The notes beneath the pieces are model-generated. The model worked only from the letters and a program-made list of their open reading frames with translations. It did no database searches and was not told where the DNA came from. Below are positions 1-64,000 of a stretch of DNA of 64,000 nt, piece by piece (positions within the stretch are counted from its first letter, which is position 1; each line of letters opens with the position of its first letter). Both the position numbers and the translations under genes were made by a program. Source of the stretch: Hypanus sabinus (lineage: Eukaryota). The stretch spans positions 131,130,001 through 131,194,000 of the forward strand of contig NC_082714.1 of the NCBI RefSeq assembly GCF_030144855.1. The letters run 5' to 3'.

Positions 1-670
1 TGAAAACTGATGCAAAGTACCCATTAAATTCATCTGCCATTTCTTTGATCCCCATTACTACCTCACCAGCATCATTTTCCAGTGGTCCAATATCAACTCT
101 CACCTCCTTTACTCTTTATATACTGGGAAAAACTTTTAGTATCCTGCTTCATATTATTCTTATCTTAAATGAACCTACGTTCTGTCTTCAGCTAACAGAA
201 ATATTGGCACATCCAAACCTAACATCTGAATGTCACAGATAGACAGATTAAGTAGGCCAGGCTTTGCATGATGTTATTTCAAATTGAAACTCCTTAGGTG
301 CAAAGGTCCCCAAGAAAACATAAGCCAAATGCTTCTGCTTTATATTATTAGCTAGTTTACCCTCATATTTAATCTTCTCCCTTATAGCTTTTTTCATTGT
401 CTTTTGTTGGATTTTAAAAAGTTTCCCAATCATCCAACTTCCCATTCACTTTTGCTACCTTATATGCTCTTTCCTTGGCTTTTATGTAGTCCTTAACTTC
501 CCTTGTCAGCCACACTTGCCTATCCCTGCCATCTGAAAACTTCTTGCTCTGTGGAGCATAACTATTCTGCGACTTGTGAACTGTTCCCAGAAACTTCAGC
601 CATTTTGTTGTCATTCCCTTCAGTATCCTCTCTACTCCAGCTAGGCAAGCTCCTCTCTCATGCCCCTGTA
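1..670 (-). mobile_element. CR1 LINE ORF2 fragment (endonuclease-RT linker), degenerate
   Basis: ORF 414..773 contains QVWLTREVKDYIKAKERAYKVAKVNGKLDDWETF, typical of CR1 ORF2; 1-150 resembles the CR1 segment at 19040-19140. Confidence 0.75.
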
Positions 671-679
671 ATTGCCTCT

Positions 680-905
680 CAATGCAGCTTCTTCTACATT
701 GAAGGGACCCATCGTAAATTGGGGAACCACTTCCTCTATCTGCCAAAAATGGAACTTCCCAGTGGCCAAACATTTTAATTCCAATTTCACACTCCCAATC
801 TCAATCTCAATCTCATTCCCATTCCCATTCCCATTCCCATTCCCATTCCACAGCCTCCTCTTTTACCCCAATTTGGCCACCCTCATGGTGAGGGAGCAAC
901 ACCTG
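680..905 (+). mobile_element. Penelope-like element GIY-YIG endonuclease fragment with expanded (ATTCCC)n hexamer
   Basis: Translation CSFFYIEGTHRKLGNHF resembles the PLE CxxxYIGETxRxLxxRF motif; downstream GAGGGAGCAACACCT matches the PLE copies at 11880-11940 (minus) and 59280-59300. Confidence 0.65.
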
Positions 906-1647
906 TGCATGAGCTAATGTTCTTACCAATGTGGCAGCTGAAGTGACCTGCTTTATAATTGCATGTGAATGCATTGGTCCCCATAGTGGAACTTAGTTTG
1001 CATTCCTTGCATGTAAACAGCATCTAATACACAGCTGAATTTTTCAACAATTATCAAGCTTAATTTTGCATTGAACAGTTTAACAGCTAACGATTGTTTC
1101 TTTTATCTACATAATTGCTAATCTCAAATGGTTTAGCAGTGCACATGAGTTGAATTGTTTACAAACAACCAACCAATGAGCAATGCCCAGAGAAACAAAT
1201 TACCTCTGGATTACAGCAATCTGAAAAATAATGAAAAGTGCCAATTTGCATTTTTACATTCTCTCTGAAGCAGTGAAACCTGCTGAGAACTGAATGACTT
1301 CCAGTGAATAACTACAGTGAAGAAAATATGAACCTTAACAAAGAAATTCTATTCAGTATTTGGCAGTTACTCGGAAACTAAATTAATCATGTTCATCAGT
1401 TGAAATATTTATTCTGAATCATGGGTCATAAATTCAATCATTCTTTACTTTCTTCTGCTCTGAAGAGCCATTTTAACTTGCAGGTTAAAATGGAAGCCAC
1501 TTGAGGACCTTACAAAAAAGCAATAAAATTATTTTATACAAGGCTTTTATATTCCCAAGAAAACCACACTAACATTTACAAGTAGGTACTGTAGATGTTT
1601 AAATTCCTGCAGCAAATACTGTGCATTTCATCTTTTCATATTTATTT

Positions 1648-1872
1648 TGTGTATTTACTATTTCAATAATATTTGAGTAATCTTTGAATAAGCATTCTTG
1701 TTTGCTTAAATAATTAATGATGGGTAATATGTAAAAATATATTTATTGCATACGTCATCACACTACTACATGAAATGTGTATACCTCGCTTAAAGGAAAG
1801 GCAAAGTTACACTTGCATCTCAGACTCCTGTGTCTTTGAACTAGTTTAGTGTTTTGCAGTTACAAAACATAA
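1648..1872 (+). repeat. dispersed repeat, probable solo LTR
   Basis: Homologous to 40160-40345 (TGTGTATTT..ATTTCA..TAAGCATTCTT..TTTAAATAATT); LTR identity is inferred and no TSD was found. Confidence 0.45.
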
Positions 1873-4814
1873 TAATTTCACTTACCAGACTCAGCTGACG
1901 AGTATGAAGTGATGCTGTCAATGGTGAAGGTAATATTCCTGCTGATAACAAGCGATCCCTTTTCTTAGGCTGATAAAAACTCATTCCAGTTAACAACAAA
2001 ACTATTTCTACCTGCTTGTTTTAACCAAGCTCATGATGTAAGCTGTAGTCTCACATTTGAAACCGCAAACAAGGTCAATTGTTAGCTTGTGGATTTGGTT
2101 TAGGTGATGGCTCAAGGAGCAGATTCCTCCTTTTGTGGGTTCATGCCAGCTATATTATTCTCAAATGTGTCATTTTACATCTTCTGAAATCTATATTCTT
2201 TTCGTCCCAAATTATGTGTTGATTTAAATTGCCATAGCAGGACTTATCCATCTAATCCAAGTAATAAGGGTGCATTAACTAATACAAGAAAACCATTTCA
2301 AAGCCTTTGATAATATTTGCTACCATCAGGGATTATGAAGGGACTGGGATACTTCAGTTTGAAACTCCAAGCCTAAACAATTAAGAAAGGTTACATATTC
2401 TGATTCTCATTGCATCCCTACCATCAAAACTCTTCTTTTTTTTATTAAACTAAAGCTTCAAATTATTAATACTGGTAAAGATTAAGCCTTCTTAACATGC
2501 CTCTTGGAATTTGTCAGTGGTAATAAGACTCAATCATTAAATATGCGGCCGCATCATTTAAAAGTGTTCAGTAAAAGCACTGTGAAGACACTGAATTATT
2601 CTCTTACCAGTGCATTTTTCAGCATAAGTAGCAGTAGGTTCCAAACTGGCATAAATGCAGGAAATTTGTGATTAACCTTGATTTCAAGTGAATGTAGTAG
2701 GTCAGGGGCAGTTTCTGCAATTATAGTAATTCCCTTACAGCTATATTTGCCAGTGTACTGCAGATACCACAGGAATATTATGAACAGCACAACCGATGAT
2801 GTAATTCACTTTATGGATCATTGGCTTTTTGGAGGCATTTGATATATTTATTTCACAATGGCACAAGTCCTGCAAAACTCAGAGATTGCTTTATTTAATG
2901 GTCAGAAATGCTGGATAGTTTGATATCTCTTTGGACAGTACTCTCCACAGTGTGTATGATGGAAAAGCTTGCATGTTTGAACTCCCATGAAGCATTTCAG
3001 CCTGAAACATTGACTGCTTAAATCCCTCCAAAGATACTGCTTGAGCAGTTGATTTTTGCCGACATTGTGTGTGTTGTTCTGCTACGCTACATTTGATACT
3101 GTATTATGGTTGAATCCATAAATTAAACATCCGAGTTACCCACCTAATCTGTGCTGCACAGAATGGTCTCCGAACCCTGTGCAGAGATCTCTTCAAGGGT
3201 CTGGTGCTAGGCTCCTTCATGTGCATTGCAATTGTAAGAAAGGATTCTGGTATCGATGTACTGATCATTTCTGCATAGACATTCATCGTTTTCTTCTGTG
3301 TGTTAAGTAAGTGAAGTCATTATCTGAGACTTCTGTAGTAGATCTCCTGTGCAATGGCTAGCATTTTCATTTTCCTCTTACCCTGCATTGGCTGGAACTC
3401 ATTTGTGCAGTGAATTATTTTGTGACTATCCTTCCTCACAGGTAAACACCAACGCACCTTATGTCAGTATCTTAGCTTGCAGCTGAATGTTAAATCAAAT
3501 GATAGGATGACCTCACCCTCACTCTGTTTCTTGTCATTCTACCTCTTCAGGTTGCAGTTAATGGCCTTCTGAAAAGAGAGAGTCGTAAAGTGTGTTGAGG
3601 TTTGGAAAAAGCAAGCTTACACTACCTGGAGCTTAGAAATCATGAAATTTGTCTCGATGCTGAGACATGCAGCTAATGAACAACATGGTTCAATCTGGTT
3701 GCCTGTAGCAACCTTTATAAGACCAAAGATAAGAAATTCTCCATGCTTTCTGCATCTAATCAAATTGGTCTATTTTCATCTATGGCCGTTTTCAGAATCT
3801 ATCCAACAGATCTAAATTGGGAAGTGCATCGTTAACTCAAAATCACATAGAAAAGCAGAAAAAATAGATGTAAAAAGAGCTGGATTTAAACCAAGACAAA
3901 TTAAGCTATTGGGAAATTTAACTAGTATCCACTGGTGCTATCTGCCAGCCAGTGGTGTAGTTACGCCCGCACCAAATTTCAAGGTGAGCAGTAACAGGTT
4001 GAAATTTAGCTGGCTTCTTGCACACTTTCCATTCATGCTGGGTTGAGCATCGAGCTCACAAGCCTGGCTCGTAAAAAAACAGACAAAAGTGCTAAAGAAA
4101 TGGCAAGGTTGCTGCCCGATGTGCAACAAGGCGCAGAAATGAACAAGACTGGTGCAAGAAAACCTGAATATTTATTATTACATGAATGACATAGAATCGC
4201 ATAATACATTATTAGCTGCATTCTGGAGCCACAGAAGGATCAGCATGTCATTCTGTCTTTTTTTCCTAATCAGGAAAAGTGTTACAAAATTGGTTATTTT
4301 ATTGAATGCCTTCAGTTAATAATTACATTGGTCATGTCTTTGTTTTTAACTAAGATCAAGAATTCTAGAAGCACGTGGATATAAGTAATAAAGATCACAA
4401 AGTTGTCAAATTTGCTTAAAAATCCAGGTAATTCAGGAAAGGAAACCCACCACTTTTTTCATCTCTGGCCTACCTGTGACCACTGTCCCACATCATCATA
4501 ATCATCTATCAAATCGTTCATTTCTTGCACAAGGTAAGTGCAAAAAACAGCAAAATTTTCAGTATTAACCTGCAGTACTATTAAGTTTCTTGGGAAAATT
4601 TGGGTTGGCAGTAACATCAAGATCCCCAAATTTAATTTTTTTTTGGGACGTTGTCTGTAGCAATGGACAATCCTTTCACGGCAATTGTCTTTCCTTTGTA
4701 GCAGGCCATCAAGGATCGGGACTCTGAACTTAACTTTGATTAATTTAATTCTTCTTTGACTTTGACTCTAATTTCAAACACAATGATTTTTTTAATAATT
4801 TATGTTAAGAATAA

Positions 4815-5608
4815 TCTCTAATCTGCTAATTAACTTTGCCGATGACACGACATTGATTGGGCTAATCTCAAGCAATAACAAGGTGGCCTACAGGGAAGAA
4901 GTCATCTCTCTGACACAGTGCTGTCAAGAAAACAAACTCTCCCTTAATTGTCGCAAGAACAAAGGAATTGGTTGTGGATTACAGGAGGAATGGAGACAGG
5001 CCAACCCCTATTGATATCAATGGATCTGGGGTTGAGAGGGCAAACAGCTTCAAGTTCCTTGGCATCCACATCACCGAGGACCTCACATGGTCTGCAGAAG
5101 AGCACCCCTTTCACCTCAGACAGTTGAGGAAGTTTGGTGTGGGCCGCCAAATCCTAAGAACTTTCTACAGAGGCACAATAGCCTGACTGGCTGCATCACT
5201 GCAGCCTTAATCGTTGGATTCTGCAGACAATGGTGCAGACAGCCCAGCGCATCTGATGCTGAATCATTAACTCCCATGTTTCAGGACATTTACCAAGACA
5301 GGTGTGTAAAAAGAGACCAGATCATCGAGGACCCGCGTCACCCCAACCACAATCTATGCAGGCTACTATCATCTGGAAAATGGTACCACAGCATAAAAGC
5401 CAGGACCAACAGGCTTCAGGAGAGCTTCTTCCACCAGACCATCAGACTGTTTAACTCACACTGACGTGAGTGTATTTCTATGTTACATTGACTGTTCTAT
5501 TCATTATAAATGACTATGATTGCACATTGCACATTTAGATGGAGACGTAAAGATTTTTACTCCTCATGTATGCGAAGGATGTAAGAAATAAAGTCAATTC
5601 AATTCAAT
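4815..5608 (+). mobile_element. Rex1/Babar-like LINE, 5'-truncated RT C-terminus and 3' UTR
   Basis: FADDTTLIGLISSNN..AYREEV, FKFLGIHITEDLTWS; ends with AATAAA and a (CAATT)n tail. Confidence 0.85.
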
Positions 5609-7221
5609 AGGAAGTAGTTCTGGGATAACATCAACATTTTACAAACTGAAGAAATAAGGCTTAACAAATGCAACTTTGTCAAGACTTGTGTGCAAGAGCG
5701 GCTGACATTTTCAGGTCACATTATTATTTTTAGAAATTCTTGGCCATAAATATTAATTTTAATTGAACATGTCTAACTGTCAGAGTAAAGAGAAACTATA
5801 AAAATGAGTTTTGAAAGGGGACATAGTATTTACAATATTTATATCTTGGCATTTAATATTGAAAGAGTATCCAAGCTTCATTCATACGCTTGAGCGCATA
5901 ATCTAGAACGGCATTCCATTACTGAGGGAATGATGTATTGTTGGGCATGCTGTTGTTTAAATGTTTGAAATGGGAGCTGTTTTAACCTGATTGTTCCAGA
6001 CACTATAAAACTCCCATGGCACCAATGAAAATGGGGCATGGTTCTTCAGTGCCCAGATCGCATGTCTTTTCCGAAACACATGTCAGCGAAATCTTATTAA
6101 TTGCTCAGTTACCTCATTCATGCTCACAGGATGCTGGTGTCTTGGAACAATTGCTACTTCCACCTGCATTACAACTTCATTTGCAAATTTACAGAGGCAG
6201 CAAGAAGCGTAGACAAAGATCATGGATGGGAGGTGGATTTCCATGATGAGCTGAGCTGTGTCCACTACTCTTTAATTTTCTGCAAAGACTAAATATTTAC
6301 AAAATAGATAGTTTAAAATAAATGAATAGAAGATGAAAAATGCACATGTACAACATTGCAAGCTATAATAGACAGTCTCGCAATACTGTGTAGAACTAGT
6401 GCTCAGGGTATCAATGAATACAGTAGAAGCTGAATGCATTTGTTTTTCTTCCTTCCTATGAGTTTAATATAGTTATCAACAATTTCTTCTTAATTTTAAA
6501 CAAATTTGCACATTTCCTACTGAAGATTAATGCTCCTGGAGATGATCTAAAACCAGTTTTGCAGTGCTGGTATGTGCTAGCTATAGTAACCTCTATTTGA
6601 TAAGATCAAAGAAAAATTATGTAATTCCATTGCGCATCCACATGAAATGCATATCTTGAAACCAATATACTATAGTAAAATTCGGACAGGTTCATCCTGT
6701 TAACTTGCAATTCTTAGATGCCTGGAATTTTACAAAAGTTATATTAGAATAAATGTGCCTTATAATCACTATCTCTAACAAGAGAGTCCTACCACCTCTC
6801 CCTAATATTCATTGGCATTATTATTACCAAGTCACCCACTTTCAATACCTAGGTTCCAGTATTGACCAAGAAGTGTGCAAGAACAGATTAGGAAGTGGGT
6901 ATCTTTTAGTGAGTGACCTTTATCTTGACACCTCAAAGTCTTTCCACATTTACTAGGCACAAGATAGGATTGTGATGTAATGTTCACCACATGCCTGGAT
7001 GGGCAGAGCTTCAACAGTGCAGAAACTTGATGCCATCCTCAGTGACGCAGCCTTCCCTAAGAATACACTGTGGTTGGCTTTTTCATGCCACAGTGATAAT
7101 GCATAACCAAAATCATTATCACCTAGATTGATAAAGCTTCAGATACAGAAGAGCAGCTGCTACCATTTCCCCACCAAATTACACAGCATTCTGATTAGTA
7201 TCTTCACCCTGTTGGTGAATT

Positions 7222-7337
7222 CAGGGGAGTGGGGATGACTGGAAGAATTGGATCAGCTCATGATTGAATGGTGGAGCAGACTCGATGGGCCAAATGGCCT
7301 ACTTTTGCTCCTATATCTTATGGGCTTATGGTCTTAC
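7222..7337 (+). mobile_element. CR1 3' UTR fragment
   Basis: GATTGAATGGTGGAGCAGACTCGATGGGCCAAATGGCCTAC..CTTATGGTCTTA tail; reverse complement of CR1 ends at 35520 and 61400. Confidence 0.75.
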
Positions 7338-8094
7338 AGACCTGAATTGATAAATTGGTTTATTATTGTCACATCTACCAAGGTACAGTGAAAAACTTGA
7401 TTTTGCATTGCATTCATACAGGATCATTTCATTACAAGTGTATTAATGTAACGCAAGAGAAAACAAGATGATACAAGAAGAGCCTACCATGAGGGACCTT
7501 GACAAATGCATCAGTAAAATCCACAAAGACAACATCCACTGCTCTACAAATGATCCGTTCATTTTTATTTTGATGAGTGTCTGTGGAAGTTCACTCCGAA
7601 CAAATTTGTTACGACATTTCCTACATTACAACATTAACTACACTTCATATGTATTGAGTTGCAAAGTCCTTTGACACATGTTGAAGTCTATAATGAATGT
7701 ATTATATAATTTCTAGCACAATACTCAATAATGTATATTAGCAGATTTCCCACATTTGCATTTTGGAAAATTTATAAGTTAATTTCTGAGTATGCTCTGA
7801 TCGTGCATAATTTGTCATCAAAGTCAAAAATGTTCGTAAACATTCAGTGTTTGAGAGCTTTGATCGCTGGCTAAATCAGAGATCATTGTCTACAGCGTGA
7901 TAAAACGTTATCAGTGCTTTTGCAGGAAAGGCCTTCAAATCACAAGCCCTATTAATTGCAGAAGTGTAGGGGCTCAATTTCTGCTGAAATGTAGGGGCTC
8001 AATGGGAGGAATCAGTCCTCCTATAGAGCATAAGTTCCCGTTATGGGATCTCCCCTTTGTGAGTATATTTATCAAAGGGAATTTTTCTTCTTAG

Positions 8095-8292
8095 AAACAA
8101 GAGAAAAATCTGCAGATGCTGGAAATCCAAACAACACACACAAAATGCAGGAGGAACTCAATAGGCCAAGCAGCATCTATGGGAAAGAGTACAATCAATG
8201 TTTTGGGCCAAGACCCTTCATCAGGACTGCACCCGATAAAGGTTCTCGGCCCAAAACTTTGGCATACTCTTTTCCTCCAGCATTTTGTATGT
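8095..8292. mobile_element. Penelope-like pLTR insertion: two inverted hammerhead-bearing units
   Basis: Minus-strand unit (..GGGCCAAGACCCTTCATCAGGACT) abuts a plus-strand unit (CCCGATAAAGGTTCTCGGCCCAAAAC..); 14 bp TSD ATTTTTCT(T/C)TTAG-type at 8081-8094 and 8293-8306 with 1 mismatch. Confidence 0.75.
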
Positions 8293-8449
8293 ATTTTTCT
8301 TTTTAGCCTTGCTTTTGGTGATGTGCGGTATCTTAAAAAAATCCATCTGCTTTATTACAATTCTCAGAATTTGCAAAAAGCTGAATTGTCATCAGGCTAT
8401 CCCAGAGTGAAATATTCCCAATGATGCTTCCTATATGTCTTTGGATTAA

Positions 8450-8775
8450 GTAGAGTCATAGGGCAACACAGCATAAATGTTGTTCCTACAGACCAACAAG
8501 TCCACACCAACAACTGTAGCCAGCTATCTATTTCCAAATACCCTGTTTTCACTCCGTATCTCTCCAAGCCTCACCCTTCCATGGACCAATCCAAATGCTT
8601 CTTAAGTGATGCTATTATACTTGCCTCAACCAATTCAGGAAGCTGATTACATATGTTCAACACCCTCCACATGAAAATTCTTCCCCTTTTTAAATCTTTC
8701 TCCTCTCACCCTAAATCTATCCCCCTAATTTTGAACTCACCTAGACTGGAGTAAAGACTGTTACATTATCAATGC
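8450..8775 (-). mobile_element. old CR1 3' fragment
   Basis: Degenerate similarity to the CR1 3' ends at 9120 and 31200. Confidence 0.5.
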
Positions 8776-9117
8776 CAATATTTGCTAGCATTTGAGAGGT
8801 TGCAAATTCATGAACATGAACTGAACTTCATTTACATACCTTGAAGATTATACATTCAGAAACTGGTTTAAAAATCAGTGATCCTAACTAAAACCATGTG
8901 GAAAATTGGCAAGACAGTATCCCTCAAGTCTTCTTACAATGCAATTTTTCCCCTTTTCTATTACACTTCTATACTGTCAGTGCAAATCAAAGTAATGTAC
9001 TCCTTATGCACTGTGATGGATATTCACGGTCCTGGGCAGAAGATCTCATGTTTGATAAGCTTGCTTTTTCTAAACACAGCATCTGCTACTTGTGAGATCA
9101 AAAACAGTTGTAAGCAA

Positions 9118-11190
9118 AACATAGAAATCTGCAGCACATTACAGGACCTTTGGTCAACAATCTTGTGTCAACCATGCAACCTACTCTAGAAACGGCCTCG
9201 AATTTCCCTACCGCATAGCCCTTTATATTTCTAAGCTCTGTGTAAGAGTCCCTTAAGAGACCCCGTTGTATCTGCCTCTACCACCATCACTGGCAGTGCA
9301 ATACACACACCCACCATTCTCTGTGCAATAAACTTACCTCTGACATCCCCCTTGTGCCTACTTCCAAGCAACTTAAAACTGTGCCCCCTCATGTTTGCCA
9401 TTTCAGCCCTGGGAAAAAGCCTCTGGCTATCCACATGATCAATGCCTCCCATCATCTTATACACGCCTATCAGGTCACCTTCATCCTCCGTCACTTCAAG
9501 GAGAAAAGGCCGAGTTCACTCAACCTATTCTCATAAAGCATGCTCTCCAATCCAGGCAGCATCCTTGTAAATCTCTTCTGCACTGTCTCTATTGTATGCA
9601 CATCCTTCCTGTAATGAGGTGACCAGAAATGAGCACAGTACTCCAAGTGAGGTCTAACTAAGGTCAAATATAGCTGTAACATTACCTCATGGTTCTTGAA
9701 CTCAATCCCATGGTTGATGAAGACCAACACACCATACACCTTCTTAACAACACTGTCAACCTGCACAGCAGCTTTGAGAGTCCTATGGACATGGGCCCTA
9801 AGATTCCTGTGGAACTCCACTGTTCACTGACCTCCAGGCAGAATACAGACCATCTACAACCACCTTTTGCCTTCTGTGGGCAAGCCAATTCTGGATTCTG
9901 GATTACTTTCTGAATGAGGCTTGCATGGGGAACCTTACCAAATTCCTTACTGAAATCCATATACACCACATCTACCGCTCTACCTTCATCAATGTGTTTT
10001 GTTACATCCTCAAAGAATTCAATGAGGTTCCTAAGGCATGACCTACTCTTGACAAAGAAATGTTGACTATCCCTAATCCGATTATTTCTCTCCAAATGCT
10101 CATAAAACTTGCCTCTCAGGATTATTTCCCAACAACTTGCCCACCACTGAAGTAAGATTCGCTGATCTTTAATTTGCTGGGTTATTTCTACTCCATTTCT
10201 TGAACAAGGGAATAATATTTGAAATCTTCCAATCCTCTGCTACTTCTCTTTTCCCTGTTGATGATGCAAAGATCATTCCCAGGGCTCAGCAATCTCCTGC
10301 CTCACTTCCCACATCGTCCTGGGGTATTTTTCATCTGGTCCTGGCGACTTACCTAACTTAATACGTTTCAAAATCTCCAGCATATCCTCTTTCTTAATGT
10401 CTATACACTCAAGCATTTCACTGCACTCTAAGTCATCCCCATAATTGCTAAGGTCCTTTTCAATGGTGAATATTGGAGCAAAGTATTCATTATTAAGTAT
10501 CTGCACTACCTCCTCCAGCTCCATGCACATGTTTCCACTCTCGTTCCCGATTGGTCCTATTCTCACATGGCTCATCCTCTTGCTCTTCACATATTTGGGG
10601 CTTTCCTTAATCCTACTTGCAAAGGCCTTCTCATGGCCCCTTCTAACTCTCCTAATTTCATTCTTGAGCTCCTTCCTTGCACCCTTGTAATTTTCTAGAG
10701 TGCTAACAGTATCTAGTTTCTTGAACCTTTCATAAGCTTTTCTTTTCTTCTTAACTAGATTTTCTACATCATTTGTACACCGTAGTTCTTTTATCCTACC
10801 ATCCTTTTCCTGCCTCAATAGAACATAACCATGCAGAAAGCCAAGCAAATGTTCCCTGAACATTTGCCACATTTCTACCATGCATTTCCCTGAGAACATC
10901 TACTCCCAGTTTATGTTCCCAAGCTCCCACTTAATAGCATCATATTTCCCCCTACACCAATTATATGTTTTCCCTAGCTGTCTGCTTCTATCCCTCTCCA
11001 CTACCCACTATGGTAAAGGAGATAGGGTTATGATTGCTACGTCCAAAATGCCCTCCCACCAAGAGATCCAACACCTGACCAGGTCCATTTCCCAACACCA
11101 GATCAAGTACAGCCTCACCTCTGCTTGGCTTATCTACATTTTGTGCCAGGAATCCTTCCTGAGCACACCTAACAAACTCCACCCCACCTA
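9118..11190 (-). mobile_element. CR1 LINE ORF2 (endonuclease end + RT) with internal deletions
   Basis: RPHLEYCAHFWSPHYRKD, AVDVVYMDFSK, LDLVLGNGPGQV; 3' tail CATAGAAATCTGCAGCAC. Confidence 0.92.
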
Positions 11191-11429
11191 AACTTACAAT
11201 TCATATTGCATTGTTAATTTCTGGTCATAAATAGAAGTCAGTCTTCAGTTCTTAAAATGTAAATGGCAAGCAGTAATCAGTTTGAAGTTATAACGAAGTT
11301 CAATCATGCTTCATCTATGCAACATTTTGCTAGCCCACAACACCAGTCTTATTGCTCAAGAGTTGCAGTATAAGATAATGGGTTGTTTAATTTGGCATTT
11401 TATCCCCCAAACAAACAAGCTAACTTTAA

Positions 11430-12033
11430 ACAACACACACAAAATGCTGGTGCAACACAGCAGGCCAGGCAGCATCTATAGGGAGAAGCACTGTCAACGT
11501 TATGGGCCGAGACCCTTCATCAGGGCTAATTGAAAGGAAAGATACTAAGAGATTTGAAAGTAGGAGGGGGAGGGGGAAATGCGAAATGATAGGAGAAGAC
11601 CAGAGGGGGTGGGATGAAGCTAAGAGCTGGAAAGGTGATTGGCAAAAGTAATAAAGACCTGGAGAAGGGAAAGGATCATGGGACGGGAGGCCTAGGGAGA
11701 AAGAAAGTGGGAGGGGAGCACAAGAGGGAGATGGAGCACAGGCAGAGTGCTGGGTAGAGAGAGAGAAAAAAAACAAACAACTAAATATGTCAGGGATGGG
11801 GTAAGAAGGGAGGAGGGGCATTAACGGAAGTTAGAGAAGTCAGTGTTAGTGCCATCAGGTTGGAGGCTACCCAGCCGGTATATAAAGTGTTGTTCCTCCA
11901 ACCTGAGTGTGGCTTCATCTTGACAGTAGAGGAGACCATGGATAGACATATCAGAATGGGAATGGGATGTGGAATTAAAATGTGTGGCCACTGGGAGATC
12001 CTGCTTTCTCCAGCATCTGCAGATTTCCTCGTG
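11430..12033 (-). mobile_element. Penelope-like element 3' end (GIY-YIG C-terminus, purine-rich tail, hammerhead pLTR) with short inverted pLTR piece
   Basis: 13 bp TSD AAGCTAACTTTAA at 11417-11429 and 12034-12046; reverse-complement homology to 59239-59738; plus-oriented TCCAGCATCTGCAGATTTCCTCGTG at the right end. Confidence 0.85.
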
Positions 12034-12227
12034 AAGCTAACTTTAAGTTGCTTTGTTCAAGCAAACTTGCAGAACAGATGGAGAATATCATTTAGCACAT
12101 CAATAACTGATGTGATTATAGTTGGAAGAGTTTTATTAACTCAGAAGTTAGTTTTACAGCATTAATAGTAGTTGATACTAATTAATAGTAATAAATGATA
12201 GGTAGCTATGTCTCCAAAAATGCTTTT

Positions 12228-12352
12228 AGAACATAAAATGTAATACATAACAATTTACAGCACATTACAGGCCCTTCTGCCCACAATGTTGTGCCGACCA
12301 TGTAACCTACTCTATAGACCGCCTAGAATTTTTATTCTAGCCCTCTATTTTT
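12228..12352 (-). mobile_element. CR1 3' tail fragment
   Basis: Matches 9120-9230 (ACAGCACATTACAGGCCCTT..CAACCTACTCTA). Confidence 0.7.
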
Positions 12353-15300
12353 AGACCATTTGTGTTAAGAGGATATCTGAGAAAGTAACATATGTGCATG
12401 AAGTCACCCTAGTGGGACACGAAGGGTATAACTGTAGTAAACAGCTCATGCTATTAGAAATGGTGTAAGGAACATCTGGGAGAACATGGTGAACTAGAAT
12501 CCATTCCTCCTTCAAATTTTGTGACAGCCAATCCATTGGTCTGCATCTGGATATGTCTTTTTAATTTACACGGTGTACTTGTGTTTAGAAAATCCTTTAT
12601 CCTTTGGGTTTTAGAAATGTTTTGTGCTTTATGCTTTGTGCTCCGTGTTTTGGAACTGGATCATGTTTTAGAAATTGTAATTTGGAAATGTTTAAGATAG
12701 AAATCCTCTGTGCGTTTTAAATATGTTTTAAGAATGTTTGGAATTAAATGTGTCATTAACAATAAATTAACTGTGTCTTAAACTACTTTGTTAGCTGGAG
12801 GCATCTTCTCTTTGGTAAGGAAAGGGGAACCCTCACTTGAATAATGAGAATTGGCAACTAAACTCACCATGGAGAATAAACAGGAAAATAAACTAGTCTT
12901 TGAAGATTGTGTAGTTACAGTAAAGTCTCCCTTTCATGACAATGCTCATGGCTACTTATATCCAACAGGGCTTAAAGTCTTGGTTTGAATTTGGAACTCT
13001 GCGGTCAATAAACCCAGTATCATCATAGCATGTGGTTCCAATCATTGGATTCAGGACTTTCAGGATAAATTTAGGGTATTGCCTACATAATGAATATTTA
13101 TATCTAATACTTTTTTCTCAATAATCTATTACATAAAATGAGTATCAGTTTCACTCAAGGAGTTCTCGTTATCATGCAACAACATAGATCCGTTTTGTTC
13201 AGTCTACCTTTTGTCTGTGTTTAAACCTTTTACAAGGAGTTATTGCTTTTTTAGCAATGGGCTACTTTTGGAAGTATTTAACTTAGTATCTCAGCTTTAA
13301 TCAAGCTTTATTGAGGGTAAGGGGAACAGAGATTAGCTAATAGGCATTAACAAAACTAAGAGAATAAATCATAAATCCCTAAAGCATTTAATGCTGTTTT
13401 CTGGGCTACCCTAACATGCTTCCATTTCTATTGAAGCCAATGAACTCTATCCATCTCTTCCTATTGCCTATCTCAAGATCCTGTTTCTTAGCAGGATTTA
13501 CTCAAGAAAATTCAATTCTACACATCCACTGGCAAATTCCATCTCTATGTTGTTGTTCTGATGCTGATCTCCCATGTAGCACATCTTCTGATTTACCATA
13601 CAGTGCAGGATAAGAGAAGTTTCCTCTAGCCAATCCATTGCCTTGGCTGCGCTGTATTAATTCTCTTCCCTAGTTACTGACCCATGTCCTCACTCTAGCC
13701 ATGTATTGAAGCTGAATCAAACTTTTTACAGCTAGGTGTTCTAATTGACCTTGAAATGCTTTTCCAGACTCAGACCCATTCCATCATCAGCACAACCTCT
13801 ATTAGCCTTCTGTACAACAGTGGATACTCATCTTTGCCTTCTTCAGATTATTGATTGATGTAGCTTTCAGTCATATCTTTTCATCTTTTAGACTTTGCAT
13901 TTCCAAAGAGGTCTTCTGTCTGACACACCAGGAACAGTATACAATGAACCCTGACACCCACCTTACAAAATATTAGTTCTGGGACTTCTTTCCTCCCTTC
14001 CTACACTTATTTTTTGATCCAGTATTATACTAGTTTTAGAATTCTCAACCTTCTTACAAATCCTTCTGTAGTTCTGTACTGTCTATTTTACTATTTCCAG
14101 CTCACCATTTCTTCAACTGTGGACCCTTCAGTGTGCCTCAGTTTAATCCCCCCACCATTTGCAGTAGTATGTTATTGGCTAGGTTTTAATTTTCGAACTT
14201 TTTATTTCACTCCAAACTTCTATATCTCCTTACCTCATTTAACATTCCCTACAAACCTACTTCTTCAAACACATTTCTGATTTGCAGCTTAATGCTGTAG
14301 CTTGAAATTTTGCCTGTAATACTTTGCTATTGATGATACATGCAAGTTAACTTAGACACATTAAAGATTTATTTTAATAACTGAATATTATTGCCTTTTT
14401 TCATTTGATGTCAAAATATGATTCATTTGAAGTATCTACTTCTCTTTCAAATGCAAAGATTAGATTAATTTAAGACCATCATTGTTTCATTTCACATGGT
14501 ATAAAAGAACTAATCTGCTATCAGCTTTCCCCTGTAAACCTTGAGATTGTCACACCAATATAACAATTCTTCTTCACTTTCTCCAATTATTGCAACTTAT
14601 ATTTTTATGTCTTTTTTATTTGTTTGATTTTTTGTTTCCTAATTTCTTATTCCTTGTTTGAAAATGAAATGTACTTTATCATCTCTAAACAGTACCCTCT
14701 GAGACAAAACTCCAATCTTAAGGTTTGTGCTTTATTCAAACATGCAATTCCCTGAATGTTAAAGCTAAAATACCATTACAGAAAATAAATCATGTCTGCA
14801 ATATTAACCATTCTCTGAAAGGAGCCAATTATTTGACACATTTGCACATTTCGGTATAACAAATTAGGCAGCTGTGTGCCAATGTAGGTTATCCTCAGTG
14901 GGTACACATTGGCCTTAATCAGAAGATCAAATCCTAATATAGCAACTCATCCCAAAAACACAATATTATTTTGGGGAAAATGAAATGTCCCTCATGCAAA
15001 GATGTCAAAAAATTCAAAAGCCTTTTCTTTCATTTAAGATTTTAGCAGCAAGTGAGCTTTCAAAGATACTAGATTGTAACATAGACTAAAGAAAAATCTT
15101 TAGAGGCAAAATAATCATAATGAGATCAAAACTTCCTCCACTTTATTTTAAAATTAATTTCACCTCTCTTCATTTTATGAATTATTTAGTGTGAGCTCTG
15201 GATGTTATTTTCAAACTGTATAATGAAGAAAACGGTGTTGTAGTTTTTAAATAAATAACGTAAAACTGACTTAATTGCTAGAGGGACTAAAATGTTTGAA

Positions 15301-15756
15301 AATCCAAAGTCACGGGTTGTTTTAAAATCCCACTAACTAAAACCGGAGAATTCAAGAGGAATTGCTAACTGCTGCATCCATTACTTGGTGAAATGAACAA
15401 TCAGCATCTCATAAGTTTACCCAGTGGACATTTTATGATTGATGAATACTCCCCACTGAGAGATAAGCTTTTGCTTTTTGTTGAAAGTACATTTACTGTT
15501 AATGTACTACTATATGCCCACAGGAACACTGCAGGTCATGTCACTAATTACACAAAGAGAATAAGGTTATGTGTGAATGAATTATTTGTTAGAAATCATC
15601 AGTTATCTTTCTGTTGCTGTAAAACTTGCTGACCTAAATAATTAAACTCCAAAGAGATAGGAAAGGCCTGAAAATATGATATGATTTTCTACAAAATCTT
15701 AGAAGTTGCCATACCCTTTACTTTGGTTTATCTTTGGTATAGAAAATTCCAAGATT

Positions 15757-15900
15757 AGACCATAGAACCACTAGATATAGGAAAAGAATTAGGCTATTTG
15801 GCCTATCCAGTCTTTTCCGCCATTTCATCATGGCTGATCCATTTCCCTCTCAACCCCCATCTCCTACCTTTTCACCATATCCCTTCATGGCCTGACTAGT
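15757..15900 (-). mobile_element. CR1 3' tail fragment
   Basis: GATATAGGAAAAGAATTAGGCTATTTGGCC.. matches 17255 and 35530. Confidence 0.7.
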
Positions 15901-16932
15901 TATTTGTTCAGCTTCTAGATCTATATCCACTATTACAAATGTTTATCTACTGTACGCTGGATATATCACAGGTTCAGCATCACCTGTTATAATGGGCTTT
16001 ACATTCTCCATGAAGATGAGCACCTTCCATACCCAATTTCTGGCAAAATAGCAGTGCAAATGGCAATTAAAAAAATTAGTCCTCCAATCGAATGTACTCA
16101 AAAACAGCAAAGCAGCATTGCCAATACACAGTATGTGTAGCTATATTTAGAAGGTGATTCAAATGCATTCCAACAGCTTGAAAGCACTCATCAATGATGA
16201 AAATACTTTAATTGTCAAATATAATAACTACTAAATAACAGAATGAAGTTTTCTCATATCTAATCATTTTGTCTAACATTAAAATGTCAGATTAAACAAG
16301 CAACATTTAATGTCCATCTTAATATATAAGATTGATAACATGCATTTCTGGGAATTAGCATTATTTTAACTTCACAACTTTATGGAAATTGTTATAAAGT
16401 ACACGAGTTCAGTGATCTCTAGTGAAGCCCAAGCATTATGTACAGACTTATACATCTGAGACATGGGAAGCTCATGGCGTTTATTCAAGGACTTGCCACA
16501 GACTGTCCTTCTGGAATTTTCTACCAACAATGTTGCAAGCAGAGAGCAGTTAGTCATTTGACTAAAGGGACAGGGGTTGCAAAGTAACAATCATTGTTCA
16601 TAACCAATATTGCTTGCACTGCAATGAATATAATATTAAGCAATATTATAATAATAAAACAGAAAACCTCTTTAGATAAAATAAATAAAATTCTTGCAAT
16701 ATTATTTGCACTATAAAATCACTTCCATGTGAATCAGAAGGTACATTCAATCTTCAGGAAATGTCAACACATAATTTAGAGTGATATTTAATTGCAATAA
16801 TGAGGAAAAATCTTCATTCTTTGTCAGACAAACCCTCTTTGGTCTCTTATCTGGGAGCATGACAATCAGACTGTTCCATGATAGGTTGTCACCTTAGGTT
16901 AATTTAGGTGAAGAAGGAGTGTGGCAAGATCT

Positions 16933-17187
16933 TGTCAGGCCTGCTCCCACTGACTCTTCCAAGCTTGCACATACAGGTACCTCTCAGTCTCCACACAACA
17001 AACTCAATTCACCTACCACTCATTCCAGATGGTCCAGACCTGCAGCCTATTTAACCCCAGTTCACATTCACAGTCCTTGTTCAATCATCGACCAGCCAGC
17101 CTCAGCCAGTTGCTCCCAGCTTTCACAATTCCTGCCTAAAGTTTGCATTGTTGTCTGTTATGGTTAGTTTCTTACCTCTCTTGTTTT
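16933..17187 (+). mobile_element. partial Gypsy-type LTR
   Basis: Starts TGTCA, has a TATTTAA box and a pyrimidine-rich body like the LTR at 43881; truncated by a CR1. Confidence 0.45.
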
Positions 17188-17251
17188 AATCACTCAAAGA
17201 TAACAGGAAAGCAATTACTTGGAAGCAGAGGATGTTGGTGAGGTTCTTAAA

Positions 17252-19140
17252 ATCATAAGATATAGGAGTAGAATTAGGCCATTTGGCCTGCCAAGTCCAT
17301 TCCACCATTTCATCATCCAATTTTCCTCACAGCCCCATTCTCCTGCCTTCTTATCATAGCCATTCATGCCTGAACAATCAAGAATCTATCAGCCTCTGCT
17401 TTAAATATATATACATAAGGACTTGGCCTCCACAGCTACCTATGGCAAACTATTCCACAGATTCACCACCCACGGCTAAAGAAATTCCTCCTCATCACCA
17501 TTCTAAAAGGACTGAGGATGTGTCATCTGGTCTTAGACACTCCCACGATAGGAAACATCTTCTTCATATCCACTCTATCAAGGCCTTTCACCATTTTATA
17601 GATTTCAGTAAGGTCACCCTTCATTCTTCTAATTCTAGTGAATACAGGCCCAGACCCACCAAACATTCTTCATATGACAAGCCTGGAATCATTTTCATGA
17701 ACCTCCTTTGAACCCTCTCCAGTTTTAGCACATCCTTTCTAAGATCAGAAGCACAAAGCTGCTCACAATACTTCCAAGTGAGGCCTCACCAGTGGTTTAT
17801 AAAGTTTCAACATCACATCCTTGCTTTTATGTTTTAGTCTTCCTGAAATGAATGGCAACATTGCACTTGCCTTCCTCTCCGCAGACTCAACCTGCAAATT
17901 AACCTTTAGAAAATCCTGCACAAGGATTCCCAAGTCGCTTTGCATCTCAATTTTTTTAATATTTTCTCTCCATTTAGAAAATAATCAACCTTTTAATTTC
18001 TTCTAAGCACATGGCCATAAATTTCCCAACACTGTATTCCATCTGCCATTTCTTTGCCCTTTCTCCTAATCTATCTAACTCCTTCTGTAACCTCTCTACT
18101 TCCTCAAAACTAACTTCCCCTCCAGCTATCTTCATATCATCTGCCAGCTTTGTAACAAAGTCATCAATTCCATCATCCAAATCATTGACATATGTAAAAA
18201 GAATCGGTCCCAGCACAGACCCCTGTGAAACACCACTAGTCACCGGTAGCCAATCAGAAAAGGCTTCCTTTACTCCCACTCTTTGCCTCCTGCCAATCAG
18301 CAAAAACAATATGCATAAATGGCAAATTTTAGCTTTACCATGAACAACAGAGTTGAACAAGTAACACATTATGGATTTATATACAGAATACTCTTAGTGA
18401 ACTGTGATTACATTGCTTCCGCATTTCCACATCATCCACCCTCTCTGTTTTATCAATGCTAGAATCTTTCCTGTCATACCATGGGCTCTTAGCTTGTTAA
18501 GCAGCCTCAAGTATAGCACCTGGTCAAAGGCCTTCTGAAAATCCAAGTACACAATATCCACTGCTTCTCCTTTGTCTATCCTGCTTGTTACTTCTTCAAT
18601 GAATTCCAACAGATTTGTCAGACAAGATTTTCTCCTGAGGAAACCATGCTGACTATGGTTTATTTTATCATGTGCTTCCAAGTACCCTGAGACCTCATCC
18701 TTAATAATCAACTTCAACATCTTCCCAGCCACTGTGGTCAGACTGTTGTGTCCTGTCTTCTGCTGCTTTCCCTTCTTGAAAAGTGGAGTGATACTTGCGA
18801 TTTTCCGGTCTTCCAGAACTATTCAGGAATCTAGTAATTCTTCAAAGATCATTAGTAATGCCTCCACTATCTCTTCAGCTAACACTTTTAGAACACTAGG
18901 GTGTACACCACCTAGCACAGGTAATTTATCTACCTTCAGACCTTTCAGTTTCCCAATAACCTTCTCTCTAGTTATGGTAACTTCATGTACTCATGCCTCC
19001 CGACACCTGGAACTTCCAGCATACAGCTGGTGCCTTCCATGGTGGACTGATGCAAAATACTTATTCAGTTCGTCTGCTATTTTGTCGTCCCCCATTACTA
19101 CCTGTCCAGCATCATTTCCCAGCGGCTTTATGTCAGTACT
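17252..19140 (-). mobile_element. CR1 LINE RT region with a ~140 bp foreign cassette at 18302-18443
   Basis: QHGFLRRKSCLTNLLEF, VYLDFQKAFD, GVSQGSVLGP, LADD. Confidence 0.9.
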
Positions 19141-19249
19141 TTAGTATTTACATGAGCCCTTTATATAAGTATTTATCAAAGAGAAGGATGTGGAGAAATA
19201 AGTGGTACCAAGCATTTTGAGCACTCGGGCATTTTGAGATAAAGGGAAG

Positions 19250-19483
19250 TGTGGTGAACTACATATACCTGTCTGGACACGCCCCCCCTGCTGACTGCTC
19301 CTGTGGCCCCTCCCACTGAGCTTGGCTCCTCCCACAGACCCCGGTATAAAGGCGATTGAGGCCTGAGCCCTGCCTTCAATCTCCAGGATGTAGTATGGTG
19401 GTCAATTACTGCTTGTTCTTTCTTCCAGTCAATAAAAGCCAATATCTCGCCTCACGTCTCGGAGAGTTATTGATGGTGCATCA
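19250..19483 (+). mobile_element. solo LTR (234 bp)
   Basis: TG...CA ends, TATAAA at ~19346, AATAAA at ~19431, 5 bp TSD GGAAG at 19245-19249 and 19484-19488. Confidence 0.9.
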
Positions 19484-21673
19484 GGAAGTTATTGTTTGAT
19501 CTTTTAAAGGGCGGTAAGTGGCAAATCCCTAGGACTGATGGGATATACCCGAGGTTATTGAGAGAGATAAGAGATAAGATTGCTTGACCAATATCATTGT
19601 GTCCTCTTCAGCCACAGGCGAGGTTGCAGAAGCTAGCGAGCAGCTGATGGTGTAATGTTGTAATCCTGGAATTAATGCACCAGGGAGCTTCACATCAGAG
19701 GTTGGGAAGTTACCTGAGAGAATTCTTAGGGATAAGAATTATGGGCAGTTGGAAAACCGTGGTGTACTTAGGGACAGACAGCATGGCTATGTGCAGGTCA
19801 ATTCATGTCCTAAGTTTTTTGACAAGGTGATGAGGGTGATCGATAAAGATAGAGCTATGGTTTTTGTCTACATAGATCTTAGGAAGGCTTTTGACAATGT
19901 TTTGACATGGGAGGCTCATCCAGAAGATTACAATACATGGAATCTATGGGGAACTGGCTGTTGGATTCAAAACTAGTTTGCTGTAGAAAACAGAGGGTGG
20001 TGGTTGAGGTGACTTATTCTAGCTGGAGGCCTGTGATTAGTGGTGTTCCTCAGGGACCTGTACTGGGACCTCTGCTGTCTGATGTATATTAATAACCTGG
20101 ATGAGAACGAGAATGGATGAGTTAGTAAGTTTGCAGTTAACATGAAGACTGATGGTATTGTGGATAGTGTAGAAGACCGGCATGTGATGGATAATCTTTC
20201 CTCTTATAGATCAGTGGCAGATATGGGCAGAGAAATGGCAGGCTGATTTTAACCCAGCAAATATGAAGTGTTGTACCATGATAGGTCAAATGTAAAGAGA
20301 CAGTGCACTGTAACAGTGTTGCTGAGCAGAGAGATCTTGGGGATCCAAGTTCATAACTCCTTGAAAATGGCTACAAAGGTTGATAGGGTGGTTAAGAAGG
20401 CACATGGAAGGTTTACCTTTATTGTTGAGGCATTGAGTTCAAAAGACAGAAAGCAATGTTGCAGTTTTCTAAAACCAGTTAGGCTGCATCTGGAGTATTG
20501 CCGACCGTTCTGGTCACCACATTACAGGAAGGATGTAGAGGCTTTGGAGAGGGTGCAGAAGGGGTTAACCAGGATGCTGTCTGGATCAGAGAGCATGCAC
20601 TAACATGAGAGTTTGGACAAGCTTGGGTTTTTTTCCCTAGAATGTCGGAGGCTAAGGAGAAACCTGATAGAGTTTTATAAAGATTAAGAAAAGAGAAGAT
20701 AGAGTAGATAGGCAATATCTCTTTCTTAGGGTTGAAATGTCTAATACCAGAGGCTATGTATTTAAGTTGAGAGGGAGTAATTTCAAAGGAGGTGTGAGGG
20801 GCAGGTTTTTTTTTACACACAGAGAGTGGTGCATGCCTGGAATTCACTGTCTGGGGTGGTGGTCCCAAGTTTATTAGGGACTTTTAAGACACATTTAGAT
20901 AGGCACATGAATGTGAGGAAAATGAAAGGACGCAGATATTGTGTAAGCCAAAAGGATCAGCTTGTTGGCCATTTGATTCCTAATTTAGTGGGTTCGGTAT
21001 AACATTGTGGACCCATTCCTGTACTGAGCTCATCTATGTTCTATGTGATTGATTAATGCAGAGAAATGAAGGTAACAATAATCTACGTATAAAAGCTGCT
21101 CCTAACCATGGAACACAGTTAAAAACATAAATTAGCAGCAGCATTAGACCAAAGGGTATGTGAAATAGAATCCTATTGATTTCAGTAAGGCAAGTGAGGG
21201 GTTGACAAACATTGATGTTGGGAGGTACTGCACACCCAGCAGTAAAAGTGATTTTTGTCCCACTGGATCCATGAATGTTTTACACATTCAGTCTTCTGCT
21301 CCACCTCATTGTCTTAATACATAACCTTCAGAAATATGGCCACAAGAGGAAAGATTATCCATCCCATGCCTGTGCATAGCAATTTTGAAAACCACATTTT
21401 TTGAACTTGACATTGATTTATTCAGGCTGTTCAGTCTAATAAATTCAAAGTCCAGTCTTAAAATAATATTGATCTACAGAGAATTTCAGAAATTGAAAAT
21501 AGCATGTTTTAGAAATTCTATCTGGTGAATATATAAAAAAAAGTATTGCTCAAATATTTTCACTTAAATAATGTGTTAAGCATTTTCACAGAAACTCCTT
21601 AGCTTTCACCTACTGTTACAGCTCTTTTCTCCCAGATTTATTGAAACATTCTCAAAAATTTACTGCTGACATA

Positions 21674-22213
21674 CACTCAGTGGCCACTATGTAAGGTACC
21701 TTCTATACCTAATAAATATTAGTATTGCCGGAGTGTATGCCTGTGGTCTTCTGTTGTTGTAGCCCATCAGCTTCAAGGTTTGATATGTTGTGCATTCAGT
21801 GACGCTCTTCTGCACATCACTGTTGTAGTGCAGGTTTTGAGTTGTTGTTGCCTTCCTATCAGCTTGAACCAATCTGGCTTTTCCCCTTCGATCTCCCTTA
21901 TTACCTGGACATGTTTGCCCTCAGAACTGTCACTGGATGTTCTTTTGTTTGTCGCACCACTCTCTGTAAACTCCAGAGACTGTTGTGCATGAAAATCCCA
22001 GGAGATAAGCAGTTTCTGATAACGCTCAAACTACTCATCTGGCACCGACAATCATTCCACAGTCAATGCCATTTAGATATAACTTCTTCCCCCACTCTGA
22101 TGCTTGGTTGAACAACAACGGGACCTCTTCACTAAGTCTGCATACTTTTGTGTAGCAGCTGCAACGCTGAGTTGTTGCCACGCAATCGGCTGATAAGATA
22201 TTTGTATTAATGA
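21674..22213 (-). mobile_element. Tc1-derived non-autonomous DNA transposon, truncated by CR1
   Basis: TA + TIR CACTCAGTGGCCACT; minus ORF MVQADRKATTTQ..VQKSVTECTT is a Tc1 transposase HTH remnant. Confidence 0.8.
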
Positions 22214-22214
22214 C

Positions 22215-25200
22215 AAATAGAAGCAAAGAAACACAGAAAACCTACAGCACAATACAGGCCTTTCGGCCCACAAAGCTGTGCCGAACACGTCCTTACCTTA
22301 GAAATTACCTAGGGTTACCCATAGCTCTTTAATTTTCTAAGCTCCATGTACCTATCCAGGAGTCTCTTAAAAGACCCTATCGTAAAAGACCTAGTCTCCA
22401 CCACTGTCACCAGCACCACATTCCACACACTCACCACTCTGCATAAAAAACTTACCCCTGGCATCTCCTCTGTGCCTACTACAAGCACCTTAAAACTGTG
22501 CCCTCTCATGCAAGCCATTTCAGCCCTGGGAAAAAGCCTCCAACTAGCTACACGATCAATGCCTCTCATCATCTTATACACATCTATTAGATCACCTCTC
22601 ATCCTCCGTCACTCCAAGGAGAAAAGGCCAAGGTCACTCAACCTATTCTCATAAGGCATGCCCCTGAGATTCTCACAACATCCTTGTAAATCTCCTCTGC
22701 ACCCATTCTATGGCTTCCACATCCTTCCTGTAGTGAAGCAACCAGAACTGAGCACAGTACTCCAAGCAGGGTCTGACCAGGGTCCTATATAGCTGCAACA
22801 TTACCTCTTGGATCCTAAATTTAATATCATGATTGATGAAGGCCAATGCACTGTATGCTTTCTGAACCACAGAGTGAACCTGTGCCGAAATTTGAGCGTC
22901 CTATGGACTCGGACCCCAAGATCCCTCTGATTCTCTACACTGCCAAGAGTCTTACCATTAATACTATATTTTGCCATCATATTTGACCTACCAAAATGAA
23001 CCACCTTACGCTTATATCGATTGAATTCCATTTGCCACTTCTCAACCCAGTTTTTCATCCCATCAATGTCCCACTGTAACCTCTGACAACCCTCCACACT
23101 ATCCACAAGACCTACAACCTTTGTGTCATCAGCAAACTTACTAATCCATCCCTCCACTTCCTCATCCTGATCATTTATAAAAATCACAAAGAAAAGGGGT
23201 CCCAGAACAGATCCCTGAGGCACTGAACTCCATGCAGAATATGACCCAGCTACAACCACTCTTTGCTTTCTGTGGTCAAGCCAGTTTTGGATCCACAAAG
23301 CAATGTCCCTTTGGATCCCATGCCTCCTTACTTTCTCAATAAGCCTTGCATGGGGTACCTTATCAAATGCCTTGCTGAAATCCATATACACAACATCTAC
23401 TGCTCTTCCTTCATCAATGTGTTTAGTCACATCCTCAAAAAATTCAATCAGGCTCATAAATCCTGCCTCTCAGGATCTTCTCCATCAACTTACCAATCAC
23501 TGAAGTAAGACTCACTGGTCTATAATTTCCTGGGCTATCCCTACTCCCTTTCTTGAATAAGGGAACAACATCCGCAACCCTCTAATCCTCTGTAACCTCT
23601 CCCGTCCCCATTGATGATGCAAAGATCATCACCAGAGGCTCAGCAATCTCCTCACTCACATCCAACAGTAGCCTGGGTATATCTCGTCTGGTCCTGGGGA
23701 CTTATCCAACTTAATGCTTTCCAAAAGATCCAGCACATCTTCTTTCTTCATATCTAAATGCTCAAGCTTTTCAGTCCTTTATAAGTCATCCCTACAATCA
23801 CCAAGATCCTTTTCCATAGTGAATACTAAAGCAAAGTACCCATTAAGTACCTCTAATATCTACTCCGGTTCCATACACACTTTTGCGCTGTCACACTTGA
23901 TAGGTTCTATTTTCTCACATCTTATCCTCTTGCTCTTCACATACTCGTAAAATGCCTTGGGGTTTTCTTTAATCCAGACTGCCAAAGCCTTCTCATTGCC
24001 CCTTCTGGCTCCCCTAATTTCATTCTTAAACTCCTTCCTGCTAGCCTTATAATCTCCTAGATCTCTATCATTACCTAGTTTTTTGAACCTTTTATAAGCT
24101 TTTCTTCTCTTCTTGACTAGATATACAACAGCCTTTGTACACCACATTTCCTGTACCCTACCAACCTTTCCCTGTCTCATTGGAATGTACCTATGCAGAA
24201 CTCCACTCAAATATCCCCTGAACATTTGCCACATTTCTTCTGTACATTTCCCTGAGAACATCTGTTTCCAATCTATGCTTCCAAGTTCCTTCGTAATAGC
24301 CTCAAATTTCCCCTTACTCCAATTAAACACTTTCTTAACTTGTTTATTCCTATCCCTCTCCAATGCTCTAATTGTGATCACTATCTCCAAAACGCTCTCC
24401 CACTGAGAGACCTGACACCTGACCAGGTTCATTTCCCAATATCAGATCAAGTACAGCCTCTCCTCTTGTAGGCTTATCTACATATTGTGTCAAGAAACCT
24501 TACTGAACACACCTAACAAACTCCGCCCCATCTGAACCTCCTGCTCTAGGGAGATGCCAATCAACATTTGGGAAATTAAAATCTCCCACCATGACAACCT
24601 TGTTATTATAACACCTTTCCAGAATCTGTCTCCCTATCTACTCTTCGATGTCCCTGTTTCTATTGAGTGGTCTATAGAGTCATTGACCCCTTCCTGTTTC
24701 TAACTTCCACCTACAGAGACTCCATAGACAATCCCTCCATGACTTCCTTCTTTTCTGCAGCTGTGACACTATCTCTGATCAACAGTGCCACACCCCCACC
24801 TCTTTTGCCTCCCTCACTGTCTTTTCTGAAACATCTAAAGCCTTGCACTCAAAGTAACCATTCCTGCCCTTAAGTATTCCAAGTCTCTGTAATGGCCACA
24901 ACATCATAGCTCCAAGTACTGATCCATGCTTTAAGCTAATCCACTTTATTCATAATACTCCTTACATTAAAATAGACACATCTCAAACCATCTGTCTAAG
25001 CGCATCCCTTCTCTATCACCTGCGTATCCTCCCTCTCACACTGTCTCCAAACTTTCTCTATTTGTAAGCCAAACACCTCTTCCTCCGTCTCTTCAGTTCG
25101 GTTCCCACACCCCAGCAATTCTAGTTTAAACTCTCCCCAGTAACCTTAGCAATCCTCCCCACCAGGATATTGGTCCTCCTGGGATTCAACCTGTCCTTTT

Positions 25201-26200
25201 TGTACAGGTCACACCTGCTCAAAAAGAGTTCCCAATGATCCAGAAATCTGAAACCCTGCCCCCTGCTCCAATCCCTCATTTATCCTCCGCCTCATTCTAT
25301 TCTTATACTAACTGTCACGTGGTACAGGCAGTAATCCCAAGATTACTACCTTTGAGGTCCTGCTTCTCAACTTCCTTCCTAACTCCCTGTAGTCTCTTTT
25401 CAGGACCTCCTCTCTTTTCCTACCTATGTTGTTGGTGCCAATATGTACCACGACCTCTGATATCATGGACGTGATCAAAAACATCCCAGACCCTGGCACC
25501 AGGGAGGCAAACTACCATCCGTGTTTCTTTCCTGCATCCACAGAATCGCCTGTCTGACTCCCTAACTATAGAGTTCCTTATCACTGCTGCCATCCTCTTC
25601 CTTTCTCTACCCTTCTGAGCTACAGGGCCAGCCAGACTCTGTGCCAGAGACGCGGCCACTATCGCTTCCCCCAGGTAGGCCGTCCCCCCAACAGTACTCA
25701 AACAGGAGTACTTATTGTTAAGTGGGACAGCCACAAAGGTACTGTTTAGCATCTGACTCTTGCCCTTCCCTCACCTGACTGTTACCCACTTATATCTGTC
25801 TCCCGAGGCCCTGGTGTGACTAACTGCCTATAGTTTATCTCTATCACCTCCTCAGTTTCCCTGACCAGGCAAAGGTCATCGAGCTGCATCTCCAGTTCCC
25901 TAACGCAGTCCCTAAGGAGCTGCAGCTCAACGCACATGGCGCAGATGTGACCATCCAGGAGGCTGGGAATCTCCACGTCTTCCCACATCTGACACCGAGC
26001 ACAGAACACTGGCCTCACACACATACTTCCTGTCTGTATTCTACACAAGAAACCTACCTCTCCTTGATGCTTTATCACTGAAGCCTTATTGAGCCAAAGC
26101 CTTCCTACTCTGTTACCCACTCCTTCAATGCCCACTCTATAAAGCTGTCTCCTTTTAAACTCTTCACGCTGTTCTAACCGGCTGACAACCTCGCGCTGCA
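22215..26200 (-). mobile_element. near full-length CR1 LINE (ORF1 + ORF2), inactivated
   Basis: ORF1 zinc-finger/leucine-zipper (CARCQMWE..CAMCVELQLLRDCVRELEMQLDDL) and SGNH esterase (AVIRNSIVR, CLPGARV, VVVHIGTNNIGR); ORF2 RT (YMDFSKAFD, VPQGSVLGP, FADD); frameshifts and deletions. Confidence 0.93.
25200..26030 (-). pseudogene. CR1 ORF1: zinc-finger/leucine zipper plus SGNH esterase
   Basis: ORFs 25782..26201, 25420..25752 and 25308..25499 join through frameshifts. Confidence 0.8.
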
Positions 26201-26377
26201 TGCTTCAGCATATTCTGGAGTCATGCTCAAAAGTGCAGAGCCTGCAGGAAGTCATTTATAAGCATATCTGACCACTTGCACACACCTGGGCACAGTTTTA
26301 ATCAAAAGCTATTCTCTAACTTGTAGCCTGCCAATGACCAGGCAACCTAAAGAATTCCTCCTTGATTAGGTAGTGTA

Positions 26378-26455
26378 CACTCAGTGGCCACTTTATTTGG
26401 TACAGCTGTACACCTGCTCCTCAATGCAAATATCTAATCAGCTAAACATGTGGTC
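26378..26455 (+). mobile_element. Tc1-derived element, left-end fragment
   Basis: TA + CACTCAGTGGCCACTTTATT TIR. Confidence 0.7.
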
Positions 26456-26602
26456 TATGAATCTTGCATTTCTGTGGACTGAAAATGTCTCCGAACAGCA
26501 GGGAGTTCAATGGAATGGCCAATACTGATACATAATAAGCAGCTATGAATAACAAAACTTTATTCTTTCTCCAATCAGCAAAAATACAATGTTAGAAATA
26601 TA

Positions 26603-27462
26603 CACTTAGTGGCCACTTTATTAATACACCTTCTAATTATTGCAAATACCCAAGCAGCCACTCGTGTGGCAGTAACTCAATGGATAAATACATGCAGACG
26701 TGGTCAAGAGGTTCAGCTGTTGTTCAGACCAAACATCAGAATGGGGGAAGAAATGTGATCTAAGTGACTTTGACCGTGGAATGATGTTGGTGCCAGACAG
26801 GGTGGTTTCAGTAACTCAGAAACTGTGGATCTCCTGAGATTTTGTTTATTTTAATTTTATTTATTTATTTTTACACACAATATTCTCGAGAGTTTGCAGA
26901 GAATGGTGCAAAAAAAAATCCAGTGAGTGGCAGTTCTTTGGGCGACTGCCCTGGCTGCTGTGCTCCATGACACTAATAAGATGAACTGATAGGTTGAGCC
27001 TACTCCAGGCTTTTTTGGCATCCGGCTCTAAAAACTCAATTTTGCTCTTGTTTGATTCAATTGTTTGCATAATTAGTAGCATTTTCTCTTTCACTCATGC
27101 AACTGGTGTTGGTCTTTTATTTTTATTTTTATTCCTTTTTGTCTTTAATTGGGTTCTTTTGGGTTGCTTACTTTGTGGCCTCCTGTGAGTGTGCAAATCT
27201 CAAAGCTGTGTAATGTATACATTCTTTAATAATAAATGTAATTGAAAGTGCCTTGTAAATGAGAGAGGTCAGGGGAGAATGACCAGACTCGTTCAAGTGG
27301 ACAGGAAGGTGACATCAACTCAAACAACAATGCATTGCCACAGTGGTGTGCAGAAGAGCATCTCTGAATGCACAATATATCGAACCTTGAAGTGGATGAG
27401 CTACGGCAGCAGTGGGCCACACTGGGTTCCTCTTCTGTACCTAATAAAGTGGCCACTGTTTG
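26603..27462 (+). mobile_element. Tc1-derived non-autonomous element with both TIRs; LINE 3' fragment inserted at ~26950-27250
   Basis: TA-CACTTAGTGGCCACTTTATT ... AATAAAGTGGCCACTGTTTG-TA; ORF 27279 MTRLVQVDRK..VQKSISECT..RTLKWM. Confidence 0.85.
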
Positions 27463-28394
27463 TAGTTGTGGCCCTCCTCATCCCTGGTTTCACTCAAGTG
27501 ATTTTGGCACATGCTGTCTGGACAATGCTTTCTACTAAGCCCATGATGATGGCACCAATGTAATTGAGTTAACTGTATTACTTGTCTGCAGGTATTGATA
27601 CCAGGGTATCCCTTTCCCTTGCACTGTTAGCAAGGATACAAATATGTTGCTATTATTTCTCCAGAGGAAATGCACCAGAGTGCAAACGTTGCTGTAAGAG
27701 CATGGCTAAATAAACCTTCTATTTAAGCTTTTAAATTTAAAAATCCTGTTTCAACTTTCCTCTTTCCTTTTATAATTTCTTTCCAGACCATGATTACTAT
27801 TAAGTTGTGCAATTACTATTTTCCTTCAACCTTCCTATTAATATATCTGCCAGCTAATACATAACCTTTCAACACATATCTAATTTACTATTTTAAACTC
27901 ATCATCGTTTTCATTTTTTAAGTATTTTTATGTTTTACAGTAATTATTCAGATCAATTTGAACTGTTCTCACTTATCTCTGATTATTTGAGACATTTATA
28001 GAAGTGATACAGACCTTTGACGTATGAGCCACAAGACTATTGGAGGATGCTGGAGTGTATGAGGCGTTTAAAGATGTACCATCCGAAGACTATTTATCAT
28101 CCCCTAAGACAGTGCAGGAAATGGTTCAAGCTGGAAAATATTCAGCAAAATATATTTAAATTAACTTTGATAGTGCTACCTGTGATTGCTGAGCTGTCAT
28201 CCAATGGTAACTGCAAAAGGATACCAAATACTCTTGGCATTCATATCCAGTCAGCATACAACCAGCCCACAGCAATTGACAATGGATCCTAGATTTCAAC
28301 AACTCACCTGGGTTAGAGAAGGATGGTATGACTTGTGATAACATCGTTGATAACATTGTCCTGAAGGAAGATGGGCAGGAGGCAATCACAGGCA

Positions 28395-28615
28395 GAGGCT
28401 GGTGAGTATATGGAACAAGCTTCCAGTGAAAGTGGTAGAGCTGGTTACAATCACAATATTTTGAAGACATTTGGAAAGCTGCATGTCTAGGAAAGATTTA
28501 AAGGAAGACTGACCAAATGCAGGCAATTGGGATCAGCTCAGGAAGAAACCTTGATTGGCATAAGTGATTCAGACCAATGAAACTTTTTTCCATGTTATAC
28601 AATTTTTATATAATC
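28395..28615 (+). mobile_element. old CR1 3' fragment
   Basis: GGTGAGTATATGGAACAAGCTTCCAG..GTGGTAGAG..GAAGACATTTGGA. Confidence 0.55.
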
Positions 28616-29582
28616 TAGAAAATTGTATACATTTTACAGGGTGCTGGAGGAATTTAACAAAGACTTACAACAAGATGATATGCCAGAATTTAACAAGTTT
28701 ATGCTTGACTGAAAGGCTTCGAGCAAGTAACATACTACTTCAAAGTTATGTAGAAAGAAAACAACAGGAAGAACCAAAAGCAAATGGTGAAGTGGCGTAG
28801 GACATCATGAGAACTAATAGAACTGTGTACCATGCAGTGCCTTTGACAGCATATGCTGCCTTCCTCAATTATAGGGATTACATTGCAAATGTAAAAGGAT
28901 GTAGCTGAAGCAGATGCATGCATACTTTGGAATGAGATTCCAAAACAGTAACAATATGACCCGTGACCACCTATGTTGCAAACACTGCAGGAAGTGGAGT
29001 GCAGATCAATTCAGTGGTTCCATAAGCATCAGATCAGAGCAAAACTCCTTAGATCTAGCATATCCACTCAAGAGTAACATTAGACAATCAACATTAAATG
29101 AAGAAAAGGATGCTACCCATAAACATTTTATCTTTGACTGTGTCCCCTACATAAATATGGCACAGACATGACTTAAAAATGAAGTGAATTGCATTTACTT
29201 TAAGCCAGAAGTGTGAAAATAAACAGAATAAGTTGCCTCTTCCCAGGGTCCCCGCTACAGTATAGGTATCGAGCTAATTTGGTTTATTCCATATGGTATT
29301 TAAAATGAGCCAAAGGAAGATGAGTTCAGGCAATGTTCTAGCTGTTGCATGGAGATCTGTGTAATAGTTCACAGGCGTTAACCCTAACCTTGATGGAGCT
29401 ATATTGATCTAGATTGTGGGTGGGGTTAAGGGGAGGGCAAAGTTGGTGGCAATTGGGTAAGTATTCAGTCACACTCCCTTCATCACAGGAGCTGCATCAG
29501 GAGGGTAGGAACACAGCAGTCCTATCCGTGGTAAGCATTCAGCTCTTGATCCTTAAAGGCTTTGCCACTATCCACAAATCAG

Positions 29583-29717
29583 CTTTTTTAAATTATTCAT
29601 TTACAGGATGTGGGTGTCACCAGCTAAGCCAGTATTTATTGCCCATCTCTAGCTGCCCTTGAGAAGGTGGTGATGAACTGCTTTCTTGAACCACTGCAAT
29701 CCCTGAGGTATAGGTGA
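29583..29717 (-). repeat. old LINE/SINE 3' fragment
   Basis: ATTTATTGCCCATCTCTAGCTGCCCTTGAGAAGGTGGTG resembles a chondrichthyan retroposon end (recognised from memory, not searched). Confidence 0.45.
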
Positions 29718-30784
29718 CCCAATTCATTTGTATTTCTCTTCTTTTTAGCAGTGATTCATAGGAATACCATCACCTCAAAATTCTCTACAAGTTATTCACA
29801 ATACTAACTCAAATAAGATCTTGAATTTCATTCCCTTTCATAGCTAAGGCTCCAGTGATGGGGTTCAATAGTCTTTCAAACTGTTATTATTGCCACATTG
29901 GCTGAAACATCTGAAATTGGAGACTGTTTGATACAGTCCTTGCTTCAAATATCTGGACTCATGAAATCAGCCAAAAACAATAGAAAGAAAATTTCCACAG
30001 CATGAAATTAATTTCAGTTGTCTCAATTTTGTTCTTAATAATCACAGCCCTAAAGCATAAATATCACAAATTTACATTCAACCATCAGTTTCAAAGAGAC
30101 ACTTTGACTGGTACATAGGAAAAGAGTCACATCAATGATCAATGGAGCTTATGGTATGTTTGCATATGTAAGCAGATTAAAGTAAGCTTCACTCTGTATC
30201 CTGCTAAAAATAAATATCTGAAATGCCTTGTTCTAACATTCTTGAGTGTGGACGCAAAAATAAAGCAATAGCAAGGTACCAAAAAGTAAACATTCCTCAT
30301 CATCTTCTCTACTATTCCTTTGGTAAGTTTTGGCAAGGAACCATCATACTCAAGTCTGCAAACTTAGGTTGATAACAAGTATATCACTTACACTTGGTGG
30401 CCACTTCTTTAGGTAGATGATAGGTATATCCAGCTCATTAATGAGAATATCTTAACAGCCAATAACGTTGCAGCAACATAATACATAAAAGTGAGGACCA
30501 GTTGTGAGGATCAAGAAGGTATGGACAAGGAAAGCACAGGAGCATTGACCGGACTGCTTTAAATCAGTGGACTGGACAGTATTCAGGGATTCATGTTTGA
30601 ATCTGGGTGAGTATGCTGCAGTTGTTACCAACTTCATTAAAACCTGTGTGGATGAGTGTATGCCTATGAAAACTTGCTGTACTTCCCAAATCAAAAGCTG
30701 AGGATGAACCAGGAGGTACGTCATCTGCTGAGGGCATTCAAGTCTGATCACCCAGTCTGTACAGGAAAACCAGGTATGACTTGT

Positions 30785-30913
30785 CCTGACGAAGGGTCTC
30801 AGCCCAAAACGTCAGCTGTACTTTTCCCTATAGATGCTGCCTGAACTGCTGCCTTCCACCAGCATTTTGGGTGTGTTGCTTGAATTTCCAGCATCTGCAG
30901 ATTTCCTCATGTT
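30785..30913 (+). mobile_element. minimal Penelope pLTR unit beginning at the hammerhead motif
   Basis: CCTGACGAAGGGTCTCAGCCCAAAACGTC...; perfect 10 bp TSD TATGACTTGT at 30775-30784 and 30914-30923. Confidence 0.85.
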
Positions 30914-31190
30914 TATGACTTGTGAAGGGCTATTTCAAGTGTGAAGAGACAGTTCCGAGAGAAGTTGGAGGTGACATTGGATGCACAACAATTCTGGCAG
31001 AGTGTGCAAGGCACTACTTCCTACAAAGTGAAACCCAATAGCATGAATGGCAGCGATGATTCATTATCAGATGAGCTCAACGCCACCTATGTCCACTTTG
31101 AAAGGGAAAATATAGCTACAGCTGTGAAGATCCCTGCTGAATCTGGTGACCTAGTGATCTCAGTCTCGGAGACCAATGTTAAGCAGTCTT

Positions 31191-32377
31191 TAACCATATA
31201 ACCATATAACAATTACAGCACGGAAACAGGGCATCTTGGCCGTTCTAGTCTGTGCCGAACGCTTACTTTCACCTAGTCCCACTGACCCGCACTCAGCCCA
31301 TAACCCTCCATTCCTTTCCTGTCCATATACCTATCCAGTTTTACTTTAAATGACAATAGCGAACCTGCCTCTACCACTTCTACTGGAAGCTCATTCCACA
31401 CAGCTACCACTCTCTGAGTACAGAAATTCCCCCTCATGTTACCCATAAACTTTTGCCCCCAACTCTCAACTCATGTCCTCTTGTTTGAATCTCCCCTACT
31501 CTATCCACGTCAAAAGAAGTCATATTCATGAAAAAGCCTATCCACGTCAACTCTATCTATCCCCCTCATAATTTTAAATACCTCTATCATGTCCCCCCTC
31601 ACCCTTCTATGCTCCAAAGAATAAAGACCTAACTTCTTCAATCTTTCCCTGTAACTTAGGTGCTGAAACCTAGGTAACATTCTAGTAAATCTTCTCTATA
31701 CTCTCTCTATTTTGTTGACATCTTTCCTATAATTTGGTGACCAGAAATGTACACAATACTCCAAATTCGGCCTTACCAAAGCCTTGTACAATTTTAGCAT
31801 TACATCCCAACTCCTAAACTCAATGCTCTGATTTATAAAGGCCAACATACCAAAAGCTTTCTTCACCACCCTATCCACATGAGATTCCACCTTCAGGGAA
31901 CTATGCACCATTATTCCTAGATCACTCTGTTCTACTGCATTCTTCAATGCCCTACCATTTATCATGTATGTCCTATTTGGATTATTCCTACCAAAATGTA
32001 GCACCTCACACTTATCAGCATTAAACTCCATCTGCCATCGTTCAGCCCACTCTTCTAACTGGCCTAAATATCTGCAAACTTTGAAAACCTACTTCATTAT
32101 CCCAACGCCACCTACCTTAGTATCATCTGCATACTTCCTAATCCAATTTACCACCCCATCATCCAGATCATTAATCAACATTAGTTCCAGTACAGATCCC
32201 TGAGGCACACCACTAGTCACCGGCCTCCAACCTGACAAATAGTTATCCACCACTACTCTCTGGCATCTCCCATCCAGCCACTGTTGAATCCATTTTACTA
32301 CTTCAATATTAATACCTAACGATTGAATCTTCCGAACTATCCTTCCGTGCAGAACCTTGTCAAAGGCCTTACTGAAG
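31191..32377 (-). mobile_element. CR1 3' portion
   Basis: MEFNADKCEVLHFG..RPNLEYCVHFWSP; (ACCATATA)n tail. Confidence 0.9.
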
Positions 32378-33690
32378 GAGAGTGAACCCTCACAAGGTGG
32401 CAGGTCCTGATGGCATATCTAGTAAGGCTCTGAAAACCTGTGCCAACAACCTGACAGGTGTATTCAAGGACATTTTCAACCTCTCACTGTTATAGTCGGA
32501 AGTTCTCACCTGCTTCAAAAAAACAATAATTATACCAGTGCCTAAGGATAGTAGTGTGAGTTGTGTTAATAACTATCGCCCAGTCATACCATCAATGGTG
32601 ATGAAATGCTTTGAGGAGTCGGTCATGGCTAGAATGAAATTGTGACTCAGTAACGGCTTGGACCCTTTGTAATTTTCCTATCATCACAATATGTCTAGAG
32701 CAGATGCAATCTCAGTGGCTCTTCACACAGCTTTGATCACCTGGACAATACAAAGAACTTTGTCAGGATGCTGTTTGTTGACTATAGCCCAGCATTTAAC
32801 ACCATCATTCCCATAATACTGATCATTAAGTTACAGTACCTGGGCTTCTGTACCTCTCTCAACAACTGAATCCTCGACTTCCTAACCAGATGACCACAGT
32901 CCATGCGGATTGATAATAATATGTTCTCCTTGCTGACGATCAACACTGGTGCATCTCAGGGATGTGTGCTTAACCCACTGCTCTACTTTTTCTACACCCA
33001 TGACAGTGTGGCTAGGCATAGCTCAAATACCATCTATAAATTTGCTGATGATGAAACCATTGCCGGGAGAATCTCAAACGGTGACAAAAGGGTGACCAGG
33101 AGTGAGATATAGAAGCTAGTTGATTGGTGTTGCAACAACAACCTTGCACTCAATGTCAGGAAGACAGAAGAGCTGATTGTGGACTTCGGGATGGGTACGA
33201 CAAAGGAACATGAACCAGTCATCACAGAGGTATCAGTGTGGAGAGAGTGAGCAATATCAAGTTCCTGATTGTCAAGATCCCTGAGGGTCTAACCCGATCG
33301 AAACATATCAATGCAGCTATAAGGAAGGCAAGACAGTGGCTATATTTCATTAGGAGGCTGAAGGTATTTGGTTTGTCAACTAAAACACTTGAAAACTTCT
33401 ATAGATGTATCATGGAGAGCATTCTGACAGGCTGCATCACTGTCTGGTATTGAGTGGGGTGGGGGGAGGGTCTACTGCACAGGGCCAAAATAAGCTACAT
33501 AAAGTCATAAAATTAGTCGGCTGCAGCTTGGATACTTGCCTTCATAGTACCTAAGACATCTTCAAAGAGAGGTGCATCAAAAAATGCATCCATTATTAAG
33601 GACCCCTATCAACTAGGACATGCTCTCTTCTCATTTTTACTGTCAGGAAGGAAGTACAGAAGGCACATACTCAGTGATTCAGGAACAGCT

Positions 33691-34178
33691 TGAAAAACAC
33701 GATCAACGCCTCTCATTATTTTATACTTCTGTCAGGTCACCTCTCATCTTCCATTGCTCCAAGGAGAAAAGGCCGAGTTCACTCAACCTATTCTCATAAG
33801 GCATGCTCCCCAATCCAGGCAACATCCTGTAAATCTCCTCTGCACCCTTTCTATGGTTTCCACATCCTTCCTGTAGTGAGGTGACCAAAACTGAGCACAG
33901 TACTCCAAGTGGGGTCTGACCAGGGTCCTAAATAGCTGCAACATTACCTTTTGGTTCTTAAACTCAATCCTACAATTGATGAAGGCCAATATACCATATG
34001 CCTTTTTAACCACAGAGTCAACCTGCACAGCTGCTTTGAGCGTCCTATGGACTTGGACCCCAAGATCTCTCTGATCCTCCACACTGCCAAGGGTCTTACC
34101 ATTAATACTATATTCTGCCATCATATTTGACCTACCAAAATGAACCACCTCACAATTATCTGGGTTGAATTCCATCTG
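33691..34178 (-). mobile_element. CR1 RT C-terminal fragment
   Basis: ORF 33783..34175 RPHLEYCAQFWSPHYRKD. Confidence 0.88.
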
Positions 34179-35518
34179 AGTAGATTAGAAACTGCTGATC
34201 TGGGGTTTTCACACACAACACTTTCTAGAGTTTACAGAGAATGGTGTGAAAAACAAAAACATCCAGTCAGCAGCAATTCTGTGGGAAAAAAAACCCTTGT
34301 TAATGAGAGAGGTCAGAGGAAAATGGCCAGACTGGATTAAGCTGACTTGAAGGCGACAGTAACTTAAATGACCACACATTATAACAATGGTGTGTCAAGA
34401 GCATTTCTGAACACACCAACATGTTGAAGTACAGCAGCAGATGACAGCAAACATACACTCATTGGCCGCTTTATAAGGTATAGGAGGTACTTAATAAAGT
34501 ATCCACTGAGTGTATTAACTATGGATTGGATTTTAATAATTTTGCACATCCACCATTAAATTAATATTTAGAAAAGTTCCTCCATCTTTTGTGTGCAGGA
34601 AAAATTTACACTGGATTGTTTGTACAAACAATAATTATTTAAAAATAGGTCAGAAATATCATGTTTCAATCTTGTTGCCTTTGGGTATGTTATACATTCA
34701 AAGATCATTCCAAGTCTAAGCCAATTAACACAAGTTAATTAGAATTCTGAAAACTGCCTTCAGATTCCATTAGCAAGGGTTTCAATTCAGGTATGCTACA
34801 AACAGCCCAGGATATATTCGCAATCAATTTTATGAAACTACGTTCTTTATCTTGAAGCCATATTGTTGGCCGATATTAATTGTAACTGCCAGATAATACT
34901 GGATGAAAAATTCAAAATTTATGTTTTGTTGTCGAATAGTTTTCACTTTGTCTCAATTATGAAACAATATGTAAGAGAGCAAAGCTTAGAATTTTCAGCA
35001 CAATCCAGAAATACTAGCTGAAATACATTTGTACTGGCTGGGTTACAGTTCAAGTTTCCAATTAAAATTTCAATAGCACAGTCAGAAACAAATTGTTGAA
35101 GGATTGTAAAGCAAAACAAAAAAAAACTGCAGATGCTGCAAAAGCAAAATAAAAATGGAAAATTCAGCATCTGTAAACTTGTTTCCAGTTCTGAAAGAGT
35201 TGTTGGCCTTAATTTTATTCATCTTTAAATGGACATTGTACAGTCATTTTGCTGAATACCCTCAGAATAATTGTTCCTTCAAATTGGAATGTTTTTACCT
35301 CCATGCTATGTTAGTTATAAATGGGTTCTTGCCTGTCTACTTCTCAGTTCCCTTTTACTATTACCTTTAAAGATACAGTATATCTTGGACATAGATTTTG
35401 GCGATATGTTCCATTATCTGAAGTAGCATGACACTCTCAGATTTTGTTTGATTAACGTTTCTCTGAAGGTCTATGGTATATTCTCCAGGAATAAAGATAA
35501 TTTTATGTGATCTTACTC

Positions 35519-36543
35519 CGTAAGACAATAAGCTATAGGAGCAGAACTGGGCCATTTAGCCCACAGAGTCTGCTCCGTCATTTCATCATGGCTGACTTAA
35601 TTTTCCTCTCAGTCCCAAACTCCTGCCTTCTCCTGTATCTCATCATTACTGACCAGTCAAGGATCTATCAATCACTGCCTTAAATATACATAAAGATTTG
35701 GCCTCTACAGCTGCCTGTGACAAAGAATTCCACAGATTCACCACTCTCTGGCTAAAGAAATTTCTACCCATTTCTGTTCTAAATGTATGCCCCTCTATTC
35801 TGATTCTGTGTTCCCTGGTCTTAGCCTGTTCCACCATATCATGGCCTTTCACCATTTGATAGGCTTCAATGAGGTCACCCCTCATTCTTCTGAATTCTAG
35901 TGAATAAAGACCCAAAGCCATCAATCATTCTTCATAATGACAAGCCATTCAATTGTGGAATCATTTTCATGAACGTCCTTTGAGCCCTCTCCAGTTTCAG
36001 CACATCCTTTCCAAGACAAGGGGCACACAGCTGCTCACAATACACCACGTGAGGCCTCACCAGTGCTTTATAAAGTCACAACATTACATCCTAGTTTTTA
36101 TATTCTAGTCCTCTTGAAATGAATGCTAACATTGCATTTGCCTTCCTTAGCACAGTCTCAATCGGCAAATTAACCTTTAGGGAAACCAGTACCCGGACTC
36201 TCAAGTCCCTTTGCACCTCAGTTTTCTTATTCATTCTTCCACCAAACTGCATGACCATATACTTCCCAACACTGTATTCCATCTGCCATTTCTTTGCCCA
36301 TTCTCCTAATCTGTCTAAGTCCTTCTGTAGCTTCTCAACTTCCTCAGAACTACCTACCCCTCTACATATCTTCATAACCTCTGTAAACTTAGCAACAAAG
36401 CCATCAATTTCATCATCCAAATCATTGACATATAATATAAAAAGCACTGGTCCCAACGCAGATCCCTATGGAACACCACTATTCACTGGCAGCCAATCAG
36501 AAAAGGCTCCCTTTATTCACAATCTTTTTCTCCTGCCAATCAG
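35519..36543 (-). mobile_element. CR1 3' portion, 5'-truncated
   Basis: LGPVLFILYVNDLDD, WQMEYSVGK, RGDLIEAY. Confidence 0.88.
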
Positions 36544-36788
36544 CATACGCCATCTGCATAGGTGTCAAATTTTAGCTTTACCATGAACAACAGAATTTGA
36601 AAAAGTAACACATTATGGGCTTTTCTACAGAGTACTCTCAATTGCTTCTGCACTCCCTCATCATCCACCCTCCCACCCCCCAACTTATTCCCAAATGTAC
36701 AGTGCTCATTTAGGACATATTCAAACATCACTCCAGCCTAACATAAAAACAAAATGTAGCAATATTTTTAATAATACTTTGCAATCTA

Positions 36789-37072
36789 CAGTGGTGCTAG
36801 AAAGTTTGTGAACGCTGTAGAATTTTCTCTATTTCTGCATACAGTAAATATGACCTAAAACGTGATCAAATCTGCACGTAAGTCCTAAAGACAGATAAAG
36901 AGAACCCAATTAAATTAATGTTTTTATTTACTATAATGTTTGTGTTATTTATTTAATTGGGTTCTCTTTATCTGGTTTTAAGGCTAGCATGAAGATCTGA
37001 TCACATTTTAGGTCATAATTATTCAGAAATAGAGAAAACTCTACAGGGTTCACAAACTTTCTATCACCACTG
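36789..37072. mobile_element. Tc1/mariner-type MITE, almost entirely palindromic (~130 bp TIRs)
   Basis: TA-CAGTGGTGCTAGAAAGTTTGTGAAC ... GTTCACAAACTTTCTATCACCACTG-TA. Confidence 0.9.
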
Positions 37073-39368
37073 TATACAATTTTGTAGAAATCTCTTTGAT
37101 GACTTAATTTATTTTAAATTAACTTCATTGGAATTGCTTTTAACAAAAGTGCTCTGATCTCCTTGGCACCAGAACGTACTGCAGCTTACATTTAACTGCT
37201 AGGAAAGCATTACATTTCATTGACACCAGCTGTGTGGAGCAAGCTAGTTGCAACTGAAAATCTCCTCAAACACCTACACATGTAGATTGAATACGTCTGG
37301 CAAACTATTGGCCAATTCACCAACCAAAGTATGCAAACTCTTCTCAGCTTCAATTACATTTGTTGTAATTTGCTGTTTATATTTAATGTACGAAGAGTCA
37401 CAGGGTAGACATCACTAGCAGCAATGAGGAATCATGCTAACACTAGTTTCAGCACAAAGAAACACTTTCAGAGTATGTTATGTTTAAACCACACCTGAAA
37501 TTTTTCCCCTTATACATTTTAGTTCTTCATCTGGAAATTATTTAAATTATTTTATTTTCTGCCAGTTTTCCCTCATTAGAATATTCCCATTGCATTTTGA
37601 TATGGTAATGGACGTGTTTCTGGTGATTTGCAGTGGGATATTTCATGTATATGGGATTCAGATAATAAAATTATTCATCACTGCTTGCATAAAATGTTGA
37701 ATGTCAGCATTATAATATCGTACAATGACAAGTGGTCTCATGCAAAGTTTCATGGATAACAAATACTAGCTGATTTAATTTTATTTAATTATTCAAAGCT
37801 CCCATAGCCAATGAAATGCAGGAATATACACTCATTTAAGTGTTTGAGCTTTTTCCTTTATTCAGTGAGATCAAAAACTGATCTGTGACTTAAGTCAGCT
37901 TGCATCACTTTTTCCTCAAATTCATTAATATCTCCAGTTTTCAAAAATTACCAATCACAGAGTTAAAGATAACAGTTACCCAAACATTAATTGGTCTTTG
38001 CAGAATAGAATGACAGATTTCTATATTCTCTACACATAGCAACCTTCACTAATTTCACTCCTAAGGCACCAGGCTCTTAGTTATAGGTTATGTCCCCCTT
38101 TCTTAGATTTCTTGACCAAAAAAAAATTTTCATAAAACTAGTACAAAAGCAGAAACAGCTGGAAAAAATAAGGTGGTCAGGCAGCATCCATGGAAAGTGA
38201 AATACTTGATATTTTGAATCTGTGCCTCTTCATCTGAATTGGAAATAAGAAATAATTTTCAATAGAAGTGAAGATGGGGAGGGACGTGTAGAACAAGGGA
38301 TTGCTGGTAATAAATTAAGCTAGCATTATTTTTTTGGAACAGGATGGTAAGGTTACAAAGCAGCAAGACAGAAGCTGTGGTAAGGTAAAGAGTTAACATT
38401 CAGGATGAAGGCCTTTTCATCAGATATGCGAAAGAGAGAACTTAGTGCAGCAGTGAAATTTGGGTAAAACCAAGGGAACTACTCTGACAGCGAGACAGAG
38501 CTAAGATATAATGATTATGTAATTTGTTGCTGATGTGATTCTGCCATTTGGGACATATTCGACCAATCAGACTATACATGGTGAGGAAAAGTGAAAAGGA
38601 ATGGAAGCAGAAATGGTTCTGATATAGACAGGAAGAAAGAGTATGTTTTCCTAAAATTGGAAAATTTGATTTCAGTCCAAAAGGCAGCACTGCGCTCTTG
38701 AGCTTGTATTGGGTGTAACAGTGCAGCAGGATATCTTGAATAGCTCAATTCAATCACCCTTGTTTAACCTTATAAATTCTAGAAATTTCAACCCTCAGCT
38801 CATTAACTTTGTCTTGTAATTTAACTTCTAACTTCCAGATATCATCTTGGTAGATATTTGAGGTGCTTCCTCCAAGGCCAATATTATCTACCAAGAAAGA
38901 TGTGCCCAGAACTACTGAAAGCATTCCATGCACTGTCTACATCAGGCTTGGCTTCTATCTCCTAGTTCTTTGCCATTATATATAACAAGGCCAGAATTCC
39001 CTCAAGCTTTTTGATTATTTTCTACACTTGTCTTTTAATTAGAGCAAAACTCAATAAATGTTGAGATTCCAAAAGAAAAACAGATATTGGTGGAAGCACT
39101 TATCAAATCAGATAACACCTGGGTAGAGAAAAACATCAAATTTTGGTCAGAAATGAAAAAAATGAGAAGCCTAGTGTTGTTTTTAAGGTTGCAGAAAGAG
39201 AAAGCACAGGGGATGTCTGTGATAGGATGCAATCAAAAGTTCTCATGGTAATAATTGCTTTACTATGGCAATCCAAGACCAGAGGAGAAAGAAACAATTG
39301 AAAATTGAATTATCCAACAACATCATCCATTCTGCAGGAGTGACCCTGAGCACTTTAAAGTAACCTAT

Positions 39369-39412
39369 CACTTCGTCCTGACGAAGGGTCTCGGCTTGAA
39401 ATGTCGACAGTG
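39369..39412 (+). ncRNA. minimal type I hammerhead ribozyme motif (best-preserved copy) in a PLE pLTR unit extending to ~39470
   Basis: GTC-CTGACGA-A-GGG-TCTCGG-CTT-GAAA-TGTC-GAC: CUGANGA and GAAA core boxes, GUC cleavage triplet, helix I GTC/GAC extended by CACT/AGTG. Confidence 0.6.
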
Positions 39413-40159
39413 CTTCTTCCTATAGATGATGCCTGGCCTGCTGTGTCCCACCAGCATTTTGTGTGTGTTCTTTGTCCTTCTCCTATTCTCACCTCTCTGT
39501 ATTTAGCTTTATGCACTGCTCTACCAATGCCCAATGTAATCACAGAATAGCACATCAGCTTTCACTGGGCATGCTTCAGCCTATGACGTTCATTTATCTT
39601 ATCATTAATTATAGAGTCTAGTACTTTCCTTGAACAGATAAAGGTTGACTAATACATAATTACGTGTTTCATCTTACTCACCTTTCTCAGACGTATGCTT
39701 TGCACTCAGTCTGAAGCAGCGGTTCGCAAATTGAAAGAATTCCAACCTGCATTTTTTTGTATACATATTAGAAAGCAATCTATTAATTTATTTGTCCATA
39801 TGTACATGTGTTTGTCTTCTAACAATTAAGTAATCTCTACAAATGGGCTGTTATGCACATCAATTCTTATCAAATTTCCAATTTCCACAAAACCTACTTG
39901 TTTGCCAATTTGATCATGATGAGCTGATGAGTTCCACTGTGAAAATGATTGCTTCCAATTTCCCCAGGAGCAAGCCTGCTCCAGCATTTATTAGGATCAT
40001 GGCTGATCTCATTGTAACCTCAGCCCTGCATACCCATCTATCAGCAATAACCTTTCACTTCCTGCTTAACTGATATTTATTTAATGAAGAAAATGCTAGA
40101 AACATTCAGCACATCAAGCAGTATCTGTTGTACAAGAAGCAGAGCTAAGTCATAATTCT

Positions 40160-40345
40160 TGTGTATTTAATATTTCAGTAAATATATTATTTTGATTAAG
40201 CATTCTTTGTTTGTTTAAATAATTCATTACAGGTTATTTGCAAAAGAATGTGAATGGCATACATCGTTATGCCAGCACATCATATTTGGAGCACCACACT
40301 GAAGTAAAACTGAAGTAGACACATTTTCCTGGGGTCTCGTGATTT
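40160..40345 (+). repeat. second copy of the 1648-1872 repeat
   Basis: Direct sequence similarity. Confidence 0.5.
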
Positions 40346-40611
40346 TTTCACTGCTCATTTGGCAACCCAGACGTTCTAGGAATTGGTCGAACAAATAGTC
40401 TCTGAATCGCTTCCAAGACATTATCATCTTCCCTTAAATCAGGTGATTAATACTCTCTTACAATATTTTAGATGTGTTGTCACAAAGGTGCTCTATAACT
40501 GAAGCTAAACAAGTTTAATCCATTGCATTCAATTCCCTGAAGATAGTCAAAAATAATTTATACCATGTTAAAACTCCTTATTCATTACAATTTCAGTAGC
40601 TTCTCCCTATA

Positions 40612-42636
40612 TCAGAATCAGAATCAGATTTATTATCACCAGCATGTGACATGAAATTTGTTAACTTAGCAGCAACAGTTCAATGCAATACATAATATCA
40701 AAGAGAAAAAATAATAATAAATAAATAAAATAAACATAATAAATACACAAGTAAATCAATTATGTATATTGAATAGATTATTTAAAAAATGAGTAAAAAC
40801 AGAAAGGCTTCAAAGTCCACTTTGGAATCGGATGGCAGAGGGGAAGAAGCTGTTCCTGAATCGATGAGTGTGTGCCTTCAGGCTTCTGTATCTCCTACCT
40901 GATGGCAACAGTGAGAAAAGGGCATGCCCTGGGTGCTGGAAGTCTTTAATAACGGACACTGCCTTTCTGAGACACCGCTCCCTGAAGACGTCCTGGGTAC
41001 TTTGTAGGCTAGTGCTCAAGATGGAGCTGACTAGATTTAAAACTTCCTGCAGCTTCTTTCGGTCCTGTGCAGTAGCCCCTCCATACCAGACAGTGACACA
41101 GCCTGTCAGAATGCTCTCCACAGTACAACTATAGAAGTTTTTGAACGTATTTGTTGACATTCCAAATTTCTTCGAACTCCTAGTAAAGTGTAGCCGCTGT
41201 CTTGCCTTCTTTATGACTACATCAAAATGTAGGGACCAAGTTAAGTCCCCAGAGACACCAAAGCACTTGAAGCTGCTCATTCTCTCCACTTCTGATCCCT
41301 CTATGAGGATTGGTATGTGTTCCTTCCTGAAGTCCACAATCAGCTCTTTCGTCTTACTGATGTTCAGTGCCAGGTTCTTTCACCACTCCACTAGTTGGCA
41401 TATCTCACTCCTGTACGCCCTCTAGTCACCACCTGAGATTCTACCAACAATGGTTGTATCATCAGCAAATTTGTAGATGGTGTTTGAGCTATACCTAGCC
41501 ACACAGTAATGCGTATACACAGAGTAGAGCAGTGGGCTAAGCACACACCCCTGAGGTGCACCAGTGTTGATTGTCAGTGAAGAGATAATATTATAACCAA
41601 TCCTCACAGACTGTGGTCTTCCAGTTAGGAAGTCGAGGATCCAATTACAAAGGGAAGTACAGAGGCTCAGGTTCTGCAACTTCTCAATTAGGATTGTGGG
41701 AATGACGGTATTAAATGCTGAGCAGCATCGATGAGCAGTCAATGAACAGAATCCTGACACAGGTGTTTGTGTAGTCCAGGTGGTCTAAAGCCGTGTGAAG
41801 AGCCATGGAGATTGCATCTGTCATTGACTTATTGTGACAACAGGCAAATTGCAATGGATCCATGTCCTTGCTGAGGCAGGAGTTCAGTCTAGTCATAACC
41901 AACCTCTCAAAGCACTTCATCACTGTCAATGTGAGTGCTACCGGGCAATAGTTGTTAAGGCAGCCCACATTATTCTTCTTTGGCACTGGTATAATTGTTG
42001 CCTTTTTAAAGCAAGTGGGAACTTCTGCCCATAGCAGTGAGAGGTTGAAACTGTCCTTGACTACTCCTGCTAGTTGGTTGGCACAGGCTAGTTGGTTGGC
42101 CATACTCCATCGGGACCTTCTGCCTTGCATGGTTTCACTTTCTAACATCGGCCTCTGAGACCACAGGGATCACAGAGTCATCAGGTGCTGCAAGGATCTT
42201 CACAGCTGTAGTTATATTCTCCCTTTCAAAGTGGGTATAGAAGGCATTGAGTTCATCTGGCAGTGAAGCATTGCTGCCATTCATGCTATTGGGTTTCGCT
42301 TTGTAGGAGGTAATGTCCTGCAGTCCCTGCCAGAGTTGCCATGCACCTGATAACCCCTCCAACCTCATTCGAAATTGTCCCTTTGCCCTTTGCCTTCTGC
42401 AAATCATACCTGGTTTTCTGGTACAGGCCTAGGTTGCCAGACTTGAATGCCACAGATCAATCCTTCAGCAGACAACATACCTCCTGGTTCATCCACTGCT
42501 TTTGGTTTGGGAACATACAGTAAGTCTTAGTAGGCACACACTAAAAACACAGGTTTTAATGAAGTTGGTAACAACTGCAGCATACTCATCCAGATTCAAA
42601 GATGAATCCCTGAATACAGTCCAGTCCACCGATTCA
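40612..42636 (-). mobile_element. Rex1/Babar-like LINE, 5'-truncated
   Basis: [50 protein letters not shown]; (ATCAGA)n tail. Confidence 0.92.
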
Positions 42637-43195
42637 GTTTAGGTACGTCCAATGGTTGGTAAGTAGCATACAATTTTGCAACTTTCAATAAATTTTCCTT
42701 TGTTCTCAACTAACATTTGGGTTAAATTTGGGTTAACCCAAAAATTAATATCCTATTAATTACCAAAGCTACATACTTGTAGTTTGCAACAACAATAAAC
42801 CTTGCCCTATTCAGAGCTCACACCATATCACTCAATATGTCTTTGTTTCCACATTACTGTCATCAATTCATAGATTGCAGCAACCAACAGCAGCCAGGAT
42901 AGTGATTAATAGCATATAAGAGTATCGTTATGACAAAACTACTCCCATTTTGACTCATTAAGTTCAACATCTCAGCCAAGGGAAGCATTATTCTTTCCTC
43001 TATTGTGTCAAACTGGATAAGAGTTTTGTATGTTCCAGTATAGATCTAGACTGCTCTATCACTCCATTCCAGGAATCAATTCATTGAACTTTTGTTGTGC
43101 AGTTAAATATATTCTCCATTAGGTCGGGAGACCAGGCCCATGCTCAACGTCCAAAGTGCAGTTTCACCAAGATCATTTGAAACTTCATTAAGTAT

Positions 43196-43440
43196 GTAGT
43201 TGAAGCTGTTGCTGGGACAGGTGACATGTTACGTAAGGTCATTCCTCACTGGAGTGCATTCTAGTTAAACGCTCTATCTCACTGAGGTTAATCCGGGGGA
43301 GCTGCTCACTGAACACCCTGGGCAGAAGTGGCTACTGCTGAGAAGCTTCCTTCTCTTCCTCCTCTGTTCCAGCAGCTTGCCTATTGTGTGTGCACTCCCC
43401 TTACTCTTCTAGTCATGCTGTACTCCTTCCATATGGAGAC
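43196..43440 (-). pseudogene. possible ancient Harbinger (HARBI1-like) transposase N-terminal fragment
   Basis: Minus frame RVFSEQLPRINLSEIERLTRMHSSEE*PYVTCHLSQQQLQ preceded by a basic RRKRRK patch; spacing fits my recollection of the RVFR..YLNLSEEQC.RRLRF.KE....CHLL..QL motif. Confidence 0.4.
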
Positions 43441-43880
43441 CAACAATATCAAAAACATGCATTTATAAATTGCAGCATCAATCAATACAAGTTAATCACA
43501 AAATAGCTTGCAAAAAGAAAATGGTGGATATCCTACTGCTACTGAATGCACAGTCATCATATGGAAGGATATACTGTTCCCAAATTAACAGTAACAGGTT
43601 GCATTTTATAAAAGAGATATCCTTATGCCCTTACCTGTATCCTTTATATCATTATATTTTCCCCACACCAATCATCAGTGGCAGAGCTGATAAACATTTT
43701 ATTCTCCTGATCACAAGATATTTTTCTCTGCTTTACAACTTCACTTTATTACATCTGATGACGGATCATTGACCCAAAGCATTAATTCCATTTCTCATCC
43801 TACCTGACACGCTGAGTATTCCCCCCAAAAGGCGATGCCTCAGAAAGGCAGCATCAATCATTAAGGATTCCGTAACCCAG

Positions 43881-44342
43881 TGTCACAACCATGAACTCTG
43901 CTGTGGAATCTGCATGTCCTCACAGGTGAGCTGCGGATCAAGTTTGGCAATCACGCTTGTGCGTATACACGTACCAGCCAATTTGCGTTTCATTGTGGTG
44001 GTATTTAACTTCCTTCCTCTCGTTCCAGTCTTCTTGAGACTTGACCAAAAGCATAGCAACATCTATGCTCCATGCGTACCTTCCTTGTTGTTCCAGGAAA
44101 GAAGACTACCATTTAAATTGATACTGTAAAGGAGCAGTATTCATTTAATATTAAGTTACTGCTTCCTAGCTGCAATGTCAGCATTAGCTTTCAGTTTGAG
44201 AGTTTTGGTTAACGGCCCAGTTGGCCTAGTGCTTATTGTTTTCCCTTTAAATTTGCACAGTTCTTATGAAAAGTCAGTGAGCTGTTCTTCTGCTTCAGTG
44301 TCTCTCTCTCTGCACGTGGGCCATAACCGCACACTTGTATCA
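43881..44342 (+). repeat. 5' LTR of chromovirus
   Basis: TGTCA...TGTATCA; homologous to 52990-53415; gag ATG follows at 44362. Confidence 0.88.
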
Positions 44343-44894
44343 GCAAGTCTCAAACACTAAAATGGACCCACTGAAGAGAGAACAGTTGATCGCAGCCATG
44401 AATTTCACTGGGCAGGTAAGAAAGATGCTAAAGGCAGTAAAAGCTGGTTTGGCTGATGTACCTCGTACTGTGTGATAGCTACTGGCAGAGTGGTAAGCCC
44501 CTTCCAAATCAAAGTTTGTTGGTCAGATGGAGGAATTAAATTTAATGGAGTCTGAGTTTGCTGAATTGGCTCATGAAGTGCGACAATTACTTTCAGATTG
44601 GCAACAGGAAGAATAGGTGTCAGCACTTGCAATGACTGTTCGGTGACTCACCACAGACAGCCATACTCAGGTACAGTTGACCTTCACTAATCTGACTACC
44701 TGTAATCTGGTTTCTTCAATAATCCGGCACAAATTTCGAATTTTACACGCAACTGTAATTTCAAATTTCCTGGGCCACCGTACCAATCTGTTGCGCATTG
44801 TTTTGGTTGCGCTAGATCTGTTCATGTGTTGGCACACTCTTGTAAGCACAGACCGGTGATTCCTGCTTGTTTTCCTGCATTTATTAATGTCATT

Positions 44895-45025
44895 TGCGTG
44901 AGGCGCGGCGATCTGGCACCCACCGTCTCACCCGCCAGTGGCAGGGGAGCTGGCACGCACTGGGTTGGTCCGCCTGCTGTCAGTCACGCACTGCCCTCCG
45001 GCATCACTCTGTTCTCTCCTGCCTA
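44895..45025 (+). other. probable ITS2 3' end (rDNA spacer) fragment
   Basis: GC-rich block directly contiguous with the 28S 5' terminus; identity inferred from position. Confidence 0.55.
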
Positions 45026-45050
45026 CTACCTCAGATCAGATGTGGCGACA

Positions 45051-45082
<32 letters not shown>

Positions 45083-45192
45083 GAAGCAGCTAACAAGGAT
45101 TCCCTCAGTAACTGTAAATGAAGAGGGAAGAGCCCAGTGCCAAATCCCCGGCCACCTGGCGGTCGCGTGAAATGTGGCGTATAGAAGACCTC
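45026..45192 (+). rRNA. 28S rRNA 5'-end pseudogenic fragment (~165 nt)
   Basis: ACCTCAGATCAGATGTGGCGACACGCTGAATTTAAGCATATTACTAAGCGGAGGAGAAGCAGCTAACAAGGATTCCCTCAGTAAC..GAAGAGCCCAG..AAATGTGGCGTATAGAAGACC follows the vertebrate 28S 5' end, with CpG-type substitutions. Confidence 0.95.
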
Positions 45193-46469
45193 CTTTCTCC
45201 AACTTCTGCTTCTGCTCACCCAGATGTGCTGCCATCAACATCGACAGTTTTTGAAGAAACTGTTGTACCAGTCTCAGCACTAATCCGGCACTCCTCAGGT
45301 CCCAATAGTGCCGGATTATAAAATGTTGACCTGTAGCAGCCACTACTGCTCTTGCTGCTGCACTTCAGCAGCAGTAGCCTTCAGCCGGTACAGTCTCACT
45401 CCCAGCATCTATATACATCTTCCTCTGTAACAGAGATATCAGCCTCAGCTCCTAATGCCTTAATTCCCTGAACAGTTTCCAGATCAGAGCTGAGCATTCC
45501 TCCACAAGACAGATACTCTGGTAATCCCAACAGCTGTAGGAACTTAATACCCAGCGTAAGCTGACTTTCCAAGTCCTGCCATGTCAATTTAGAGATGATG
45601 CGCGTAAACTGTCTTACCTGGTGAATCTTTTAGATGGACCCTTACTCAGCCTGTTCAATGAGAACAAGGATTCTCCCCCCCCCCCACCACAGCCCAGATC
45701 TTCCATAAATTCATGATTGATTTCAAGAGTGTTTGATCTTCCAGTATGAGGTCATGTGGCAGCCCACCAACTCCTGGACTGATGCAAAGGGAAAGAAACA
45801 GAGAGGGACTATGCAGTAAAGTTCCACACACCTGCGATGGAGCTGGGGTTGCATGAGAGATACCTCATCACTGCTTTCCAGCATAGACTGATAGCAGGGG
45901 ATTCAACATGAGATCACTCTGCATGGTGTGCTGGGCAGTCTAGATGGCCTGGTAAATCAATTGGCAACCAGGCAATTGGGTGGCCCAGTGAAAGAATGTT
46001 CTAAGCTTCCTGCTCTTTAGATCACCGTCTGCTTTCACTCTCTCCCTCATCAACCAGTACCCATTCCATGGAGGAGCCTTTGCAAGAGGAATGAGATTGA
46101 TGAAGAAGAACAGATCTCTGCATCTTCTGTGGTGATTCATAACGTCCCAACCACAAAGTAAAGTCCCAAGCACCCAGTATAAAGGGATATCCATTAGCAT
46201 GAAGGGGAACTCTGATGTGTCAATTCTCCCAGCAAGCATCTTCTCCTAATCACATAATGCTCCCGGCTTCTTTGTCATGGGGATCCCAGACCTCTGAGCT
46301 TCAGGCATTTACCGACTCCAGTGCATCCAGGTACATCTCTCTGGCTCAAAGTTGTAGAATCCTGACTCAGCATTTGAGAGAGAATATCATTGTCAAGACT
46401 CTGAACGGTCAGCCTATGGGCACTGGCAAGATCCACCTTTCCACAGGAGCCCTCCAGCTTTACTTCTAT

Positions 46470-49149
46470 TGTGGCGGCCCACACACGCCGGACTTGAACC
46501 GCCATCGGGAGCCGTGGACAGACACATGGTAGCGCATTTGGAACGACCCACCCGGGGTGGACCTTCCGAGGGCAGACTGACGACACGTCCGCCCAGCGGG
46601 TCGCAGGGGCCCATGGGAGGGGAGATTTTGAATCAGTAAAGGCATTCTGAGTTCAGCTCTCTCTACCTCCGTGTGTTTCTTTAGTGGCACATTGTGCGCA
46701 ACGACATTGGCAACTCCTACGTTGCAGACAGTATCTGGAGCCGGCAGCTCAGTGACCAGCCATGAGTTCGAGCAACTCGCACAGCGCGGTCTCTCTGAAG
46801 TTCCCAACTTTCTGGGCCACTCAGCCCCACGTTTGGTTCGAGCAGGCTGAGGCCCAGTTCAGTATCAGAGACATTACAGCCGACGCCACGTGGTTCTACT
46901 ACGTGGTCAGCACGCTCCACCAGGAGACGGCAGGCTGGATCGTCGACTTCCTACGCCAGCCACCAACAGAGGACGAAGCTTAAGGTGCTCCTGATCTGTA
47001 CCTTCGGACTCTCCCGCCACAAACGGGTGGCACAGCTCCTACACGTGGACACATGCCATCTGAGCTCATGTATGACATGCTGGCGCTCATGGACGGCCAT
47101 AAGCCATGCCTTTTATTTGAACAGTTGTTCCTCGAGCAAATGCTAGAGGACATTTGCCTCCTCCTCGCGAGTGAGGATTTCAGCAACCCACGCAGTGTCG
47201 CAGCTAAAGCAGATGCCCTTTGGCAGAGCAAGCAACATGGAGCAGCCTCCACTGGCCTAGCCACGATCACGCACCCCAAAGCCCAGGCCCCGCAACCGAA
47301 GCCATCAAGACCCACGGGGGAAAAGACGAAAGTTTGGAACAATGGTGTTTCTAGCACCAAAGATGGTGCTCAGGCATGTGCCGTGCTGTCCACCATGTGC
47401 TTTTCCAGGAAACGCCAAGGCCAGCCGTCGCTAATGGCTACGATGGCTGGCCACCGAGACAGCCTCCTGGACCTCTGGGTCCGACACTCCGGGCGGTGCT
47501 TCCTGGTAGACACCAGGGTCAAAGTCAGCGTAACCCCCCCCTTGAACTTGGAAACTCATAACGCAGTCCCAGGCCCCGAACTCACTGCTGCAAACGGCAC
47601 CAGTATTTGGACGAACAACCCACGAATTATCTCACTGCATTCAGGTTCAGCCGTTTCACTTGGACTTTCACGTTGGCAGCGGTGTCACAGCCACTACTAG
47701 GGGCAGACTTCCTAAGAGCCAACTGCCTCCTGGTCGGCCTAAAAGGCTGGCATTTGGTCCACACTGAGACGTTCCAGACATTCCAGCTCGGAGAAGCCAA
47801 GCCAAGCCAAGCTTCGGAGAAGCCCTCCACCTGGATTCTGTGACCCTCTCGGGTAACGAATTTGCAAGGGTGTTGGCGTAATTCCCCTCCACAGTCACCC
47901 TGCATTTCTCCATGGCCGACCCCAAGCATGGCGTGCAGCACCACATCTCCACACAAGGACCGCCGCTGCATGCCCGAGCTCTCAGGCTCCCACCCAACAA
48001 TCTCCACCTCGCTAAGGAGGAGTTCTGTAAGACAGAAGAGATGGGAATCATACACCGCTCAGACAGCCTGTGGGCATCCCCACTGCATGTGGTGCCCAAG
48101 TCCGCAGGAGGATGGAGGTCCTGTGGAGACTACAGAAGGCTCAATGACACCACAACTGCTGACAGATACCCGGTACCCCACATCCAGGACTTCACGGTGA
48201 ACCTGCACGGAGCAACCATCTTCTTGAAAATCGACCTGGTCAGGGGATACCATCAGATCCCAGTGCACCCCGACAACGTGCCCAAGACAGCCCTCATCAC
48301 GCCATTCGGCTTGTTCAAATTCTTGCAGATGCCTTTTGGTCTCAAGAATGCAGCCCAAAGTTTCCAAAGGCTCATGGACTCGGTGGGACGCGGCCTGGCT
48401 TTCATTTTCATTTACTTGGATGATATCCTGGTGGCCAGCAGTTGATGTACCCATGGCACTCACAGTCGACGCTTCCGACACGGCAGTTGGCAGAGTCCTG
48501 TAGCAGCTCGTTGAGGACCAGTGGCGACCACTCCCTTTCTTCAGCCGGCACCTACGGCCACCGGAGGTGAAGTACAGCGCCTTCGACAGAGAGTTGCTAG
48601 AGCTGTACCTGGCTGTCCGGCATTTCCGGTACCTCATCGAGGGAAGGGAGTTCACAATGTATACGGACCACAAGCCCCTCACCTTCGCACTGGCCAAAGT
48701 ATCAGACCCATGGTCAGCTCGGCAACAGAGGCAGTTGTCCTTCATTTCAGAATTCACCACGGACGTCCACCACATTGCAGGGAAGAACAACGTCGTCACT
48801 GACACACTGTCTCCCCCCGCCTCCACTCAGCAGGCATATCGTCCTCAGGAATAGACTACACAGCAGTGGCGGAAGCACAACAGTCGCATACCGAGCTCCC
48901 AGCTTACCGCACCACCATTTCAGGGCTCCAGTTGGAGGATGTCTCCATTGGCCCAGCAGCAGATTGACTCCTGTGTGACGTGTCTACCGGCAAACCCCAA
49001 CCCGTGGTACCAGCAGCATGGAGGCGCGGGATGTTCCACACAGTGCACGACCTGGCCCACCCGTCCATCCATCAAGCTGGTAGCGGACAGATTTGTCTGG
49101 CACAGTTTGCGCAAACAGGTCGGACAATGGGCCAGGACCTGCGTACACT
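46470..49149 (+). mobile_element. CsRn1-like Gypsy retrotransposon, 5' part (LTR, PBS, gag, PR, RT, RNase H, integrase N-terminus)
   Basis: LTR 46470-46706 after CTAT; degenerate tRNA-Trp PBS TGGCAACTCCTACG (vs TGGTGACCCCGACG); AVSLKFPTFW..WFEQAEAQF; FLVDT; WASPLHVVPK..GDYRRLN..MPFGLKNAAQSFQR..YLDD; YSAFDRELL..YTDHKPL. Confidence 0.9.
47912..48445 (+). pseudogene. pol: reverse transcriptase of the CsRn1-like element; RT C-terminus/connection deleted after YLDDILVASS
   Basis: 177 aa ORF with RT motifs, followed immediately by RNase H (ALTVDASDTAVG). Confidence 0.88.
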
Positions 49150-49215
49150 GCCAGGATAGGTCTGGGTGTTGCTGCACTGAGGCAGTGATGAGGCGTCACT
49201 TTAGTTCCGAGAATG

Positions 49216-49375
49216 GCTGGGGGGGCGGGGTATGTTAATAGGCTTGAACTGGACTCAGACAGCTAGACAGACGCTGGTCCCCTCTCTTGGATTATCATTG
49301 AGAACTAATCGATGTGTTATGTCAAGCTGGCCAAGGCCAAGCACCAGCGGCCTTTGAGGTGAATGAACAAGATAG
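49216..49375 (-). pseudogene. inverted continuation of the chromovirus protease
   Basis: After TSD CTAT (ATAG at 49372-49375) the minus strand reads LVHSPQRPLVLGL, continuing LQLYFY from 46450-46469. Confidence 0.75.
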
Positions 49376-50350
49376 TGTAGTCATGCGCAACGCGCTACGA
49401 AAGAAACACACGGAGGCAGAGAGAGCTGAAATCAGAATGCCTTTACTGATTCAAAATCGTGTGCTTAAATCTCCCCTCCCATGGGGCGGACATGATGTCA
49501 GACTGTCCCCGGAAGGTCCGCCCCGAGTGGGTAGTTCCAAACGTGCTACCGCATGTCTGCCCACGGCTCCCGATGGTGGTTCGAGTCCCATGTGTGCGGG
49601 CCACCCCCCCCCCCCCAAGAAACGTCCATCGGGGGAGTGGAGCCCCCAGACTGGGTGGCCGGTCTAGCCGGCGCGGTGCGGGTACCCTCACTGGTTGCTC
49701 AATGTCCACGTGTGCCGGTTTGAGACGGTCCACTGTAAAAGTCTCTTCCTGGCCACCCACCTCCATGACACACGTGGTTCTGTTGTGCCGGATCGCTTTG
49801 AAGGGTTTCTCATACAGTCACTGTTGAGGTGACCTGTGCACGCCCCTGCGAATAAAAACATACTCACAGTCTCGGAGGTCTTTAGGTGTGAAGGATGGCG
49901 TGGGACCACGCCCGGAGATCAGGATCAGTGCCAGGGTCCCTGCCTTGTCCCGCAGCCTTGTTAGCACTGCTGCTGGAGTTTCTTCCGACCCTCGGACTTT
50001 TGGTATGAACTCGTCTGGGACCATCAGGGGGGTGTTGTAGACCAATTCTGCCAAGGAGTTGTCCAGGTCCTCCATGGGGGCTGTGTGGATGCCCAGTAGG
50101 ACCCAGTGAAGCTCATCTGTCCAGTTGGGGCCCCTGAGGCACGCCATCAGGGCCGACTTGAGATGCCTGTGGAATCTCTCTACCAAATCATTGGACTGGG
50201 GATGGTACGCTGTGACGTGATGCAGCTGGGGCCCAGGAGCTGCGCCAGTGCTGTCCACAAACCAGACTTGAATTGTGCCCCTCTGCCGGAGGTGATGTCT
50301 GTTGGGAGACCAAACCTGGCGATCCAGTTTTCAATGAGCATCCAGGCACA
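49376..50350 (-). mobile_element. CsRn1-like element 3' part (integrase core, PPT, 3' LTR) in inverted orientation
   Basis: WIARFGLPTDITSGRGAQF, TAYHPQSNDLVERFHR, TVDRLKPAH; G-run PPT at ~49604-49616; LTR 49376-~49607 is the reverse complement of 46470-46706. Confidence 0.9.
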
Positions 50351-52940
50351 CCTGTCTGGCACTCTAGATGAGAGTGATGACCTCCTTGAGGTCTTCAGAA
50401 AGAAGAAGACAACCACCCTGCTACCACAGCTGTGCCACTGATCTTTTATCCAGTACTGGAGCTTCTCGGGCTGGTTCTTTACCCTCTCTTGTCCAGAAAT
50501 GCTGGTCATGGAAGAATACATCAAGGAAGCATTGACCTTAGGATTCATCCATCCATCAACCCAGAGCGGGGGGGGGGGGGAGGGGGGGGCTTCAATTTTG
50601 TGAGCAAGAAGCTTGCCAAACTCCATTGATTCTCAGCGCATCAACAATATCGCGCTTCCCCTGCTTGCCTTTGCATTTCAGCGGCACCAAGGAGCAACTG
50701 TATTCACCACGGTAGATCTGTGCAATACTTACAACCTGGTTCATATTCAAGAAGGGGAATGAGTGGAAGACAGCATTCAACACCTCCTCTGGCCACTATT
50801 GGTACCCCGTAATGCCATTCAATCTGGCCAACTCCCCTGCAGTTTTTCAGGCCTTGGTCGACAAAGACATGTTGAAACTGTTTGTTTTTGTGTATTTGGA
50901 TGACATTCTTGTCTATTCCTGCACTCACCAGGAATGTGATCAGTACATCCATAGACAGCTCCTCGAGAATAACCTTTACACCAAGCGGGTGATGCGTAAG
51001 TTCCATAAAGAAAAGCTGTCACTTTTGCACTATATACTCACCACTTCCAGTGTTCAAATGAGCCCAAGTAAATTTCAGGCAGTCATAGAGTGGCATCTAC
51101 GGTTAAACGGGTGTGGCGCTTCCTGGGTTGGCAAACTTTTACCACTGCTTCAGTTCCATCACATAGGTGCACTCAGCAGGCAGGATTCCACTGGACAAGC
51201 ATTCTCGGAACTAAAGTGACGCCTCATCACTGCCCCAGTGCAGCAACACCCAGACCTATCCTGGCCATTCATCACTGAGGTGGGGGCATCAGATGTCAGC
51301 ATTGTAACTGTACTCTGTCACTGCTCTTCTGTGGATAACCAGCTGCACCCTGAGTACCTCTCTTTCCTGTCACTTGACTCCTGCAGAGTGTAACTACAGT
51401 GATGGGAATTGAGAACATCTGTTAAAGAGGCTTCAGGAGCATGACGACACTGCTGGAGAGGACAAAGCACCCCCTTTTGGTATGAACAGATCACAGGAAC
51501 CTCTTCTATTTTCAGGACACAAAGCAACTCAACTCCTTTCAAGCCGGCTGGGCTCTGTTCTTCACACAGTTTAATTTCCCCCTCGTGAACCACCCCAGCA
51601 GCAAGAATACCAAGGCTGATGCTCTTTCCCAGCAGTTGAATGTGATTTGAACAACGCCAATCCAGAGCTGGTTCTTCCTCGCTCGTGTATTGCTGCTCTA
51701 GTGTTTAGGGAATAGAGGTGGAGGCGAAGGCTGTTAGATCCAGAACCAGATGTGAAACTCCCAACCAGCTGTTTGCCCCTGCCATGGTGTGCCCAGGACT
51801 GCTGGGAAGGGGCCACTCCTCCCATCTGGTTGGACATCCAGGTATTCAGCAGACCATGAACTTTATCAAGAGATGTCTTTGGTGGCCAACTATGTCCCAG
51901 GACGTCCATGACTTTGCCTCTGCCTGTCTTACTTGAACAAGACATCACACCAGTGCCCTGAGGGTGTGCTATGTCCAGTGCCTGTGCCTTACCTTCCCTG
52001 GTGCCATCTCTCAACGGATTTCATCACTGGTCTGCCCCAGTCTGATGGAAATACTGCCATTCTGGTGTTTGTGAACCAATTCACCAAGCCTGCCCACAAC
52101 ACTGCACTCCCTAAGGTCCCGTCAGCTCATTAGACTGCCACCCTCATGGTTCAGCATCCCTCCAGACGTAGTGTCTGATCAAGAACCACCTCCTGTTTTC
52201 GAAAGGCTCTCTGTTCCCTTGTGGGAGTCATAGCCAGTGGCTCACCTGGATTCCACCCCAACTTTAACGGGCAGACTGACAGAGTGAATCTAGAGCTGGA
52301 GACAACCCTGTGCTGCATTGTCTCTCTAACTTCACATCTTGGAGCTCCCAATTTGTTTGGGAAGGGATTGTCCACAATAACCACCAGTCATTCTCCACTG
52401 GCATGTCCCCTTTTGAATGCCAAAAGCCAACACTCTTCACTAACCAAAAGATTGGCATGGAAGTACTGCCCTGAACAGTTGGTCCAAAGTTACAAGCAGA
52501 TGTGGAAATGGACCTGGGCTTTTCTGCAGCTTGCTCTGAAACAACGTGCCCCGCAGACTGATCGGCTACACTGACAGGTGACTCCTCTCAAGCCTGGAGA
52601 GAAAGCCGGCTGGCATCTAGAAATCTTCCCTGGAAAGTCGAGAGCCACCTTCATAGTGAAGAAGGTTATCAACAAGGTCTCATATAAATTGCGCCTACCA
52701 TCATCAATAAAGTTTCACCCAGTGTTCAATGTTTTCCAGCTCAACCCAGTTACTACCTCCCCCCTCCCCCGCTCCAATCACTCCACCTCCCCCTTCTCCC
52801 CGGTTACTGGATGGGCCTCTGGTCCATTCTGTTCAGCACCTCCTGGTATCTCGTGGTCTGGGATAGGTATGGCCCTGAGGAACATTCCTGGGTTGCAGCC
52901 CATGACATCCTGGACAAGCCTCTCATCCGGGACTTCCGAC
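50351..52940 (+). pseudogene. pol: chromovirus pol remainder (RT, RNase H, integrase, chromodomain)
   Basis: LLEVFRKKKTTTL, VYLDDILVYS, WCHLSTDFITGLP, FHPNFNGQTDRVN, YKLRLP..FHPVFNV; chromodomain [30 protein letters not shown] at 52847-52936. Confidence 0.88.
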
Positions 52941-52989
52941 AGCCACAGGTCTCTAGAGCCTCGTGATCTGCAGCAGAGGAGCACAGCCC

Positions 52990-53415
52990 TATCAGGGACT
53001 CTGCCATAGGGTCTGCATGCCCTCACAGCTGGTTCACCATCACTCTCAAGAAAATGACAATTAGTGTATCATTGTGGTAGTATTTAACTCCCTTCTTCTC
53101 ATTCCAGTCTTGTTAGGACTTAACCAAAAGAACAGCAAAAGGTATGCTCCATTCTTACCTTTCCTCTTGCTCTGGGAAAGAAGAGTACCATTTAGATCAG
53201 TGCTATGCAAAAAGCAGTACTCATTTAGTATTCATTTACTGCTTCCTAGCCGCAGTATTGGCATCAGCTTTCAGTTTGAGAGTTTTGCTTAATAGCCCTG
53301 TTGGCCTTGCATTTATTGCTTTTCCTGCACAGTTTTTTATTAAAAGTCAGTGAACTGTTCATCTGCTTCAGTGTCCCTCCCTCTGCACTTGGGCCATAAC
53401 CACGCACTTGTGTCA
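52990..53415 (+). repeat. 3' LTR of chromovirus
   Basis: Homologous to the 5' LTR, ends TGTGTCA followed by TSD CCCAG; 5' boundary approximate. Confidence 0.85.
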
Positions 53416-54174
53416 CCCAGCTCTCTTCTCATTGCCAGCATCAGGGATGAGTTACAGTAGCCCGAAGACATGCATACATCACTTCGGAACAGCTTCTTCC
53501 CCACAGCCAAGAGATTCTTTTTCCATTACTTACTGCCCTGTTCTTCTGCCACAGAACAAAAAAAAAAATCACGACATACTGATTGCTAGTGATATTAAAC
53601 CTGATTCTAATTTTCATCCTGTGTTGCATAGGCACTGCTTGTATAGGTTCACACAAATTTTTGCACAGATGTTGGATAGTGCAGTAAATGAAAACATTAA
53701 ATGCAGCTTGGGTGCCGTGTGTGTATCAGTGGCTGATATTGCAGTGTGGACCAGAAATAAAGTGAACTGTACCAATCAAGCAGTTCTGTACATTTGTGAA
53801 TTGGTTCATTGTCTCAGAAGTAATAAATTCAGAACTGATACTGAAAATGGAATACCACAAATTCCAATCTAGTAATGTAGAAGATACTTCACAAAATTGA
53901 CTTCATATACCTCAACACATGTTGAAACTTTACACTGAAAGTTCAAATAGTCGAATGCACACCATAACATGAAAGTTAAAATAATAACTATATTTGTTTG
54001 AAGGAAATCCATATTGACATCACATGTGGATCTAAAGCTAAAGGTTTACTATACAGACCCTTCTGACAGTAGGATAAGCATAATGAAAATGACATGTTGT
54101 TAGAAAAACAGAAGTTAAAATTACAACACAAAAATAACTCAGCCTCAGAGCCACATGTTATTTCATTTATTCAA

Positions 54175-54545
54175 ATCAGAATCAGACAGGTTTAATATCA
54201 CTGGCATATGATGTGAAATTTGTTAAATTAACACAACAGTACAATGCAATACATGACAAATATAGAAAAAAGAAGAATTACAGTAGGTATATCGATGTAC
54301 ATTAAATAGTTAAATTTAACTAACAAAAACAGAAATAATAAAACAAGTGAGGTCGTGTTCATGGGTTCAATGTCTGTTTAGGAATCGAATGGCTGAGGGG
54401 AGGAAGCTGTTCTTGAGTCACAGAGTGTGTGCCTTTAGGCTCTTGTACCTTTTTCCTAACGGTAAAAATGAGAAGAGGGCATGTCCTGGGTGGTGGGGTT
54501 CCTTAATAATTGGTGCAGCCTTTCTGAGGCACAGCTTCTTGAAGA
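54175..54545 (-). mobile_element. Rex1-like LINE 3' end
   Basis: Matches 40612-40990, ATCAGA tail. Confidence 0.8.
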
Positions 54546-55332
54546 ATAGAGATTCTGTAGTCACATCTCCCCTGTTTCATATTTGTTTTGCATGATTTAC
54601 ATGAATTTAAAAAAAGACATTACATCTCTTGCTCTATCCAGAGTAGAATGTTACTCATCAACTTATAGTGAGAAATAAAAATAGATTCTTAATATGTCTT
54701 GAGCAAAGCAATGGAGTCAATTGATATCTTCAAAGCAACTGCTGTGCTTTGAAGTAGGACTTCATAGCACAGGAGTTGTAAAAATGTTCTATACTGAAGT
54801 CCACAACATTTTAATGCTGAAATGATAAATGAAGACTTAGTCAGAGAAATAAATTCTTTTGCACAAATCATATTTCATAATGACTAACCTCAATGAGCGG
54901 TAAATCAAAATACATTTATTTCTTCATATATTCTTTTATTTCATGCAAGTTTCATCTAAAATAATTTCTTCATGGAGAAAACCTAGGCTTTAGTGTACTT
55001 AGGGCAAATAAAGGCCAAGACCAATTTGTGCTCGTGACACAGATTGACTGCCATATTTCCACAAATAGGGTATATTTCAAAAGTAAATTTGTAAAGTGCT
55101 TTCAAGTGTTTGCATGTGATAAAATTCAAAGAAGCAAGGTCTTATCTGACAAGGACTTACTTGACAATGTTCAGTTGTGTCATGGTGCTCTGATAAAATG
55201 TGACTGTGAGTAATCATAAATAATACTTAAAGAAAAATGGCAAACATTAAAGGTATTTTGAAGATGTCTTAAGTTTTAAGAGGATTCAGGATTGGTCATC
55301 CTTCAGTACACAACTGTAAAGGAGAACAAATT

Positions 55333-58110
55333 GATAAGACATAGAAGCAGAATTAGGCCATTCAGCCCATCAGATCTGCCACACCATTCCATCACAGCTG
55401 GTTTATTATCCCTCTCAAACCCACTCTCCTGCCTTCTCCCCGTAACTTTTGACACCCTGAATAATCAAGAACCTATCAATCTCTGTTTGAAATATATCCA
55501 ACGACTTGGCCTCCACAGCATCTGTGGTAATAAATTTCAGATTCATTACCCTCTGGCTGAAGAATTTCCTCCTCATCTCTGTTCTAAATAGACATCCTTC
55601 TATTCTAAAACTATGCTTTCTGACCCTACACTCACCCACAAGAGGAAACATCCTCTCTACATCCACTCTATCTAGGTCCTTCAATATTCAATCAGTTTCA
55701 ATGAGATCCCCCAATATCCTTCGAAACTCCAGTGAGTACAGGCCAGGAGCCATCAAACACTCCTCAGTTAATTCCCAGAATCATTCTCCTGAACATTCTC
55801 TGGATCTTCTCCAATGCCAGCACTTATTTTTTTAGCCAAGAGACCCAAAACTGCTTATAATAAGTGCAGCCTGACTAAAGTCTTATATGGCCTCAGCATC
55901 ACAATCTTGCTTTTGTAGAAATATAGAAAACCTACAGCACAATACAGGCCCTTCAGCCCACAAAGCTGCGCTAAACATGTACTTACTTTAGAAATTACCT
56001 CAGGTTATCCATAGCCCTCTATTTTTCTGAGCTCCAAGTACCTATCCAGGAGGCTCTTAAAAGGGATTTTATATTCTTTATATTCTAGTCCTCTTAAAAT
56101 GAATGCCAACATTACATTTGCCTTTCTTACCAGCAGCTCAACCTGCAAGTTAATCTTCAGAGAGGATGCATGAGGAATCCTTAGTCCCTTTGCACACCTG
56201 ACTTTTGAATACTCTCCCCCTTTAGAAAATAGTCTACACCTTTATTCCTGCTAACAAAATGAATGATCAAACCCACTTCCCTAAACTATATTCCATCTGC
56301 CACTTCTTTACCCGCTCTCCCAGTCTGTCTGTCCTCCAGCAAACTCCCTACTTCCTCAATAGGATCTTCATATCATCTACAAACTTGGCCACAAAGCCAT
56401 CAATTCTGGAATCCAAATCATTGACATACAACACGAAGAGAAGTGGTACCACAGAAACCTGTGGAACACCACTTGTCACCGACAGCCAGCTAGAAAAGGC
56501 TCCTTTATTCTCACTCTCTGCCTTCTGTATTCAACTAATTTTCTTTCCATGCTAGTAATACCATGGGCTCTTATCTTGTTAAACACCCTTATGTGCAGCA
56601 CCTTGTGTAAGGCTTTCTGTAAATCCAAGGAAACAACATGCACTGACTCTCCTTTGTCTGTTGTGCCTGTTATTTCCTCAAAGAAATCCAATGGATTTGT
56701 CAGGCAAGTAAACCAAGTAAACCCTTTAAGTAAACCACATTGACAGACCTGTTTTATCATGTGCCTCCAAGTACCCTGTATCCTCAATGGGCTCCGATAG
56801 TCATACTAATTGGCCAGTAATTTCCTTTCTTCCTCCTCCCTTCCTTCTTAAAGGGTGAAGTGGCATATGCAATATCCAGTCCCCCAGAACCATTCCAGAA
56901 TCTAGTAATTCTTGAAAGAGTGCCTCCATGATCTCTTCAGCTATATCTTTCAATACCCTGGGATACAGACCATCAGGTCAAGTCAAGTCGAGTCAAATCA
57001 CTTTTATTGTCATTTCAACCATAACTGCTGGTACATTACATAGTAAAAATGAGACAGCTTTTTTCAGGACCACAGTATTACATGACACAATACAAAAACT
57101 AAACTGAACTACTTAAAAAACAACACAGAAAAAAAATACACGAGCCTACAGCCCTACCCAGGACTGCATAAAGTGCACAAAATAGTGCAGGCATTACAAT
57201 AAGTAATAAACAAGACAATAGCGCAGTAAGGTGTCAGTCCAGGCTTTGGGTATTGAGGAGTCTGATAGCTTGGGGGAAGAAACTGTTACTTAGTCTGGTC
57301 ATGAGAGCCCAAATGCTTCAGTGCCTTTACCCAGACAGCAGGAGGGAGAAGAGTTTGTATGAGGGGTGCGTGGGGTCCTTCATAACGCTGTTTGCTTTAC
57401 GGATGCAGCGTGTAGTGTAAATGTCTGTTATGGCGGGAAGAGAGACCCGATGATCTTCTCAGCTGACCTCACTATCCGCTGCAGGGTCTTGCTATCCGAG
57501 ATGGAGCAATTTCCGAACCAGGCAGTGATGCAGCTGCTCAGGATACTCTCAATACAACCCCTGTAGAATGTGATGACGATGGGGGGTGGCAGGTGGACTT
57601 TCCTCAGCCTTCGCAAAAAGTAGAGATGCTGCTGGGCTTTCTTTGCTATGGAGCTGGTGTTGAGGGACCAGGTGAGATTCTCCGTCAGGTGAACACCAAG
57701 AAATTTGGTGCTGTTTATGATCTCTACCGGGGAGCTGTCGATGTTCAGCGGGGAGTGGTTGCTCCATGCCCTCCTGAAGTCAACAAACATCTCTTTTGTT
57801 TTGTTCACATTAAGAGACAGGTTGTTGGCTCTGCACAAGTCCATTAGCCGCTGCACCTCCTCTCTGTAAACTCACTTATCGTTCCTGCTGATGAGACCCA
57901 CCACAGTTGTGTCATCGGCGAACTTGATGATGTGGTCCAGGTGACTTATTTATTTTCAGATATTTCAGTTTTTCACAGCACCTTTTCCTTAGTAATAGAA
58001 ATTGCACATACTTCTGCCCCCTAACAATCTCAAATTTCAGGCATACTGCTTGTGTCTTCCACAGTGAAGACTGATGCAAAATACTTATTAAGTTCTTCCG
58101 CCATTTCATT
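55333..58110 (-). mobile_element. CR1 RT region with a CR1 3' tail inserted at ~55915-56063 and a Rex-like LINE at ~56977-57932
   Basis: CLTNPLDFFEE, VSLDLQKALHKV; CR1 sequence resumes at GGTCCAGGTGACTTAT (57934). Confidence 0.82.
56977..57932 (-). mobile_element. Rex1/Babar-like LINE 3' portion
   Basis: KFADD (57910-57925), NLSLNVNKTKEM, KFLGVHLTENLTWS, KAQQHLYFLRRL; (AGTCA)n tail. Confidence 0.88.
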
Positions 58111-58114
58111 TGAT

Positions 58115-59215
58115 TGTTACTCACAATCCGATGCAACATGAAAAAACACATTAAGCACAAAGAATAGAATAAAGACACAATAAACATAAATATAAATGCA
58201 ATCCTATAAAACACAATGTACAAATAATTTACATAGACTGATTGTATGTATATGAAGTGACACCAAATGACGTATATGTCGTGGTGGTGGTGGGTGGTGG
58301 GTGGATTAATGGGTGGAAGTGTTGATCAGCTTGACAGCTTGGGGATCTAACTACTTTAACCATAACTATAGTGGTCCTGGTGTGGATGCTATGTAGCCTC
58401 TTCCCTGACAGGAATAGCAGTAAGAATGTGAGCAAAGCAAGCAGTTAATTTTGAAAATAACCAGAATCACAATCAGGTTTAATATCACTGGCATATGTCA
58501 TGAAATTTGTTGTTTTGCAGCAGCAGTACATTGCAATACATGATAATAAGAACTGTGAACTATAGTAAGTATATATGTAAGTAAAATACAAACGTATATA
58601 GTAAAACTAAATAAGTAGTGCAAAAACAGTACGGGATTCAATATCCATTCTGATGGCAGAGGGGAGGAAGCTCTTCCTGAATCATTAAATGTGTCTCTTC
58701 AGGCTCCTGTACCTCTTTCCTGATGGTAAGAGGGCATGTCCTTGGTGATAGGTGTCCTTAACGATAGATGCCTCTTTTTGAGGTATCACTCCTTTAAAGT
58801 GCCCATAATGGAGCTGACTAAATTTACAACTTTCTGCAGCTTCTTTTAATCCTGTGCAGTCATAGTACACCCTCCCCATACCAGATGGTGTTGCAGCCAG
58901 TTAGAATGCTCTCTCCTGTGCATATGTAGAAATTTGTGAGTGTCTTTGGTGACATACCAAATCTCCTCAAATCCCCAATGAAATATAATTACTGTTGTGT
59001 TTTCTGAAGGCACACACTCAATGATTCAGAAACAGATTCTTCCCTCCTTCCATCAGATATCCAAATGGACATTGAATCAATATTTTGGCCCAGGATAGGT
59101 CCTCAGTGATGTTGATACCCAAGAACTTCAAATTGCACACTCTTTCCACTTATGACTCCTCTATGTGAACAAGTGTGTGTTCCCTTGCCTTACCCTTCTG
59201 AAATCCGCAATCAGT
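58115..59215 (-). mobile_element. Rex1-like LINE 3' fragments
   Basis: LPSGKRYRSLK; ATCAGGTTTAATATCACTGGC tail shared with 54180 and 40620. Confidence 0.7.
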
Positions 59216-59238
59216 CCACAAACAAGCATAGGGCTGAG

Positions 59239-59738
59239 GTTAGTCCATCCATGGCCTCCTGCACTGTCATGAACCACACCAGGCTTGAGGAGCAACCCCT
59301 TATATTCCATTTGGTTAGCCTCCAACCTAATGGCATGAACATCAATTTCTCAAATTTTCTGTAATACTCACCAGTCCCCCACACCCCAATTTCACCATTT
59401 CCCATTCCCTTTTCCTTCTCTCACCTTATCTCCTTGCCTGCCCATCACCTCTCTCTGGTGCTCCTCCCTCCCCCAACCCACCCCCCTTTTTCTTTCTCCC
59501 ATGGCCTTCAGACACTTTCACCAATCAACTTCCCAGCTCTTTACTTCACCCCTCCCCCTCCAGGTTTCACCTATCACCTGGTGTTTCTCTCTCCCCATCC
59601 CCCAACTTTTAATTCTACTCCTCAGCCTTTTTCTCTCCAGTCCTGCCGAAGGGTTTCAGCTTGAAACATCCACTGTACTTTTTCTCCCCATAGATGCTGC
59701 CTGGCCTGCTAAGTTCCTCCAGCATTTTGGGTGTGTTG
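59239..59738 (+). mobile_element. Penelope-like element 3' end with degenerate hammerhead at ~59637-59675
   Basis: RLEEQPLIFHLVSLQPNGMNINFSNF (GIY-YIG C-terminus); 11 bp TSD ATAGGGCTGAG at 59228-59238 and 59739-59749. Confidence 0.85.
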
Positions 59739-61397
59739 ATAGGGCTGAGAGAAGTGTTGTTGCATCCTTCTTTTTAATCTTCCTAGCTCCTTGAATGGGA
59801 CCAATTCCCCAGGTTTGGTGTTGATTCGGTTTAAATAAATGAGTGCAAGTTCATTGAGTGATGTCCTGACAGCCTGTTATCGTCCTTTTTGTTTCTTCTT
59901 GGTGTTCTACCCTTTTGTTTCACAATTCCTTTATCCACTGCGTAGCAATCGAAAGTTAAATAGAGAACAGCAGCTTTAATCTTATTACTACATTTTGGAT
60001 TATTAATGATGGTATTACCCACAGACACAGCTATTAAGTCCAGCATTATCATCAAAGTGGGTGAGCTGAACACTAAGATTTTAAAACAGAGAAAACGCAG
60101 CAACACAACAAAATAAGGAAATGGATTGTATCAAAAGCTAATTTTCCCATCCTTTGGGAAAAGTACTATTCTGAGACCAGCAGGAGGGAACTGACACAAG
60201 ATGATGTTTAACCTGAGCATTTCTCCGCGCTTTGTAATGTTTACAAACGTATCTTTACTACAGATGTCTCCAATTTTTGCAGCTAAGTCCTAGAGGCCAT
60301 TTGGATAAGCTTTTACCTGAAAAGTAGAAAATCACCAAGTTCAAACATGATTGCTAAGTTAATACATAATTCTTCATTAATTTATTTTCATATTCTCAAC
60401 ACTTACTTCACTATTATGCATGACCAGTTCTATACAATTCCCAGCAACCTGTTTACAGTGACTTTGACAGAAACATAAAAATTGTTTCTTACCCATTGGT
60501 TGACTTTGGTATGAATCTCAATGAAAGCAGACAAAAATAAAAACAAATATTTTAAGAAAAGGCCAGAATTATTTTACGTGTATTCTACGAAAACCATGTG
60601 TGTTGTTCACATGTTCCATTAACTAATGTTGCTACAAATACTACACAAAAATAGAGAGCCCTCTCTGTGCTGTATTATTCTGCTCCAGATTCTGTCAGGT
60701 ATCAGCCATCATTACAGTCAGTTGGATTATGACATGCCAGCTGAGCCAGACATACCTAATTTATACTATTGTGATGCTCTGATCTCTTATAGATAGTCTA
60801 GACTGCTCCAGAGATACAAAAGAAAGATGATAGCATGATTTCACACAATAATACCTGTAGGTGTAAGTGAAAGATAAAGTTTGGTACAACAGAACATGAT
60901 GCCTTGGTGAAAGCTCCTTCTTTTAAATTTAATCTTGCAGTCTGTGCAAATAGAAACACATTCATTTGAAAATTGTGTCACTTTTGCTCAAAATGGCGAC
61001 CAGTAATATCAATCACAAGCCAGTGGGGCAGCAAAGGTTCATTTAACAGGACTGTCACTTCAGTGTTCCAAACAGATCAATCTTTAATTCCAAGGACAGC
61101 AGTCTGAGCACCATCCCAGAAAAGGTTTCTCATGTCCGACTTAATACCAGTCTTATCTCTGACTTAAGGAGTTGGATTTAAATGAAGAGGTTTGAGAAGG
61201 CCAATGATTAGGAGAGGAATTATTGGATCACAGTCCAGTCTTTTCTGCCTTTCAATAGAGTGCCTCACTGTGATCTGATCAGCTGATGGACCAGAAGGTG
61301 CAGCAATGGTGTGAAGACACAATCCTCGACAAGCAGTGTCCACCTCCCTTGATCATTGAGATTTTCCAATATTTCAGAGACACATCTAAGGATGTTT

Positions 61398-62750
61398 AGA
61401 ATATAAGAACATAAGAAATAGGAGCAGGACTAGGCCATCCGGCCTATTGAGTCTGCCCCGTCATTCAATAAGATCATTGCTGATCTGTCAATGAACTCAG
61501 CTCCATCTACCTGCCTTTTCCCCATAACCACTGTGTAAAAATCTATCTAACTGTATCTTAAATATATTTAGTGAAGAAGCCTCATCTGCTTCCCTGGGCA
61601 GAGAATTCCACAGATTCACCAGTTTCTGGGAAAAGCAGTTTCCCCTCATCTCTGTCCTAAATCTTCTCCCCTGAATTTTGAGGCAATGTCCCTTAGTTCT
61701 AGTCTCACCTACCAATGGAACCAACTTTCCAACTTCTATCTTATCTTTCCCTTTCAAAATGTTGTATGTTTCTATAAGATCCCCTCTCATTCTTCTAAAT
61801 TCCAGAGTATAGTCCCAGGTGACTCAATCTCTCCTCATAGGTTAACCCCTTCACCTCTGGAATCAATCTGGTGAGCCTCCTCTGCACTGCCTTCAAAGCC
61901 AGTATATCCTTCCTCAAGTATGGTGAATAGAACTGCACACAGTACTCCAGGTGCAGCCTCATTAGTATCCTGTATAGTTGCAACATGACCTCCCTGCTCT
62001 TGAATTCAATACCTCTAGCAATGAAGGCCAACATTCTGTTTGCCTTCTTAATAACCTGTTGTACCTGCAAGCCAACTTTTTGCAATTCATGCACAATCAC
62101 TCCCAAGTCCCTCTGCTCAACAGCATGCTGCAATCTTTCACCATTTAAATAATAATCTGCTCTTCTATTTTTCCTTCCAAAGTGGATGATCTCGCATTTA
62201 CCAATGTTGTATTCCATCTGCCAGACCTTGGCCCACCCACTTAACCTATCTATATCCCTCTGCAGACTCTCCACATCCTCTGTACAATTTGCTTTTCCAC
62301 TCAGTTTAGTGTCATCAGCAAATTTTGCTATGCTACACTCAGCCCCCTCTTCCAAATCATCAATGTAAATGGTAAACAGCTGCGGACCCAGCACCGACCC
62401 CTGTGGCACCCCACTCACCACTGACTGCCAACCAGAGTAACACCCATTTATACCAACTCTCTGTCTTCTATTGGTTAACCAATCCACTATCCATGCCAAT
62501 ACACTTCCTCCAAATCCATGCATCCGTATCTTATTTATAAGTCTCTCGTGCGGCACTTTATCGAACGCCTTCTGGAAATCCAAATATATGACCTGTTCCC
62601 CTCTATCCACTGCACTAATTATGTCCTCAAAGAACTCCAGTAAGTTTGTCAAACAGGACCTGCCCTTTCTGAATCCATGCTGCATCTGTCTAATGGAACC
62701 ACTCCTTTCTAAATGTTTCGCTATTTCTTCCTTAATGACAGCTTCAAGCA
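61398..62750 (-). mobile_element. 5'-truncated CR1 with a long uninterrupted RT frame
   Basis: ORF 61795..62796: QHGFRKGRSCLTNLLEFFE, YLDFQKAFD, GVPQGSVLGP, FADD; (ATAAGAAC)n tail. Confidence 0.93.
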
Positions 62751-63142
62751 AGATGTGATTAGGAGAGAAAGGGAAAGTAGGGACAGAATTTAACAATAAT
62801 AAAATTTGAAGGAATTAGTTACATGCATAAAAATTAATATTCATTCCAAGGGATAGTTTAGAAGCTTTTCTTCTGTATTTCACATGTAGCTGCTGATAAG
62901 TTGAGCCCCGAGAAGACCCTGAAAGCTGAATTTATTGTGGAGCAGTAAAGTTATTCAGACCATTCTTTGCCATGCCCTCCACATTTCCATGCTTTTTATT
63001 TGCTTAAAAGCTGATATCTTGTTTTCATGAAACATCATCAACATGAAAATTTAGTACTGTTTATCCATCCTGGCACAATCTTTCCCACCATCAAGGATAT
63101 TTTTAAGAAGTGGTACCTCAGGAAGGCAGCATCCATTGTTAC

Positions 63143-64000
63143 TTCTATCTCCTTTACCATACCATTGGAGAGGGATAAGAATAGATAAGTAAAGAATGTG
63201 TTTAATTGGAGTAAGGGGAAATATGAAGCTACCAGGCAGGAAGTTGGAAGCATAAATTGGGAACAGATGTTCTCAGCGAAATGTACAGAAGAAATGTGGC
63301 AAATGTTCAGGGGATATTTGTGTGGAGTTCTGCATAGGTACATTCCAATGAGACAGGGAAAGGATGGCAGGGTACAGGAACCACAGTGCACAAAGGCTGT
63401 TGTAAATCTAGTCAAGAAGAAAAAAAAAGCTTATGAAAGGTTCAAAAAACTAGGTAATGATAGAGACCTAGAAAATTATAAGGCTAACAGGAAGGAGCTT
63501 AAGAATGAAATTAGGAGAACCAGAAGGGGCCATGAGAAGGCCTTAGTGAGCAGGATCAAGGAAAACCCCAAAGCATTCTACAAGTATGTGAAGAGCAAGA
63601 GGATAAGACATGAGAAAATAGGACCAATCAAGTGTGACAGTGGAAAAGTATGTTTGGAACCAGAGGAGAAAGTGGAGGGACTTAATGAATACATTGCATC
63701 AGTATTCACTATGGAAAAGGACCTTGGTGATTATAGGGACGACTTACAGCAGACTGGAAAGTTTGAGCATGTAGGCATTAAGAAAGAGGATGTGCTGGAG
63801 TTTTTGGAAAGCATCAAATTGGATGAGTCACCGGGACCAGACAAGATGTACCCCAGGCTACTGTGGGAGGCGAGGGAGGAGATTGCTGAGCCTCTGGCGA
63901 TTATCTTTTCATCATCAATAGGGACGCAAGAGGTTCCAGAGGATTGCAGGATTATGAATGTTGTTCCTTTATTCAAGAAAGGGAGTAGAGATAGATCAAG
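63143..64000 (+). mobile_element. CR1 ORF2 linker region, runs off the window
   Basis: Reverse complement of 23520-24370 (FNWSKGKYE, QMFSAKCTEEMWQ, KENPKAFYKYVKSK). Confidence 0.9.

Follow-up and report, generated by a model that had tools for sequence, protein, structure and literature searches.

That cut-and-paste transposons can capture host DNA is well established for plants, while vertebrates offer scarcely any documented cases. Most known Pack-type capture is that of the plant Pack-MULE, Pack-CACTA and Pack-TYPE elements, with Turmoil-1 as a case in C. elegans (PMC8903248, PMC6379663, PMC2572040). In mammals, MER6 is described as a Tigger-type MITE that spread a SINE V-domain (PMC6887750). 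In Table 2 of a 2024 review, Pokey/mPok of Daphnia, a piggyBac element, is the sole DNA transposon with rDNA-derived sequence, and the 28S example in that review is SINE28 (PMC10946416), a retroposon of low copy number that derives from the 3' end of 28S, bears A-rich tails and makes variable duplications (PMC4994717).

The element considered here lies in the 64-kb stretch of DNA that we analysed (the window). Our preferred reading, to which we give a probability of roughly 0.8, is that it is an old copy of a non-autonomous Tc1/mariner-superfamily family whose interior holds an ITS2-28S rDNA piece and which was amplified by cut-and-paste. As in Pack-type elements, host chromosomal DNA (here including 28S positions 1 to ~175-180) lies between transposon ends and has spread by transposition, without a transposase of its own and with capture junctions common to the copies. 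In contrast to Pack-type elements with their protein-coding exons, however, this family transports a junction of rDNA gene and probable spacer on a Tc1/mariner-type element that duplicates TA, within a vertebrate-like genome and with a single capture at high copy number. MER6 provides the parallel of a pogo/Tigger-related MITE that gained a foreign module and underwent burst multiplication, although its cargo is a SINE domain and not rDNA. Pokey likewise comprises a DNA transposon and MITEs that bear rDNA-unit sequence, but it carries IGS repeats, has its target site in 28S and makes TTAA duplications, whereas the family described here carries 28S and probable ITS2 sequence, makes TA duplications and sits at unrelated AT-rich sites. 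SINE28 is also a dispersed repeat with a 28S fragment; it differs from the present element, which has moved by cut-and-paste and holds the 28S 5' end and probably the adjoining spacer. Our searches, which covered the literature, found no TA-duplicating transposon with an ITS2-28S junction; the family may already be annotated in repeat databases.

Boundaries and layout of the element

Read directly, the element proper extends over 660 bp, from 44674 to 45333, and is flanked by TA at 44672-44673 and TA at 45334-45335. The left edge reads CTCAGG TA CAGTTGACCTTCAC... at 44672, with CAGTTGACC as the first element letters from 44674, and the right edge reads ...ATGTTGACCTG TA GCAGCC... at 45335, with GTTGACCTG as the last element letters up to 45333. 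The interior has four parts, namely an AT-richer left arm (44674-44898), a GC block (~44899-45025), a 28S-like segment (45026-45200) and a right arm (45201-45333). The individual features are as follows.

44672-44673, no strand: left TA of the target-site duplication; alignments of other copies begin at 44671/2 with unrelated flanks outside, and empty host paralogues have one dinucleotide
44674-44699, plus strand: left terminal inverted repeat CAGTTGACCTTCACTAATCTGACTAC; 22/26 against the family consensus terminus
44703-44730, plus strand: left subterminal TAATC(C/T)GG motifs (44703, 44720), presumed transposase-binding repeats; from a motif scan
44731-44898, plus strand: left arm, non-coding, confined to the long cargo-bearing form; depth 1,800-17,600 against 25-200 in the flanks, no Pfam domain
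44899-45025, plus strand: GC-rich block, probably the ITS2 3' end, with an 11-nt private deletion after 44975; from base composition, family copies and a contig of run X17
45026-45200, plus strand: 28S rRNA gene positions 1 to ~175-180, CpG-decayed, ~85-88% identical to present-day 28S; Rfam RF02543
45201-45280, plus strand: proximal part of the right arm, with an internal deletion after 45280 in the window copy; many contigs bridge 45200
45281-45307, plus strand: right subterminal region, which includes a direct TAATCCGGCAC at 45281-91; common to the short form from 45278 on
45308-45333, minus strand: right terminal inverted repeat, reverse complement CAGGTCAACATTTTATAATCCGGCAC; 20/26 against the family consensus terminus
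45334-45335, no strand: right TA of the target-site duplication; behind 45335, 21-43 contigs per run have loose ends, with an agreement of ~0.4

The boundaries are proved by paralogous host sites that lack the element. One empty-site joint runs from 44657 to 45335 with 15 replacing letters (runs X1, X2 and X7) and another from 44663 to 45336 with 10 replacing letters (X2), and both show a single dinucleotide where the window has TA-element-TA. The TA is therefore a true 2-bp target duplication, and the TA-bounded segment of about 660 bp that had been proposed from the letters alone is real. This evidence is much stronger than the reading-frame argument made in the earlier note, according to which excision restores the frame of the host sequence. 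Removal of 44674-45335 does give a continuous ...HTQ V AATTALAAA, but stop codons occur 8 codons upstream and 14 codons downstream, and because they lie so close on either side the restored frame says little by itself.

Complementarity between the left and right ends of the window copy is weak. The 26-nt family terminus, CAGGTTGACCTTCACTAATCCGGCAC, was obtained from other copies, its source being a loose end at 45318 in run X5; there an alternative right end, ...GATTAGTGAAGGTCAACCTG TA, mirrors the window left end almost exactly, with one extra G, and thereby yields the consensus. Measured against this terminus, both ends of the window copy are imperfect CAG-starting inverted repeats, in agreement with their first description, and they are accompanied by the subterminal repeats also noted then. 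Two direct occurrences of the motif TAATCCGGCAC, at 44720-30 and 45281-91, are joined by an inverted one at 45308-18, and a decayed copy is present at 44703.

The insertion lies in host sequence (44300-44671 and 45336-45700) that is moderately repeated, stop-riddled and gag-like, with depths of 15-720 compared with ~15 for single-copy contigs in X2. Paralogues of this host sequence are ~80-97% alike, and some are without the insertion. A Pfam search of the stop-free flank pieces found no gag domain, and so gave no support to the more specific label of chromovirus gag that this sequence had been given. Further along the plus strand, at 46756-48854, stop-free pieces match DUF7041 (5e-16), RVT_1 (2e-17) and RT_RNaseH (4e-11); on these matches, this is a predicted retroelement pol region, at least 1.4 kb downstream of the insertion.

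A dispersed family with common cargo junctions

Logan contigs of four DNA runs, representing four organisms, were placed on 44300-45700 at 80% likeness. Their depths sum to 25-200 in most flank bins and to 1,800-50,000 within the element, and in all four organisms the rise, 20- to 500-fold, occurs exactly at 44672 and 45335 (the step is located between the bins that end at 44675 and 45333). Loose ends stack before the element at 44671/2 and behind it at 45335, with 10-43 contigs per run and an agreement of 0.40-0.45. The flanks outside both edges are unrelated and AT-rich, with 17-43 different ones in each run, and both TAs fall inside the shared part. Taken together, the depth steps and the many unrelated flanks identify the element as one copy of a dispersed family with recurring terminal repeats, as the earlier note had supposed. 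The ratio of arm depth to the depth of single-copy-looking flank contigs is roughly 500-1,000, an order of magnitude only, as the figure derives from summed contig depths, which do not equal copy numbers.

Several searches for further copies or for the true rDNA were negative within their scope. In the 64-kb window, blastn detected no second copy when queried with the element, the family terminus or the short-form core. Metagenome scans with the left junction pattern and the clade-type 28S 5' end gave 0 matches, as did a viral-contig scan with the short-form core, and a protein search with a 90-aa internal ORF, aimed at spurious gene calls on other copies, found no match. As a separate observation, single-copy-depth contigs of X2 and X7 (44300-44699 and 44300-44701) share ~97% of their letters with the left flank and reach 28-30 letters into the element. 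An overlap of this length, below the 31-letter bridging rule, is suggestive only, and would fit organisms B and D carrying the same insertion at the orthologous place.

The family comprises forms of different length. Cargo-free MITE versions, which the earlier note had raised as something to look for, do exist: 44730, the last base in common, and 45278 are linked by a ~40-nt core (TGATTATGCTTAATGTGATCCTTCTGTAATTCGGCATTTT or variants of it), to give a ~155-bp MITE with the same ends as the long form. In organism C (X5) the short form is dominant, with a terminal depth of ~30,000 compared with 3,000-7,000 in the arms. Other long copies, in the DNA runs and also in X15 and X16, run on after 45280 with CAGTTCCTGATGCATCACTCATTTTTCAAG, whereas the window copy skips straight from there to the last 53 bp. 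Since most long copies continue where the window copy jumps, the latter is an internal-deletion derivative of a longer form of ~1 kb. The depth profile of X5 has one further feature, a drop to 180-850 over 45099-45239 (the 28S part and the proximal right arm) from 3,200-7,200 in the left arm, the GC block also being higher; this could be due to a subfamily without that part or to a filter acting on conserved sequence.

Both cargo junctions are shared by other copies. The junction between the left arm and the GC block is bridged by contigs covering 44777-44970, 44811-44970, 44796-44975, 44792-44964 and 44842-44971, and the junction between the 28S segment and the right arm by contigs covering 45007-45214, 45053-45219, 45077-45257, 45096-45277, 45103-45280 and 45007-45208; these contigs have differing mismatch counts, and all four DNA runs are represented among them. 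In the presumed RNA runs, contigs from X15, X16 and X18 cross 45200, and a single 302-nt contig of X18 spans the left arm, GC block and 28S segment (44861-45141). Bridging contigs thus come from at least six organisms, in DNA as well as in RNA runs, and neither junction has a well-supported loose end. It follows from the bridged junctions, and from the lack of loose ends there, that the rDNA-like cargo belongs to the family, as had been predicted, and did not enter the window copy in a secondary event. We did consider such a one-off insertion into a single MITE copy, with which the presence of only one copy in the window agrees, but it is contradicted by the distinct bridging contigs in at least six organisms and by an arm depth beside the cargo as high as in the remainder, and we regard it as highly improbable.

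Equally remote is an origin as an rRNA-derived retroposon of the SINE28 kind, or as an orphan rDNA relic with inverted repeats on either side by chance. Such rRNA-derived SINEs exist (PMC4994717), but this explanation is contradicted by the lack of an A-rich or simple-repeat tail, by a duplication fixed at a 2-bp TA and not variable in length, and by the unrelated flanks. In addition, the inverted termini are also present on the cargo-free short form, and SINE28 stems from the opposite, 3' end of 28S. Nor does the insertion pattern resemble that of elements that target rDNA, such as Pokey and the R elements, the flanks being a gag-like repeat here and unrelated AT-rich DNA elsewhere.

The TA duplication, the CAG termini shared across the family as inverted repeats, the absence of coding capacity (no Pfam domain in stop-free pieces), the many short dispersed copies and the cargo-free short form support assignment of the element to the Tc1/mariner (ITm) superfamily as a non-autonomous member, or MITE. 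Tc1-like and pogo-like elements alike have TA duplications and termini that start with CAG. Within the superfamily, the family looks pogo/Tigger-like: its terminus appears to resemble that of Tigger2, which starts with CAGTTGACCC, and that of Tigger3/MER44, which carries a TTATCCGCGG motif at a similar distance from the end. The same duplication and termini would fit a family outside pogo/Tigger, mobilised by a Tc1-like transposase; this alternative is possible, but the apparent resemblance to the Tigger2 and Tigger3/MER44 termini makes it the less probable one, and we keep to a tentative pogo/Tigger-like affiliation. Text searches of the literature with the terminus sequences, including the Tigger2-like terminus, returned unrelated primers only, and the 64-kb window contains no autonomous partner or transposase.

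The 28S segment and the GC-rich block

A permissive local scan aligns model positions 1-~180 of the Rfam family LSU_rRNA_eukarya (RF02543) with 45026-~45200, at 74 bits and an E value of 2.8e-17; a whole-window Rfam scan at gathering thresholds returned nothing and missed this truncated match. The segment therefore begins at position 1 of the model, and GC-rich DNA runs directly into the 28S 5' end, as described before. Many of the departures from the LSU consensus are changes of CpG to TpG or CpA. In two presumed RNA runs, contigs with summed depths of 1e5-7e5 (X17) and 4e3-1.2e5 (X18) cover ~45042-45200, depths that fit mature rRNA. These rRNA contigs are ~12-15% different from the window, for example at 10 of 67 and 10 of 83 letters. 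Because they and the element part ways after 45200, where the rRNA contigs read GACGACGCTCGGGGGCCCAAGTCCT (22 contigs, agreement 0.99) and the element enters its right arm, we place the 3' breakpoint at 45198-45200. An extension of 28S homology past this point into the right arm was considered and rejected, as no rRNA contig matches there at 80% likeness and the Rfam posterior probabilities are low.

The conserved 28S segment GCTGAATTTAAGCATATTACTAAGCGGAGGA (45053-45083), which the earlier note had called intact, is so up to its last base: no high-depth difference from true rRNA occurs before 45083, which is G here and A in rRNA. The 5' domain of 28S evolves slowly, so nearly all of the 12-15% divergence would be decay of the window copy, and the insertion may be tens of millions of years old. 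Over 45051-45187, X16 and X17 also contain a few low-depth contigs whose loose ends, GGGCGACTGAAAGGGGATGAGCCCAGCGCA and CGCACGCATATGCCGAACTTTCACACGGAA, show them to be 28S 5' ends from other organisms, probably food, parasites or contamination of the samples.

The GC-rich block is harder to identify. Its G+C content is 67% (44895-45025) compared with 41% for the window. The family version, given by the loose-end consensus at 44923 and 44975, has its CpGs intact and includes 11 nt, TCTCGCCCGCC, that are absent from the window copy; in X15, 117 letters stand in place of the 109 that the window has for the block. The dip in depth over 44911-45004 is explained by indels and by independent decay of CpGs.

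The earlier note had suggested that the block is ITS2, and one contig from the RNA run X17 provides a candidate for its non-transposon counterpart. This contig, with a depth of ~464, agrees with 44923-44975 except at three letters, at each of which it has G or C, and its 30 visible upstream letters, GCGCCTGAGGCGCGGCCGCCCGGCACCCGC, resemble the window back to 44899 (TGAGG...). Before 44899 it reads GCGCC, whereas the window and the family consensus (X5) read TTGCG; nor did the contig align with the left arm. It thus looks like donor sequence, and its departure from the transposon puts the left cargo breakpoint at 44898/9. Its depth compares with 3.5-27 for transposon-bearing transcripts in X17 and is about a thousand-fold below the summed 28S depth, a ratio that would be expected for a pre-rRNA spacer.

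With the 28S match starting at model position 1 directly after the GC block, contiguous rDNA is the simplest source of both, and an ITS2 origin of the block is probable, the evidence on colinearity with the donor being this one candidate spacer contig and its ~80 visible letters. The alternative is a chimera of unrelated GC-rich DNA with a 28S piece taken from the mature 5' end, for example through use of mature rRNA cDNA as repair filler. Such an event would leave a 28S piece starting precisely at, or close to, the mature 5' end, as the Rfam alignment indicates, and it would also agree with high-depth rRNA contigs that stop at ~45042, with none upstream. The rRNA contigs are absent over 45026-45041 and over the last 50 nt of the GC block, a gap in which conserved sequence was filtered and the window copy has many indels. 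Against a chimera stand the abundance of the X17 contig, its match to the block, its non-transposon sequence upstream of 44899 and its extreme CpG richness, in the manner of a pre-rRNA spacer, as well as the abutment of a GC-rich block on 28S position 1 that contiguous rDNA would produce. We therefore consider a chimeric origin unlikely and favour ITS2 as the probable source of the block.

Proposed history and implications of the family

We suggest that, early in the history of the family, a contiguous piece of rDNA was copied into the interior of a deleted, non-autonomous element. This piece would have consisted of about the last 125 nt of ITS2 and the first ~175 nt of 28S, and its likeliest route of entry is template switching during excision-gap repair, that is, transduplication as in Pack-type elements. 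A transposase encoded elsewhere would bind the TAATCCGG motifs at and near the ends and mobilise the chimera in trans, which may have been amplified in this way to roughly 10^2-10^3 copies in each genome of several related organisms, with the cargo as a passenger in neutral decay. The window copy would have inserted at a TA within a repeated, gag-like and decayed stretch of retroelement, and would afterwards have lost ~340 bp from its right arm and 11 nt from its GC block while gathering many CpG mutations.

If a second, unrelated cut-and-paste family of the lineage likewise captured a 28S/spacer junction and was amplified, more than chance would be suggested: rDNA might be a preferred repair template or rRNA-like cargo might aid spread, ideas that we hold to be doubtful. 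The first might have its cause in elements that often sit in or near rDNA; under the second, the cargo might, for instance, blunt small-RNA silencing or help transcription.

The family places one rDNA gene/spacer junction at hundreds or thousands of sites. Its dispersed 28S-like fragments would be expected to receive LSU-rRNA annotation and may draw rRNA-derived reads. Estimates of rDNA copy number based on the first ~175 nt of 28S could be disturbed by them, and probes for the ITS2/28S border may find off-target sites. If the GC-rich cargo is indeed ITS2, then the family consensus keeps an old ITS2 end, which could help to date the capture.
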